64,000 nucleotides of DNA from Flavobacterium sp. (GCF_017744675.1 NZ_JAGIAV010000003.1:226719-290718), one strand, 5' to 3'; counted from the first letter of the stretch, positions 1 through 64,000 are shown. The notes: generated by a model from the sequence alone, not told the origin. A program made the numbers and translations.

Positions 1-626
1 AATATCCAATTTCTAAAGACAGCGAAAAACTAATAGTCGGAACAATTCATCCACATAATCACGATAATTTTACAATACAATTCTTCTATGGAAATGTAAC
101 AAGTATTTGGAATATACTAAGTTTAGCATTTCCAGAAGATTTAAAACGGCCATTAACACTTGACGGAATTAGAAATTTCTTGAAGAAAAGAAAAATCGCC
201 GTTAGTGATACAATACTAGTTTGTGATAGAATTAATCCAACAGCATTAGATAAAGATTTAATTCCAATCAAACTAAACAAGAAGATTATAGATGATATAA
301 AGAAATCAAATATTACTGAAATATTTTTCACGAGCGGTTTCGGTAAAAACAATGCTTTTAGGCTTTTCTATAAAGATATTCTAGGACTTAAAATTACTAA
401 AGAAATCAAGTTAAACCGAGGAACAATAGTTGACACTAAAATATTTGGACGACCTATCAAATTAACCGTATTGTTTTCTCCATCAGGATCTTCAAACGTT
501 GGAATTTCAAAATCAAGTCTTTACTTAGAAAATAAAGAGAAATATAGAAACTCGGCGAAACCAGTTTATGATTTTAAAGTTGCTTATTATCGTGAAAAGT
601 TTGACAGTAAAAAGCAGAACCGCTAA
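1..626 (+). CDS. UDG-superfamily (hypoxanthine/uracil-DNA glycosylase-like) protein, 5'-truncated by the window edge
   Basis: The reading frame (codons from position 3) is open from the window edge. There is no in-frame ATG before 180, so the listed TTG start is probably an ORF-finder artefact. Motifs LIVGTIHPHN..FFYGNVTSIWNIL and FSPSGSSN parallel GTMAG..YYANRGNLFWKIL and LPSTSGLN in the 12288..12782 paralogue. Confidence 0.5.
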   Translation, partial: YPISKDSEKLIVGTIHPHNHDNFTIQFFYGNVTSIWNILSLAFPEDLKRPLTLDGIRNFLKKRKIAVSDTILVCDRINPTALDKDLIPIKLNKKIIDDIKKSNITEIFFTSGFGKNNAFRLFYKDILGLKITKEIKLNRGTIVDTKIFGRPIKLTVLFSPSGSSNVGISKSSLYLENKEKYRNSAKPVYDFKVAYYREKFDSKKQNR

Positions 627-709
627 CAGCGGTTTGAAGCAATAATTGGTATCTGGTTGCTACAGATATTGCGGTTTTATTTGTAACTTTAGCATTTCAT
701 TGTAAAATA

Positions 710-1312
710 ATGGATAGCAATTCTAAAATCATTCGAGGCTTAATAAAAATATCGGGTAAAATATTATTCGTCATTGGATTAGTATTAAATATTTGTATGG
801 TATTTTTTGGCTTTTGGCCAAGTATTATTTATTTACTTTTTATGCTTTTAGGCGGGTTTATGATATTTACAAATAAAGATGTTGATACCAGCGTTAAATT
901 CGATCTACAAAATTTTAATTTTAGAACTATCGGTAACAATTTAAAAAAGGAAGATTTTGAAAAGTCAGTGGTTTCGTCTATTAAAATTGTTTTACTTACA
1001 CTCACAATAACTACAATTGCAATTATCGGATTTTTTTATTTTTCTAAATCTTATTATAAAAACCAGAATACAAGACAGGATTGTGAAGAAATAGTAACTG
1101 CACTAAATTCATATAAAAAAGACCTATCAAGTTATCCAAAGAGTATGGACAGCTTGATAGGTAATAATCCTTTAAGAAAGGCCTGGAAAAAAGATAGATG
1201 GAATAATGACCTGTATTACAAATCCATAAATAATGATAAAAATTTTATTTTAATTTCTAAAGGCAAAGACCAAAAATTATTTACAAAAGATGACATTGTA
1301 TTTAAAAACTAA
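710..1312 (+). CDS. Hypothetical membrane protein with a GspG/pseudopilin-like C-terminal motif
   Basis: 200-aa ORF with three hydrophobic segments. The C-terminus (KDRWNNDLYYKS..NFILISKGKDQKLFTKDDIVF) resembles the DPWG..Y.Y....S.G.DG..GT.DDI signature of T2SS major pseudopilin globular domains. It is convergent with the RHS operon. Confidence 0.55.
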   Translation: MDSNSKIIRGLIKISGKILFVIGLVLNICMVFFGFWPSIIYLLFMLLGGFMIFTNKDVDTSVKFDLQNFNFRTIGNNLKKEDFEKSVVSSIKIVLLTLTITTIAIIGFFYFSKSYYKNQNTRQDCEEIVTALNSYKKDLSSYPKSMDSLIGNNPLRKAWKKDRWNNDLYYKSINNDKNFILISKGKDQKLFTKDDIVFKN

Positions 1313-1797
1313 AATTTATATCCAGTCTTTACTTGTACTCGTTTGTTGAACTCATTAATGCTTTCATCAGTAAAATAACCTTCTAATTTATTTTTATCTG
1401 TTACATAAAACTCTTGGTAAGTTAAAGAGTTCTTATCATTAGAATCTCCATATACACCAATTGTTCCATCTCTAAAAATTCCAATTTCAGAATCATTGGT
1501 GTTTTCAGAATCTGTCATTATTTTCAATGGATTCCTTTTGCCACTGCCATCTACATAGTAATAATCCCGTTTGATAAGTCCCTCCTGTACTTTGAATTGG
1601 GTTAGTAAAATGCCGTCTTTTGGAATTTCATAAATCCTAACACCATTTTCATATTTGGTTGGCTCGCCTTTCGCGTTGTTAAATATAACATTAACCTTCC
1701 CCTTAAAACCTGACTGTATTAGGTAAATTTCTTTTTCCTTACTTTGATTACAGCCCATCAAAGAAAAAAATGTCAAAAAATAAAATACTAAATGCAT
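1309..1797 (-). CDS. Small lipoprotein; candidate cognate immunity protein of the upstream RHS toxin
   Basis: Internal ATG at 1797 gives MHLVFYFLTFFSLMGCNQS, a signal peptide plus lipobox Cys. It lies 22 nt downstream of the RHS stop on the same strand. The longer listed start (1878) would overlap the RHS 3' end. Confidence 0.6.
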   Translation of the reverse strand: MHLVFYFLTFFSLMGCNQSKEKEIYLIQSGFKGKVNVIFNNAKGEPTKYENGVRIYEIPKDGILLTQFKVQEGLIKRDYYYVDGSGKRNPLKIMTDSENTNDSEIGIFRDGTIGVYGDSNDKNSLTYQEFYVTDKNKLEGYFTDESINEFNKRVQVKTGYKF

Positions 1798-1819
1798 ATT
1801 CTTATGTTTAATTATTATC

Positions 1820-4800
1820 TTAATATCTTCCACCTGCACCAGTTCCACTAAATCCACCTGTGCCAAATCCTTCCTCAAATCCTCTTCTTTCAGTACTTAC
1901 TGGTTGTCCCTGATACATTTTATTCCATTCAGATGTTGTGTAAGTCTTATCGCCTTGTACAACTCCTGTAAAGACTCCTTTATCATCCATTGTTACTGTA
2001 AATGAGTTAGACATCATTTGTCTATTATTATCTCCTGGAAGGCTTGTATATGGATTGCCTTCATATGGACTAACTCCCATAAATAAAGCATTGCCACCAG
2101 TGTCTTTCATAAAAGTTTCGGCAGCTGGAAATTTATCGCCTGTTTGACTAATACTAACATCAAGTGTGCCAGCTTTCATATTTTCTGTCATTGTAAAGTT
2201 TGTTTTAACATCAATATCAGGTGAGCCAGGCACCAATGGATTCGCTCCAGACATTGATGATGAGAATGAAACTGTACTACTACCATCTTTATTTTGCGTT
2301 TGTTTAAAATCAGAAATACTGCCCGAAGGTTTTTCAGTAGCACTTCCCAAAATAGGGTGAGAACTCGGGTCACTTGATGTTTTCAATCCTGAATATGTAC
2401 CTGCTGTCGGATCAACTGTAACTGTTTGTTTCACTCTAGATGTCGCTGAAGCAGAAGTTGTAAATCCTCTATTGGCACCATCCCCATGAAATCCGCCACC
2501 AAAAGAGCTAAACGGTGCAAACGATCTTATGGAAATAGGAAATGGCCACATTCCGTCTGGGTCAATAAAGAAAACCGGATTGTCCATTGCATACGCATAC
2601 GGCGACCATCGTCTTCCTTTCTCCGCCAGCGGGTCAATATTCATCCATCGACCTAAAGCAGGGTCATAATTCCTTGCGCCATAGTCGTAAAAGTTAAGCC
2701 CCATCTCGTCTTGCAGCTCTTTTCCATTGTATTTATACTTATTTGCTGTTGCGAGATAATCATTATACCCTTTGTGCTTTAATCCAAAAGGATAATAATT
2801 GTTCTCCTCAATAATTTCAACAACCTGCGTTGTCGGGTTTTTAGCATAGCTAACTCGAACGTTTCCTAAATGGTCTTTGTACTGGAAAACATACGAAAGA
2901 GCTCCCGCCGTATTCTTTACATACCCCTCTGCCGTTGGGAAAAACTCCAAAACATTGTCTTTGTACTGGTAGCCTCCCAAATAATCGGTCACAGTGGTAA
3001 CCGTTCCTTCTGTTACCGCTTTCTGTATTTTTTGTCCAGACGCATTGTAAAAGTATTCAATACTTCCTGTTGTTCCAAATGTTATTTTCTTTGGCAGGTT
3101 TAAATGGTTGTAGCTGATTTCTGTAATGCTTTTATTTTTATCCGTAATCATATTTCCATTATCATCATAACTGTAATCATCATCGGTTTTATTGATGTCA
3201 TTAAATCCGCTGCTGTTGTTGGAATTGTCTACAACTTTAGACAATTGGTTAGAATTTGTCGGATAAGTGTAAACTAAATCATCTATATCAAGATTGCCTA
3301 CCTGAGGGTCGTAATCTCCTTTACGGCCCAATGTTTTAATATTTCCATTTTTGTCGTAAGACAGGTTTTCATCGTATGCGCTTGTCGTTAAACCGTTCTT
3401 TTCATAAATGGCATTGGTCAGACGGTTTAGGTTATCATACTTGTATCCATAGGCTCTTTCGTTTAAGTCTGAAGCCGTTTTCCAGAAGGTTTCTGAAATG
3501 TTTCCGTTATAAAGCGGCCTTACATCTGTGATATCGGTTTGCGTGTTTTCATAATTAATCTTGAAAGCAAACAAATCTGCAGGGTCTGTACCCTGCTGCA
3601 AATTGGCGGTTTTGTTAATTTCTTTCAGCCAGCCTCTGATATTATACTCAAAGTCTACTTTCTGAAGCGGGTTTCCTGTATTGCTTCCCACTTTTTTGCT
3701 TATAAGCTGCCCTAATGCGTCATAAGTATTCTCGGCCAAAAGTTCCACTGTCCCGCCGTTTATCTGATGGGTATGCGTAAGAAGACGGTCTTGCGGCGAA
3801 TACGTAAATTCTTCTCTTACCGCAATCTCTGGATTGCCAGAAGTCCTTTTATGTTTTGTTACGGTATAAAGCGTTTTTCCTGTAAAGTCAATCTTGCTCT
3901 CGCTTGACGTATAGCCTCCCAAATGGTTCTCAAGATAATTTTTTATTGGCCTTGCCTTATCATCATAAAATATGGTGCTCGTTTCTCCCGCAGTAGAAGA
4001 TGGTGTTGAAATGGCTCTTGTCCAGCTTCCTGAAGCCAGTGTTTTTACATTGCTTAATACAGGCTGCCCTTCAATAGAAGATGGAACAGACTGTGCGTTT
4101 GGAAACTCATAAGTGTCATAATAATTAACCGTTAAAAGCTTAAAGCTTGTCGGTTCTATAACATTGCTGTAATACGTTTCGATTCCGTCAATTGTACCAG
4201 AAGTCTGCTTGCTTTCGAATATGGCAGTTCTGCTGTTTTGTGCATCCTGAAGTGATTTTCGCGTTGCCGAATTTGAAGCCTGGCTGCTCCAGCCTGTATA
4301 AACAGGTCTGCCAAAGGCATCATATTTTGTGATAATCCATCCGATTCCACTTTCATCTTTAAAAGGAGAATAGGCAGGACCCGTAGCAACTGGCCGATCC
4401 AGCTTATCGTAAACAATAAATTCCCACTGTCTGCCTGGAAGTTTTTTCTCTGCCAGACGGTTTTTATTATCATACTTATACTGATAGCACAAGCCATTTA
4501 AAACATCGTAATCAATATTTCCTTCAGCCTTTGGAGGAATTACATAAGTAAGGTTTCCGTAAATATCGTAGACATAATACGTATCATGTTTATCTCCTCC
4601 GTTATAGGTGCGTTTCAATACAACCTGCCCTTCCTTGTTTTTAAATTCTTCTGTACCAGCATTTGATCCAGGTGCAGTATTCTCATCATAGGTAATGGTT
4701 TTAAATAGCTCACCAGCCTGATAAGTCCCTGCATCTGAAAAACTGATTCCATACAGTCCAGAACCGGCATCCCAAGTGGCTGTGGCCGTATATAGTTTTA

Positions 4801-5323
4801 CTTCATTTTCCGCGTTTGTCTGGTAGCTCAATTTAATTTCATGCCCAGAATCCATTGCCCATGAATTTCCAGGGGCTGCCTGTTTCAGAACTCGGTTTAA
4901 CGGAGAAGGTTCAAATTGTTTCTTGGAATAAGGGTTTGAACCATTTTCATATAAAGTGCTGTAAAATGAAACAGAGGCACTAATCGCCGTATTAGGGTCA
5001 ATCTTAGAATAATTGGTTCCGCTGTTGGAAACGGCGTAAGGAAGATATTCTTCCTGCTGTCTGCCAACCCCATCATACATGGCTGGGGTTACAAAATCCT
5101 CGCCGTTTCCGCCCTGCCCAATGGCTCTTGTCTGTACAGGACGTCCCAAACCATCAAAATAACTAATGTTCTGGTTCTTTTCTTCTTTGGTCAAGGTGCC
5201 TAAATTAGCTGACTGTACTGCTTTTTTTGGAGATATAGTGTAAATAAAATTATCATCACTAAAAGTTTGTCCCCAAACATTTGCTATTGTAAGCAATAGT
5301 AAGATTGGTATATATTTTTTCAT
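1820..5323 (-). CDS. RHS/YD-repeat polymorphic toxin with signal peptide, Bacteroidota-type N-terminal domain (DUF6443-like, from memory) and a variable C-terminal tip
   Basis: 1167 aa. It has an N-terminal signal peptide (MKKYIPILLLLTIANVWGQ) and many YD repeats (YDxxGN, YxYDxxNRL). The canonical RHS core end is YDPALGRWMNIDPLAEK...NPVFFIDPDGMW, followed by a 242-aa unrelated tip (1820..2548). Confidence 0.9.
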   Translation of the reverse strand: MKKYIPILLLLTIANVWGQTFSDDNFIYTISPKKAVQSANLGTLTKEEKNQNISYFDGLGRPVQTRAIGQGGNGEDFVTPAMYDGVGRQQEEYLPYAVSNSGTNYSKIDPNTAISASVSFYSTLYENGSNPYSKKQFEPSPLNRVLKQAAPGNSWAMDSGHEIKLSYQTNAENEVKLYTATATWDAGSGLYGISFSDAGTYQAGELFKTITYDENTAPGSNAGTEEFKNKEGQVVLKRTYNGGDKHDTYYVYDIYGNLTYVIPPKAEGNIDYDVLNGLCYQYKYDNKNRLAEKKLPGRQWEFIVYDKLDRPVATGPAYSPFKDESGIGWIITKYDAFGRPVYTGWSSQASNSATRKSLQDAQNSRTAIFESKQTSGTIDGIETYYSNVIEPTSFKLLTVNYYDTYEFPNAQSVPSSIEGQPVLSNVKTLASGSWTRAISTPSSTAGETSTIFYDDKARPIKNYLENHLGGYTSSESKIDFTGKTLYTVTKHKRTSGNPEIAVREEFTYSPQDRLLTHTHQINGGTVELLAENTYDALGQLISKKVGSNTGNPLQKVDFEYNIRGWLKEINKTANLQQGTDPADLFAFKINYENTQTDITDVRPLYNGNISETFWKTASDLNERAYGYKYDNLNRLTNAIYEKNGLTTSAYDENLSYDKNGNIKTLGRKGDYDPQVGNLDIDDLVYTYPTNSNQLSKVVDNSNNSSGFNDINKTDDDYSYDDNGNMITDKNKSITEISYNHLNLPKKITFGTTGSIEYFYNASGQKIQKAVTEGTVTTVTDYLGGYQYKDNVLEFFPTAEGYVKNTAGALSYVFQYKDHLGNVRVSYAKNPTTQVVEIIEENNYYPFGLKHKGYNDYLATANKYKYNGKELQDEMGLNFYDYGARNYDPALGRWMNIDPLAEKGRRWSPYAYAMDNPVFFIDPDGMWPFPISIRSFAPFSSFGGGFHGDGANRGFTTSASATSRVKQTVTVDPTAGTYSGLKTSSDPSSHPILGSATEKPSGSISDFKQTQNKDGSSTVSFSSSMSGANPLVPGSPDIDVKTNFTMTENMKAGTLDVSISQTGDKFPAAETFMKDTGGNALFMGVSPYEGNPYTSLPGDNNRQMMSNSFTVTMDDKGVFTGVVQGDKTYTTSEWNKMYQGQPVSTERRGFEEGFGTGGFSGTGAGGRY

Positions 5324-5355
5324 AAGTCTATGTTTGTCTTATTAGCCTTTAGTCT

Positions 5356-8300
5356 CTATTTTTTGGTTACAAGTAATGTTATGCTTACAATACTCTTAGC
5401 ATTTAATGTAAGGGTAGTAAGCTTACTAGTTTGGCCCGCAGCAAATTCTACAACAACCTCCTGACTTGCAGCAGCCCCCGATAGACGTAAAAAATTGACT
5501 GTAAATTTTAATGTTGCCCCATTATGATTTGATCCTGTAGCCCAAGCATCGATGCTAAGTACTTTAGTCGAAGGATCAAAATAACGTTCAAATAGAAATT
5601 CCACTTCTCTAAGGGTACATCCACCATAATTATTAGCATAACTCTGGCCATCAGCATTAAATTTAGCAAGACCTAAAGCATCAGCATCTGCCTGAGAAAT
5701 TGCCGAAGTAGCTGCTCCCGCTATTTGATTATAATAGACACTTGATCCAGACTCATTTTGTCCGCAATTATTTCTTACAAAATATCCACTTCTGGCAATA
5801 CTATTGTAAGCACAACTACCATTTGCGTTGGCATATGCCTGCCCATTATTATTTACATCTGATTGCGCTAAATTATCGGCATTTTCCTGAGAATTTGAAA
5901 CATATCTTCTACTTGGAACTGTATAGGTAACATTACTTCCTGACAAACCACCTCCACAATCATTCTTTGTAAATACTCCTGACTTAGCAACGCTGTAAAA
6001 AAAGCATTCTGCTATCATATTTGCATTATATTGTCCATTTGCATCCATGTCATTTTGAGCTAACCGATCTGCCAATACTTGTGAAGCTCCAGTATATTTT
6101 CCGGCAGGAACAGTATAAATATATGTTCCTGGAGTACTATTTGCCGGACAATCATTCTTTGTAAATGTCTTACTAATTGTTGCATTACTATATGTACACG
6201 TTCCATTGGCATTTGCGTTGGCCTGTCCGTTGGAGTTAAACAATGCAAGACCTTTTGAATCTGCATCTGCCTGAGAAAGGATTGATGTCTGGGCTCCTGC
6301 CGCCTGGCTGAATGCAACGCTTGAACCAGCTCCCCCTGCAGCGCAATCGTTCTTGGTAAAGTTTCCGCTTCTGGCAATGCTGTTAAAAGTACAGAACCCT
6401 GCGGCATTTGCATTGGCCTGTCCGTTGGAGTTAAACAATGCAAGACCTTTTGAATCTGCATCTGCCTGAGAAAGGATTGATGTCTGGGCTCCTGCCGCCT
6501 GGCTGAATGCAACGCTTGAACCAGCTCCGCCTGCAGCGCAATCGTTCTTGGTGAAGTTTCCGCTTCTGGCAATGCTGCTATAGGTGCAAAATGCATTTGA
6601 ATTTGCATAAAGCTGGCCATCAACATTAAATTTAGCAAGTCCGCGTGTATCAGCATCCCCTTGAGAAACTGTTGATATGACAGCACCAACAGCCTGATTA
6701 TAAACTACACTCGAACCTAGACCGCCTCCTTCGCAGTTATTTCTTGTAAATGTTCCTGATTGTGCTGCACTCTTATACATCTCAACACTGGTAGAAGAAT
6801 TATCACCGCAATCTATGGTCTGGCCTTTGTAATTGTAACAATACTTCTGAAGTACGTTTAATTTACTATCTTTCACAAACCTTAATCTCTGATCTGTATC
6901 ATATTCGTAATATGTCACCAATCCTTTAGGATCAGTAATGCTTGTCACTCCTACAAGCGGGTTATAAGTATAAGTTGAAATAAAGGCATTTGGCAATGTA
7001 TTTCTAAATAAGTTCAGCGCATTTCTTAACTTTTGTTCTGAACAATTATCCGACAAGCAATTATCTGAATCATCATTAGACAGCGCCTGCAGATTTGCAA
7101 TAGTCTCGGCAGGAATCGTACCGTAAACCAAGTTATCAATTTTAGCAATTGGCTGAGTTTTACTGTATCCCCAAATAATGGACACTGGGGTTCCTCCGTC
7201 TATAGTGTATTGCAGCACATTTCCTTTTTCATCATATAAATCGTAGGTGATTTTTTTATCTAAACTTAAATCTATTGCTGCTGTTCCTTTGTTAGCATAA
7301 ACAAATCTTGGAAGAAGCAGATTGCTTGTTGCACTGATTTTCTCATAACTAGTAAGCTGCTCTGATATTTTAACTCCATCTTTAAATGCTTGTGTATTTA
7401 AAGGAATTCCAATCATATTCGCTGATGCCAAATCTGAACTAAATGGTTTTGAAATCATCTCTGGATCTGGTGCGTAAAAATATTTAGTCTGCAATGTTTC
7501 TCCAACTGAGTTAGTTGTCGTTTGCGATGTTAATTGCAGATGCAATGGATTGCCATAATTAAAAGTAGTATTGCTTACTACTTTACCTTTCAAAATATTG
7601 GATGGATTATAAAAATAATTCGTTTTCTCAGATGTTTTTTGATAAAACCATAAAATTGGGATATTATATGTTATAGGTTCAATTGTTCGCAATATTTCTA
7701 CACCACCATCTACATCATATGGACACGCCGGATTTAAAGGATCCAAAGGGTTTTCTTGATTATTAGTCGTTCCCATACGAAACATCTTGAATCCATTGTA
7801 AAAAGAAGTATTGGAAGGATCTTCAAAATAAGTATTTTTCTCTTCCTCTACTATATAAGCCGCTGTTCCTACTGTTTTATAGACTTTCTTGTTCAAAACT
7901 TTACCTCTTTTCCATGCAGTGGGAATTTGTACTGTCGGGTTGCCAAAAGGTATTTCATCTGGCGCAATCGTGAATTCATACTGCGTATACCCATTATTAG
8001 CCTGATTTTTAACATCAATCTGTATTTCCCTTACATATTTATAAGCAACAGAGTTGCCTTCTATACCAAATCTGGAATTTGAACTAATACTGTAAGTAGC
8101 TGTAGAATTAAGTCCTCCTGCACATCCTATTAATTCAGGATCTACTGATCCGCATTGGATAAAACTATAATTGGTAAAACTGTTGGACTGGAAAGTAGTG
8201 CTCATTTTATTAATCAACTGACCGCTCGTATGTCCAAAATCAATAATGTCAGAGTAATCATATTGTTTCTTTAGGGCTAATGTGCTGTCATTGTCGTAAT

Positions 8301-10209
8301 TTTCTATGCTCGCAATCCTAAGTCCAGCGCCTAAATTATTTTTTGGAGTAGGATCGTTATTAACATATTTAAGCTGTAAACTATTAACACTCAAAAACTT
8401 TCCATATACCTCTACTTCTATTGTGCCAGATTCTTTCAAAAATACAGATTCATTAAACTCTTTAGTAGCAGTAAAATGGTCGGAATCGTAAACTTGAATT
8501 CCACCCGAAAATACTCTGACTCTAGCGTGGTAATATTTAGAAATTGTGGGATCTGAAGAGTCATTTTTTATTGTAAATTTCAACTGCCCTTGTGCCTCTG
8601 TGGCAGTAAAAGGAATTGATACATATTTAACACAGTCGTCAGGATTTTTATTCAAACATATTACGCCATCAATGCCTGGCCCCTCCTTTATTGGCATTGT
8701 ACCGCCTGTACCTTGTATTACACCACTGTTTACAATAACAGGAGTATATTTATCAAAAAGATCGATTCCATAAAACTGGTTTGTTTCATAATTGAATTTT
8801 GTCCAGCCTTTGGTGGGATAATGTATTTCTTTTAAAATTCCTGCCTGATTTTCCAAAGAATTTACAGAACGGTCTGCCCTGCCAACTTCAGTGGGATAAG
8901 GATAAGAAATATAATGTTTAGGTATTAGATCTACATTGTTACTTTTTCCATTATTATATCCAAAAAAATCCTGTCCTTTTGAAGTTTTATTAGGTAAAGC
9001 AATATTTGAATATGTAAACTCCTGCTCGACTCTGCCTAATAAATTAACGACTCTGTCCAGCTTTAATCTTTTGTCTGAATAGTAGCTTCCTGACGGATTA
9101 AAATAAGAGTAATCAAAAGTATAGCCCTTTACATTTCTATATCCTACATCTAATAATTGCTGGATTTCAATTTTACTCAAATATCCATTTCCGGCACCAT
9201 CAACCAGATCCTGCCTTCCCAAATTCTTTGTAAATACGATTTTGGAGTTGCCATCATTAAAAGTAATTTCTTTTATTTTTTTTAAGATTGTTACTGTATT
9301 TCCTGTCGCGTCAATAACATCTCCTATTTGGCTATTATAACTGGTTCCAGAAGGACACCCTGCTCTTATAGCATTTCTTTTTATTTCAACTCTTTGGGAA
9401 AAAGTTTTATCAGTTAAGTTTCCATCATCCTGGTAAGTGAAATTTATTTTATTATTTGATGGCGTTTTAATTTCATCCACATACCAAGCGCTAATATAGC
9501 GATCACTATGAGTCATAGATTGTATAGAAATTTCGGTAGTGCCAAGCGAATAAACATTTCCCTGAGGATCTGTTATTTTAAATTTCATGCTTTCTCTATT
9601 TAATCCCACAAGATCAACTTTAAAGGCATTTGGCGGTATGGTTACAACATCATTACTAGCAAAATTTCTAATATAAAAACTTCCGTTTACCGTAGGTGAC
9701 GAAAAAACATACATATCTTTTACCCTAGACTTATCTAGATTATAATCTAAATTTGTAACGGCAGTTTGATCATAAGGATGCAGCTTAAAATAAGCGATAA
9801 TGGCATCACCATTAGGAATTACATCAATATTAGGATTATTCTCATCAATATCATCTCTCGGACTTAAAATAACCTGTGCGCCAGCATTTAGATTCCAGCC
9901 AAGACCTACCCAAGTTGCCTCCTGGTTAACTTTTATTCCAGATGCATGATAATCTAAAGATATTGGCATCTTGAAATCTCTTAAATCAATGGTGTATAGC
10001 GGCACAGAAATACTTGGAACACCAGTAGCCAAATCAACAGGGTATTCTCCATATTTTAGAAAAGCGGCAGCCTCTGGAGATTTTGGAGCAAAATTTGGTG
10101 TTGGCGTAGCATTTTGAGTTTGCGCCTGCAAACCTATTGAGAAATATAGAAATAGTATTAAGAACAACATTATAAATGTTGCTCTTTTTGATAGTATAGA
10201 GTGTTTCAT
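5356..10209 (-). CDS. Giant secreted protein: SpvB/TcB-N-terminal-like motif, a few YD repeats, and six tandem ~65-aa Cys-containing modules (DUF5977-like, from memory)
   Basis: 1617 aa with a signal peptide. N-terminal motif: TGVPSISVPLYTI..PISLDYHASG..WVGLGWNLNAG. YD-type repeats include LVTYYEYDTDQRLRFV and ITYDLYDEKGNVL. The C-terminal module array follows. The start is 1 nt from the stop of the upstream gene. Confidence 0.85.
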   Translation of the reverse strand: MKHSILSKRATFIMLFLILFLYFSIGLQAQTQNATPTPNFAPKSPEAAAFLKYGEYPVDLATGVPSISVPLYTIDLRDFKMPISLDYHASGIKVNQEATWVGLGWNLNAGAQVILSPRDDIDENNPNIDVIPNGDAIIAYFKLHPYDQTAVTNLDYNLDKSRVKDMYVFSSPTVNGSFYIRNFASNDVVTIPPNAFKVDLVGLNRESMKFKITDPQGNVYSLGTTEISIQSMTHSDRYISAWYVDEIKTPSNNKINFTYQDDGNLTDKTFSQRVEIKRNAIRAGCPSGTSYNSQIGDVIDATGNTVTILKKIKEITFNDGNSKIVFTKNLGRQDLVDGAGNGYLSKIEIQQLLDVGYRNVKGYTFDYSYFNPSGSYYSDKRLKLDRVVNLLGRVEQEFTYSNIALPNKTSKGQDFFGYNNGKSNNVDLIPKHYISYPYPTEVGRADRSVNSLENQAGILKEIHYPTKGWTKFNYETNQFYGIDLFDKYTPVIVNSGVIQGTGGTMPIKEGPGIDGVICLNKNPDDCVKYVSIPFTATEAQGQLKFTIKNDSSDPTISKYYHARVRVFSGGIQVYDSDHFTATKEFNESVFLKESGTIEVEVYGKFLSVNSLQLKYVNNDPTPKNNLGAGLRIASIENYDNDSTLALKKQYDYSDIIDFGHTSGQLINKMSTTFQSNSFTNYSFIQCGSVDPELIGCAGGLNSTATYSISSNSRFGIEGNSVAYKYVREIQIDVKNQANNGYTQYEFTIAPDEIPFGNPTVQIPTAWKRGKVLNKKVYKTVGTAAYIVEEEKNTYFEDPSNTSFYNGFKMFRMGTTNNQENPLDPLNPACPYDVDGGVEILRTIEPITYNIPILWFYQKTSEKTNYFYNPSNILKGKVVSNTTFNYGNPLHLQLTSQTTTNSVGETLQTKYFYAPDPEMISKPFSSDLASANMIGIPLNTQAFKDGVKISEQLTSYEKISATSNLLLPRFVYANKGTAAIDLSLDKKITYDLYDEKGNVLQYTIDGGTPVSIIWGYSKTQPIAKIDNLVYGTIPAETIANLQALSNDDSDNCLSDNCSEQKLRNALNLFRNTLPNAFISTYTYNPLVGVTSITDPKGLVTYYEYDTDQRLRFVKDSKLNVLQKYCYNYKGQTIDCGDNSSTSVEMYKSAAQSGTFTRNNCEGGGLGSSVVYNQAVGAVISTVSQGDADTRGLAKFNVDGQLYANSNAFCTYSSIARSGNFTKNDCAAGGAGSSVAFSQAAGAQTSILSQADADSKGLALFNSNGQANANAAGFCTFNSIARSGNFTKNDCAAGGAGSSVAFSQAAGAQTSILSQADADSKGLALFNSNGQANANANGTCTYSNATISKTFTKNDCPANSTPGTYIYTVPAGKYTGASQVLADRLAQNDMDANGQYNANMIAECFFYSVAKSGVFTKNDCGGGLSGSNVTYTVPSRRYVSNSQENADNLAQSDVNNNGQAYANANGSCAYNSIARSGYFVRNNCGQNESGSSVYYNQIAGAATSAISQADADALGLAKFNADGQSYANNYGGCTLREVEFLFERYFDPSTKVLSIDAWATGSNHNGATLKFTVNFLRLSGAAASQEVVVEFAAGQTSKLTTLTLNAKSIVSITLLVTKK
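5617..6777 (-). repeat. Array of six tandem ~65-aa protein modules inside the giant protein
   Basis: Recurring pattern: S(I/V)A(R/K)SG.FT(K/R)N(D/N)C..G..GS.V.Y......A..S..SQ.DAD..(G)LA.F(N)..GQ..AN..G.C, seen six times in the translation. Confidence 0.8.
6207..6585. repeat. Near-identical 195-bp tandem DNA duplication (modules 2 and 3 of the array)
   Basis: gcctgtccgttggagttaaacaatgcaagacc... begins at 6221 and again at 6416 (period 195 bp = 65 codons). I see only about two mismatches over ~165 nt. Confidence 0.9.
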
Positions 10210-10210
10210 T

Positions 10211-11881
10211 TTATTTACCTGTTATTCTTTTAATCACTTTAACCGATTCGGTTTTAACGTCTGTTTTTATGACAATAAGATACACTCCTTCCGCATATCT
10301 GCTTAAATCTACCGGAACCGTCCTGCTTGAAATGGCAAAACTCTGAAGTGTTCTTCCTAAAATGTCCACGACACTTGCCGTACCTTGGTTAAAATCATAA
10401 CCGATAATCACATTGGTGTAAGCAGAAGTTGGGTTAGGAGCCGCTTCAATGCTGGATTTCACTTTTTCTACCTTCGCTTTATCCTTGAGCTTAACAACCC
10501 AGAAATCATTTGATCCGATATTGGAATTCTTATCCTTTGAAGAGCCTGAATTGGATGTGCCTGCCATTAGATATCCTCCATCTCTGGTTTCAATCAGTTT
10601 TCGAAGTATGTCTTCTCCTCCGCTTCCTACGGTTTTATTCCAAAGTTCCTCCCCTTCACTGCTTACTTTTAAAGCAACGTAGTCGTTGATGCCGTCTTTT
10701 TCTTTGCCAACCATTCCCACTGCTTTTGACACCAGACTGCCCCCGCCAGATTTTGGGCGCGCATTGCGGGCATGCCCGCCGATCAGATAAGTGCCATCTT
10801 CGTTTTCAACCAATGAAGTCAAGATATCCACTTTGCCAAAGTCAAAAGTCTTGCTCCAAACGACACCTCCTTCTTTGTCTAATTTAAGAATCCAATAATC
10901 TGTCCCGTTGGCAACAATTCCTCCTTCAGAGGTTAGTGCATTAGAACTGTTTGAATTTCCTCCCAAAATATAGCCTTCATCTTTAGTCTGATGGATTACA
11001 TAAGGCTGGTCATCGCCATTGCCTCCATACGTTTTTTGCCATTCGATTGCTCCCGTATCGTTTATCTTTACAATCCAATAGTCTCCAACTCCTTTATTGC
11101 CTTCTGTCTTATCGCCCGACACAGGAGAATTGGAATATCCGGCAAGAATATATCCGTTATCAGAAGTCTGTTCCATGCTTCTCAAAATATCCGAATATTG
11201 GCCTCCATAGGTTTTCTGCCATTGAATTGCGCCTTCTTTATCTAATTTGACAATCCAATAGTCCATGCTGCCTCTGCATTTCTCCGATTTGGAATAAATG
11301 TCTGTTGCAAAAGTGCTTTCGTTAAGCTTAGAATTTGAAATTGAATTTGGACTTGAGCTTGAAGAGCCTCCTAAAATGTAGCCCCCATCTCTTGTCTGAA
11401 AAGCGCATAGCAATTCATCCTGGCCACTTCCTCCTATAGTTCTCTGCCATTGCTCATTTCCAGCGGCATTTAATTTTATGACCCAGAAATCGGAAAGGCC
11501 TTTGCAGTTTTCCTTTTTTTGAAAGCTTTTGGAAGAGCTTGAAGTCCCGGCAAGAATAAATCCCCCGTCTCTGGTGTTTTTAATGCTTTGAAGAAAATCA
11601 AAGCCAGAACCGCCAAAGCTTTTCTGCCAGTCGGGTTCTCCATTTTCTTTCATTTTCCAGACCCAAAAGTCTAAATCTCCATGATTGTCTTCCTCCTTAG
11701 TTCCTGTTTTGTCAGAAAGCGAGCTTCCTGCCAAAATAAAACCGTAATCGGCCGTCGGCTGCGCGTCAAAAAGGTAATCGGCATGCGTGCCGCCATATGA
11801 CTTTTCCCAAAGGATATCTTGGGAACGAACAAGAAAAGACACAAAAAAAAGAAGAAGCAGGTAAAATTTCCGCATACGCAT
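10211..11881 (-). CDS. T9SS type-A C-terminal sorting domain protein with ~8 beta-propeller-like (SBBP-like) repeats
   Basis: 556 aa with a signal peptide. The repeat W(Q/E)K(T/S)(Y/F)GG..D......T.DGG(Y/F)ILAG.S.S.......G..D(F/Y)W(V/I)VKL...G recurs about eight times. The C-terminal ~80 aa (APNPTSAYTNVIIGY...VDILGRTL...GVYLIVIKTD...VKVIK) match the T9SS CTD pattern. Confidence 0.85.
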   Translation of the reverse strand: MRMRKFYLLLLFFVSFLVRSQDILWEKSYGGTHADYLFDAQPTADYGFILAGSSLSDKTGTKEEDNHGDLDFWVWKMKENGEPDWQKSFGGSGFDFLQSIKNTRDGGFILAGTSSSSKSFQKKENCKGLSDFWVIKLNAAGNEQWQRTIGGSGQDELLCAFQTRDGGYILGGSSSSSPNSISNSKLNESTFATDIYSKSEKCRGSMDYWIVKLDKEGAIQWQKTYGGQYSDILRSMEQTSDNGYILAGYSNSPVSGDKTEGNKGVGDYWIVKINDTGAIEWQKTYGGNGDDQPYVIHQTKDEGYILGGNSNSSNALTSEGGIVANGTDYWILKLDKEGGVVWSKTFDFGKVDILTSLVENEDGTYLIGGHARNARPKSGGGSLVSKAVGMVGKEKDGINDYVALKVSSEGEELWNKTVGSGGEDILRKLIETRDGGYLMAGTSNSGSSKDKNSNIGSNDFWVVKLKDKAKVEKVKSSIEAAPNPTSAYTNVIIGYDFNQGTASVVDILGRTLQSFAISSRTVPVDLSRYAEGVYLIVIKTDVKTESVKVIKRITGK

Positions 11882-12287
11882 TTTTATAAATTTGAGGTTA
11901 TTTACTATAATGCAGGCGAAAATAACGCAATGGAAGCAGATTTCTTTACGGTTTCCCGTAACGATTTAACCTTTGTTTAACTTTTCAATAAAACTATCAA
12001 AAAGCAAAAAAAATAAGCATTCATTAATCACAGCACACAAACAAACACAACATATTTATTTACAAAGTATTAAACCAAAAAAAAAATCATCATTAGCAAA
12101 AGAAGTTTATGAAATAAGTCAATTAGAAATCTTCCACAAAAAAATAGCAAATCTTTTTAAGCAGTTAGAAAGTCGAAGTCGAAATAGTAAAATCTGATCT
12201 TTGATTCTTAAAAAACTATAGAATAAACCATAATTCGATTTCAAATCTTTATACCTAATTTTACAAACAAAAAGAAAACAAAAACTA

Positions 12288-12782
12288 ATGCTGAAAAAAG
12301 CCCTTCATCCCCTAATTGACAATTCAACTATTATTCTAATTATGGGTACTATGGCGGGCGAACAGTCTATTGCTAAGCAGCAATACTATGCAAACAGAGG
12401 AAATCTCTTTTGGAAAATTTTGTTTTCTATTTTTGAAGAAGAATTCAGCGCTTCTTATGAAGATCGAAAAGCGTTGGTTCAAAAATATAATATCGGTCTT
12501 TGGAATGTTCTGCAAAGCTGTAAAAGAGAAGGAAGCAGTGATGCCACGATTACCGAAGAAACGATAAACGATTTTGAAAGTCTTCACCAACAGTATCCTA
12601 ATATAAAATATGTCTTTTTTGAAAGTAAAGCTGCAGCAAAATACTTTCAGAAACATACTATACCACAAGAAGGCATTATTTACATGACGCTACCCTCAAC
12701 CAGCGGACTAAATGCAGGTTTAACGACAGCCGAGAAAACGGCACAATGGAGAATTGTAGCAGAAACAGCTCTTTCTAGATAG
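12288..12782 (+). CDS. DNA-deoxyinosine (hypoxanthine) glycosylase-like protein, UDG superfamily
   Basis: 164 aa with motifs GTMAGEQS..QQYYANRGNLFWKIL and LPSTSGLNAG. Confidence 0.7.
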   Translation: MLKKALHPLIDNSTIILIMGTMAGEQSIAKQQYYANRGNLFWKILFSIFEEEFSASYEDRKALVQKYNIGLWNVLQSCKREGSSDATITEETINDFESLHQQYPNIKYVFFESKAAAKYFQKHTIPQEGIIYMTLPSTSGLNAGLTTAEKTAQWRIVAETALSR

Positions 12783-12799
12783 ACTAAAAAAACAAAGAA

Positions 12800-13042
12800 T
12801 TACCTGTTTCTCATAATATAAAACAGTATTTCTTCTTCTAATTCCCTAGACAGATTTTCAAACTTGATCCTGCGTCGGTAATTCTTTTCACTTTTATCCT
12901 TGTATTGTTCGGTTTTAGCAGTGCTTGCACAATAAGCATCGCATATAACTTTAAACTTTTCGTCTAGTATATACAATTCTTTCATCGAATCAAAGTATGC
13001 TGCAAATTTTACATTATACAATTCGTCAGGAATAGCGGCCAT
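12800..13042 (-). CDS. Hypothetical small protein
   Basis: 80-aa ORF with no recognisable motif. It is convergent with the glycosylase gene, 17 nt away. Confidence 0.4.
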   Translation of the reverse strand: MAAIPDELYNVKFAAYFDSMKELYILDEKFKVICDAYCASTAKTEQYKDKSEKNYRRRIKFENLSRELEEEILFYIMRNR

Positions 13043-13284
13043 AGGATAGTTGTATTAAATTAATACTATAATTTACCTTAAAGGTTCAAAATACAATTCT
13101 TAATTATTAAGTTTCTGTTGGCTTCAATCGGTCACCATTTTAGAATGTGTCGATTAAGAATATTTAAAATTAAACTGAAAAACTTTAATCCTTAGTTTTG
13201 AGCCTCTTGAAATGGTTTCAGTTTATAATCTGAAACCAGAAATTGTAAAATGAACCCTTGGCCGTTAAAATGCAACATGATCAA

Positions 13285-13596
13285 TTAGGTGTTTTTCACA
13301 TCATAAATATAAATCTGAACCATATCATCATTGGCTAGAATTCTGCGATCGGCGGCGCATTGCTGCCCTATGTCAGTCTTAAAAGATTCCATCATTGCTT
13401 CTAAAGATTCGAAGTATAAATTGGCCACAAGAAATACATCCGATTGTCCCGTCAAGGATATAACGGATCCGTTGCTTATTTCATATTTTATCAATCCAGG
13501 AAGCTTTTTAGCCAATGGAATATGCACATCAAAATAATGTTTTTCAAAAGAAGCAATGTCTTTTGGCGTTTTGTAAATTACAGTCATTTTTGCCAT
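13285..13596 (-). CDS. EthD-family protein
   Basis: 103 aa. The N-terminus (MTVIYKTPKD...FEKHYFDVHIPLAKKLPGL) is typical of EthD/TIGR02118-type proteins. It is divergent from a GlxA-type regulator. Confidence 0.7.
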   Translation of the reverse strand: MAKMTVIYKTPKDIASFEKHYFDVHIPLAKKLPGLIKYEISNGSVISLTGQSDVFLVANLYFESLEAMMESFKTDIGQQCAADRRILANDDMVQIYIYDVKNT

Positions 13597-13732
13597 AATA
13601 AAGATTGGTTTTATAAATTATAGAATTATTTACAGTAAAATTAAAAGCAACTGCCGACCTTTTCAATATGCAAAATAGACATTCTTAGTAGCGTATTTGG
13701 ACATTAAGTTTTAGTATCTTTATATAAAAAAA

Positions 13733-14710
13733 ATGAAACAGCTTACCATTATCGTTCCCGATGGAGATAATAATCTTTCTAGCATATCTGGCGCATACGA
13801 AATCTTTACGAAAGCCAATGCTTTTGCTAAAATGAATGGCGGAACAGAATTATTTGAGATCCAATTGGCGGGAATTTCTGAAAAAGTAGAATTTAATGGC
13901 GGTATTTTTACAGTAAAGCCCCATCTTCCTATTTCGCAGGTTGCAAAAACCGATCTCATTATCATCCCTTCATTAAATCATAATTATAATCTTGCCTTGC
14001 AACATAATGATGAACTTGTGCGTTGGCTTCAAAAACAATATAAAAAAGGTGCCGAAATTGCCACTATATGCACAGGAGCGTTTATGCTTGCTGCATCAGG
14101 ACTTCTTGACGGAAAAAACTGTTCTACGCATTGGTCTGTCAAAGAAAACTTCAGCAGTATGTTTCCTAAGATAAATCTTCAAATTGACCAATTAATTACT
14201 GACGAAAATGGAATTTATACCAATGGCGGAGCGTATTCTTTTCTAAACCTCATGATTTACCTTATCGAAAAATATTACGGCAGGCCTACTGCGGTTTATT
14301 GTGCCAAAGTATTTCAGATTGAAATGAATCGAAGTACACAATCACAGTTTATTATTTTTTCCGGACAAAAGAAGCATGAAGACGAAATGGTTCTTGATGC
14401 GCAATCTTACATCGAGAAAAATTTGGGCGAAAAATTATCGATGAGCGATCTTTCTAATAAATTCAATATCAGCAGAAGAAATTTTGACAGAAGATTTATT
14501 AAAGCCACAGGAAATACTCCTAGCGAATACCTGCAAAGGGTTAAAATCGAAGCGGCTAAAAAAGCTTTTGAAACCGATCGCAAAACGGTAAATGAAGTAA
14601 TGTACGAAGTGGGATATTCTGACGTAAAAGCATTTCGAGACGCCTTTAAAAAAATTACAGGAATTCCGCCAATCGAATACAAAAGGAAATATCATAAAGG
14701 CGCGGCTTAA
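13733..14710 (+). CDS. GlxA-family transcriptional regulator (DJ-1/PfpI-like N-domain plus AraC-type HTH)
   Basis: 325 aa. The N-terminal DJ-1-like region (ICTGAFMLAASGLLDGK) is followed by a C-terminal AraC HTH (GYSDVKAFRDAFKKITGIPPIEYKRKY). Confidence 0.85.
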   Translation: MKQLTIIVPDGDNNLSSISGAYEIFTKANAFAKMNGGTELFEIQLAGISEKVEFNGGIFTVKPHLPISQVAKTDLIIIPSLNHNYNLALQHNDELVRWLQKQYKKGAEIATICTGAFMLAASGLLDGKNCSTHWSVKENFSSMFPKINLQIDQLITDENGIYTNGGAYSFLNLMIYLIEKYYGRPTAVYCAKVFQIEMNRSTQSQFIIFSGQKKHEDEMVLDAQSYIEKNLGEKLSMSDLSNKFNISRRNFDRRFIKATGNTPSEYLQRVKIEAAKKAFETDRKTVNEVMYEVGYSDVKAFRDAFKKITGIPPIEYKRKYHKGAA

Positions 14711-14818
14711 TCTTATCATTTTTTTTAATTCGAATGCATCAAAATTTTTAAAAGCTTTATACCTGATAAAGATTTTTCCCATCAGTCATAAAATATTGAT
14801 TTATCTACATACAGTTTG

Positions 14819-14826
14819 TACTTTTG
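14819..14826 (+). promoter_or_regulatory. Bacteroidota -7 promoter box TAnnTTTG (TACTTTTG), 4 nt upstream of the ATG
   Basis: tacttttg-cggt-ATG(14831). The same box-N4-ATG architecture occurs at 23565 and 37041. Confidence 0.5.
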
Positions 14827-14830
14827 CGGT

Positions 14831-15289
14831 ATGAATGATAATTTTATAAACGAATACTTTGGCATAGGAATCCAAAATGGTAAAACACCAGAAAATTTAG
14901 GCGTTTTATGGCGATCGGCTCAAAATTTAGGCGCTACTTTTATATTTACCATCGGAAATCGATATGCCAAACAAGCTTGCGATACGCATGATGCTGTAAA
15001 AGCGATTCCGTATTTCCATTACGATACTTTTGAAGCTTTTTTTGAAAACTTACCCAAAGGAGCACGATTAGTTGGTGTTGAATTATCTGAAAAAGCTACT
15101 GATCTTGAAACTTTTGAGCATCCTAGACGTTGCGTTTATATATTGGGCGCAGAAGATCATGGCTTGTCTAAAAAAGTAATGGAGAAATGCCATCATTTAG
15201 TCAAATTCAAATCAGAAAAAAGTTTGAATGTCGCGGTTGCAGGTACAATTGTCATGTACGATAGAAATTTGTCTAAACCACGTTCTTAA
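14831..15289 (+). CDS. SpoU/TrmH-family RNA methyltransferase-like protein
   Basis: Motifs LGVLWRSAQNLGA, YILGAEDHGLS and SLNVAVAGTIVMYD resemble SpoU methylase motifs. I prefer the ATG at 14831 over the listed TTG at 14816, which lies inside the putative -7 box. Confidence 0.7.
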   Translation: MNDNFINEYFGIGIQNGKTPENLGVLWRSAQNLGATFIFTIGNRYAKQACDTHDAVKAIPYFHYDTFEAFFENLPKGARLVGVELSEKATDLETFEHPRRCVYILGAEDHGLSKKVMEKCHHLVKFKSEKSLNVAVAGTIVMYDRNLSKPRS

Positions 15290-15300
15290 ATAATGATTAC

Positions 15301-15330
15301 AAAAAAAGACGCCAATTAGGCGTCTTTTTA
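15301..15330. terminator. Bidirectional Rho-independent terminator between the methyltransferase gene and katG
   Basis: aaaaaaagacgcc-aatta-ggcgtcttttt: a GC-rich stem flanked by an A-run and a T-run. Confidence 0.75.
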
Positions 15331-15351
15331 GTTTATTGCTTTACAACTAAA

Positions 15352-17736
<2,385 letters not shown>

Positions 17737-18158
17737 TTATAGTTTTAATTGACTATACTTCATTGCGTTATTTATTAAGCGGTACTTTTGAACAAAGTAG
17801 CATTTTTTACAAATCATCGAATTTTAATTCTATAAATTTAATAAAAAGAATCTTTCTATTTTTATTATACTAATTTCAGTTAGTTACTTTTTTGTAAATT
17901 ACATTTGATTTATTTGGTTACTAAACAAGAAAAAAAGACTATCAATATTAAACTTTGCTTCAACAAATGTTAAATTATGAGTAAAGCCCCGTAAAGTCTA
18001 ACATTTTACTTATTTTTGTTAGAGGTACTTCTAAAAACAATTTTAAAATTTCCTACAGTCGCTCATAAATACCACGCAACTGTTATAATAATTAATTTAA
18101 ATTTTCGTTTCAGAGAAAGACCAAAAAAAGAAATGTAATCCCAAATAGCCCCAAGACT

Positions 18159-19445
18159 ATGAAAAAAATTACTTTAATGATCTGTTTGCTTATTGCAGCA
18201 GGCGCAAGCGCACAACAAGAAAAAGGAATTATCGGATATGCGAACTGGCTAGACAACTGGACAGAATTTAAACCGCAAAAGAGCGATTCTAAAGAAGCTA
18301 ACCAGATATTAGCTGGAAATATCACCGAAAACACAAAACTGATGAAAAAAAACGTGTACATTCTGCAAGGAAATGTATATGTAACTAATAATGCCGTTCT
18401 GACTATTGATCCAGGTACGGTAATCATTGGAGATGCTGCAACTAAAGGAACTCTTGTTATTACTAAGGGAGCAAAAATTATGGCAGAAGGCCAAGAAACC
18501 GATCCAATAGTGTTTACTTCAAATGCTAGTATGAGAAAAGCAGGTGACTGGGGCGGTTTAGTAATACTTGGCGATGCTCCAATTAACAAATTTGGCGGTG
18601 TAGGCTCTTATAACATGGACCTTGATCCTACTCTTACTGTGTACGGAGGAAACAATGTGGCAAGCAGTTCTGGAGTTTTAAAATTTGTGAGAATTGAATT
18701 TGCGGGTAAAAAAGTGAAAGGAGCAGATAGCTTTAACGGTCTAACTGTTGCTGGAGCTGGAAATAAAACCATATTAGAGAACATTATGGTGAGCTACTCA
18801 GGAGGTGATTCTTTTGCTTTTTATGGCGGAGATGTAAATGCTTCTCAATTGGTTTCTTATAAATCTATTAACGACGATTTTAAAATCACACAAGGAGCGC
18901 AATGTCGTCTTTTCAATTCTTTGGCTGTAAGATCTTCTTATCTATCAAGCAACAAAGACGGCTCTAGATGTCTGGAAGTGAAAGCTTTCGAAAAGAAAAA
19001 TGAAACGGACTTTACTAGAAAATCTACTTTTGTTTCTGCTTCAAACTTAACGATGTTGAATGATAGCGAAAATATTAAAGCCGATATTCAATCTGGTCTT
19101 GTAAAAGAAGCTATTTATGTAGCTGAAAATGCTTCACTAGAGCTTAAGAGAAGTGTTGTTTCAGGATTTAATCCAGCTGTCTTATTGGATAGCCAAACTG
19201 CAGTAAACGCAGATAATCTAAAGAAAATCAAATTTCAAGAAATGTTCTTTAATCAGTGTTCTGGTAACATTTTTACAGAAAACAACAGCGACAATTCTGA
19301 TTTAGAAAACTGGTATGGCAACACTGTCTTCTCGAATGTTTATTCACAAACTGACAACAAAGAAACTTTTGTAGACATATACAATGCAAAAAGACCAGAC
19401 TACAGACTACAATTAGGAAAAATTACAGCATCAAGCGGCAAGTAA
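18159..19445 (+). CDS. Conserved secreted protein of unknown function (predicted beta-helix-like)
   Basis: 428 aa with a signal peptide (MKKITLMICLLIAAGASAQ). Motifs: LTIDPGTVIIGD, GAKIMAEGQETDPIVFTS, GDWGGLVILGDAPIN, FVRIEFAG. Confidence 0.7.
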   Translation: MKKITLMICLLIAAGASAQQEKGIIGYANWLDNWTEFKPQKSDSKEANQILAGNITENTKLMKKNVYILQGNVYVTNNAVLTIDPGTVIIGDAATKGTLVITKGAKIMAEGQETDPIVFTSNASMRKAGDWGGLVILGDAPINKFGGVGSYNMDLDPTLTVYGGNNVASSSGVLKFVRIEFAGKKVKGADSFNGLTVAGAGNKTILENIMVSYSGGDSFAFYGGDVNASQLVSYKSINDDFKITQGAQCRLFNSLAVRSSYLSSNKDGSRCLEVKAFEKKNETDFTRKSTFVSASNLTMLNDSENIKADIQSGLVKEAIYVAENASLELKRSVVSGFNPAVLLDSQTAVNADNLKKIKFQEMFFNQCSGNIFTENNSDNSDLENWYGNTVFSNVYSQTDNKETFVDIYNAKRPDYRLQLGKITASSGK

Positions 19446-19467
19446 TTTTTACATAATATTAAAGAAC

Positions 19468-19497
19468 AAAAAGGAAACAGAGATGTTTCCTTTTTTG
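19468..19497 (+). terminator. Rho-independent terminator
   Basis: aaggaaac-agagat-gtttcctttttt lies 23 nt after the stop at 19445. Confidence 0.7.
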
Positions 19498-19595
19498 TTT
19501 CCCCTCTTTTATAAAGAGCAAAACATATTTTTAATACCCATACATATAATTATTGTCTGATTTATATACTTAAATTAGCTTATCTATATAAATAT

Positions 19596-19628
19596 GAAAA
19601 AGCCTGAGAGTGTCTCTCAGGCTTTTTA
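19596..19628. terminator. Rho-independent terminator (serves the minus-strand OMP gene; symmetric A/T flanks)
   Basis: aaaaagcctgagag-tgt-ctctcaggcttttt. Confidence 0.7.
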
Positions 19629-19647
19629 ACAATTTACTGTACGATTA

Positions 19648-20298
19648 TTATTTGCTGAAATCGTAACTAAGTGAAGCGCCAAGTCCAAATTGAAATGTTG
19701 AAGCATAATCAGTAACGGCCACTGGTCCCCAATAGTAATCCCAGTAATAATCATACCCAACGGCTGCCGACATAGATTGCAAATAAGCATGAAGGTTAAT
19801 AGATATTGGTGAATCTGTTTTTATTTTTACACCACCTTTAATTTCCCATCCAAAATAAGTTCCACTACCGCTCTTTGGTGTTTCAAGAATTGCCACCCCA
19901 AGACCCGCACCCAAAAACGGAAGCGCCTTCTGAGAGCTTGAACCAAAGTAATAAGTATAATCTGCTAGGATATAATTAATAGCTCCTTTATCATCTCCAG
20001 CATTAACCTGAGTTCCTGGAGGAATAGCACCATTATTTAAAGGACCTTTTGTATACAAAGGCATCTTTGTATCAAGTCTGTTATATTTTAATTCTATAGA
20101 TGCGTTATCCATGATAAAATATTCCAAACCTAGACCATACTCAAAACCATCTTCGACTTTTGCGTATGAAGAGTCAAAATCTACTCTATCAGAAAAGGTG
20201 TAACCTCCATACAAATTAAGCAAAAATGAATGGGCGCTTTGCGCTGAAATCGTCAGTGAAAAGAAAAAAACGGCAACTAATAAATGATACTTTTTCAT
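19648..20298 (-). CDS. Outer-membrane beta-barrel protein (OmpW/porin-like)
   Basis: The internal ATG at 20298 gives signal peptide MKKYHLLVAVFFFSLTISAQS. The sequence has alternating aromatic/Gly beta-strand patterns and a C-terminal ...LGASLSYDFSK. Confidence 0.7.
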   Translation of the reverse strand: MKKYHLLVAVFFFSLTISAQSAHSFLLNLYGGYTFSDRVDFDSSYAKVEDGFEYGLGLEYFIMDNASIELKYNRLDTKMPLYTKGPLNNGAIPPGTQVNAGDDKGAINYILADYTYYFGSSSQKALPFLGAGLGVAILETPKSGSGTYFGWEIKGGVKIKTDSPISINLHAYLQSMSAAVGYDYYWDYYWGPVAVTDYASTFQFGLGASLSYDFSK

Positions 20299-21023
20299 AA
20301 TTTTTAATTTTAGTTTGTAATAAATGATTTCTTTATTTTTCTTAGCCAATCAAGCTAAATTGAAAAATAATGCTATGGTTTTGTATAAAATTGATTTTGG
20401 TTAGGCAATCATCTAGTAATCATTGTCTCTGCAATTCGCATAAATTATACTTTCACCAGTAGTTGTTTCACTTTCTTTTTTGCAGGCTATGCCAGCACTA
20501 TAAAAGATTTTAACTTTTTTTTCTCATGGTTTGCTACTTTTAGGTTTATGATTTGTTTAACTCCCTCAAAGTTATCCTACAAAAACATTTTGCCATAAAT
20601 AAATGAGCTTAATCATGTTGCAAATTATAAAATGAAACCACTTTTTTAACAGTTTTGATTTGGCTTACCGCTTTGAAGAGGTAAAAAAAGCTAACTGTCT
20701 TTTTTTGATGTCAATTCTAACTCAAAAAATCACATACCAAAATCGTTTTATAAAGAAGGGAATTCAAATACTTTTTTTGACAATGAAATTTAAATTTCGC
20801 TTATCAAAACATTAAACAAACTAAGAGGTAAAATTTATTTAATTGACTTTTTTATAGATCTAAAATTAAGTCATATGCTAAAAGGCTATTGCTTGACTCC
20901 TATAGTTCTTCTTTTAAAACTTGTTCCAAATTATAATCTGAAACCAAAGATTAACGATCTGAAAGCATTTTTTCTTGAACTTTACTAGATGTAAAACAGC
21001 TATTTTAACTAAAAAGTAAGCTT

Positions 21024-21803
21024 ATGGAATCCAACATAATACTTGAAACCGATGCATGGGTGATTGCAATATTATTATTTTCAGTAATGCTTATGTCTGT
21101 TTTCATAGGAAAGACAGTTGGAAAACGCATGCGAGGCAAAAAAACTGCAGAGAAAAAAATATCAGAAACTTCTGCCCTGACCGCTTTACTTTTTTTCTTG
21201 CTAGCTTTTACTTTTGGGATGAGCAGCGAACGCTATGATTCTAGAAGAAAAATAGTAGTTGAAGAAGCGAATGATATCGGCACAGCATTACTGCGCTGCG
21301 ATCTTTACCCTGATTCTGTTCGTACATTACTGCGAAAAGATTTTAAGCTTTATGTTGAAGCAAGAATAGATTATTATGCTGCTGGTCCAAATCTAAAAAA
21401 AATACTAAAAGCTGATAGTCTCTCCCAGGCAATTTCGTCCCGATTATGGAAACAAACTGCTGAGCTTTCTAAAAATCCTGCAAATCTAGCAGCTACACAG
21501 CAAATGATTCCGGCCTTGAATACCATGATAGATGTTACTTCGTCTCGTCTTGCTGGAGAAAAAGCAAAGGTTCCGCAAAGTATTTTAATAATGTTGTTTT
21601 TTCTTTCTGCCATTACAGCCTTCTACAACGGATATTCAGAAGCAGGAAAAGGAAAAGTAGATTGGCTGGTACAAATTGGATTCTGCCTTCTCGTTTCTCT
21701 TGTAATCCTTTTTACTCTAGACTTAGATAGACCTAGACGAGGATTTGTCAATTTAGATCTTCCCAATCAAACCATTATTGATCTCAGAAAAAATTTTGAC
21801 TAA
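21024..21803 (+). CDS. Membrane protein (DUF4239/bestrophin-like, from memory)
   Basis: 259 aa with N- and C-terminal TM segments. Central motif: LLAFTFGMSSERYDSRRKIVVEEANDIGTALLRCDL. Confidence 0.55.
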   Translation: MESNIILETDAWVIAILLFSVMLMSVFIGKTVGKRMRGKKTAEKKISETSALTALLFFLLAFTFGMSSERYDSRRKIVVEEANDIGTALLRCDLYPDSVRTLLRKDFKLYVEARIDYYAAGPNLKKILKADSLSQAISSRLWKQTAELSKNPANLAATQQMIPALNTMIDVTSSRLAGEKAKVPQSILIMLFFLSAITAFYNGYSEAGKGKVDWLVQIGFCLLVSLVILFTLDLDRPRRGFVNLDLPNQTIIDLRKNFD

Positions 21804-21892
21804 TTAATTTTTTTAAACATCATCCAAAAAACTTTCCGATCAAAAATTCAAATTGGCCACTATTGTGAAAAGATTTATCTTCTTAGAAAATA

Positions 21893-21931
21893 AAAAAAAG
21901 CCTGAAATGTAAAAAGCATTTCAGGCTTTCT
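21893..21931. terminator. Bidirectional Rho-independent terminator
   Basis: aaaaaaaagcctgaaatg-taaaaag-catttcaggctttc lies between convergent genes. Confidence 0.7.
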
Positions 21932-21952
21932 GCCTATAGAATAGTAAAAATA

Positions 21953-22144
21953 TTATTTCCAAGGATCTAGCACTACTTTCACACAGCCATCCTCTCGTCT
22001 TTTAAACACATCATAACCATGTGCAATTTCAGATAAAGGAAGTCTATGCGTAATAATATCATCCAGTTTTACTTTTCCCTGAACCACATATTCCAATAAT
22101 GCATCAATATATTTATGAGCAGGCGCTTGCCCGCCTTTAAGCAC
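21953..22144 (-). pseudogene. 3'-terminal remnant of a Zn-dependent alcohol/formaldehyde dehydrogenase family gene
   Basis: The 63 aa (..GGQAPAHKYIDALLEYVVQGKVKLDDIITHRLPLSEIAHGYDVFKRREDGCVKVVLDPWK) match only the C-terminal ~60 residues of ~380-aa MDR-family dehydrogenases. The start is a GTG that abuts the stop codon of the upstream gene. Confidence 0.5.
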
Positions 22145-23094
22145 TATTCTTTTATTGTAGCTTTATCTTGAAGAGCAATATCGGCGATTTCATCCTTGCG
22201 CAGAAAACGCACGCCTTCATGTTCCTGCATATATCTTATAAGCTCATAGGCAGCTTTTACCATTTGGGGAGTTCCACCGATACGATCATGAAAGCTAATA
22301 GACATTTGTCGACGACGGGTTTCACCCTCAGCATAAAGCTGATCGAATTCCATTTTGGCTTGCTGCAGAAACTGATCTGCTGAAAAATTCTTTCCTTCGA
22401 TAAGAACAATGTCATTGCATCTCAGCGTATAAGGCACTACCGCAAAATCCTTTTTCTTAACTTGAATCACAAAAGGTTCATCACGGCTGATATCATCGAT
22501 ATGATACTTAAAACCTAGTTCTTGCAAAATGTCTAGAGTATTGACTCCTCGTCTGAGCCAGTTTGCATTATATCCAACTGGTGTAAATCCTGTAACGTTT
22601 TTTATGGCATCGGCTCCATCTTTGATAAATTTCTTTTCTTGCTCATATTCCATAGTATATTGCGTACTCCAATTCATACCATGTGCGGCAGCCTCATGTC
22701 CGCGGCGAACAATTTCTTTGGCAAGCTCTGGATTTTTCAAAACTGCTGTTCCTACCATGTGCGAGGTTACTTTGACTCCAAGTTTATCCCAATTGTCAAG
22801 CATTCTAGGAATCCCTTCCTTATAACCATAATCATACCATGTTGCGGAAGGAATGTCAATATATCCTTTTTGTATATTTTGAGGAAACGGACTCTCAGCA
22901 TTCTGTGGTTGTCCGCCCGCCTCAAACTGCATCGAGATGGAAACCACTAGTCTTGTTCCGTCAGGCCATTTTGAGCTTTGAATGTCCGTTAATCCAGCCA
23001 CTTTCGGAATTTCTTTAAAGGCATCTAGAGGGCTGACAATTCCTGCTATCCCAATTATTCCAGTCTGTTTTATAAAATTTCGTCTCGTGTTCAT
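22144..23094 (-). CDS. Polysaccharide deacetylase-family protein with Tat signal
   Basis: 316 aa. The N-terminus MNTRRNFIKQTGIIGIAG is a twin-arginine motif. The body resembles NodB/PuuE-like deacetylases. Confidence 0.65.
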   Translation of the reverse strand: MNTRRNFIKQTGIIGIAGIVSPLDAFKEIPKVAGLTDIQSSKWPDGTRLVVSISMQFEAGGQPQNAESPFPQNIQKGYIDIPSATWYDYGYKEGIPRMLDNWDKLGVKVTSHMVGTAVLKNPELAKEIVRRGHEAAAHGMNWSTQYTMEYEQEKKFIKDGADAIKNVTGFTPVGYNANWLRRGVNTLDILQELGFKYHIDDISRDEPFVIQVKKKDFAVVPYTLRCNDIVLIEGKNFSADQFLQQAKMEFDQLYAEGETRRRQMSISFHDRIGGTPQMVKAAYELIRYMQEHEGVRFLRKDEIADIALQDKATIKE

Positions 23095-23099
23095 TAGTA

Positions 23100-23492
23100 T
23101 TATTTTTTGATTACTAAATCTACTGCCCAGCTATTGCAATCAATAAATTGCAGCAGAGCGGCAAAAAAGGCAATATGAATGAGCTGAGAAGGAATAGCTT
23201 CCCAGTTCTCAATCATTGATGTTCCAAAGAGCAAAGCAAGCATACAGATGCTTCCGACAATAAGAGCGTATTTTGTGAACAGTCCAGATAATAACAGCAG
23301 ACCCACTAAAAATTCAGCTATCGGCAAAATATAGCTGAAAGGCATGACCACGATTCTAGGTAGCAGGGATTTTTCAAAGCTATCGGTCATCCAGATGCTA
23401 AAAGCGTTTAATTTTGGCAGGCGAACCAGCCCATGTCCAAATATGCTTGTACCTAACGCAAGACGTACAAGTAAAAAAGAAGTTGTTTTCAT
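23100..23492 (-). CDS. DoxX-family membrane protein
   Basis: 130 aa with four hydrophobic segments. Motifs LVRLALGTSIFGHGLVRL and AEFLVGLLLLSGLFTK are typical of DoxX. Confidence 0.6.
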   Translation of the reverse strand: MKTTSFLLVRLALGTSIFGHGLVRLPKLNAFSIWMTDSFEKSLLPRIVVMPFSYILPIAEFLVGLLLLSGLFTKYALIVGSICMLALLFGTSMIENWEAIPSQLIHIAFFAALLQFIDCNSWAVDLVIKK

Positions 23493-23564
23493 TTTCTGTG
23501 ATTTTATAATACAAATTTGAGGAGAACCATTTTTTTAAATTTGTACAATCATTGGATTAATTTG

Positions 23565-23572
23565 TACTTTTG
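23565..23572 (+). promoter_or_regulatory. -7 promoter box TAnnTTTG (TACTTTTG), 4 nt upstream of the ATG
   Basis: tacttttg-aaag-ATG(23577). Confidence 0.5.
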
Positions 23573-23576
23573 AAAG

Positions 23577-24416
23577 ATGGAAATTAGAAATCTGCACCGT
23601 CCTTTTGAGATCCAGCTTTTAGAAGTGCTGGAATATGAAGCTAAACTGCATCGAAACCTTTTCTTTGAGATGGTTTTTGTCCTTGAAGGAAAAGGAATTC
23701 AGATCATTAACGACCATAGACTTCCTTACGGACCGGACAAGCTTTTTTTGATATTTCCCCAAGATACCCATAGCTTTGAGGTAACTCAGAAAACACGCTT
23801 TTTATTTATCAGGTTTCATCACAGTTACCTTAAAACACAAAGCACGGAGTGGGTTCAAAAATTAGAGTTTATTTTTCACAACCACAATCATTTGCCGGGC
23901 TGTATTTTAAAAACCGTCACCGACAAACCATTGGTGCGCGCGATAGCTGAAGCTCTGATAAGAGAAGACCATAGCGATTTTCCGCAGCAGCAGGAAGTAA
24001 TAAAGCAACTGCTAAACACAATCATTACCGTTGCGGCAAGGAATATTTCTATTATTTCGCCTTTTGATGCCAACAGCTCTTCAACTGATACTAGTTTAGA
24101 TCTTCTCAATTACGTACATCATAATATTTATCAGCCTCAACAGCTTAAAGCAAAAAAAATAGCATTGCAATTTAATGTTTCAGACACTTACATCAGCGAA
24201 TACTTCAAGGCCAAAACCAAACAAAGCATGCAAAACTACATCATCGCATATAAAATGAAGCTGATCGAAACCAGACTGAAATTCACCAATATGCAGATCA
24301 ATGAGATTGTCTATGAATTTGGATTCAGCGATGCCAGTCACCTCAATAGGCTCTTCAAAAAACACACAGGATTGAATCCTACGGAATACAAAAAACAATT
24401 CAGAAATATACAATGA
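23577..24416 (+). CDS. AraC-family transcriptional regulator
   Basis: 279 aa with a cupin-like N-domain and a C-terminal HTH (FGFSDASHLNRLFKKHTGLNPTEYKK). It is divergent from the DoxX/deacetylase genes. Confidence 0.85.
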   Translation: MEIRNLHRPFEIQLLEVLEYEAKLHRNLFFEMVFVLEGKGIQIINDHRLPYGPDKLFLIFPQDTHSFEVTQKTRFLFIRFHHSYLKTQSTEWVQKLEFIFHNHNHLPGCILKTVTDKPLVRAIAEALIREDHSDFPQQQEVIKQLLNTIITVAARNISIISPFDANSSSTDTSLDLLNYVHHNIYQPQQLKAKKIALQFNVSDTYISEYFKAKTKQSMQNYIIAYKMKLIETRLKFTNMQINEIVYEFGFSDASHLNRLFKKHTGLNPTEYKKQFRNIQ

Positions 24417-24456
24417 AATCTGTATGACAGCAGAAGTACAAGAAAATCTTTCTAAA

Positions 24457-24936
24457 CTAAAAAATGGAATTTTTATATGCTTTTGAAAAGACAAAGACAT
24501 TATTGGGCATTGCTGCTTGAAGATGCAAGAGTTTCTCTTGAAGGGTTCCGTCTAAGCCTGAGCAGATGATTTCTATCATTAATTTTAAATCATTAAAATC
24601 CCAAGGCTTGACCATGTAGGCCACTGCACCCAAATCACGAGCCTCTTCGATGCCTATAAGTCTCGAAGAAGTTGAAGCCATGATGACAGGAAGATGAGCA
24701 AAACGGCTGTCACTTTTAAGAAGCTTCAAGCATTCCCATCCGTTCATGGCGGGCATACCGGCATCCAAGATTATAAGCATTGGCTGTATATCCATATCAG
24801 AAAGCATTTCTAAGGCGCGTGTTCCTCCTTCTGCACACAAAAGCGTAAAGGCATTCTTTAATCCTGAAAATGCCTCTGTAAAAAACTCCCTATCATCGCA
24901 GTCGTCATCTATAAGTAAAATTATTTTAGTATGCAT
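24457..24936 (-). CDS. Stand-alone response-regulator receiver protein
   Basis: The ATG at 24936 gives MHTKIILLIDDDCDDREFF..ILDAGMPAMNG..KP, a CheY-like receiver with no output domain. Confidence 0.8.
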   Translation of the reverse strand: MHTKIILLIDDDCDDREFFTEAFSGLKNAFTLLCAEGGTRALEMLSDMDIQPMLIILDAGMPAMNGWECLKLLKSDSRFAHLPVIMASTSSRLIGIEEARDLGAVAYMVKPWDFNDLKLMIEIICSGLDGTLQEKLLHLQAAMPNNVFVFSKAYKNSIF

Positions 24937-25002
24937 TTCAAAAAATTTTATTACTGCTTTATTGTCTAAATAAATCAATAAAAAGAAAAATATGTAAACA
25001 TT

Positions 25003-25031
25003 AAAAAGCGGTTAGGAAAAACTCTTAACCG
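25003..25031 (-). terminator. Rho-independent terminator of the fasciclin gene
   Basis: On the minus strand: gcggtta-(11-nt loop)-taaccgc followed by TTTTT. Confidence 0.6.
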
Positions 25032-25062
25032 CAATTGTTAAACCATTATGCAAAATCTTGCC

Positions 25063-26037
25063 TTAAAACTTAGGCAATAAAACCTTGTCGATAGCGTGAA
25101 TAATACCGTTTGAGCATTGTACATCAGTAATAATGATATTGCTTACTCTTCCACTCGCATCTGTTATTTTTGCCCCTCCTGTTAAATTAACTGTAAAGCT
25201 TTGGCTGGCAGCTGTGTTTACAACTTGACCATTTGTCAATGCTGAAGACTGGACATTTGCCCCCGCAACAACATGATATTTTAAAGTCGTTTCCAGCACA
25301 TTTGCAGGAATAGCAGAAAGTCCAGAAAAACCAGTCTCGGTCAGAAAGCTTGCAAAAGCAGTATTTGTGGGGGCAAAAACGGTAAATGGCGAACCAGTTG
25401 TTCCCGACAATAGTCCCACAAAACCTGATGAAGAATTATAACTCAAGGCAGATACAAGAGTGGTAAAGTTTTTATTTGCTATAGCATGGTTCGCTATAGT
25501 TGGCAAACCAATAACACCATCAACTATATGCACAACGCCATTTGATGCCTCTGTATCGGCAGCGGTTACAGTTGCTCCACCATTTGCTTTTCCTCCATTA
25601 ATATCAACAGAAGTATTTTTTTCTATGTACATGCTCAAGGTATTGGTACTTGACGCACTTCCTTTAGCTAGTGTTTTAACATATCCCGTTACAATGTCGC
25701 TGGATTTCACTTTTGTGCTTAATACGTGATTAAGTAAAATTTCCTTCAATGCGGCAACCGGAACTGCATTAAGATCTGCATATCCGTTTTTGGATAAAAA
25801 GGCACTAAAAGCTTCATTAGTTGGTGCAAATACGGTGAAAGATCCCGAAGCGTTTAAAGTGCCAGCAAGACCTGCTTTTTCTAAAGCAGCTGTAAGAGAA
25901 CTTAACTTAGGATTTGATTTTGCAGTGGCATAAATGGTCAGACTTTCTGATGAAGGGGTATCATCATTACTGCTACATGAGCTTATTAAAGCAAATAATA
26001 ACAGTAAAGCTGTAAATTTAATTTTAATCGTTTTCAT
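25063..26037 (-). CDS. Fasciclin (FAS1) domain lipoprotein, two FAS1 domains
   Basis: 324 aa with a lipobox (LISSCSS). FTVFAPTNEAF/FTVFAPTNTAF and VVHIVDGVI/IIHAIDKVL motifs each occur once per domain. Confidence 0.85.
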   Translation of the reverse strand: MKTIKIKFTALLLLFALISSCSSNDDTPSSESLTIYATAKSNPKLSSLTAALEKAGLAGTLNASGSFTVFAPTNEAFSAFLSKNGYADLNAVPVAALKEILLNHVLSTKVKSSDIVTGYVKTLAKGSASSTNTLSMYIEKNTSVDINGGKANGGATVTAADTEASNGVVHIVDGVIGLPTIANHAIANKNFTTLVSALSYNSSSGFVGLLSGTTGSPFTVFAPTNTAFASFLTETGFSGLSAIPANVLETTLKYHVVAGANVQSSALTNGQVVNTAASQSFTVNLTGGAKITDASGRVSNIIITDVQCSNGIIHAIDKVLLPKF

Positions 26038-26281
26038 AGTATATTTTTTTTATGATTAGCTACTATAAATTTACAAATATTTTGTTTAACAAAAACAACA
26101 AAACATTAAACAAAATAAAATTTTAGCAAAATTTTAACAACTAAACAAAAACATACAACACTACAAATCAAATAGTTAAATAGACTATTTCCCTCTTGAT
26201 TTGAATCATATAGCTCTAGTACTTTTAAATAAATAACAATGATTATTTAGTTCTTAAACTTTAAGAAATGAAGCAACTGTT

Positions 26282-26289
26282 TATATTTG
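26282..26289 (+). promoter_or_regulatory. -7 promoter box TAnnTTTG (TATATTTG)
   Basis: Lies 32 nt upstream of the ATG at 26321. Confidence 0.45.
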
Positions 26290-26320
26290 TATATAAATCC
26301 CCATAGGGCTTCTAAAATTT

Positions 26321-27604
26321 ATGACAGAAAAAATCTTTTACAGTTTTTTATTTTTAATTTCAATAGCAAGCTCATCTATAGCACAGGAAAAAGACAGCTT
26401 AAGCAGGCAATTTATACTGAATGCTGAGATCAGACCAAGAGCTGAATATACTTCTAATTATATCCTACCGCCCAACGTTTCTATTGATCCTTATTTATAT
26501 CTTACACAGAGAAACAGAGTTTCAATGGCATACAGTCATAAAAAATGGCTTGTCAAGTCGGATTTTCAGGAAATTCATCTTTGGGATCAAAATAGTAAAG
26601 CGGGAAAAACAGTTGGTCTAAATTTTTATCAGCTTTTTTTTGAAACTAAATTTAAGTCATTCAATCTTCGAATAGGCAGACAGAGTGTTCTCCTGGACAA
26701 TGGTAGGCTGTTCTCGGATGCTCCTTGGGCACAACAGGGACGGGCTCATGAAGGCATTCGTTTGATGCAGCAATCTAAGAACTTCGCTAATGATTTCTTC
26801 TTTTTATTTACTCGTCCTTACAGCAAAAATTTTGAAAAGGCTTATTCGCCAGTCGCTTCCAACGGCTATAAATATCTGATGATTTACAATTTAAATTATA
26901 AATTCAATGAAAGGTTCTCTATTAATTCTCTTAATACGGTTGACTTTCTCGAACAGCCAAACTCCGGAACTTTATACACAAGAGCTACAGTTGGCGGAAG
27001 AATTGACTTTAAAAAGAAAAACTGGTTTTACACCTTAAACAGTTACATGCAATTTGGACGAAATGCCAAAGGACAGCCATTATCTGCTTACTATTTTCAG
27101 CCTGAAATTAAATGGACCAACATTAACTACACGCTACGTCTTGGTGCCGAAGTAATAAGCGGCAGTAGTCCTAATTTAAAAGATGGACATTCAGGAGATT
27201 TTGATGTTTTGTATGGCGTTACTTGGAAGTTTAATGGAAACATGAACGTATTTACTCGTTTCCCAGCTGATGTAGGAGGCAAAGGTTTGATGAATCCTTA
27301 CCTTTTCAACCAGCTGCAGATCAATTCGAAACTATCTCTTCGCAATGATTTTCATTTGTTTTATACCCAATATCCTCTTGCCAATGAGCAGAATCAGAAA
27401 ATGTCGCGTTTTCTAGGTTTTGAAAATGATTTTTCATTGCGCTACAGTCCCATACGACAGTTGGATATAAACTGTGCGTTTTCTTTTTATCAGCCCACAG
27501 ACTCTATGGCGAACCTTCCAAAAATACAACAGACTGACAAGACTGCATTCTGGAGCTATCTTATGGTTTCTTATAATTTTAACGCTATCAATTTTAGGCA
27601 TTAG
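26321..27604 (+). CDS. Outer-membrane beta-barrel protein (alginate-export-like porin, from memory)
   Basis: 427 aa with a signal peptide. LNAEIRPRAEYTSNY sits at the N-terminus, beta-strand periodicity runs throughout, and the C-terminus is aromatic. Confidence 0.55.
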   Translation: MTEKIFYSFLFLISIASSSIAQEKDSLSRQFILNAEIRPRAEYTSNYILPPNVSIDPYLYLTQRNRVSMAYSHKKWLVKSDFQEIHLWDQNSKAGKTVGLNFYQLFFETKFKSFNLRIGRQSVLLDNGRLFSDAPWAQQGRAHEGIRLMQQSKNFANDFFFLFTRPYSKNFEKAYSPVASNGYKYLMIYNLNYKFNERFSINSLNTVDFLEQPNSGTLYTRATVGGRIDFKKKNWFYTLNSYMQFGRNAKGQPLSAYYFQPEIKWTNINYTLRLGAEVISGSSPNLKDGHSGDFDVLYGVTWKFNGNMNVFTRFPADVGGKGLMNPYLFNQLQINSKLSLRNDFHLFYTQYPLANEQNQKMSRFLGFENDFSLRYSPIRQLDINCAFSFYQPTDSMANLPKIQQTDKTAFWSYLMVSYNFNAINFRH

Positions 27605-27614
27605 AAAAAATCAT

Positions 27615-27644
27615 AAAAAAGTCGCAAAGACATTCTTTACGACT
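27615..27644 (-). terminator. Probable Rho-independent terminator of the antiporter gene
   Basis: agtcgcaaaga-cat-tctttacgact (11-bp stem with one mismatch), followed by a T-run on the minus strand. Confidence 0.45.
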
Positions 27645-27727
27645 TATAAATCAGGAAATTGAACTATGAATTCGTTCGTTTAAATAATCTTAAACAACTT
27701 TGAATAGATGATTGATGTTTTATAATT

Positions 27728-28900
27728 TTAAATCATACTTTTTGTGACTGGCAGTTTATAAATCAGTCGCTGGATAATGACCAACCAGATGCTTGATAGA
27801 ATCATGGTAGAAGTTATCACTGCAAGGGTGATCTGATGCATATAATCTTCCACTAGCCCCAATGAGGCAGCAAGCGTAAGTAGCACAAAGCTAAATTCGC
27901 CAATTTGCGATAATAGTCCGCCAGCGTATATGCTGTCTCGCCAGCTGTTTCCTGTAAACTTAAAAAGCAGACTGTTAATCAAGCTGTTTATTAAAAGGAC
28001 ACTTACCGAAATTATAAAAATTGTGCCTGCATTTACTAGAAAAAATCTAATATCAAGCTGTAGTCCAATGGCAAGAAAAAAGAATGCCATAAAGAAAACC
28101 TTAAAAGGAACTAGCGATTTTCCGAGCCAGCGTGTTGCTTTATCTTGTCCAATTAGTATTCCTGCCGCAAAGGCACCAAAAGCAGGAGATAATCCGAACC
28201 AAGAACTGACCCAAGCCATTCCAAAACAGATACAAAAGCCTATAAAAACTTGCAGATCATGATCGGCAATAATCTCTCTTCTCATCGGAATCTGAAAAAT
28301 TCGCTTGGTAATTGCTGCCCGCAAAAACAACACTATTAACGTGCCTCCTATACAAACCTTTGCTAGTTCGTAAACAGATATGCCATTACCCGAAATAAAA
28401 TTTAAGGACAAGATCATGGGTACAACTAGTATATCTTGCATCAGAAGCACACCGCAAGTTATAGTACCTAACTTGCTTTTAATCTCTCCCGTTCTTTCCA
28501 AATACTGAAATACAATAGCCGAACTGCTGAGGCTTATTATAAAAGATAATAATATAATTCTGCTGGACGACCACTCTAAGTGCGTTCCTAAAGCGTATAT
28601 GCATACAGCGCTTAACACAATCTGGATTAAAGCTATTATAAAAGGCTTATAGAAATTCTGACTGAAATGATGCAGATCTATTTCTGTTCCTATAGAAAAC
28701 ATAAGCAGTACAATGCCAATTTCTCCCAATTCTGCGGCTACAGCCGGATCAGGTATTAGATTTAAAAGTTGTGGTCCTAAAAGGATTCCTGCAGCAATGT
28801 AAGCAATAAAATAGGGCTGATTAAACCGGCGCAAGACCATTATCAATAACAATACAGCACAACAAAGCACTGCCATGGCAGAAAATAATTCAGAAGTCAT
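27728..28900 (-). CDS. Cation:proton antiporter (CPA2/Kef-type membrane domain)
   Basis: 390 aa and polytopic. Motifs: YIAAGILLGPQLLNLI, LLMFSIGTEIDL, GAFAAGILIG. Confidence 0.8.
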   Translation of the reverse strand: MTSELFSAMAVLCCAVLLLIMVLRRFNQPYFIAYIAAGILLGPQLLNLIPDPAVAAELGEIGIVLLMFSIGTEIDLHHFSQNFYKPFIIALIQIVLSAVCIYALGTHLEWSSSRIILLSFIISLSSSAIVFQYLERTGEIKSKLGTITCGVLLMQDILVVPMILSLNFISGNGISVYELAKVCIGGTLIVLFLRAAITKRIFQIPMRREIIADHDLQVFIGFCICFGMAWVSSWFGLSPAFGAFAAGILIGQDKATRWLGKSLVPFKVFFMAFFFLAIGLQLDIRFFLVNAGTIFIISVSVLLINSLINSLLFKFTGNSWRDSIYAGGLLSQIGEFSFVLLTLAASLGLVEDYMHQITLAVITSTMILSSIWLVIIQRLIYKLPVTKSMI

Positions 28901-28920
28901 AGTTATAGCTTTTTTTAATG

Positions 28921-28943
28921 AAAAAGCCGTCCGAGAGGACAGC
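28921..28943 (-). terminator. Rho-independent terminator of hsp20
   Basis: On the minus strand: gctgtcc-tctc-ggacggc followed by TTTTT. Confidence 0.55.
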
Positions 28944-28978
28944 TTTAAAATAAAAAAGGTAAAATAGCAGATTAGAAA

Positions 28979-29431
28979 TTAAGCGATTTCAATCATTCTA
29001 GGAGGTTTCTGTTTTGCTTCTTCCTTTTTAGGTATAGACAGATAAAGAATGCCGCTTACATAACGTGCACTGATTTTATCTTCGTCCACCACATTTTTAG
29101 GCAGCTCAAAACTTCTCTGGAAAGATTGGTAACTGAATTCCCTGCGTGTAAAATTCTCCTGCTCGATGGTTTGTTGATTTTCCTTTTCTGAAGAAATTGT
29201 CAGTAAATTTCCATCGAGAGTTACTTTAAAATCATTCTTGTCCAGACCTGGAGCAGCAACTTCTACTTCATAATGGTCTGCAGTTTCTTTGATGTTTACC
29301 GATGGCAGGGTGGTGCTTGTTGTAGAAAAATTTTTGTTTTCCCAATTGAAAAGCTCTCGGCCAAAAACGTCATCAAAAAACGTACGTGGCAAACCTGGAT
29401 GTTGGCTTGCATTTCTTTTGATAAGATTCAT
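28979..29431 (-). CDS. Small heat-shock protein, Hsp20/alpha-crystallin family
   Basis: 150 aa. PSVNIKETADHYEVEVAAPGLDKNDFKVTLDGNLLTISSEKE and GILYLSIPKKE are classic ACD motifs. Confidence 0.9.
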   Translation of the reverse strand: MNLIKRNASQHPGLPRTFFDDVFGRELFNWENKNFSTTSTTLPSVNIKETADHYEVEVAAPGLDKNDFKVTLDGNLLTISSEKENQQTIEQENFTRREFSYQSFQRSFELPKNVVDEDKISARYVSGILYLSIPKKEEAKQKPPRMIEIA

Positions 29432-29520
29432 AACATTTTACTTTTAATTGTTATACAATATTTTTGAACGTACACTGCTTTTGCAGTGCATGAGACAAAA
29501 AACGAAAATTATGCCAGACC

Positions 29521-29563
29521 AAAAAAATGACATTTTTTCAGTTTTTATCACGAAAAAATGTCA
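29521..29563 (-). terminator. AT-rich hairpin plus T-run; probable terminator of the NQO/DUF2652 transcription unit
   Basis: Perfect 11-bp inverted repeat tgacatttttt / aaaaaatgtca with a 14-nt spacer, followed by TTTTTTT on the minus strand. Confidence 0.4.
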
Positions 29564-29872
29564 GTTTTAACTTAGTTTTAATACTAAAGACTGTACTCAT
29601 TTATACGGCAATTAAGTCCCAAGCACGATTTAAGGTTCATGTCAATGCTTTAATAACATAAATATCTATCCCTCAAAAGCAAAACTTATTTCCAATCCAT
29701 AAAACCTTGATAGACAAAATATAGAATGGCAATATAAAAACTGTATTTCACGGCTTTTTTAAACACCTTATAGCTAGTACGCAATAGGATATTTTTAGAA
29801 GATGTATCTCTATTTTTTTCTGCTGTTTTTTTCATTGTTTATTGTTTTAAGTTCTTTTAATTAATTTTCGCT

Positions 29873-30463
29873 TTAAGCCAGATTTCTATTTTGATAATCA
29901 ATATAAACATAGTTTGAATCTGAATTAAAGGTCTGCTTTGTTCCTTCAAAATCTAGGAGATCATCAGTAAGCAACAAATATGTATTGCTCTGGATTGTAT
30001 TCTTTAGCAGGCAGTGGGACTGCACCACCGTATTTCCGTAAAGTTTGCTAAACCCGCCTACAGTATATTCTGTAAAAGATCCATAATGCGCAATTAACTT
30101 TAGCGACAAATCCATTTTTCTATTGGTAAGAGCTTCTATTGCAAATAATTTCTCTCTAAAATTTCGAAGCATTACCTCATATTGCTTAATGATCTGCTCT
30201 GCAGTTGGAGGGCAGCAGAACTTATAAAAAAGAACGGCATCCCCTTCCACTTCAGAAACTTTCAATCCAAGACTGTTGCTGTCAATAATTGTTGTTAGCA
30301 ATTCACGCACAATATAACGGCCTGCTTCGATGCATATGCTGGAAACAAAATTGGTAAAACCGCTTACATCGGGAATTAGAATAAGCCCCTGCTCTGCTTT
30401 TACTTCGCTAGCCTCATAATGATATCTACGCAACATTTCCTGCGGTGCTATAGCCAAACTCAT
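29873..30463 (-). CDS. DUF2652-like protein (nucleotidyl-cyclase-like fold, from memory)
   Basis: 196 aa. GLILIPDVSGFTNFV and EVEGDAVLFYKF resemble the metal-binding strands of class III cyclase-like domains. The start overlaps the upstream stop (ATGA). Confidence 0.55.
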   Translation of the reverse strand: MSLAIAPQEMLRRYHYEASEVKAEQGLILIPDVSGFTNFVSSICIEAGRYIVRELLTTIIDSNSLGLKVSEVEGDAVLFYKFCCPPTAEQIIKQYEVMLRNFREKLFAIEALTNRKMDLSLKLIAHYGSFTEYTVGGFSKLYGNTVVQSHCLLKNTIQSNTYLLLTDDLLDFEGTKQTFNSDSNYVYIDYQNRNLA

Positions 30464-31050
30464 GACCCAACAGTTGAATAGTTATAAAGAGATAAAATCT
30501 GATCTGTCCAAGATTCAGCTATTTCAGGAGTAACACGATCTGCCTTATCGAAAAACAAATGACGGTTTATTTCAAACCCGCAGTAGCTATAGATTCCCTT
30601 GTCAGAAGTGAGTTTCAGTGCTGTGTCCATGCCAATTTCGTGGTACTCCTGATGAGATTTTCCATGTGTATTGATGATGGTAGCCTGTTTTCCTGTAAAA
30701 AGACCTTTCTGAACGCCTTGATCATAACGGTAAGCAAAACCATAGCTAAATACACGATCGATATATCCTTTCATAATAGCGGGCATGCCAGTCCACCAAA
30801 TAGGATGAATAAAAGTAATATGCTCTGCCCAGCTAATAAATTCTTGTTCCAATTTTACATCATCTGCCACTTGTCCTTTTCTCTGCCCATCCATATCTTG
30901 CAATGAAAGCACGGGATTAAAATTAAGTTCGTATAAATCTCTTACGATAACTTCATTACCTTCTTGCAGCAGATGCTTTGCCAATTCATCTTTAAACTTT
31001 CCGTTCAGACTCTCTGGATTTGGGTGGGCATAAATAATTAAATGTCTCAT
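30460..31050 (-). CDS. NAD(P)H-dependent quinone oxidoreductase (Flavodoxin_2 / NQO-like)
   Basis: 196 aa. MRHLIIYAHPNPESLN, IHPIWWTGMPAIMKGYIDRV and FAYRY are typical of the family. Confidence 0.8.
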   Translation of the reverse strand: MRHLIIYAHPNPESLNGKFKDELAKHLLQEGNEVIVRDLYELNFNPVLSLQDMDGQRKGQVADDVKLEQEFISWAEHITFIHPIWWTGMPAIMKGYIDRVFSYGFAYRYDQGVQKGLFTGKQATIINTHGKSHQEYHEIGMDTALKLTSDKGIYSYCGFEINRHLFFDKADRVTPEIAESWTDQILSLYNYSTVGS

Positions 31051-31076
31051 TGTTCTATAATTTTAAGTTGATAGGA

Positions 31077-31084
31077 CAAATTTA
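31077..31084 (-). promoter_or_regulatory. -7 promoter box TAnnTTTG (TAAATTTG on the minus strand)
   Basis: The forward strand reads caaattta, 27-34 nt upstream of the ATG at 31050. Confidence 0.45.
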
Positions 31085-31122
31085 GACCGAAGAAATCTGA
31101 TAAAATTGGAAGAAAACGAAAG

Positions 31123-31941
31123 TCAGCCCACAGGATTGCATATACTGCACTGCAGTTTGAGATATTGAGACGGAGTTAGATTCATGTAATACTTGAAATC
31201 ATTGATAAGCTGGCTCTGATCATAATAACCGCACTGGTCAACAATTTCAAACCATTCATCCTTAGATGCCCTAGATGCTATGTCCTGTATCATCTCAATC
31301 GCTTTAAGAAAACGCTGGTAGCGGTTCATCTCTTTGGCAGAATAGCCCAAGTGTTTTTTATGGGTAAGCTGTATGGCGCGTTCACTCTGTTTTTTATCGT
31401 CTGCCACTTTCTTTATAGGATTGTAAGACGTATTTTGAAGTTCTATAAGCTGTTTAGCAACTGGATTTTGTTGCCTCAGATAAGGCCGACAGAATTCAAG
31501 AATACTGCTCACCTGTTTTTCTTTCTCTTTTATTGTGCTGATTTGGTGCCAAAGCGCTGTAAAACAGTTTTCGCTTAGCAAGGAATTAGGATCAGCAGGA
31601 AAATTTTCTGCAATAGCTGCTAGGCCAAAAAAACGGTAAAAAGCATCATCCTTGAAATTGGCAACCAAAATTCTGTTTCCTGAAGGCAGCGAGTAATCAA
31701 ACGCTTTTTTTATTGGCCCTAATACAATGCATTTTTCAACTTTTATGCTTTCGGCGTTTGGCAAATGTATAAGGGCATTTTCTCCAAAACTGAAAATCAT
31801 AATCGTCTGATAAGAAGGGAGAAGCTTTTTGGTAAGGGTTGCACTCGAATTATTTTCGGCAAAATAAAAATGCGAAAACACCTCCTGAAAATCATCAGAA
31901 ACAGCAATTCTTCCATTAAAAATTTCATCGTTACCACTCAT
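31123..31941 (-). CDS. AraC-family transcriptional regulator
   Basis: 272 aa with a C-terminal HTH (QCGYYDQSQLINDFKYYMNLTPSQYLK). Confidence 0.75.
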   Translation of the reverse strand: MSGNDEIFNGRIAVSDDFQEVFSHFYFAENNSSATLTKKLLPSYQTIMIFSFGENALIHLPNAESIKVEKCIVLGPIKKAFDYSLPSGNRILVANFKDDAFYRFFGLAAIAENFPADPNSLLSENCFTALWHQISTIKEKEKQVSSILEFCRPYLRQQNPVAKQLIELQNTSYNPIKKVADDKKQSERAIQLTHKKHLGYSAKEMNRYQRFLKAIEMIQDIASRASKDEWFEIVDQCGYYDQSQLINDFKYYMNLTPSQYLKLQCSICNPVG

Positions 31942-32160
31942 ACAAAGGCTAAATTATAAAAAAATAGCATTTCTTTTTGTTTCTTTTTATAAAAGTATCA
32001 CCCCCGTATTGGTGCATGCTAAACTTCCATTTCATTCAACTCCTAAAATGGATTTTAAAAAAAATGAGTGCGTTTTAAAACCGCATGTGCTAAAATTTCG
32101 TTAATACCTAAATACCCAGAAAACTAAACCAGTGTTATTAACCTAAATAAATACTAGATT

Positions 32161-32907
32161 ATGAAAAACGAAGTTAAAATTCAGAGAATGGATGAATCTC
32201 TGGACAGCAGAAGAAGTTTTCTGAAGCTCAGCGGTTTGGCAGTTGCCTCCGCAGGTCTTCTTATCGCAGGATGCAGTGACAATAATGATGACGATCCTAT
32301 GCAGGAAGATACACTTCCTGGAATCCGTAACGGTGTTTTCGATTTAGGCTCAGGAGATTTTGGCGTGCTAACGTATGCCTATGCTTTGGAGCAGCTTGAA
32401 GCAGACTTTTATACAAAAGTAGTCAATGCTTCTAGTTTTAACAGCGCATTCAGTTCACTGGAACGTGAAGTACTAACTGATCTTTATCACCATGAGGTGG
32501 TTCACAGAGATTTCTTTAAAGCAGCTTTAACTGGCGCTCTTCCTAACCCATCCTCACAGCTGCTGCCACAACTTACTTTTAATTATGGCTCTTTAAACTT
32601 CAATAGTCGCACAGAAGTCCTTGCTACAGCCAAAGCATTAGAAGATACTGGTGTTGCTGCCTATAACGGAGCAGGAAGACTGATTAGAACGGCTGATTAT
32701 CTGGTTTTGGCAGGGAAAATTGTTTCGGTAGAAGCTAGACATGCTGCAGCTATTCGTAGTCTTATCAATCCAAACTCTAAAGATTTTGCTGGAGATGATA
32801 TCGTAAATATTACAACAGGATTGGATGTTGCAAAGGATCCTTCAAAAATACTTCCTGTCGCTTCGGGATTTATTACTACTAAATTCACAGCTAAATATCT
32901 TCCTTAA
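32161..32907 (+). CDS. Ferritin-like domain protein (desiccation-related-protein-like), Tat signal plus lipobox
   Basis: 248 aa. SRRSFLKLSGLAVASAGLLIAGCS is followed by LTYAYALEQLEADFY, HEVVHRDF and SVEARHAAAIR, which are di-iron ferritin-like motifs. Confidence 0.75.
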   Translation: MKNEVKIQRMDESLDSRRSFLKLSGLAVASAGLLIAGCSDNNDDDPMQEDTLPGIRNGVFDLGSGDFGVLTYAYALEQLEADFYTKVVNASSFNSAFSSLEREVLTDLYHHEVVHRDFFKAALTGALPNPSSQLLPQLTFNYGSLNFNSRTEVLATAKALEDTGVAAYNGAGRLIRTADYLVLAGKIVSVEARHAAAIRSLINPNSKDFAGDDIVNITTGLDVAKDPSKILPVASGFITTKFTAKYLP

Positions 32908-32931
32908 TGCTAACCTTAAAACCTGGAAATT

Positions 32932-33744
32932 ATGAACATTTTAAAATTTATAGAATCTTTCGCAGATGAGAGAATAATACATAGCACTGGAACGAGAAGA
33001 GACAGTTTTTCGCAGTTTGCAAACATTGGCAAAAATCTAGCACTGGCTTCAATACCTTTTGGGCTATCGACTCTAACGGGCAAAGCTTTTGCCAAAGATA
33101 TTACAGCTACACCAGCAACGCCTATTGGAGCATTGCAGTTTGCTCTCACACTTGAATATCTTGAAAATGAATTTTATTCTATGGCATTGGACTCAGGAGT
33201 TATACCTGCATCAGAGAATGGCGGACGTGATTTAAAGGTATTTCAGCAAATAGCTGCTCATGAATCTGCCCATGTTAAATTCCTTATTGCAGGTCTTGGC
33301 GGAACAGCAAGCGCTAACTTTGTAGCAAAACCTACGTTTGATTTTACGGTTGGCGGTGCTTTTGATCCTTTTCATGATTACCCTACCTTTTTAGCTTTAG
33401 CACAGGCTTTTGAAGATACAGGAGTAAGAGCTTATAAAGGACAAGCTGCCAATTTAATTACTACTCCAGATTTATTAACGGCTGCCTTGCAGATCCATTC
33501 GGTTGAAGCACGTCATGCTTCAGAAGTTAGAAGACTTAGAAGTTTAAAAGGATGGATTTCCAATGCGGAAAGAGGTGCCGGAATGCCTTCTGCTACACAA
33601 GCAGTTTATGATGGCGAAGGCATGACAGTCCAAGCTGGATTTAACACTGCTACAGCTTTTGGCGCCGCAGCTGGATCTGAGGCTTATGATGAGCCATTAA
33701 CTACCCAGCAAGTCGTTGATATTGCTAATATATTTATTGTCTAA
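32932..33744 (+). CDS. Ferritin-like domain protein, paralogue of the preceding gene, Tat-like signal
   Basis: 270 aa. Motifs: TRRDSFSQF...AFA, ALTLEYLENEFY, HESAHVKF, SVEARHASEVR. Confidence 0.75.
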   Translation: MNILKFIESFADERIIHSTGTRRDSFSQFANIGKNLALASIPFGLSTLTGKAFAKDITATPATPIGALQFALTLEYLENEFYSMALDSGVIPASENGGRDLKVFQQIAAHESAHVKFLIAGLGGTASANFVAKPTFDFTVGGAFDPFHDYPTFLALAQAFEDTGVRAYKGQAANLITTPDLLTAALQIHSVEARHASEVRRLRSLKGWISNAERGAGMPSATQAVYDGEGMTVQAGFNTATAFGAAAGSEAYDEPLTTQQVVDIANIFIV

Positions 33745-33766
33745 ATATTCCAAAATAAGAATGCTG

Positions 33767-33796
33767 GCCACCTCTAATCAGGTGGCTTTTTTTTTG
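33767..33796 (+). terminator. Rho-independent terminator
   Basis: gccacct-ctaatc-aggtggc followed by ttttttttt. Confidence 0.75.
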
Positions 33797-34012
33797 TATA
33801 AGTTTTCATATTCTGCTTACTACTGTATCAAACAGGCTTCTCTTTCCTTCTATGGCAATTATAAAACTCTCTATTTTAATTATATAAGTGCATTCTCTTG
33901 TCTAAAATTAAATTTGGTATCCGATGAATTTATTGCATTAGCTACATAAACTGTATTGTTCTGAAAGTAGCAATATGATTCATCGGCATTTTAACTATAC
34001 AATTAAATACGT

Positions 34013-36163
34013 ATGACTATGAAAAATTACCAAGATGATAAACAGCGTGATCTATCGGTTAATAAATCGGATGGCACCAATAAAACCCTAACCACCAATC
34101 AAGGGGTAAAAATCAACGACGACAATAATTCGCTTAAAGCGGGAGAAAGAGGGCCTTCGCTACTAGAAGATTTTATCCTGAGAGAAAAAATCACGCATTT
34201 TGACCATGAGAGAATTCCCGAGCGCGTTGTACATGCACGAGGATCGGGAGCGCACGGATTTTTTGAGGTGACAAATCCGATTCCAGAACTTACCAAAGCT
34301 GGATTTCTACAGGAGAAAGGTCTTAAAACACCTGTATTTGCTCGATTCTCTACTGTAGCGGGCTCAAGAGGTTCAACTGATCTTGCTAGAGACGTAAGAG
34401 GATTTGCTGTCAAATTCTACACCCAGGAAGGCGTTTTTGATCTTGTAGGAAATAATATTCCCGTATTTTTTATACAAGATGCCTCTAAATTTCCTGATCT
34501 AGTTCATGCCGTAAAACCCGAACCTCATAATGAAATGCCACAAGCCGCTTCTGCGCATGACACTTTCTGGGATTTTATTTCACTAATGCCCGAATCGGCC
34601 CATATGATCATGTGGCTAATGTCTGATCGCGCTATCCCGAGAAGCTATAGAATGATGGAAGGTTTTGGTGTGCATACTTTCAGGCTTGTAAATGCTGAAG
34701 AAGAATCTGTATTTGTAAAATTCCATTGGAAACCTAAATTAGGCACTCATGCCGTAGCTTGGGATGAAGCACAGAAAATCTCTGGAAAAAATCCTGACTT
34801 TCATAGGGAAGATTTATGGCAAGCGATCGAAATGGGACATTTTCCAGAATGGGAACTTGGCGTCCAGATTATTCCTGCGGCAGATGAACATAATTACGAC
34901 TTTGATCTGCTAGATCCTACCAAAATTGTTCCTGAAGAAACTATTCCTGTTACAATCGTAGGCCGAATGGTTCTCAATAAAAATCCTGATAATTTCTTTG
35001 CCGAAACAGAGCAGATTGCTTTCCATCCCGGACATGTGGTTCCAGGCATCGATTTTACCAACGATCCTTTGCTTCAAGGAAGACTGTTTTCTTATACCGA
35101 TACACAGCTAATCCGTTTAGGGGGACCTAATTTTCACGAAATACCAATTAACAGAAGCATCGCTCCAACGCATAACAACCAGCGAGATGGGTTTATGCGT
35201 CAAGAAATCAATAAAGGAAGAGTAAGTTATCATCCAAACTCACTGGGAGGAGGATGTCCGTACCAAGCTAAAATTGCTGAAGGTGGCTTCTCCAGTTTTA
35301 ATGAGCGTATTGAAGCACACAAAGTAAGAGAAAGAAGCAAAAGTTTTACCGATCACTTCAGTCAGGCCAGACTGTTTTTCAACAGCCAAACCCCAGAAGA
35401 AAAAAGCCATATTGTAAAAGCATTGCGCTTTGAACTTGGTAAGGTCGAAACCACAGCAGTACGAGTGCGAATGCTTGGCATTCTTTCTCAGATTGATGCT
35501 CAACTAGCTGAAAAAGTAGCTATAGGATTAGGAGCGTCAGTTCCTCCTGTACTTGAAACCCCTATAAACAAAGGAGTATCTCCTGAAACCGAGGAAGCTG
35601 GTACGCAAGAACCTAAGATAACAGACTTGCATACAGATGCTTCACAAGCGTTAAGCATGGTAGACAATCCGACCAATTCACCAACTATCGAATCTCGAAA
35701 AATCGCCATCCTTTGCACCAATGGTGTTTCTGAGGTTTCGGTGATGCGAATGAAAAATGCATTGAAAGAAGCAGGTGCAAAAGGCGTCGTGGTTGCGCCT
35801 CATTTAGGCTCAATTCTTACTGATGCTGATACGGCGCTTAGCGCAGAATATAGTTTTCTAACGGCTTCATCTGTTTTGTTTGATGCGGTTTACGTACCAC
35901 ACGGACTAGATCAAACTGCTCTTGCAGGAAGTGAAGAAGCAATCGAGTATTTAAATGATGCGTACAAACATTGTAAAGTAATCGGAGCTGACGGAAATGG
36001 CGTTCAGGTGATCAGTGCTACTCCATTTGCCTCAAAAATCAATAATGACGATCCTGCACTGATTCTTAATAGCGAACCTGCTTCAGAATCTTTTGCTCAA
36101 GAATTTATCACAGCAATGACGCTTCACCGCTACTGGCAGCGAGAACCAAATCTATACAATTAA
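34013..36163 (+). CDS. katE: Large-subunit monofunctional catalase (HPII type)
   Basis: 716 aa. Motifs [23 protein letters not shown] and RLFSYTDTQ, plus a C-terminal DJ-1/PfpI-like extension typical of HPII. Confidence 0.95.
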
Positions 36164-36180
36164 AATAAAAAAATATCAAA

Positions 36181-36780
36181 ATGAAAAATTCAGAAAAACA
36201 AGGTCAAACTAATGCAGGCCAAACCAAAACAAGCCAGACCAAAGCTGTTAAAGACACCACTCCTGCTAATATCGTAAAACCAGCTTCAGATGCAGCAGCA
36301 GAACTTAGAGAGCTTTTTGTAGATGGACTAAAGGACATTTACTGGGCTGAAAATGCTCTTGTTGGTGCATTGCCTAAAATGGCAGAGAATGCCTCATCAG
36401 CAGGTCTTAAAGGGACTATTCTGGAACATCTTGCCGTAACAAAAAACCAAGTGGCACGACTAGAAGAAATCTTTGGGGTATTGGGTGAAAAAACGGAAGG
36501 AAAAAAATGCGAGGCTATGGCAGGACTTCTGAAAGAAGGAGACAATATTCTTGAGGAAACTGTTCCTGGTTCTGTACGAGATGCGGGAATTATTGCAGCA
36601 TCACAAAAAATTGAGCATTATGAGATTGCTACCTACGGAACACTTGCCGCTTTTGCCAAAACACTGGGCGAAAATGATGCTGCCAAACTGCTTACGCAAA
36701 CTCTAGCAGAAGAAAAAGAAGCAGACTGCCTGCTTAATGATGTTGCCTTAAATATTGTCAATATCGTCGCAGCAGAGTAA
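36181..36780 (+). CDS. Ferritin-like DUF892 protein (YciE/YciF family)
   Basis: 199 aa. LRELFVDGLKDIYWAENALVGALPKM, HLAVTKNQVARLEEIF and KIEHYEIATYGTL match the family pattern. It lies 17 nt after katE. Confidence 0.8.
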   Translation: MKNSEKQGQTNAGQTKTSQTKAVKDTTPANIVKPASDAAAELRELFVDGLKDIYWAENALVGALPKMAENASSAGLKGTILEHLAVTKNQVARLEEIFGVLGEKTEGKKCEAMAGLLKEGDNILEETVPGSVRDAGIIAASQKIEHYEIATYGTLAAFAKTLGENDAAKLLTQTLAEEKEADCLLNDVALNIVNIVAAE

Positions 36781-36819
36781 ATCTATACTTAATTTATTAC
36801 ATTTAAAATTTGCTTCATA

Positions 36820-36850
36820 GCATCTGTGTTTTTGCACAGATGCTTTTTTT
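36820..36850 (+). terminator. Rho-independent terminator
   Basis: gcatctgtg-tttttg-cacagatgc followed by ttttttt. Confidence 0.75.
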
Positions 36851-37040
36851 ATTTCTTAAGATTTAAAAAAGACATATCCATCAAATTTTTAGTTCAATTC
36901 ATACTTTCTTATAAAGTTTCAAGATAATTCTCTAAAAATTACAAGACGCACTGCTCTGAAATTGAATTTGATACTATGCAACTGCCGAAAAGTAACACGC
37001 TATGTAGCCTGTAACACTTGCGCTAGCTCCCTTTTTTATC

Positions 37041-37048
37041 TAATTTTG
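37041..37048 (+). promoter_or_regulatory. -7 promoter box TAnnTTTG (TAATTTTG), 4 nt upstream of the ATG
   Basis: taattttg-cagc-ATG(37053). Confidence 0.5.
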
Positions 37049-37052
37049 CAGC

Positions 37053-37352
37053 ATGAATCCAGAAGAAATTAAACGCTATTTTGAAAATAATCCTCCGCCT
37101 CAAGAAGTGGACTGGAAACCATGGGCCAAAATTATAGACTCGCAGCTTTTTTTGAAAAGCTGTTATACTGGTATACGCACCTATAACGGTCCCTTAGAGA
37201 TGTGTCCCGCATGGTGGCATTTGAAAGATTTTTATCTTTTGATTAAACGCAGCGCTGCTCAAGAAAACACAGCAGCTCCAGCCTCTGAAGCAATCGAGTC
37301 TCAAAAAATAGAGTCGCAAGAAGTTGAACCTCAAGAGACTCAGGAAGTTTAA
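37053..37352 (+). CDS. Hypothetical small protein
   Basis: 99-aa ORF with an acidic ESQ-rich tail. The promoter box immediately upstream supports expression. Confidence 0.45.
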   Translation: MNPEEIKRYFENNPPPQEVDWKPWAKIIDSQLFLKSCYTGIRTYNGPLEMCPAWWHLKDFYLLIKRSAAQENTAAPASEAIESQKIESQEVEPQETQEV

Positions 37353-37391
37353 ATCTTATTGCAAATTATCAGAAAGGTTCTGTAAAAGATA

Positions 37392-37835
37392 TTAGGCTAT
37401 ACGAAACTCTGCCATGCTTTTTCTGGCGCCGTTCCAATCTGTTGACATGATATTTAGCAAAAGGCCTTTTAAAGCTTGAAAACTGCTAGGTTTCACAGCA
37501 TATAGGTCAGCTCCAAGTTCATAAGAAAGTTCGATATTTGCTGGAGCGCTGCTTGTAGAAAGCATAATCACCTTCAATTTGGTAGGCTCTTCAAATATAT
37601 TTCTTATTTCTTTAAGGCATTCAAAACCGCTTTTACCAGGCATGTTAATGTCTAGAAAAATCATTTCAGGAGCAGGCCCCGAGCCTTCCTTTAGCGCACT
37701 GAGCAGTTCGAGCCCATCACAAGCAGTTCTTACCGATACATCCAGATTAAGTTCTTCTACGGCTTCGGTAAAAAGAATTCTATCGTCTTCATCATCATCT
37801 GCTAAATAAATATTTTTTCTGGAGTACTGCGTCAT
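37392..37835 (-). CDS. Stand-alone response-regulator receiver protein
   Basis: 147 aa. IYLADDDEDDRILF, FLDINMPGKSG and KP form a CheY-like receiver with no output domain. Confidence 0.85.
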   Translation of the reverse strand: MTQYSRKNIYLADDDEDDRILFTEAVEELNLDVSVRTACDGLELLSALKEGSGPAPEMIFLDINMPGKSGFECLKEIRNIFEEPTKLKVIMLSTSSAPANIELSYELGADLYAVKPSSFQALKGLLLNIMSTDWNGARKSMAEFRIA

Positions 37836-38073
37836 GGCTTGTAATTTAAGGTTGCAGCAAAAAACAAGAATTTAAGAATTTCCAACGGCTACAGCTTATC
37901 GCATACAATAGTGAAAATCAGTAAAGAATTGAATCCGATCTGCGGACCGAATTGATTTTTACAAACATACGGATTTATTTACAAAAAATATCGCCAAATT
38001 TGAAATACATTAAATATTAGCAAAAGAATAACAGTTTTTAGTTCATAATTGTCAAATGGAACAAAATTTAGTT

Positions 38074-38200
38074 AAACACATAGAAACATAGATTTTTATT
38101 GCTTTTGTTTAAGATTATAGAAAAAGCAAGCTTTAACACATAGCTATATGTGTACTATTCTAAGTGAAACGCCTTAATTAATCACTTATGTTTCTATGTT
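38074..38200. repeat. MITE/REP-like element, copy 1 (terminal inverted repeats AACACATAGAAACATAG)
   Basis: The left end is aaacacatagaaacatag and the right end is tatgtttctatg. Internal features are a palindrome (acacatagctatatgtgt) and gtgaaacgcc. A second copy lies at 52404..52538 with its interior inverted. Confidence 0.75.
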
Positions 38201-38233
38201 TTAAAAAGTTCACCCAATGGGCTTACAATATTC

Positions 38234-40705
38234 TTATTTTAAAGGTACTATGTTGTACGAAGTTCCTTTTTTTGTTTCAAAAACTGCAGTATATCCTATT
38301 GATGATTTCTCACTCTTGATGTTCAGTTTTTCAATTACAAATGGCTGTACCGCTCTTACAGAACAACGCCCGCCAATATTAGACACAATTTTTGCCTGAC
38401 TCATTTTACCGTCATTCCATTTAATATCCACAGTAAAATTGCCTTTTGCTGTAATTCCTTTAATTTCACCATCTTTCCATGAATCTGGCAAGGCAGGAAG
38501 CAGATGAATTTCTTTATTCTGACTTTGCATCAACATTTCGATTACTCCAGCAGTTCCAGCAAAATTTCCATCAATCTGAAATGGCGGATGCGCATCGAAA
38601 AGATTCGGATAACATCCTCCTTGACGTTTGTATTTTGGATCATTGTCTTTTGTCAGTCTCAATTGATTTTTGAATAATTGATAGGCATGATTTCCATCCA
38701 AAAGCCTTGCCCACATATTGACTTTCCATGCTAAGCTCCAACCTGTTCCATCGTCGCCGCGAAGTTCCAATGTTTTCTTTGCTGCTGCGGCCAGATCTGG
38801 AGTGTACAACGGAGAAATTAAATTGGCAGGATGTAAAGCGTATAAATGAGAAGTGTGCCTATGGTGCGGATCTTCTTCTTCAAAATCTTTATACCATTCC
38901 TGCAATTGCCCTTTGCTCCCAATTTGAAAAGGAAGCAATTGATCTGCCGCCTGATTCACTTTTTGTCTAAATTCTGAATCAACTTGCAGTACTTTAGATG
39001 CTTCTACGGTATTTTCAAATAAATCTTTTATGATTCCGATATCCATTGTAGAAGCTGTTGTTACAGTTCCTTGTTTTTTTCCGTCGTAATAAAATATATT
39101 TTCTGGAGAAGTAGAAGGCATCGTTACCAGATATCCATTTTTATCTTTTTGAAGCCATTCTAAACTAAATTCTGCTGCGCCTTTTATGATAGGATACACT
39201 TTTTTTAAATAGTTTATATCGCCAGTATACTCGTAGTGTTCCCATAAATGCCTGCTTAACCAGTTGGCTCCCATAAACCAATTGGCCCACATTGGGTCTC
39301 CTTTTCCAAAATCTCCAACTGGATTGGTCATCGCCCAAATATCAGAGTTATGATGCAAAACCCAGCCATTGGCATGGTAATAACTCTTAGCCGTTTCTGC
39401 TCCCGTTACCGAAGCATTTTTAATAAAATCGTCAAGCGGAAAAAACAATTCAGACAGACTTCCTGATTCTACAGGCCAGTAATTCATTTGCAAATTAATA
39501 TTGGTCGTGTAATTGCTGCTCCAAGGCGCACGAAGTTTATTGTTCCAAATTCCTTGCAAGTTGGCTGGTGCATTGTGCGTACGCGAAGAAGAGATTAACA
39601 AATAACGTCCAAATTGGAAAAACAAAGCCTCAAGTCCGCCATCTTTTTCCCCTTTTGCATATTGCTCTAATCTTACATCCGTAGGAAGATTGGATTTGTT
39701 GGCTTCTTTTTCGTTCAATTGCAATGAAACTCTATTGAAGAGTTTTTGAAAATCAGCGGTATGCTCTTTTAATAAATCGGCGTATTTTTTGACCGAAGCC
39801 TTTTTAATCGGACTTTCAGCAAATTTATGCTCGTCTTTCCCCTGATTGTCGGGACATTTATCAAATCCGTTGAAACTGGTTGCTGCCGAAACGAAAAGTA
39901 AAATCTCAGTGGCATTTTTAATCACCAATTTATTTCCTTCAGTACTTACTTGACCATCTTTTACAACTGATTTAATGATCAATTCAAAACGCATTCCTCT
40001 ACATCCCGTCGCATCTTCATAAATAACAGGTTCTTTATTGTAATCAATATAATTAGGGTCAGAATGTGAAGGTGCTTTTCCTTTTAAAACCAATGTTTGA
40101 TTTTGTACTGCTTTCTGATTCTTTAAAAGACTTGCCGCATCGATCGTCACAGAAAGTTTTTTCAGCTGATCTGCCGAAAGTTTAATTACAATACATTGTG
40201 CTGGTGCCGAAGCAAATATTTCTCTTTTATAATTGACTCCGTTAACAGTAAAACTGGTTACTGCTAATCCCGTTTGCAAATCCAGACTTCTATTGTATGA
40301 TTCTGCTTTTTGTCCGCCAAATTCTTGTTTTAAAATAAGATCTCCCAAAGGCATAAAACTCTCGCTATAAGGCCCCTGCATATTTTTAGTCAAAACATTG
40401 GCTTTTTCAAAATCTTCATTTTGAAGCGCTTCTCTAATTAAAGCCAGATTTTTGAACGCATCTGGATTTACATTTTTCTGAACTGGTCCTCCACTCCATA
40501 ACGTAGCTTCATTCAACTGAATTAACTCAGCATCCACTCTCCCAAAAACCATTGCACCAAGCGTACCATTTCCTATAGGCAGTGCTTCTGTCCATTCAAC
40601 TGCGGGCTGCTTGTATTGCAGTTTTAAATCTTGTTGTGCAGAAACAGAAATTCCCGCTAATGCAACGAACAGAAAAATACTTTTTTTAAAAGAATGATAT
40701 AGCAT
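38234..40705 (-). CDS. Glycoside hydrolase family 95 (alpha-L-fucosidase-like)
   Basis: The ATG at 40705 gives a signal peptide. Motifs: WTEALPIGNGTLGAMVFGRVDAELIQLNEATLWSGGP and YTTNINLQMNYWP. Confidence 0.85.
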   Translation of the reverse strand: MLYHSFKKSIFLFVALAGISVSAQQDLKLQYKQPAVEWTEALPIGNGTLGAMVFGRVDAELIQLNEATLWSGGPVQKNVNPDAFKNLALIREALQNEDFEKANVLTKNMQGPYSESFMPLGDLILKQEFGGQKAESYNRSLDLQTGLAVTSFTVNGVNYKREIFASAPAQCIVIKLSADQLKKLSVTIDAASLLKNQKAVQNQTLVLKGKAPSHSDPNYIDYNKEPVIYEDATGCRGMRFELIIKSVVKDGQVSTEGNKLVIKNATEILLFVSAATSFNGFDKCPDNQGKDEHKFAESPIKKASVKKYADLLKEHTADFQKLFNRVSLQLNEKEANKSNLPTDVRLEQYAKGEKDGGLEALFFQFGRYLLISSSRTHNAPANLQGIWNNKLRAPWSSNYTTNINLQMNYWPVESGSLSELFFPLDDFIKNASVTGAETAKSYYHANGWVLHHNSDIWAMTNPVGDFGKGDPMWANWFMGANWLSRHLWEHYEYTGDINYLKKVYPIIKGAAEFSLEWLQKDKNGYLVTMPSTSPENIFYYDGKKQGTVTTASTMDIGIIKDLFENTVEASKVLQVDSEFRQKVNQAADQLLPFQIGSKGQLQEWYKDFEEEDPHHRHTSHLYALHPANLISPLYTPDLAAAAKKTLELRGDDGTGWSLAWKVNMWARLLDGNHAYQLFKNQLRLTKDNDPKYKRQGGCYPNLFDAHPPFQIDGNFAGTAGVIEMLMQSQNKEIHLLPALPDSWKDGEIKGITAKGNFTVDIKWNDGKMSQAKIVSNIGGRCSVRAVQPFVIEKLNIKSEKSSIGYTAVFETKKGTSYNIVPLK

Positions 40706-40748
40706 GAATTTTAATTTTATTAGAATGAATAGCAGATACAAACTGTTG

Positions 40749-42728
40749 TTAAAGCGTTTTCAGCTTTAAAACCGTTATCGAATAAGCAGGAAGATTCAAT
40801 TGTTGGCTTCCTTTCGTAACTTTATATTCGCTCTGTTTTGGCGTAATTTTTTTAGGTTCTGCAAAAGTATTTTCATCTTGCAAATTTGCACTTGCCAGTC
40901 TAATAATAGTTCCTTTTGATCCCAATTTTGCTCCTTTCAAATCGATGCTAACCTCTTGGCTTGAAGCCGCAGTATTGACCAATTTCACAATAATTTCTTT
41001 ACTGCTCGCGTCTTTTACTGCCGATGCATATAAATTATGTTGTCCGATTAAGGCTTTTCCGTCTTGAGTGATGTTTAACAGATCGGTTCCTTTATTAGTA
41101 GAAAACAATTGCTGCACATAATAATTTGCCGAACCATAAGATTGAAGGTTATTAAACCAAATCATATCTGGTGTCCACTGCCAAGCGTCTTCATGCGCCA
41201 TCAATGGTGCGTAAGAAGTAAGTTGCACGACTTCGGCATTTCTTTCCAAACCTGTCATAAAAGCCGCTTCAGAAAAAGCACATTCCCAATTGTTTCTATT
41301 ATTCGGATTCGCTCCCGAAATACTTTGCGCAGCATACTCACCCGCAAATATTTTCGGCCCTTTTCGATCGTATTTGTCATAACGCCCTGCATTTTCTCTA
41401 AACCATTGCGGACTTCTATAGTAATGCTCGTCTACCAAATCTGCATTTAACTTTTTAAGTTCTTCCATCGCATAATCAAAATGTTCTCCGTCTGGCGAAG
41501 GTCCGCTTCCCGATACGATAATGATATTCGGATACTTTGCTTTGATTGCTTTTTCAAAAACTTTGTAACGGTCTATGTAATCAGGTCCCCACTGCTCGTT
41601 TCCAACTCCGATATATTTTAAATTAAACGGTTGCGGATGTCCCATATCTGAACGGACTTTTCCCCAAGTTGTAGTAACAGCGCCATTCGCAAATTCGATC
41701 AAATCTAAAGCGTCCTGCACATACGGATCCAATTCGTTTAATGGAGCGAGTTCTCCTGTGTTGTACTGGCAAGCCATTCCACAACTTAAAATTGGCAGCG
41801 GTTCTGCACCAATATCTTCTGAAAGCTGGAAATATTCGTAAAATCCTAATCCGAAACTTTGAAAGTAATCTGGAGTTAGTTTGTGGTTGAATTCGACATT
41901 CCAACGGTTCATCATCGTCTTTCTATCTTCGACATTTCCAACCGATTTTTTCCACTGATAACGATCAGAAAGTGTTCTTCCTTCTACAATACAGCCTCCT
42001 GGAAAACGTAAAAAACCTGGTTTCACATCATACAGCAGCTGCACAAGATCTTTTCTTAGTCCGTTTTTTCTATTCTTCCAAGTATCTTCTGGGAATAGCG
42101 AAATCATATCTAGATCAATAGTTCCTTTTCCTTCAAACGTTATTTTTAATTTGGCTTTTGCCTCTGTTTGAGTCCCTACAATTTGCGCGGTATAATTTGC
42201 CCATTGTACCGAATTTGGAATAATGCTCGTTTCTCCAATTACTTTTTTATCCTTATTTATTAACTGAAAAATAATTTTTTTGATTTCTCCATTAGGGTTG
42301 GACGCTTTCAAAGAAAGATTGTACTTTGCATCTTTCTTCACTCCCATTCCACGGAAACCTTCATTTATTAAAACATATCCTTTGTCGTTATTTATTTCAA
42401 CTCTACAAAAATTGGTATTGTCTTTTGATAATTTAATAGGAAGCGCAATTCCAGATTCTTTATTCATAGAAGATCTGTCACTATTGGGTTGCTCCCATCC
42501 CATTAAAGGTTTTTCAAATTCAAAAGATCGGTTTTTAATCATTTCGGCGTATAGTCCTCCATCTGCAGCAAAATTGATGTCTTCAAAAAACAAACCGAAC
42601 ATAGTCGGCTGAATTTTTGTAATTGATTTTGAAGCATCAACTTCCAAAGTCGCTTTTTGAGCATTTACATAAATACTGCTAAATAGCAAACCTCCGATGA
42701 ATAATGTTGAAATTAAATTTCTTTTCAT
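40749..42728 (-). CDS. Glycoside hydrolase family 51 alpha-L-arabinofuranosidase
   Basis: The ATG at 42728 gives a signal peptide. Motifs: LRFPGGCIVEG, IGVGNEQWG, FAGEYAA. Confidence 0.85.
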   Translation of the reverse strand: MKRNLISTLFIGGLLFSSIYVNAQKATLEVDASKSITKIQPTMFGLFFEDINFAADGGLYAEMIKNRSFEFEKPLMGWEQPNSDRSSMNKESGIALPIKLSKDNTNFCRVEINNDKGYVLINEGFRGMGVKKDAKYNLSLKASNPNGEIKKIIFQLINKDKKVIGETSIIPNSVQWANYTAQIVGTQTEAKAKLKITFEGKGTIDLDMISLFPEDTWKNRKNGLRKDLVQLLYDVKPGFLRFPGGCIVEGRTLSDRYQWKKSVGNVEDRKTMMNRWNVEFNHKLTPDYFQSFGLGFYEYFQLSEDIGAEPLPILSCGMACQYNTGELAPLNELDPYVQDALDLIEFANGAVTTTWGKVRSDMGHPQPFNLKYIGVGNEQWGPDYIDRYKVFEKAIKAKYPNIIIVSGSGPSPDGEHFDYAMEELKKLNADLVDEHYYRSPQWFRENAGRYDKYDRKGPKIFAGEYAAQSISGANPNNRNNWECAFSEAAFMTGLERNAEVVQLTSYAPLMAHEDAWQWTPDMIWFNNLQSYGSANYYVQQLFSTNKGTDLLNITQDGKALIGQHNLYASAVKDASSKEIIVKLVNTAASSQEVSIDLKGAKLGSKGTIIRLASANLQDENTFAEPKKITPKQSEYKVTKGSQQLNLPAYSITVLKLKTL

Positions 42729-42830
42729 TGTATTGTTTTTATATTGAGAATATAACTGCAATTTATCAATTAATCTTTTTAAAGCGCCTTTTTATTGTAA
42801 TTTTTACACTTATTTTTTTTCTAGAATAAA

Positions 42831-44270
42831 TTACTTCTTAACTGGATCATACTTGTCTGGAAAAGCGGCTTCTCCGTCTAAATTAACAACTTTTAATTCA
42901 TCAACATTTTTACTTTCAACTGCATGTTTAAAATAATCGGGTTTGGTTTTTCCCCATTCTACCGTACAATTCTGAACCTTAATGCTTTCAGCTGAATCAA
43001 AATAGAAACCGGAGGTACTTCCCTGTACAAAACCTTCCACATTGGCAGGACGTCTGTCGTAAAATCCGCCAGGAAAAGAAGTTGTTTTATCTATAAAAAC
43101 ACTCACATTATCAAACACAATATTCTTAATTTTATCTTTCGATTCACCGCTTACAAAGACACCGTTTTCTCCTGTACATTGAATATTGGAGAAATAAATA
43201 TTTTTAATTTCGCCTACTTTGCCTTCTGTCGCTCCTTTTGGAAAACGCCAGTTGGCATCTTTATGGTTTATTTTGGCTCTTCTAAAAGCGGTTACATAAA
43301 TAGGTTCTGCTTTTCCCCACCAGGTATCGGTATTCAATTTGCTTTCGATAATGATATTAGAAAAGATTACATCGCTTACTGTGCCTTCGTCTCTGTTTTG
43401 AATTCCTAAAGCGCGGTTGCTATTTTTAATGATGCAATTGTTGAAAACGACTTGTCTGATGGCATCCATATTTTCTGAACCAATTTTAATGGCGCAGCTA
43501 CTGCTGGTCATCGTGCAATTGGTTACGGTAATATTTTCGCAGGCTCCAAATTCTTCAAATTCTCTCCTATTTTTCAGACAGATGCAATCGTCACCACTTT
43601 CAATATAACAATCGCTAATTCGCACGTTTTTAGAATGATCCAAATCGATTCCATCGCTATTTCGGACTTTCAAGCTGTTTAATAAAGTAATGCCGCTGAT
43701 TACAACATCGTTACATCCTACTAAATGAACTGTCCAATAAGCCGAGTTTCCGATATGCACATCATGTATTCTAATATTTTTTCCTCCTATAATTGTCAAA
43801 ACATGGGGTCTTGGATCTAGAACATTAAATGGTTTTAGAACATATGCATCTTCTTGTTCTTCTCCCATAAAAGAAATTCCGTTTCCGTCTATTTTTCCGC
43901 TTCCGCTAATGGTAAAATCCTCAACATTTTCTCCTCCAATCCAAATTGTCCCTTCGCCCGGATTGGTTCTGAAAGCACTCTTCGTGTACAATTTTTCATC
44001 TGGACTTGCCAATAATTTTGCTCCAGCTTCAATATGTAAATCGACTTTTGATTTGACGTCAATTGGTCCTGCTAAAAAGGTAAAAGGAGCTGGAATTAAA
44101 ACTCTTCCGCCTGTTTTGCTGCACGCGTCAATTGCTTTTTGAATAGCCGCTGCATCGTTGGTCTTTCCGTCTCCTTTTGCTCCGTATTTTTTGACATCGT
44201 AAATCTTTTGTGCCGAAACGGTTAACGAAAGGCAGAAAATTAGCAACGTGATGATCGATTTCTTTTTCAT
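42831..44270 (-). CDS. Glycoside hydrolase family 28 (polygalacturonase-like)
   Basis: The ATG at 44270 gives MKKKSIITLLIFCLSLTVSAQ. Motifs: NSDGIDLDHS, SGDDCICLK, IKIGSE. Confidence 0.85.
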   Translation of the reverse strand: MKKKSIITLLIFCLSLTVSAQKIYDVKKYGAKGDGKTNDAAAIQKAIDACSKTGGRVLIPAPFTFLAGPIDVKSKVDLHIEAGAKLLASPDEKLYTKSAFRTNPGEGTIWIGGENVEDFTISGSGKIDGNGISFMGEEQEDAYVLKPFNVLDPRPHVLTIIGGKNIRIHDVHIGNSAYWTVHLVGCNDVVISGITLLNSLKVRNSDGIDLDHSKNVRISDCYIESGDDCICLKNRREFEEFGACENITVTNCTMTSSSCAIKIGSENMDAIRQVVFNNCIIKNSNRALGIQNRDEGTVSDVIFSNIIIESKLNTDTWWGKAEPIYVTAFRRAKINHKDANWRFPKGATEGKVGEIKNIYFSNIQCTGENGVFVSGESKDKIKNIVFDNVSVFIDKTTSFPGGFYDRRPANVEGFVQGSTSGFYFDSAESIKVQNCTVEWGKTKPDYFKHAVESKNVDELKVVNLDGEAAFPDKYDPVKK

Positions 44271-44288
44271 ATTTTTTGTTTTTTTATT

Positions 44289-44462
44289 GCCACAAAGGCT
44301 CAAAGGCTCTAAGTTTTTTTTCTTATTTTTTATTAAATTTTGCGACTCTGCGACTTTGCGAGCAATTTTTCAAGCTTTTATCTTTAATCTCGCAAAGTCT
44401 CAGAGTCGCTAGGCTTTTTCTTTGTTTTTTCAATAAACTTTGCGTCTTAGTGTCTTTGTGGC
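44289..44462. repeat. Mosaic palindromic intergenic element bounded by GCCACAAAG...CTTTGTGGC (copy A)
   Basis: The termini are at 44289..44297 and 44454..44462. An internal 21-bp inverted repeat pairs gcgactctgcgactttgcgag (44342..44362) with ctcgcaaagtctcagagtcgc (44389..44409), with one mismatch. The element fills the spacer between the two GH28 genes. Confidence 0.8.
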
Positions 44463-44468
44463 TAACTT

Positions 44469-45998
44469 TTAATGCGCTGGCAATTCAAATTTATTTTGTT
44501 CTGGTTCTATTTTTCTTTTTGCAGCTTCGCTGTCCAAATTGCTTCCTATAACATCCTTAAAAACAATTTGACTGACTTTATCCGAAGGAATATCAATTGC
44601 ATTCATCGTCAGATTTTTGACATCATCAAAAACAAAAGCGGGACGAAAATCTTCCTTATCCAAAATCAGTTTTATGTTCTTCATTTCTATTCCATCGACG
44701 TGGCGCACATAAAATCCCCATGACGGCAGTTCACCAAACATATTAAATTCAGGATAGCCGTTTATATTTTCTTTGACGTCTTTCAATCGGCTTAAAGGAT
44801 GGTAAGCCATTCCTTTTGATGCTCTTCCCGGATATATGATTTCAATATTTTCTAAGGTCACATTTTCTATTAAATGTCCCGGAATTCCAGCAATAGAAGA
44901 CGGAAACGAATTATGGAAATAATCGACTTCTGGGCCTCTCATGTCGTAATCGATATCTGGACGTCCAAAAGGAACTTGCACTTTTACGTTTTTTATAGAT
45001 ACATTTTTGATAGATCCTGCTTTATCTCCATTTCTATGCCCGAGACGAATCAATATCGCATTTCCTGTATTTACAGCCGTAATATCTGAAACTTTGATGT
45101 TTTCAATGTCTGCACCATCGACAGATTCAATCGCAACTGCCGATCTGAATGTGTCAAAAACCTTAATATTTTCAATGGTTACATTTTTGAAACTGCCGTA
45201 AGAACCTGTTCCAAATTTGACTGCATTGGCACTAGATCTTATCGTGCAATTACCGATGTAAATATTATTATTGTGCAGTCCCGGCACTTCCGATTTCAGA
45301 CAGATTCCGTCATCGGCAGTGTTTATATTGCAATTGGTAATTCGGGCATTTTCGCAACCGTCAAGATCAATTCCGTCATTGTTCCAGTACGCTCTGCTTT
45401 CCACTTTCATAAAATCAATAACAATATTTTTGCATTCTCTGAAGCATTGCGTCCATCCTGGGCTATTCTTCAAGGTAATTTGAGTCATGGTAATTGAATC
45501 GCACTTTACAAACGAAATCAGTTTTCCTCTGCCATCTTCTGGGCGCATTCTTTTGTAATTATATTTCGGATCAATGCGTACTCCCGTGTGATGCAGCGAA
45601 TCGATTGCTAATGCCAGTTCTCTTCCTTGTCCGTCTATAATCCCATTTCCCGATACTGCAATATTTTTAGCTTCAAACGCAATAATAAAAGCTCTTATTC
45701 CTTCATATTTGGGATAATCGTCTGGATTGGTGCTCCCTAATAAAGTGGCGCCTTCTTCAAAAAACAATTCCACATCATTTTTCAAAACAATACTTCCAGA
45801 GAGATATGTTCCTTTAGAAAAAACAACTCTTCCGCCTTTGTTTTTATTTGCGGCATCAATTGCTTTCTGGATCGCTTTTGTATTTAAGGTTTTGCCATCT
45901 CCAACAGCACCATACTTTTTAATATCAAAAGCTTTTTGCGCCGAAACGGTTAAAGAAATACAGAAAATAAGTATCGTGATTATAGATTTCCTTTTCAT
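44469..45998 (-). CDS. Glycoside hydrolase family 28 (paralogue)
   Basis: The ATG at 45998 gives MKRKSIITILIFCISLTVSAQ, nearly identical to the neighbour's signal peptide. Motifs: NNDGIDLDGC, TADDGICLK, VKFGT. Confidence 0.85.
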   Translation of the reverse strand: MKRKSIITILIFCISLTVSAQKAFDIKKYGAVGDGKTLNTKAIQKAIDAANKNKGGRVVFSKGTYLSGSIVLKNDVELFFEEGATLLGSTNPDDYPKYEGIRAFIIAFEAKNIAVSGNGIIDGQGRELALAIDSLHHTGVRIDPKYNYKRMRPEDGRGKLISFVKCDSITMTQITLKNSPGWTQCFRECKNIVIDFMKVESRAYWNNDGIDLDGCENARITNCNINTADDGICLKSEVPGLHNNNIYIGNCTIRSSANAVKFGTGSYGSFKNVTIENIKVFDTFRSAVAIESVDGADIENIKVSDITAVNTGNAILIRLGHRNGDKAGSIKNVSIKNVKVQVPFGRPDIDYDMRGPEVDYFHNSFPSSIAGIPGHLIENVTLENIEIIYPGRASKGMAYHPLSRLKDVKENINGYPEFNMFGELPSWGFYVRHVDGIEMKNIKLILDKEDFRPAFVFDDVKNLTMNAIDIPSDKVSQIVFKDVIGSNLDSEAAKRKIEPEQNKFELPAH

Positions 45999-46017
45999 AT
46001 TTTTTTTATTTTTTTTT

Positions 46018-46195
46018 GCCACAAAGTCGCGAAGGCACTAAGCTTTTTATTTATTCTCGCAAAGTCGCAGAAACGCAAAGCTTTTCTTTTTAAACTTGAT
46101 CTTTCAATAAAACTTGGCGGCTTTGCGACTCTGCGAGCAATCTTTCAAGCTTTTTCATTTATTCATAAAACTTAGCGACTTCGCGACTTTGTGGC
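46018..46195. repeat. Mosaic palindromic intergenic element bounded by GCCACAAAG...CTTTGTGGC (copy B)
   Basis: The termini are at 46018..46026 and 46187..46195. It shares sub-motifs with copy A (ttgcgactctgcgagcaatNtttcaagctttt, ctcgcaaagtc, tttcaataaaactt) but in a different order. Confidence 0.8.
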
Positions 46196-46207
46196 AACAC
46201 CAAAATC

Positions 46208-47845
46208 TTACCAGAAAACAGTATACAAAGCCACTAAAATTCCACTAATGATAAAAGAACCGACTATAAACCCTGACGACACTTTATACATTGATGTATC
46301 GACTTCTATTTTATGAATTTCAGCTTCCTGTTCAGATACTGGTTTGGCTAGACTTATGGCTACCATTATCAATACAATAATAAAGAAAACAATAGTCATT
46401 CTGTCTAGGAACGGATAATCAGGAAACGCACCTTCTGTCCACATTGGCAGAAATTTCAAAATCGCTGCAATAGGCACTGTGAGCAATGCTCCTGCCAATC
46501 CAGCCGCTGGAGTCGTTTTTTTCCAAAACATTCCCAACAAGAAAATTGCTAAAACTCCTGGTGAAAAGAATCCCACATATTCCTGAATAAACTGATAAGC
46601 CTGATCTAATGATTTTAATGCTGGCGCCACAAAGGCCGCGATAATCATACAAACCACAACACACCATCTTCCGGTACGAACCAGTTTTTTTTCGGATGCC
46701 TGAGAATTGAAATATTTTTTATAAATATCTAAAGAAAAAATAGTCGAAATGCTATTGGCTTTTCCTGCCAAAGAAGCAACAATTGCTGCTGTCAAAGCAG
46801 CTAAAGCGACTCCTTTTAATCCCGCAGGAAGCAAATTCATTAAAGTCGGATAGGCCTGATCTGGTTTTAAAACTCCTGCTGCATCGACCATTTCCTGCTG
46901 AAACATTCCGTTTTCGTGCATTACAAACATGGCAATACCCGGTAAAACGGCAATAATTGGAACTAATAATTTTAGAAAAGCGGCAAATAAAATCCCTTTA
47001 CGAGCTGTTTTTAAATCTGCTCCTAACGCTCTCTGAACAATGTATTGATTGCATCCCCAATACGCTAAATTATTAATTAACATTCCGCCTACCAAAACCG
47101 ACATTCCTGGCAATTCATTATAATGCGGATTGGATTTTTCTAAAATCATATGCAAATGCCCAGGCGCTTCATCAGCAATTACAGCTAGTCCTTTTAAGAT
47201 GTCTTTTCCAAAACCAAACTGATCTGATAACAATGTCAAGGCGAGATAAGTTGTTACGAGACCTCCCAGAATTAAAACAATTACCTGAAACATGTCTGTA
47301 TATCCAATTACTTTCATACCGCCCAAAGTCACGATTACAGCAAACAAACTCAATCCGATTACACAAAACTGAAAGCTTATGGGCGCGATAGAAGAAATGG
47401 CTAAAGCGCCTAAATAGATGATTGAAGTAAGATTAACAAATACATAAATTAAAAGCCAGATAATCGCCATAATGGCACTCACGGTACCGCTGTATCGTTT
47501 GGCAAGAAACTGTGGCATGGTGAATATTTTATTCTTTAGATAAATCGGCAAAATAAACATGGCCACAAGAATCAACGTGGCTGCAGACATCCATTCGTAA
47601 GAAGCAATTGCCAATCCGATGGCAAAACCAGAACCGCTCATCCCGATAAAATGTTCTGCTGAAATATTGGAAGCAATTAACGAAGCACCAATGGCCCACC
47701 AAGTAAGCGAACCTTCAGCTAAAAAATATTCTTTAGAACTCGTTGCTGCAGTTTTTTTGGTTCTGTAAATGTACATTCCATAGGCTGTGACTATGATAAA
47801 GTAAATAAAGAATACAATGTAATCTGCGGTTTGTAATACATTCAT
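46208..47845 (-). CDS. Sodium:solute symporter (SSS/SGLT family)
   Basis: 545 aa and polytopic. Motif: YFLAEGSLTWWAIGASLIASNISAEHFIGMSGSG. Confidence 0.9.
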   Translation of the reverse strand: MNVLQTADYIVFFIYFIIVTAYGMYIYRTKKTAATSSKEYFLAEGSLTWWAIGASLIASNISAEHFIGMSGSGFAIGLAIASYEWMSAATLILVAMFILPIYLKNKIFTMPQFLAKRYSGTVSAIMAIIWLLIYVFVNLTSIIYLGALAISSIAPISFQFCVIGLSLFAVIVTLGGMKVIGYTDMFQVIVLILGGLVTTYLALTLLSDQFGFGKDILKGLAVIADEAPGHLHMILEKSNPHYNELPGMSVLVGGMLINNLAYWGCNQYIVQRALGADLKTARKGILFAAFLKLLVPIIAVLPGIAMFVMHENGMFQQEMVDAAGVLKPDQAYPTLMNLLPAGLKGVALAALTAAIVASLAGKANSISTIFSLDIYKKYFNSQASEKKLVRTGRWCVVVCMIIAAFVAPALKSLDQAYQFIQEYVGFFSPGVLAIFLLGMFWKKTTPAAGLAGALLTVPIAAILKFLPMWTEGAFPDYPFLDRMTIVFFIIVLIMVAISLAKPVSEQEAEIHKIEVDTSMYKVSSGFIVGSFIISGILVALYTVFW

Positions 47846-47901
47846 AATGTGCGGTTATTGTTTGGTTAGATAGTAAAATGTATTTTAAAATTTGAAGGTC
47901 A

Positions 47902-49044
47902 TCAAATCTTAAGAAACCATTTCTTTTTATAAAGAAAATAAAGCAAAAGAAGCTGGACGACGGTTACTGATAGCGCAACAAATACAGGCTGCCAGACGAT
48001 TGGCAGATAGTGTATAATTCCGCCAAAAAAGTAATCTGCGGTGTGTTTGAAATCTACAGAACCTTCGGCTGCCATATAAATTAGAATCGAATTTGAGCCA
48101 ATTAAAATCAATGGGAATGCCCATTTGTGAAAACCAGACAAATCGATAATCACATAGAAAAAGACAAAAAATAAAATACTGAATCCGCCAACAAAACAGA
48201 CAAAAGAACTTGTCCATAAATGTTTGTTAATAGGAAAATCAATATCCCAAATCAGACCCGCAATAATTAATAAAATAGCCGTTAAAGTCATCAAAATCAA
48301 TTTTGCACTTATCGAAAACTGATTTTTTGCTTTTAAAAATGTTCCTGTAAAAACTCCAAGCAAAGCTGTAGAAATCGCCGGAAGAGTCGAAAATATTCCT
48401 TCTGGATCATAAACAGTGCTGTGCAGTCTTCCTGGTAAAAGCAGGCGATCGATATAACTTTCTAACGATCCTTCTTTGGTTAAAACTCCTGCTCCAAACT
48501 CAGGAACCGGAATCCATTTCATGGCTGCATAATAACCAATCAAAATGGCTAAAAACCAAATGAACTGTTTTTTGAGATCAAAATTCAAATAAATGATTCC
48601 CGCAAAAAACCAAGCGAGTCCGATTCTGCCTAAAACACTCGCAAAACGGGTATGGTCGAATCCGTCAAAGCGCAATAATCCATTTACGATAAAGCCTAAA
48701 ACCAGCAAAATACCAGTTCTTCTTAACATGGAAAGGTATATTTTTCGTTTTTCGCTTACAGGCAATTCTTGTGGCGTTAGCACTCCTGCCAGACTCATTT
48801 TCTTCTCGAAAGAAAACGGCATGGAAACGCCTGCAACAAACAAAAACACAGGAAAAATCATATCATAGAATGTAATGCCATTCCATTCCGCATGATGCAA
48901 TTGCGATGACATCCAGATAAAAACAGGAATTGGAGCTGCTTTGGCCAGAGCATGAATAATGTGTTCACCGCTCATAATCCAAAACATCACAAATCCGCGC
49001 AGCGCATCTAAAGAAATTAATCTTCCGTTTGTAGGGTTATTCAT
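47902..49044 (-). CDS. Membrane acyltransferase-like protein (DUF5009 / HGSNAT-like)
   Basis: 380 aa and polytopic. The N-terminus RLISLDALRGFVMFWIM is typical of the family. Confidence 0.7.
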   Translation of the reverse strand: MNNPTNGRLISLDALRGFVMFWIMSGEHIIHALAKAAPIPVFIWMSSQLHHAEWNGITFYDMIFPVFLFVAGVSMPFSFEKKMSLAGVLTPQELPVSEKRKIYLSMLRRTGILLVLGFIVNGLLRFDGFDHTRFASVLGRIGLAWFFAGIIYLNFDLKKQFIWFLAILIGYYAAMKWIPVPEFGAGVLTKEGSLESYIDRLLLPGRLHSTVYDPEGIFSTLPAISTALLGVFTGTFLKAKNQFSISAKLILMTLTAILLIIAGLIWDIDFPINKHLWTSSFVCFVGGFSILFFVFFYVIIDLSGFHKWAFPLILIGSNSILIYMAAEGSVDFKHTADYFFGGIIHYLPIVWQPVFVALSVTVVQLLLLYFLYKKKWFLKI

Positions 49045-49221
49045 TTTTATAGTGTTCAGTGGTCAGTTTTTTTTAGTGGTCAGTTATAGATAGTAATCAG
49101 TGTTCAGGTTTTTTGGCAATCAGTTTTGATTTTATCGTGTTCAATTCTTTTTGTTATCAGTATTAACTGAATACTAATAATCTGAACACTGGATACTAAA
49201 AACCCGTCTACTGGTCACTTT
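49045..49221. repeat. Intergenic cluster of short degenerate palindromic repeats (CAGTGTTCAG / CTGAACACTG type)
   Basis: Contains gtgttcagtggtcagt, tagtggtcagt, cagtgttcag (near 49103), ctgaacactg (near 49172) and cagtattaactgaatactaa. There is no ORF. Confidence 0.6.
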
Positions 49222-52401
<3,180 letters not shown>

Positions 52402-52403
52402 TT

Positions 52404-52538
52404 AAACACATAGAAACATAGTTTTTCTTTATCTGAAAGGCGTTTCACTTATTTCAAAAACACATAGTCATGTGTGGGGAACTAGTTTCTCTTAATAAAT
52501 CTTTTGCCCTTAAAAGAAAAAACTATGTTTGTATGTGT
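52404..52538. repeat. MITE/REP-like element, copy 2 (terminal inverted repeats AACACATAGAAACATAG), interior inverted relative to copy 1
   Basis: The left end is aaacacatagaaacatag and the right end is ctatgtttgtatgtgt. The interior carries ggcgtttcac ... acacatagtcatgtgtg, the reverse complement of the copy-1 order. Confidence 0.75.
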
Positions 52539-52551
52539 CTATTTGAACCTT

Positions 52552-53433
52552 TTAAAACTTTAATTTTTCAGGCAAATATTTAGCAACTAATTCTTTGTAG
52601 TAAGGAAGCAAAGCTTTTACATCTGGCTTAACGGGAGCTTTTGTGTACAAATCATACGGATTGAACTTTCTAACCCAATCAAACATTTCAATATCTTTTT
52701 CATTCATTAAATGTGCATACGCATTTTCTTTATGCTGCGAATAAAAGGAATGGTAACGAATCATGTACAAGGCTGGTTCTGGCAGATAGTCTTTCATAAT
52801 CTGATAGAGATATTCATCGTGTCCCCAGCTCATTTTTACATTATCAAGTCCGCAATTTTCGGTGTAGATTCCGAATTTGGTATTGAATCTTGGATCTGTG
52901 TAATCAGGGTTTTCTTTAAAGAATTCTGGGTACACAATTTTATCCGAATACGCGCATCCAACTGGAAATGTATCGCCAACAACTGCCCATTGCGGTTCTC
53001 CAAAAAGGCATAAAACTTTACCTAAATCATGGATAAAACCCGTTAGAACAAACCAATCTGGGTGACCGTCTGCACGAATGGCTTCTGAAGTCTGCAAAAG
53101 ATGCTGTGTCTGATCTAAGTCAATATCTGGATCGCTGTCGTCTACAAGTGTGTTCAAAAAATCAACCGCTTCCCAAATTGACATTTCTTTTCTATTGAAC
53201 TGTAGAAATTCTTGTTCTTTGCTGCATACAAAATCATAGGTCTGATACGTATGGTTTATTCTATAAAATTCCTTAACTGTTTCTACTCTTTCTGAATCGA
53301 CATAATTCCTGAATTCTTCTTTCTGCTTTTCTTTTACATTTTCTTCAGAAGGATCAGGATATCGCATTAGCAAATCATCTTCCCACTCATCTAAATTTTT
53401 CAACGGATTATCTGTGTCTATATGCTTTTTCAT
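52552..53433 (-). CDS. myo-Inositol oxygenase (MIOX)
   Basis: 293 aa. Motifs: [49 protein letters not shown]. Confidence 0.85.
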
Positions 53434-53461
53434 AATGCTAAATAGTTATAATGTTATAAGA

Positions 53462-53469
53462 CAAAAGTA
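53462..53469 (-). promoter_or_regulatory. -7 promoter box TAnnTTTG (TACTTTTG on the minus strand)
   Basis: The forward strand reads caaaagta, 29-36 nt upstream of the MIOX ATG at 53433. Confidence 0.45.
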
Positions 53470-53613
53470 GAATTACATACTCCGTTCAAAATGGATTAAT
53501 ACATCAAAAACATGGATAATTTCGGTTTTTATAGGATTTCTACCTTAAAAACATATAAAAAGGCTTTGTTCTGTAGGATTGCTATTTAGATTTTTGAATG
53601 TTGGGCTTTGTTT

Positions 53614-53926
53614 TTTTTTAGCCACGAATTCACGAATTTTCATTTACTCGTAGAGAATATTTACTTCGAATTACACCAATTTTTACAAATTATACATTAA
53701 TGAAAATGGATTGCGTACCCAAGGTTGAAACCTTGGGCTATGTTTTTAAATATTAGAATTAAAATTTTTGTGGAGCAACTTGCAGAGATTTACTTCGTGC
53801 TTTAATTCTCTTTCGTAGGAATGATAAAGTAATCAAAACTAATTTATTTGTAGAAATTCGTGCAATTTAGGAGAAAAAGATCCAATCTACTGAGCAAAAA
53901 AAATTCGTGAATTCGTGGCTAAAAAA
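53614..53926. repeat. ~313-bp MITE-like element with 27-bp perfect terminal inverted repeats (TTTTTTAGCCACGAATTCACGAATTTT)
   Basis: The left TIR is at 53614..53640 and the right TIR at 53900..53926 (exact reverse complement). The interior carries the hairpin gtacccaaggtt-gaa-aaccttgggc (53715..53746). No ORF is present. Confidence 0.75.
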
Positions 53927-53943
53927 TAGTGGAAATACATTAT

Positions 53944-53975
53944 GTACCCAAGGTTGAAACCTTGGGCTATGTTTT
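53944..53975. repeat. Second copy of the hairpin motif gtacccaaggttgaaaccttgggctatgtttt
   Basis: Identical 32-mer to 53715..53746, with a 229-bp offset. Confidence 0.85.
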
Positions 53976-54039
53976 CTCATCTTGGTCGAATTTTACTTTA
54001 GATTTCTCTTTCGCTCAAATGGCAAAACGGTGTGTAAGA

Positions 54040-54070
54040 CCTTTGTCAAAGTTTAAAACTTTGACAAAGG
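54040..54070. repeat. Perfect 31-bp palindrome
   Basis: cctttgtcaaagttt-a-aaactttgacaaagg. Confidence 0.9.
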
Positions 54071-54091
54071 CTTTACAATTATAAATTAATG

Positions 54092-54158
54092 GAAATTCGT
54101 GCAATTTAGAAGAAAAAAATCCGATCTAATGAGCAAAAAAAATTCGTGAATTCGTGGC
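54092..54158. repeat. Direct repeat of 53853..53919 (67 nt, ends in AATTCGTGAATTCGTGGC)
   Basis: Both copies read gaaattcgtgcaatttagRagaaaaaRatccRatctaMtgagcaaaaaaaattcgtgaattcgtggc. They have the same length and differ at ~4 positions. Confidence 0.85.
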
Positions 54159-54171
54159 AGAAAAAACATAA

Positions 54172-57100
54172 TTATATCAGTTTGCTAGGCGGAAAACCAA
54201 ACTGTTTTTTAAAGCATCGGCTGAAATATAATGGATCATTGAAACCAACAAGATTAGTCACTTCAGAAACATTATATTTTTTGGTCTTAAGCAGTTCTGC
54301 CGATTTTTTCAAACGGATTGTTCTAATGAATTCGTTTGGCGCCAAATCCGTAAGCTCTTTAATTTTTCTGTAGAGTTTTGAGGAACTTACTCCCAATTTA
54401 TCGCATAAGAAATCGGTAGACAGATCGACTTCACTCAAATTATCATTGATTAGATTAGTCACTTTTTCCATAAATTCCTCATCTATTGGCGAGTGCGTCA
54501 GCATGCTTACTTTGCTTTCTACCTCTCCAGAGAATTTCTGTTTGAGCTCTAATCTTGATTTAATCATATTCTCAATAACTGTTTTAAGCAATAATGGTTC
54601 AAAAGGTTTCACCAAATATCCATCTGCTCCAGTATCGTAACCTTTCACTTTATCCATATTTTCAGAAAGTGCAGTCAGCATTATAACTGGAATATGGCTA
54701 ATGAATTCATCATTTTTAAGTTCACGGCAGAATTCCAATCCATCCATAACAGGCATCATTACATCTGTCACACATAAGATTGGCTTAATCTGACGGCAGA
54801 TTTTCAAACCTTCCTGTCCGTTTTCTGCTTCGTAAACCTTGTAATAATCTGACAAATAATCTACCAGATATTTTCTGAGTTCGCTATTGTCTTCAATCAC
54901 TACTATTTTTTCTTTTAAATCTGTATTTTGAATAATTTTCTTAGCCGCTTTTTCGGGAATAAGCATGCTTAAATTGTCATTTTTAATCGCATATTCAAAC
55001 ACTTCTTTACTTTCATAAGAGTCGCGGTCTATCGGAATTTCAGCCCTAAATGTACTTCCTTTTCCTGGTGTGCTTTCCACAGAAATAACACCTTTGTGAA
55101 GAGACACCAGAGATTTTACCAGCGACAAACCAATTCCCGATCCTGTGTTGTTTGCGTGACTGTTTGCTACCTGATAAAAACGTTTAAAGATTTTATTCTG
55201 ACTTTTTAACGGAATCCCGATTCCGTCATCGGTTACTTCAATCACTAAAATTTCTTCAACCGTATCTTTAAGTCCGACAAACAAATCTACATTACCGTTT
55301 TTATTGGTAAACTTCAAGGCATTTGATAAAAGATTGTACAGTATCTTATCGTATTTATCATTGTCTAGCCATCCGTTTATCTCTTGCTCTTTTGTGATAA
55401 AATTGAGCTTAATTTTTTTGTCAAAAGCCATTTCCTTAAACGAATCGAAAATATTTCTCGAATAAGAAAGGATATCAGTCTGTGTCACTTTGAGCTTTAA
55501 TTCACCCGATTGTGCTTTTCTAAAATCTAAAACCTGATTTACCAGATTCAACAGTCGGCTCGCATTCTGATAAATGAGATTGTATCGGCTTTTCTCATAA
55601 TCAGTTGCGTTGCTATTTTCCTCCAAAAGCTGTTTTGCAGGTCCTAAAATCAAGGTCAAAGGCGTTCTTAATTCATGCGAAATATTGGTAAAGAAACGCA
55701 GTTTTTCGTTGTTCAGTTTAATGTCGTGTTCTCTGTTTACTTTTTCGGTAAGCAGTTCTTGTTTCAAGCGGATTCGGTTTTTAATTTCTCTTCTGATAAA
55801 ATAGAAAACCCCAAACAAAATTGCCAAAAACATTAAAAATGAAGTCGGCGTAAGCCAGAATGGAGGCAGGATTTTTATTTTATAAGAAACCGTTTTACTC
55901 CAATATCCGTCACTGTTGCTTGATCGTATTTTAAAAGTATAATTTCCTGGATACAAGTTCGTGTACTGCACAATTCTCGAAGTGCTGTTGGCTGTAATCC
56001 AATGTTTATCAAAACCTTCTAGCATGTATTGAAATCTGTTCAATTTTTCATTTGCGAATGAAGGAGTCGAAAACTGAATCGAAAAATTACGGTTTTTATG
56101 CGTAAGCTCTATTTCTTTGCCATAGTTCAGGTCTTTTGAAAGCGGGATTTCGCCATTGATTTCCATTTCTGGAAAAACTTCTTCATTCTGAATCTTAAAT
56201 TCAGAAATAACAGGCGTTGGCGACCATTTGTTTCGTTTCATTGCCGGCGGCGAAAAAGAAATTACTCCGTTTTTGCCTCCTAGAAAAATATTCGAATTAT
56301 TAAAATAAAAGAAACCGCTTGAGCTAAAAACATCTAATCTGTTACCGCTGTTTACGTGGTAAATGCTGACATCATTTAAATTGGCTTTAACAAAAGCAAT
56401 GTTGTTGTTATTGATATTAAGCCACAGATTTCCCTTTGCATCGGAGAGAATATCCGTAATCCATTTTCCTGAAAGCTCCTTAAGTTTTTTTACAGGTTCA
56501 AATTCATTCTTTTTCGGATTGTATAAGCAAAGTCCAGAGCGTGTTGAAGCCCAAATTTTACCTTTGACATCCACTAAAACATCACTCACATTTTCATCAT
56601 GAGGAACACCTTTTTCTTTGATAAAAAGTGACGAATAGGTTTCTATCTTTCCTGAATTGATGTTGTATTTTACCACTCCCGTTTCTGTGGCAAACCAGAT
56701 ATTATTTTTGGCGTCTCTGTCAATGGCATTGATCTGAAAGTTTGGCAAAAGCTTGCTTGAAGTCTGAAATTGCAGGGTTTTAGTATTCAAAATTACAGCT
56801 CCTTCTCCAAACGAACCTACAATCATGGACTCATTATCAATTTTAGAAAAAGCAAAAACAGGCGATTTTTCAAACCCTGTCTTTATTTCTCGAGAAGAAT
56901 TTGTAAGATAGTTGTACACCAAAATATTTCCATCCCAAAGACCGCAGTAAAAAATCTTTCCGTCATCTGAATAAATGCTGGCAATATCTTTTCCTGTGTT
57001 GTGCAAAGGAACTGAACCTTTTGTATTCGAAATAAAAAGTCCGTTATGATAAGTCGCTACAATTACTTTTTCATCGTATGTTTTAGCAAAACCTCTAATT

Positions 57101-58203
57101 CTAGGTGCTTGATTGCCAATAGAACGCGAAATGTCTTTGTTTAATGTAAACTGGTTTTCATAAGGATCATACTTGTCTAAACCGTCTTCGGTTCCAATCC
57201 ATAATACGCCAGATTTATCAAAATAAAGTGAGGCTATTAAATTATCAACCAGCGAACTATCATCAGACAAAATGGAATAATACCATTTGTAATTTCCTTT
57301 CTGAATATCTTCCAGCTCATTGCAAACTAATAATCCGCCCAGAGTTCCTACCCAATATTTACCATCAGGAGCTCTTGCAACAGATAAAAAATAAGGCCCT
57401 AAAGCACCTCTAATCTGTTTGTTGTCGATGTATAGATCGACAAACTGATTTTTGGCTTTGTCCAATTTATATAATCCTTCTCTTGTTCCGATGAAAATAT
57501 CCGACTTGGCATCTTCATAAATAAAATTAAGATACGGGTTTTTGATATTTGAATTGGGTACAGAAAGTGTATACGTGATAATTCTAACTATCGCTCCTTT
57601 TGCATCCATTGTAATTTTCGCAACGCCCGATTTTTCATAACTTCCAATCCAAACATTGCCTTTTTTGTCTTCAAAAATATCTTTGACGTAATCAAAACCT
57701 TTAAGCTGGATTTTTTCAAATCGCTTTTCTTGCAAAGAAAATAGATAAACTCCTTTGTTCTTGGTACCAACCCAAACTCGATTGAATTTATCTGCATAAA
57801 CCGATCTCACTTCGTCATCAGGAAGGCTGTTTGGATCGTTCTTTTTATGAAAAAAAGTGGTAAACACATGGGTATCCATTTTGAAAAGCGTCAATCCCTT
57901 TCGGGTGCCTATCCATAAATTATTGGAAGCTTCATCTAATTCTAAAGCTGTAATATCATCATTGTACAATTTATTTTTTCCAGGAGCAGAACTCATGTAG
58001 TTTTTAAACTGATAGCCGTCAAAACGGTTTAATCCAGAGAAAGTTCCAAACCACATAAAACCTTTCTTATCCTGTACAATATGGCGTACCGAATTGTGCG
58101 ACAGCCCATTATTGTCGTTATAATGCGCAAATTTTATATTCTGTGAATAAGAATGATAAAAAGCAACAGAAAACAAGAATAATATTAGGAATTTGAGTCT
58201 CAT
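54172..58203 (-). CDS. Hybrid two-component system regulator (periplasmic beta-propeller/Y_Y_Y sensor, HisKA, HATPase, receiver, AraC-type HTH)
   Basis: 1343 aa. It has a signal/TM segment and propeller repeats (WIGT..GL). A TM segment sits near aa 780. Then come FFTNISHELRTPLTLI, GSGIGLSLVK, a receiver (IVVIEDNSELR..DVMMPVMDG..KP), and a C-terminal HTH (VGFNDPLYFSRCFKKQFGFPPSK). Confidence 0.9.
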   Translation of the reverse strand: MRLKFLILFLFSVAFYHSYSQNIKFAHYNDNNGLSHNSVRHIVQDKKGFMWFGTFSGLNRFDGYQFKNYMSSAPGKNKLYNDDITALELDEASNNLWIGTRKGLTLFKMDTHVFTTFFHKKNDPNSLPDDEVRSVYADKFNRVWVGTKNKGVYLFSLQEKRFEKIQLKGFDYVKDIFEDKKGNVWIGSYEKSGVAKITMDAKGAIVRIITYTLSVPNSNIKNPYLNFIYEDAKSDIFIGTREGLYKLDKAKNQFVDLYIDNKQIRGALGPYFLSVARAPDGKYWVGTLGGLLVCNELEDIQKGNYKWYYSILSDDSSLVDNLIASLYFDKSGVLWIGTEDGLDKYDPYENQFTLNKDISRSIGNQAPRIRGFAKTYDEKVIVATYHNGLFISNTKGSVPLHNTGKDIASIYSDDGKIFYCGLWDGNILVYNYLTNSSREIKTGFEKSPVFAFSKIDNESMIVGSFGEGAVILNTKTLQFQTSSKLLPNFQINAIDRDAKNNIWFATETGVVKYNINSGKIETYSSLFIKEKGVPHDENVSDVLVDVKGKIWASTRSGLCLYNPKKNEFEPVKKLKELSGKWITDILSDAKGNLWLNINNNNIAFVKANLNDVSIYHVNSGNRLDVFSSSGFFYFNNSNIFLGGKNGVISFSPPAMKRNKWSPTPVISEFKIQNEEVFPEMEINGEIPLSKDLNYGKEIELTHKNRNFSIQFSTPSFANEKLNRFQYMLEGFDKHWITANSTSRIVQYTNLYPGNYTFKIRSSNSDGYWSKTVSYKIKILPPFWLTPTSFLMFLAILFGVFYFIRREIKNRIRLKQELLTEKVNREHDIKLNNEKLRFFTNISHELRTPLTLILGPAKQLLEENSNATDYEKSRYNLIYQNASRLLNLVNQVLDFRKAQSGELKLKVTQTDILSYSRNIFDSFKEMAFDKKIKLNFITKEQEINGWLDNDKYDKILYNLLSNALKFTNKNGNVDLFVGLKDTVEEILVIEVTDDGIGIPLKSQNKIFKRFYQVANSHANNTGSGIGLSLVKSLVSLHKGVISVESTPGKGSTFRAEIPIDRDSYESKEVFEYAIKNDNLSMLIPEKAAKKIIQNTDLKEKIVVIEDNSELRKYLVDYLSDYYKVYEAENGQEGLKICRQIKPILCVTDVMMPVMDGLEFCRELKNDEFISHIPVIMLTALSENMDKVKGYDTGADGYLVKPFEPLLLKTVIENMIKSRLELKQKFSGEVESKVSMLTHSPIDEEFMEKVTNLINDNLSEVDLSTDFLCDKLGVSSSKLYRKIKELTDLAPNEFIRTIRLKKSAELLKTKKYNVSEVTNLVGFNDPLYFSRCFKKQFGFPPSKLI

Positions 58204-58256
58204 GAAAATAAATTATAAATGCAATTTAGTCTTTTTTGATCTAATAAATATCAAAA

Positions 58257-60092
58257 TTATTTAACAGATAAATTATCAATTCTATTATTTTTTAAATCAA
58301 TTTTAAAATGATTGGAAGGCTCGCCATTCATGGTTTTATAGAATATCTCTGACCATAAAACCAGTTGTGGATTATCTGATTTTTTCAATTGTTTGCAGAT
58401 CAGCTCATATTGCTTTAATTTCTTGGTTCCAATCTCTGGAGCAGCCAGTTCTCCAGCATTTTTTAAACGGTAAAAATCGAAAATCATATCGAATCCGTTC
58501 CATGATTCAAAATCAGAAAAAGTTAATAAGTTTTCTTTCAGCTCTTTATCGAGGTCATAGCTATTTTTATTCTTTTCTAACAAATCTCTTCCTGAAAGAT
58601 TTACAATTGACTTTAAAAATTCGACTGGAAAATCTTCTGGCAAAAAGCGTAATCTTACCAATTCTTTCAAATGCCAAGTTGTAAAATCTTTATAATCATT
58701 TGCCTTTAAAATTTCTTTGTTCCAAATTGCATTGCTTTTGATTTCTTTTAAATGAGCATATTCTTCTTCGTAAAAAGGAAACAAGCTATTGTATTTATTG
58801 ACTTTTCCCACGACAATAGTTTCCACTTCCAGTTCTGAACCAGAATGAATCGTCAATATTTTATAAGCGGGCATGTAAGCGGCAAGCGATGGAGTTTGAA
58901 TATTGAAAAGCGTATTTCCTTTTGCCGTTGTTCGAACGCCTGTATTGTTGATGTGCATGTGTCCGCCAAAATGAACCTTAATTCCAGCATCTGCAAACTG
59001 TTGCGCCACTTCTTCATCTGGAACACGCTGCAATTGCATTTTATCGGCACCAAAAAGCTGCTTTAATTCGGGAGAAGCATTGTCATTAAATTCTACCATT
59101 GGGTAATGGCTGAAAGCGATCAGAATTTTTCCTTTCTCTTTGGCTTCTGCAGCGACTTTTTTTACCCAGTTTAGCAAATGGCTTTTATAAATCAGAACGT
59201 TATTGTAACCTGTATTGGCTCCCGAAAAATCATGCGGATCGTCTGCTTTTCCTGATAATTTCTCATTTGGAACATAGGCATTGGCATCGATTGCTAAAAG
59301 CCAGATTCCTTTCACTGGTTCAACCAAATAACTTGCATCTGGCAGAAACAAATTGGTGTTTTTAACTGCATAAGTCCTTTTTTCTAAAGGCGACTCTTTT
59401 TCAGCTTCTTCAAAATTATATTGTGAGTAAGTGTATTTTGAAAATGGCGTTTCCCAGTACAAATCAGTCTTTTTTGGAAAAAAACCAAAATCTCGCATTT
59501 CATGAATCGTTTCTTTGTAGCCCCAATTTTTGATATCGGCGGTTATGATGGGAACAAGTTCGCTTTTACTTTTTTTCAAAATATTTTCAGAACTGCTTAT
59601 AATCTGTTCTTTTCCGTCTTTTCCTAAAAAATCAGTCTTAACAGCATCTTGTGCAAAAGGTCGCACAACATCATGATTTCCTGTGGTTACATAGAATGAA
59701 ATACCATATTTGTGGGAATATTGATCGAGAATTTTTCGCAATCCACGGACATGTACAGGTTGTCCGTCATCGCTGAAGTCACCAGGAAGGACCACCTGCT
59801 TTATGCCTCTTTTTACAATATCATTTAAAGCTTCTAAAAAAGCGAAGTAATTTTCATTAAAAATTCGGGTAGAATGCAGCTGGGCATTCATGGTTCTGAT
59901 ATTAGCATATTCGCCCGTTTCAGGGTTTTGAATGCCTTGGTAATCGTTATCTTCAAATTTGGCAAAAATATCCTGCAAATGCGCATCGGCTATAAAAGCA
60001 ATCTTTGTTTTTTGGTCATGCAAATGCTGTTCTGTTTTACAGGAAATCAGAACAGCAAAAATCAATAAGCAAAAGATATTTTTGAATGCCAT
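58257..60092 (-). CDS. Secreted metallophosphoesterase (calcineurin-like)
   Basis: 611 aa with a signal peptide/lipobox (LISCK). Motifs: FIADAHLQD, LPGDFSDDG, TTGNHD, GGHMH. Confidence 0.75.
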   Translation of the reverse strand: MAFKNIFCLLIFAVLISCKTEQHLHDQKTKIAFIADAHLQDIFAKFEDNDYQGIQNPETGEYANIRTMNAQLHSTRIFNENYFAFLEALNDIVKRGIKQVVLPGDFSDDGQPVHVRGLRKILDQYSHKYGISFYVTTGNHDVVRPFAQDAVKTDFLGKDGKEQIISSSENILKKSKSELVPIITADIKNWGYKETIHEMRDFGFFPKKTDLYWETPFSKYTYSQYNFEEAEKESPLEKRTYAVKNTNLFLPDASYLVEPVKGIWLLAIDANAYVPNEKLSGKADDPHDFSGANTGYNNVLIYKSHLLNWVKKVAAEAKEKGKILIAFSHYPMVEFNDNASPELKQLFGADKMQLQRVPDEEVAQQFADAGIKVHFGGHMHINNTGVRTTAKGNTLFNIQTPSLAAYMPAYKILTIHSGSELEVETIVVGKVNKYNSLFPFYEEEYAHLKEIKSNAIWNKEILKANDYKDFTTWHLKELVRLRFLPEDFPVEFLKSIVNLSGRDLLEKNKNSYDLDKELKENLLTFSDFESWNGFDMIFDFYRLKNAGELAAPEIGTKKLKQYELICKQLKKSDNPQLVLWSEIFYKTMNGEPSNHFKIDLKNNRIDNLSVK

Positions 60093-60115
60093 TTTATGGT
60101 TTATTATTATAGCTA

Positions 60116-60146
60116 AGACCTGACGGGTTAAAATCCTGTCAGGTCT
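60116..60146 (-). terminator. Intercistronic 12-bp-stem hairpin (weak T-run; terminator or RNA-stability element)
   Basis: agacctgacggg-ttaaaat-cctgtcaggtct lies between the 60165 stop and the 60092 start. Confidence 0.4.
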
Positions 60147-60164
60147 GCTTTATAAAACATTTTA

Positions 60165-60725
60165 TTAATCCACGACCTTTACCAACGTTGGGTTGATTCC
60201 TAACGGATTATTGGTGACTTTACAGATGAGTGGAAAATCTGGATTTTTTACAATCCACATTTCGGTTTCGTCGATCTGCGCTTTTACATGCAGAGCGTCT
60301 ATTGTTTTTCCGTCAATTTGAACACTTTCAGTATTTTTTTCATCCAAAACATAGGTCGTATTATTATAAACGAAAGAGCCTTTTTTTATCAAGTTCTGAT
60401 AAGCTGATCTAGAAATCATGAAAAAAGTTTCTGTTGGTTTTAAATTTAAAACAGGCGCATATTCTCCTTGATTAAAACTTAATTCGGTTCCATTCTGTAC
60501 GGCTTCTGGAAGCATCACGATTTTACTTTTCACGCCTCTGGTTTCCAATTTAAAAGCCAGTTTATTAGCCGCTGTTTCGGCAGTGAGCTGAAGACTTCTG
60601 GTTTGTCCGTGAAGCTTGCAGACATAATGCAGCTGAGTGTTATTTTTTATTGTCGGAATGTACTGCTGTGCAATTCCTTTCTGATAAACGATGCAGAAAA
60701 GAAGCATTAAAAATATATTTTTCAT
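60165..60725 (-). CDS. Hypothetical secreted protein
   Basis: 186 aa with a signal peptide (MKNIFLMLLFCIVYQKGIAQ). No motif recognised. Confidence 0.55.
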   Translation of the reverse strand: MKNIFLMLLFCIVYQKGIAQQYIPTIKNNTQLHYVCKLHGQTRSLQLTAETAANKLAFKLETRGVKSKIVMLPEAVQNGTELSFNQGEYAPVLNLKPTETFFMISRSAYQNLIKKGSFVYNNTTYVLDEKNTESVQIDGKTIDALHVKAQIDETEMWIVKNPDFPLICKVTNNPLGINPTLVKVVD

Positions 60726-60740
60726 CCTGTTTATCCTTTT

Positions 60741-63014
60741 TTATTTCGTTGGAGGTAAAATTGTCGTTCCCCAAGCTGAAGGTTTTGAATCCATTTCTAA
60801 AACCAATTCGCCTCCGTTATTAATATCATCATGCGTAATCCAAGCTTTGCTGTATGGTTTTCCATTTAACAATGCGCTTTTTATATATCTGTTTTTATCC
60901 GTCATTTTTTTAGCTGAAATGGTAAACTTTTTTCCATTTTCCAACTGGATTACTGTTTCCTTAATTAAAGGCGTATTAATCAGATAATACGGTTGTCCTG
61001 CATTTGGATACAATCCCATCATATGAAAAGCCAACCATGAAGACATCGCGCCAGAGTCGTCATTTCCAGGCAAACCTTCTCTCGAAGTATTAAAATTACT
61101 CTTTATAATGGTTCTAATTCTGTCGCTGCTCAAATAAGGTTTCCCGATCCAGTGGTACAGGCAAGGCGTTAAAAATGAAGGTTCATTGGCCACATTATAC
61201 AAATTCTGATCGAAGAAAATATCCAAACGGTTTTCAAATGCTTTTTCTCCTCCTGATTTCTTGATCAATTCTGGAACGTCATGCGGAATGCTGAATGAAT
61301 ATTCCCAAGAAGTTCCTTCGTAGAAAAACACGCACCAATGGCAAACATACCAAGGCGATTCGATAATAACAGGCGTATATTTAAAAGTCGGTTTCTGGAT
61401 TTTAGATTCTCCAAAAACTACATCGTCCAGCCAGTTTCCGTCTTTGTCTTTTGGCATGATAAATCCTTTTGCACCATTATTTTCATAATCAGGACGCCAT
61501 AAATTCTGCCAGCTTTCTGCCTGTTTCATGTATTGATTATAAAGTTCGGTTTTGCCTAAACCTTTGGCTACCGTGGCAATATTATAATCGTTGTACGAAT
61601 AGTCAATTGTTCGGTTTCCTGCACGGTCTGTGCCATAAGGAACATATCCTAATTTTAGGTAATCGATAAGTCCGCCTCTTCCTTCTTTTTCTTCATTTCC
61701 TCCAGGCGGAACTGTAGCGTCTTTTAGCATTGCTTGAAGCGCCAACTCGTAATCAATTCCTTTTAAGTTCTTTACAAAAGCATCGGCAATAACCACCTCA
61801 GCATTTGATCCTCCTTGAGTTCTTCCGTTATCGTTACCGCTTCTGCCTTCGGGCAAATATCCTTCGCGTTTATAAATATTCAGCATGGCATTTATGATAT
61901 CCACTTTTCGTTTGCTGTCAATTAAAGTGATTAGAGGACTTGATGTTCTAAAGGTATCCCAAATGGTGTAAAAATCATCGTAATACGGCTCGTCATTGGT
62001 CCATAATGGATTCTCACCAGTTCTGTCTACAGGCATAATCATGGTGTGATATAAACCGGTATAAAACATTTTTTTATATTCGTCTGAAGTGTCTTTTGAA
62101 AGCTGTATACGGCTTAGTAAATTCTCCCACTTGTTTTCTAAAGTCTTTAAAACCTCATTAAAGTTCCAGTGTGGGATTTCTGCCTCTATATTGTTTTTAG
62201 CTTTTAATTCGCTTAAAAAAGAGATTCCGATTTTAACATTCAGTTCTTCTTTTCCTGCATTTCCAAAAGAAAGAAGCGCTGCTGTTTTCTTTCCTGAATC
62301 AAACTGAGCTTTTTGATTATTGAAAAATTTTCCGTCTTTGAAAGTTACATATTTTGATATCGGCTGATCGAAAACAGCACAGAAATATACCGTATACGCT
62401 CTTCCGTTGTTCCATCCGCCTCTAATTCTGCTGTATCCTCTAATTTCTGTGTCTGAAACGATCTCGATTTGAGAGCCCACAAACTGCTGAGCTTCTCTAG
62501 CATCTGGAATTTTTTCTTCTCCCAGAAAAAATCCTGGGTCTATTTTTAATTCTTTAGAACTATTTTCTGGATAGGTAATTCTATAAAATGAAACTTTCTC
62601 TCCAGTTGTAATTTCAGTTTTAATGTTATTTTCCTTGAAAACAGTTTCGTAATAGCCCAATTTTACATTTTCTTCAGCTCTGAAAGAAATCTGATCCATC
62701 TTATTTAAAGTACCCGAAAAAGGCATAATCAGGATGTTTCCGTATTTTGGTCCGCCACCTGTTCCGCTTACATGCACCTGACTGAATCCAGTTACTTCTT
62801 TAGGCATTGGAAGCCAACCGCTGTTTGGACTCGAAGTACAGTCGGGACTTGGTTTTACCATTCCGTACGGGCAAGATGGACCAATAAAAACCCTGCCCAC
62901 ACCTTCTGACCCAATCATTGGATCTACATATTGGTGTACACTCTGCTGGCCATTGCAATTGAAGGCAAGAAAAAAACTTGCCGCGAAAAAAAGGAGAAAC
63001 TTTGTATTTTTCAT
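60741..63014 (-). CDS. Glycoside hydrolase family 92 (alpha-mannosidase)
   Basis: 757 aa with a signal peptide. YVDPMIGSEGVGRVFIGPSCPYGMVKPSPD and GLPGNDDSGAMSSW are GH92 hallmarks. Confidence 0.9.
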   Translation of the reverse strand: MKNTKFLLFFAASFFLAFNCNGQQSVHQYVDPMIGSEGVGRVFIGPSCPYGMVKPSPDCTSSPNSGWLPMPKEVTGFSQVHVSGTGGGPKYGNILIMPFSGTLNKMDQISFRAEENVKLGYYETVFKENNIKTEITTGEKVSFYRITYPENSSKELKIDPGFFLGEEKIPDAREAQQFVGSQIEIVSDTEIRGYSRIRGGWNNGRAYTVYFCAVFDQPISKYVTFKDGKFFNNQKAQFDSGKKTAALLSFGNAGKEELNVKIGISFLSELKAKNNIEAEIPHWNFNEVLKTLENKWENLLSRIQLSKDTSDEYKKMFYTGLYHTMIMPVDRTGENPLWTNDEPYYDDFYTIWDTFRTSSPLITLIDSKRKVDIINAMLNIYKREGYLPEGRSGNDNGRTQGGSNAEVVIADAFVKNLKGIDYELALQAMLKDATVPPGGNEEKEGRGGLIDYLKLGYVPYGTDRAGNRTIDYSYNDYNIATVAKGLGKTELYNQYMKQAESWQNLWRPDYENNGAKGFIMPKDKDGNWLDDVVFGESKIQKPTFKYTPVIIESPWYVCHWCVFFYEGTSWEYSFSIPHDVPELIKKSGGEKAFENRLDIFFDQNLYNVANEPSFLTPCLYHWIGKPYLSSDRIRTIIKSNFNTSREGLPGNDDSGAMSSWLAFHMMGLYPNAGQPYYLINTPLIKETVIQLENGKKFTISAKKMTDKNRYIKSALLNGKPYSKAWITHDDINNGGELVLEMDSKPSAWGTTILPPTK

Positions 63015-63031
63015 TCTTTGTTATTTCTTTA

Positions 63032-64000
63032 TTAAGACTTTGGCTGATCTGACATTCCTAAGATTAGCTCACCGCCCTTTGTAATTTCCTCATGCGTAAG
63101 CGTAAAATCTTTTACCGCTTTGTTATTGTATTTGATGTCTTTTATATACACTTTTTCTGGGCTGTTATTTTCAGCTTTAATCTCAAAAGTTTTTCCTGAA
63201 TAATATCTCGGATTCAAATCTATTGTAATTTTATTAAAAATTGGACTTCCTATTTGGTAAACCGCTTCTTTATCAGTTCCTCCATTCATTTGAAATAAAC
63301 CTAGTTTAAGCAAAACATTTAGGCTTCCCATCAAACCCTGATCTTCGTCGCCGTTGTAACCTGTTGCGGGAGATAATCCGCTGAAAGTGGTTTTGACTAC
63401 ATTTCTAGTCCAAAACTGCGTTAAATCGGGTCTTCCTAAAAGGGTAAAGATATTAGACGTCTGCATAGAAGGCTGATTTCCGAAATTTACAGGAATTCTA
63501 CTGAATTCTGGGTGCAATTCGGCATCATGCGAGGTGCCTGAGGTATACTTTAGCTTTTGAGCGGTTTCAAACTGGAGATTCAATTTTTCTGCTGCTTTTG
63601 CTTTTCCTCCCATTAAATTGGCTAAACCTTCCATATCATGCGGAACAAACCAAGTTGACTGTGCACCGTTGGATTCAATAAATCCGTTTTCATACTGATA
63701 CGGATCGTAATTTTCACGCCATTTCCCTTCTGCATTTTTAGGGCGCATCCAGCCAATAGCTGAATCAAATAGATTCTTATAGTTCTGAGACCTTTTCATG
63801 AAATATTGATAATCGTCTTCATGGTTAAGTTTTTTAGCCAACTGTGCCAAAGTCCAATCTTGATAGGCATATTCTAAAGTCTGGCTCGCTCCGTCTTCAT
63901 GGCTTCCAAAATTGCCATCGGGAAGCGGATACGGCACATATCCATTCTGTAAATAATATTTTAGGCCGCCTCCAATATTGGTATTGTGTTCATACCCCGC
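63032..64000 (-). CDS. Glycoside hydrolase family 92, C-terminal part (N-terminus beyond the window)
   Basis: The frame stays open to the window edge. LEYAYQDWTLAQLAKKL and GYNGDEDQGLMGS match the GH92 C-terminal catalytic region. Confidence 0.85.
   Translation of the reverse strand, partial: AGYEHNTNIGGGLKYYLQNGYVPYPLPDGNFGSHEDGASQTLEYAYQDWTLAQLAKKLNHEDDYQYFMKRSQNYKNLFDSAIGWMRPKNAEGKWRENYDPYQYENGFIESNGAQSTWFVPHDMEGLANLMGGKAKAAEKLNLQFETAQKLKYTSGTSHDAELHPEFSRIPVNFGNQPSMQTSNIFTLLGRPDLTQFWTRNVVKTTFSGLSPATGYNGDEDQGLMGSLNVLLKLGLFQMNGGTDKEAVYQIGSPIFNKITIDLNPRYYSGKTFEIKAENNSPEKVYIKDIKYNNKAVKDFTLTHEEITKGGELILGMSDQPKS

Follow-up and report, generated by a model that had tools for sequence, protein, structure and literature searches.

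A four-gene operon in the stretch of Flavobacterium DNA analysed here (64,000 nucleotides, hereafter the window) carries two large genes, one for a giant protein whose core is modelled with a TcB-like fold and one for an RHS polymorphic toxin, and this pair of genes recurs side by side across the Bacteroidota. We consider the chances about evenly balanced that the operon specifies a Bacteroidota-type, BC-like encapsulated two-component RHS polymorphic toxin module that is Sec-exported, dispenses with TcA, includes an immunity gene and serves in bacterial competition. RHS toxins are usually explained by a carrier machine such as the T6SS, Tc complexes or cell-wall anchoring; across the Bacteroidota, by comparison, Sec-exported RHS toxins are partnered by TcB-like proteins of a very large and so far unstudied family, without TcA or T6SS coupling. 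If a BC-type cocoon is indeed formed, the delivery of encapsulated toxins would be extended to a major phylum of environmental and host-associated bacteria, and functions could be assigned to DUF6443, DUF5977 and DUF6843. It would also raise the question of how a folded shell of ~250 kDa crosses the Bacteroidota outer membrane and how its cargo enters the target without TcA.

Organization of the operon

The operon consists of four minus-strand genes separated by intergenic gaps of 1, 32 and 22 nt, and the ORF list of the window confirms the tight packing and the product lengths (556, 1617, 1167 and 162 aa) given in the initial annotation. The genes and their parts are as follows.

10211-11881, minus strand: gene 1, 556 aa, secreted seven-bladed beta-propeller with a T9SS type A C-terminal sorting domain
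Gene 1, aa 21-480, minus strand: propeller domain (seven blade motifs; likeness to CylK)
Gene 1, aa 481-556, nt 10214-10441, minus strand: T9SS type A sorting domain (Por_Secre_tail and TIGR04183)
5356-10209, minus strand: gene 2, 1617-aa giant protein, predicted TcB-like core followed by DUF5977 repeats and a cap
Gene 2, aa 1-1130, 6820-10209, minus strand: conserved core, predicted TcB-like shell subunit (AF2 model, Foldseek and RHS_repeat)
Within the core, ~aa 56-400, after the signal peptide: SpvB-like N-terminal region with RHS-type long beta-hairpins
Within the core, ~aa 401-770: middle insertion of short strands
Within the core, aa 771-1125: second RHS-type sheet, helical hairpin and terminal YD repeats
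Gene 2, aa 1131-1535, 5605-6819, minus strand: six tandem DUF5977 repeats (Pfam DUF5977), a variable stalk-like extension
Gene 2, 5356-5604, minus strand: C-terminal cap domain of ~82 aa (plus the stop codon), kept in close Flavobacterium homologues
1820-5323, minus strand: gene 3, 1167 aa, RHS polymorphic toxin with a Sec signal
Gene 3, aa 29-169: DUF6443 (Pfam/NCBIfam)
Gene 3, aa 170-842: RHS shell (Pfam/NCBIfam)
Gene 3, aa 843-925: Rhs-associated core (TIGR03696), ending in DPDGM (aa 921-925)
Gene 3, nt 1823-2548, minus strand: C-terminal toxin, 241 aa
1309-1797, minus strand: gene 4, 162-aa DUF6843 protein with a lipoprotein-type signal (LMG-C), candidate immunity protein

Gene 4 lies within a TTG-started ORF (1309-1878), in which an internal ATG at 1797 yields the 162-aa product MHLVFYFLTFFSLMGC... 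with its lipobox-like LMGC. The propeller, the giant and the RHS protein each open with basic residues and then a hydrophobic segment, as read directly from the sequence, in agreement with the Sec-type N-termini ascribed earlier to the two large proteins. An N-terminal hydrophobic signal-type region is likewise present in all 20 propeller homologues, in 78 of the 82 core homologues and in all 54 RHS homologues, as judged by a hydrophobicity window, not a trained predictor. A search of plasmid records gave no match to the operon.

The core of the giant protein

The conserved core of gene 2 yielded a confident AF2 model (pLDDT 84.7, pTM 0.78), and a Foldseek search with this model lends support to the earlier proposal that the giant is structurally TcB-like. 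The best matches were the TcB subunits TcdB2 and YenB (E 4e-20 to 1e-17, TMq 0.37-0.40), whereas T6SS Rhs proteins and teneurins reached only TMq 0.07-0.17 in the same search (0.07-0.13 for teneurins). The SpvB N-terminal domain 6p0x was matched as well (TMt 0.47). The TM-scores of the core against TcB are all below 0.5, which counts against a BC-like reading. The RHS-type open half-shell sheet of TcB has its counterpart here: RHS_repeat is detected in 33 of the 35 core family members, the model contains long beta-hairpins, and TcB is the best fold match.

Resemblance in sequence is fainter and is confined to the ~200 N-terminal, SpvB-like residues, a further point against the BC-like reading. 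The motif TGVPSISVPLYTI..PISLDYHASG..WVGLGWNLNAG, which the initial annotation had likened to the SpvB/TcB N-terminal signature, is found at aa 61-111 of the giant. That comparison stands insofar as the motif is present and as hhalign places positions 59-262 of the core family profile co-linearly on residues 33-214 of six bona fide TcBs (probability 60%, E 8.7e-5), but Pfam SpvB matches the giant only weakly, at 18-19.5 bits against a cutoff of 22. The hhalign probability was 6.8% against a single TcB sequence and rose to 60% with the six-member TcB alignment. Across the core family, weak Pfam SpvB matches occur in only 2 of 35 members; one homologue (P0407) scores above the cutoff at 26.1 bits. 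A direct sequence search of the giant against the PDB returned nothing, and the core family profile retrieved only marginal YenB and YD-repeat matches from it.

The middle beta-propeller of TcB gates the cocoon and docks on TcA. This domain (TcdB_toxin_midN/midC) was detected in none of the 35 family members at E <= 0.1, and the hhalign alignment stops after the N-terminal 200 residues; at the equivalent position, the core model contains an insertion of ~370 aa made of short strands. On the modelled fold, the core of the giant is TcB-like, with a weak but co-linear SpvB-type N-terminus.

C-terminal extensions of the giant protein

Beyond the core, Pfam DUF5977 matches the giant in six stretches (E 4e-119), and the repeat region includes a 195-bp tandem duplication that is 98% identical. 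DUF5977 has been classed as a stalk domain (PMC8286594). Core homologues carry 1 to 25 copies of it, or PKD, BACON or fn3 domains in its place; all of these C-terminal extensions are modules of extracellular type, which suits the BC-like reading. The cap that follows the repeats, whose conservation was judged by eye from an alignment of C-termini, has no Pfam or NCBIfam match at E <= 10. No T9SS sorting domain was matched in the last 109 aa of the giant at E <= 10, in a scan that scored the tail of the propeller protein at E 3.6e-11, nor was one found on the C-terminal extensions of the giant homologues examined. Because the last ~490 residues consist of the six DUF5977 repeats and the cap, the size parallel drawn earlier between the 1617 + 1167 aa pair and TcB + TcC is partly accidental: the conserved core spans ~1,100 aa and the other 490 aa are variable stalk.

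The RHS toxin and its candidate immunity protein

Gene 3 combines RHS repeats (RHS_repeat, E 2.4e-7), an Rhs-associated core (TIGR03696, E 5.3e-20), a DPxG-type motif and a variable toxin region, the features of an RHS/YD polymorphic toxin. In the alignment of its homologues, invariant columns end at G924 with no consensus beyond, and the C-termini are polymorphic, bearing HNH, Tox-REase-7, Tox-MPTase, ParB-type and other domains. The 241-aa toxin itself has no match to a Pfam family or in the PDB. Its 123 homologues are all from Bacteroidota where the source is named, and most are orphan cassettes. Gene 4, which begins 22 nt downstream of the RHS gene, matches Pfam DUF6843 (E 6.5e-23), and the same toxin domain occurs as an orphan cassette in an independent locus (L083), where a DUF6843 gene again comes next. 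This recurrent pairing marks the DUF6843 lipoprotein as a candidate immunity protein for the toxin, and the earlier description of gene 3 as a polymorphic toxin with an immunity candidate downstream is upheld.

The module might instead act on eukaryotes, as the insecticidal Tc toxins do, and a shell subunit with a TcB-like fold and a toxin domain that matches neither Pfam nor the PDB would suit such a role. We regard it as very improbable in view of the immunity-type gene directly downstream, the toxin-DUF6843 pairing in L083, the prevalence of orphan toxin cassettes, the nuclease-type and other antibacterial-type toxin domains of the homologues and the absence of TcA.

Conservation of the core and RHS gene pair

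The coupling of the giant and RHS genes proposed at the outset is borne out by gene order well beyond Flavobacterium. A DUF6443-RHS gene directly follows the ~1,100-residue core gene in 51 of the 62 loci with enough flank to judge, mostly at gaps of 1-30 nt, and the figure becomes 55 of 62 when four rearranged loci are included, which have the opposite order or have a propeller gene or another core gene in between. Flavobacteriia, Cytophagia, Chitinophagia, Sphingobacteriia and Bacteroidia are all represented, and every locus retrieved is from Bacteroidota. Moreover, reverse look-up from two RHS proteins recovered the same trio. Judged from these neighbourhoods, the TcB-like core and the DUF6443-RHS gene form a phylum-wide pair. 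The trio as first described holds for this pair but not for the propeller gene, which is present in only 16 of the 65 related loci. In most lineages, scanning of the upstream genes placed the core gene first in its operon, behind unrelated housekeeping genes.

The core family is large: a profile search put it at 16,955 sequence clusters or more (E <= 1e-30). Fusions of TcB to TcC are known, but a screen of 238 family members turned up none between the core and an RHS protein, which weighs against the BC-like reading. Searches of the literature for DUF6443, for YD repeats together with T9SS and for Fjoh together with YD repeats returned nothing, and the earlier statement that no experimentally characterised system has this architecture holds as far as the searchable literature goes.

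A possible BC-like cocoon

In the mechanism that we propose, the 1,130-residue core of the giant would serve as the TcB-like shell subunit and the DUF6443-RHS protein as the TcC-like one. The Rhs-core aspartyl autoprotease would cleave after DPDGM and leave the 241-residue toxin held inside the shell. Either in the periplasm or at the cell surface, the two proteins would come together as a single BC-like cocoon enclosing the toxin, a co-assembly that we infer from fold resemblance and synteny. On the TcB-like subunit, the six DUF5977 repeats would form a stalk or binding arm together with the cap, and this arm could replace the receptor-binding role that TcA plays in Tc toxins, and the DUF6843 lipoprotein would protect the producer and its kin.

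The TcB-TcC cocoons of Photorhabdus (TcdB2-TccC3) and Yersinia (YenB-YenC2) are among the closest known parallels. Both systems have a tightly spaced B-then-C gene order, in which the first gene encodes an RHS-type sheet and an SpvB-type N-terminus (a weak match in the operon) and the second encodes RHS repeats and an Rhs core that precede a variable toxin at the C-terminus. However, the Flavobacterium operon has neither TcA nor a detectable mid-propeller, its core is ~350 aa shorter than TcB, its RHS partner carries an additional N-terminal DUF6443, and its B-like subunit ends in adhesin-type repeats. The downstream candidate immunity gene and the orphan cassettes point to bacterial targets. 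Furthermore, both large operon proteins begin with predicted Sec signal peptides, whereas release by lysis is described for Tc subunits (PMC10847048).

Alternatively, the RHS protein could form a complete cocoon by itself, plugged at its N-terminus by DUF6443 in the manner of T6SS Rhs effectors and teneurins, and the giant could be a separate surface carrier, docking or delivery protein and not a half-shell. An RHS shell of ~750 aa with the 140-aa DUF6443 could close alone, as in teneurins, which is a point against the BC-like reading; there are ~900 residues before the cleavage site, including the discrete 140-aa N-terminal domain, the C-terminal extensions of the giant are adhesin-type repeats, and neither a core-RHS fusion nor a TcB mid-propeller was detected in the family members examined. 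Yet the best fold matches of the core are open TcB half-shells and not adhesins or closed shells, and its gene lies very close to the RHS gene almost without exception, as would be expected if the two were obligate partners. The RHS protein is poorly modelled (pLDDT 56.5), since no available homologue is less than 56% identical to it; TcC chains give the best superposition of this low-confidence model (YenC2, TMt 0.50, rmsd ~9 A) and T6SS Rhs shells a poor one (0.11-0.19), so that a TcC-like shape is weakly suggested in preference to a closed Rhs shell. Teneurins and bacterial teneurin-like YD-shell proteins resemble the operon products in having a YD/RHS shell around a C-terminal toxin-like domain and extracellular binding domains attached, but each consists of one polypeptide with a plug and an NHL propeller of its own, and the fold match of the core to them is much weaker (TMq 0.07-0.13). 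On balance, a shell formed by the RHS protein alone seems somewhat unlikely.

Export across the outer membrane

An outer-membrane route was identified for neither large protein, which also weighs against the BC-like cocoon. The 22 other ORFs of the window that were scanned, among them every ORF of at least 279 aa (~16 ORFs of 150-279 aa were left out), encode catalases, glycoside hydrolases, transporters and regulators. No member of the VgrG, Hcp, PAAR, TcA or TpsB families was found among them, in keeping with the earlier remark that no such genes were seen in the window. ORFs outside the operon are no longer than 1,343 aa, and none in the window is TcA-sized or TcA-like; the bona fide TcB genes used for comparison all adjoin TcA-type, neuraminidase-like genes. 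A connection to type II secretion or pilins was considered and set aside: there is a T2SSG-like ORF beside the operon, and T2SSF or pilin genes lie upstream in two further loci (L032, L044), too few for a general link.

Many RHS toxins of Gram-negative bacteria act as effectors of the T6SS, and a subtype iii T6SS is present in some Flavobacterium species. This background, none of it drawn from the window, favours the idea that the RHS protein is a T6SSiii effector whose exporting system is encoded elsewhere in the genome, but we give that idea almost no credence. The Sec-type N-termini of 54/54 RHS and 78/82 core homologues are unexpected for T6SS cargo, PAAR, VgrG and Hcp were not detected in the operon proteins or the 22 scanned ORFs, and the candidate immunity protein is a lipoprotein. 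T6SS Rhs effectors such as RhsA, Tse5, Tre23-Rhs and Tse15 do share the RHS shell, the Rhs-core autoprotease motif and polymorphic C-terminal toxins, occur with orphan cassettes and have an immunity gene downstream, for which gene 4 is the candidate here. They differ in that the operon has a Sec signal in place of PAAR/VgrG coupling, with no T6SS genes among the scanned neighbours, and a separate conserved TcB-like partner, and in that superposition on their closed shells is poor (TM 0.10-0.19).

The T9SS-sorted propeller

Gene 1 offers another possible route. As the initial annotation had it, only this 556-aa protein carries a T9SS C-terminal sorting domain: it combines a signal peptide with Por_Secre_tail (Pfam PF18962, E 2.2e-7, 31.5 bits against a cutoff of 27) and TIGR04183 (E 6.9e-10, 38.8 bits against a cutoff of 23), the marks of T9SS type A cargo, and neither the giant nor the RHS protein has such a domain. 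Its blades contain seven W-x-K-x-x-G-G motifs, and it resembles the solved seven-bladed propeller of CylK (E 8e-18).

That the BC-like pair piggy-backs on this propeller, with the T9SS as its outer-membrane route, is in our view unlikely. In its favour, the propeller gene lies 1 nt from the start codon of the giant, propeller homologues with an intact sorting domain adjoin the module in several genera of Flavobacteriaceae and Weeksellaceae at identities down to ~31%, the propeller gene of one locus (L020) sits between the two large genes, and all retrieved loci are from the T9SS-bearing phylum. A published precedent exists in the TANFOR toxins of Bacteroidetes, polymorphic proteins that have a signal peptide and no sorting domain and adjoin genes that have one, although T9SS export was hypothesised there too (PMC7073777). 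The TANFOR toxins are likewise restricted to Bacteroidota and accompanied by immunity genes (PMC7073777), but their scaffold is the TANFOR domain and not an RHS shell, and they have no two-subunit shell or SpvB-like partner. Against the piggy-back route, just 16 of the 65 related loci, from Flavobacterium and Weeksellaceae, have a propeller homologue immediately before the TcB-like gene, the core gene mostly heads its operon elsewhere, and no giant homologue examined has a sorting domain of its own. In one locus (L008), the gene that comes after an 89%-identical propeller gene encodes a different secreted protein, and the propeller is therefore not specific to the TcB-like/RHS module.

With so narrow a distribution, the propeller is accessory and cannot be a general display or export device for the module. 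Rather, the neighbourhoods identify it as a lineage-specific accessory of Flavobacterium, Myroides and Weeksellaceae that the core module does not need. In these lineages it may tether the complex or help to export it, and the operon is a testable case for non-canonical T9SS cargo. The broadest version of the proposal, a phylum-wide, TcA-independent BC-type delivery in which a Sec-exported two-subunit cocoon surfaces without a canonical sorting domain (possibly by propeller piggy-back in Flavobacterium and Weeksellaceae) and is targeted through the variable adhesin arm of the B-like subunit, must be considered doubtful; it would amount to a new way of killing other bacteria, whether contact-dependent or diffusible. 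Outside the 65-locus count, a separate look-up recovered a further propeller/core/RHS trio in Myroides.

A conserved pair of large genes

The operon, almost certainly a polymorphic toxin/immunity module of the RHS type, consists of four minus-strand genes. The ORF list bears out their close packing as initially described, with intergenic gaps of 1, 32, and 22 nt:

10211-11881, minus strand: propeller gene, 556 aa
5356-10209, minus strand: giant gene, 1617 aa
1820-5323, minus strand: RHS gene, 1167 aa
1309-1797, minus strand: immunity candidate gene, 162 aa, assuming an internal ATG start (the mechanical ORF extends to a TTG at 1878, within the RHS gene)

P0001, the exact protein, carries an annotation that traces it to a metagenome-assembled genome of Flavobacterium sp.

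Synteny is the strongest new evidence of this analysis. One genome per species was scanned for relatives of the TcB-like core of the giant (aa 1-1130), yielding at least 575 stretches that encode them. All 79 of the loci kept belong to Bacteroidota, namely to Flavobacteriia (Flavobacterium, Aquimarina, Tenacibaculum, Polaribacter, Winogradskyella, Chryseobacterium, Kaistella, and Halpernia), Cytophagia (Hymenobacter, Fulvivirga, Chryseolinea, and Cyclobacteriaceae), Chitinophagia (Terrimonas and Ferruginibacter), Sphingobacteriia (Sphingobacteriales), and Bacteroidia (Marinifilum and metagenome-assembled Bacteroidales genomes). The core family is very large: an exhaustive profile search returned 16,955 representative clusters at E <= 1e-30, rising to 29,675 when the threshold is relaxed to E <= 1e-3. 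Pfam contains no family spanning the core.

Downstream flank of at least 800 bp is available for 62 core genes, and in 51 of these a DUF6443-RHS gene comes immediately next, mostly across gaps of 1-30 nt. In three further loci the two are separated by a propeller gene or by another core gene, and one has the order reversed, so that the pairing including rearranged loci holds in 55/62. In five remaining loci, the core gene precedes a large secreted repeat protein cut by the contig end. Gene order thus upholds the pair of large genes. For the trio with the propeller the outcome is mixed, as the propeller lies upstream in only a minority of loci (see below), but the trio does recur elsewhere. By reverse look-up, the DUF6443-RHS genes of F. 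fluviale and F. tructae are preceded by a ~550-aa Por_Secre_tail protein and a DUF5977 giant, with a different small ORF downstream of each, and Myroides odoratus has the trio with an orphan cassette of the window's toxin type downstream (L082, 8001-8936). Additionally, in about ten mostly marine Flavobacteriaceae loci (L013, L014, L017, L029, L043, L046, L051, L054, L067, and L078), the TcB-like and RHS genes flank a small ORF for a secreted protein of 131-174 aa. One of these has a weak lipocalin-like match (E 4e-4), and the ORF may act as a different accessory in loci that lack the propeller.

Signal-type hydrophobic N-termini, scored by a Kyte-Doolittle window rather than a trained predictor, are present in 78/82 core, 54/54 RHS, and 20/20 propeller homologues. 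Export by a T6SS is very improbable given these conserved Sec signals. Consistent with the initial annotation, no match to the VgrG, Hcp, PAAR, TcA, or TpsB families was found among 22 other window ORFs, a set including all of at least 279 aa and leaving out about 16 of 150-279 aa.

Resemblance of the giant to TcB

The core was modeled with AlphaFold2 on a 35-sequence alignment (pLDDT 84.7, pTM 0.78), and TcB-containing entries headed a Foldseek search of the PDB.

Foldseek matches of the core model
TcB chains (TcdB2-TccC3, YenB): E 4e-20 to 1e-17, TMq 0.37-0.40
T6SS Rhs shells: E 1e-18 to 3e-13, TMq 0.08-0.17
Teneurins and teneurin-like proteins: E 1e-12 to 3e-7, TMq 0.07-0.13

Foldseek also matched the core to the SpvB N-terminal domain in isolation (6p0x, TMt 0.47). 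By sequence, the link to TcB is weak and local. The giant has a sub-threshold Pfam SpvB match at aa 62-279 and an NCBIfam YD repeat near aa 1069-1102, homologue P0407 exceeds the Pfam SpvB cutoff, and the core family profile reached YenB in the PDB at E 0.14. When aligned by hhalign with six bona fide plasmid TcB proteins, whose genes all neighbor a TcA-type, neuraminidase-like gene, family positions 59-262 fell on TcB 33-214 (probability 60%, E 8.7e-5). None of 35 core family members matched the TcB mid-propeller families (0/35), and the model places a ~370-residue short-strand insertion where TcB carries its propeller. The core is therefore TcB-like in its N-terminus and overall fold, as first proposed, but stands outside the TcB family proper, since neither a TcB mid-domain nor a TcA association was found.

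Conservation across giant homologues is confined to the first ~1,100 residues, and most relatives are only about that long, labelled in their records as hypothetical, YD repeat, or RHS repeat proteins. The rest is variable: 1 to 25 DUF5977 copies in some homologues, PKD, BACON, or fn3 domains in others, or nothing at all. The likeness of 1617 + 1167 residues to TcB + TcC is thus partly accidental; the relevant sizes are a ~1,100-residue core and ~925 residues. The giant itself has six DUF5977 repeats (Pfam, E 4e-119), which a survey of fibrillar adhesins places among stalk domains (PMC8286594). The range of copy number among homologues suggests frequent expansion and contraction through recombination. 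Within the window's array, a 195-bp tandem duplication (6208-6577, 98% identical) encodes two identical repeats; a 209-aa same-strand ORF at 6060-6689 is a frame artefact of this tandem repeat.

The RHS toxin and its candidate immunity protein

The RHS protein comprises DUF6443 (aa 29-169, E 8e-42), RHS repeats, and an Rhs-associated core (aa 843-925, E 5e-20) terminating in DPDGM. In a 42-sequence alignment, G924 is the last invariant column, with no consensus beyond it, and homologues end in many different toxin families; by sequence, the protein thus has the hallmarks of a polymorphic toxin. Neither Pfam nor the PDB offers a match for the 241-residue toxin. Every named source of its 123 homologues is a member of Bacteroidota, and most are orphan cassettes, short ORFs of 230-400 aa that join an Rhs-core tip to the toxin. 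The fourth gene encodes a DUF6843 protein (E 6.5e-23) with a lipoprotein-like LMGC signal. In an independent locus on a Chryseobacterium-like contig (L083, 8001-9494), an orphan cassette with the window's toxin is likewise followed by a DUF6843 gene, and this recurrent adjacency supports the two as a candidate toxin-immunity pair. An anti-eukaryotic role is improbable in view of the immunity gene and the orphan cassettes.

All usable homologues are at least 56% identical to the RHS protein, and its model is consequently poor (pLDDT 56.5). This poor model superposed best on TcC chains, namely YenC2 (TMt 0.50, rmsd about 9 A) and RHS2 and TccC2 (TMt 0.39), against 0.11-0.19 for T6SS Rhs shells, which is only suggestive of a TcC-like shape.

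Fold and synteny together suggest that the giant and the RHS protein may co-assemble into one shell. The best reading as a whole, held at roughly even odds, is that both are exported by Sec and would form a BC-like cocoon enclosing the cleaved C-terminal toxin, that the variable repeat arm of the B-like subunit would serve binding or display, that the lipoprotein would shield producer and kin, and that the system would act in bacterial competition. The absence of core-RHS fusions among 238 family members is mild evidence against obligate co-assembly. In the main rival explanation, which is possible although less probable, the RHS protein closes on itself, plugged by DUF6443, while its TcB-like neighbor acts separately as a carrier or adhesin.

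The building blocks (RHS shells, the SpvB/TcB fold, polymorphic toxins, and T9SS sorting domains) are already known. What has not been described is their combination into a Sec-exported, TcA-less TcB-like and RHS pair, sometimes with a T9SS propeller. In the full-text literature searched, DUF6443 is not mentioned, DUF5977 appears in two papers, one of which touches on it only briefly, and no TcB-like partner of Bacteroidota RHS toxins is described; the initial statement that no system of this architecture has been characterized holds there.

The propeller as an accessory

The propeller has seven W-x-K-x-x-G-G blade motifs and a T9SS type A sorting domain (PF18962, 31.5 bits, cutoff 27; TIGR04183, 38.8, cutoff 23). 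Pfam and NCBIfam scans confirm that this domain is limited to the first gene: the last 109 residues of the giant match no domain even at E <= 10 (propeller tail, E 3.6e-11 in the same search), and every giant homologue examined lacks it. The closest solved relative of the propeller region (10442-11821, minus strand) is the C-terminal seven-bladed propeller of CylK (E 8e-18, aa 198-388), a cyanobacterial alkylating enzyme, a likeness unexpected in T9SS cargo.

A propeller homologue with an intact sorting domain lies directly upstream of the core gene in 16/65 loci with enough upstream flank, exclusively in Flavobacterium and Weeksellaceae apart from the Myroides trio found separately. Its sequence identity drops to ~31%, with the gene sitting between the two large genes in L020, and this conservation argues for a functional link to the module in these lineages. 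Elsewhere, the core gene opens the operon, and the unrelated genes ahead of it encode fumarase, a thioredoxin-reductase-like protein, glycerol kinase, QueG, or cytochrome oxidase. Moreover, L008 (1-2850, minus strand) has a propeller gene with 89% identity to that of the window, but the next gene encodes a different secreted protein, rich in DxDGDGxG...CxDxD repeats, in place of a TcB-like one; the propeller may work with several kinds of large secreted protein. The same repeats open truncated ORFs downstream of TcB-like genes in L057 and L063. Taken with the missing sorting domains on giants, this distribution makes the propeller an accessory and not the general display or export device first envisaged.

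The nearest published parallel is the TANFOR toxins, polymorphic toxins of Bacteroidota that have signal peptides but lack a sorting domain and lie near sorting-domain genes; their export by the T9SS was proposed as a hypothesis (PMC7073777). Piggy-back export through the T9SS is a rather unlikely add-on hypothesis for this lineage.

Neighboring genes

A 200-aa ORF (710-1312, plus strand) with N-terminal membrane segments and a GspG-like (T2SSG) C-terminal domain (E 4e-7) is convergent with the operon, overlapping the end of the immunity gene by 4 nt. The GC content of window 1-2000 is 29.5%, versus about 35-40% in the rest. The TcB-like genes of L032 and L044 have a pilin-like gene (N_methyl motif) and a T2SSF gene shortly upstream, and upstream ORFs in L056 and L057 show similarity to shufflon pilin or T4 gp36 tail fibre proteins.

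The scanned window ORFs also include a DNA-deoxyinosine glycosylase and transporters. Across 15352-17625, 34013-36163, and 38234-63937 are two catalase-type genes (KatG and a large catalase with a DJ-1-like C-terminus) and a long minus-strand glycoside hydrolase run (GH95, arabinofuranosidase, two GH28, GH2, and GH92), accompanied by a hybrid two-component regulator, a sodium:solute symporter, and myo-inositol oxygenase. This content reflects ordinary polysaccharide use and has no relation to the toxin operon.
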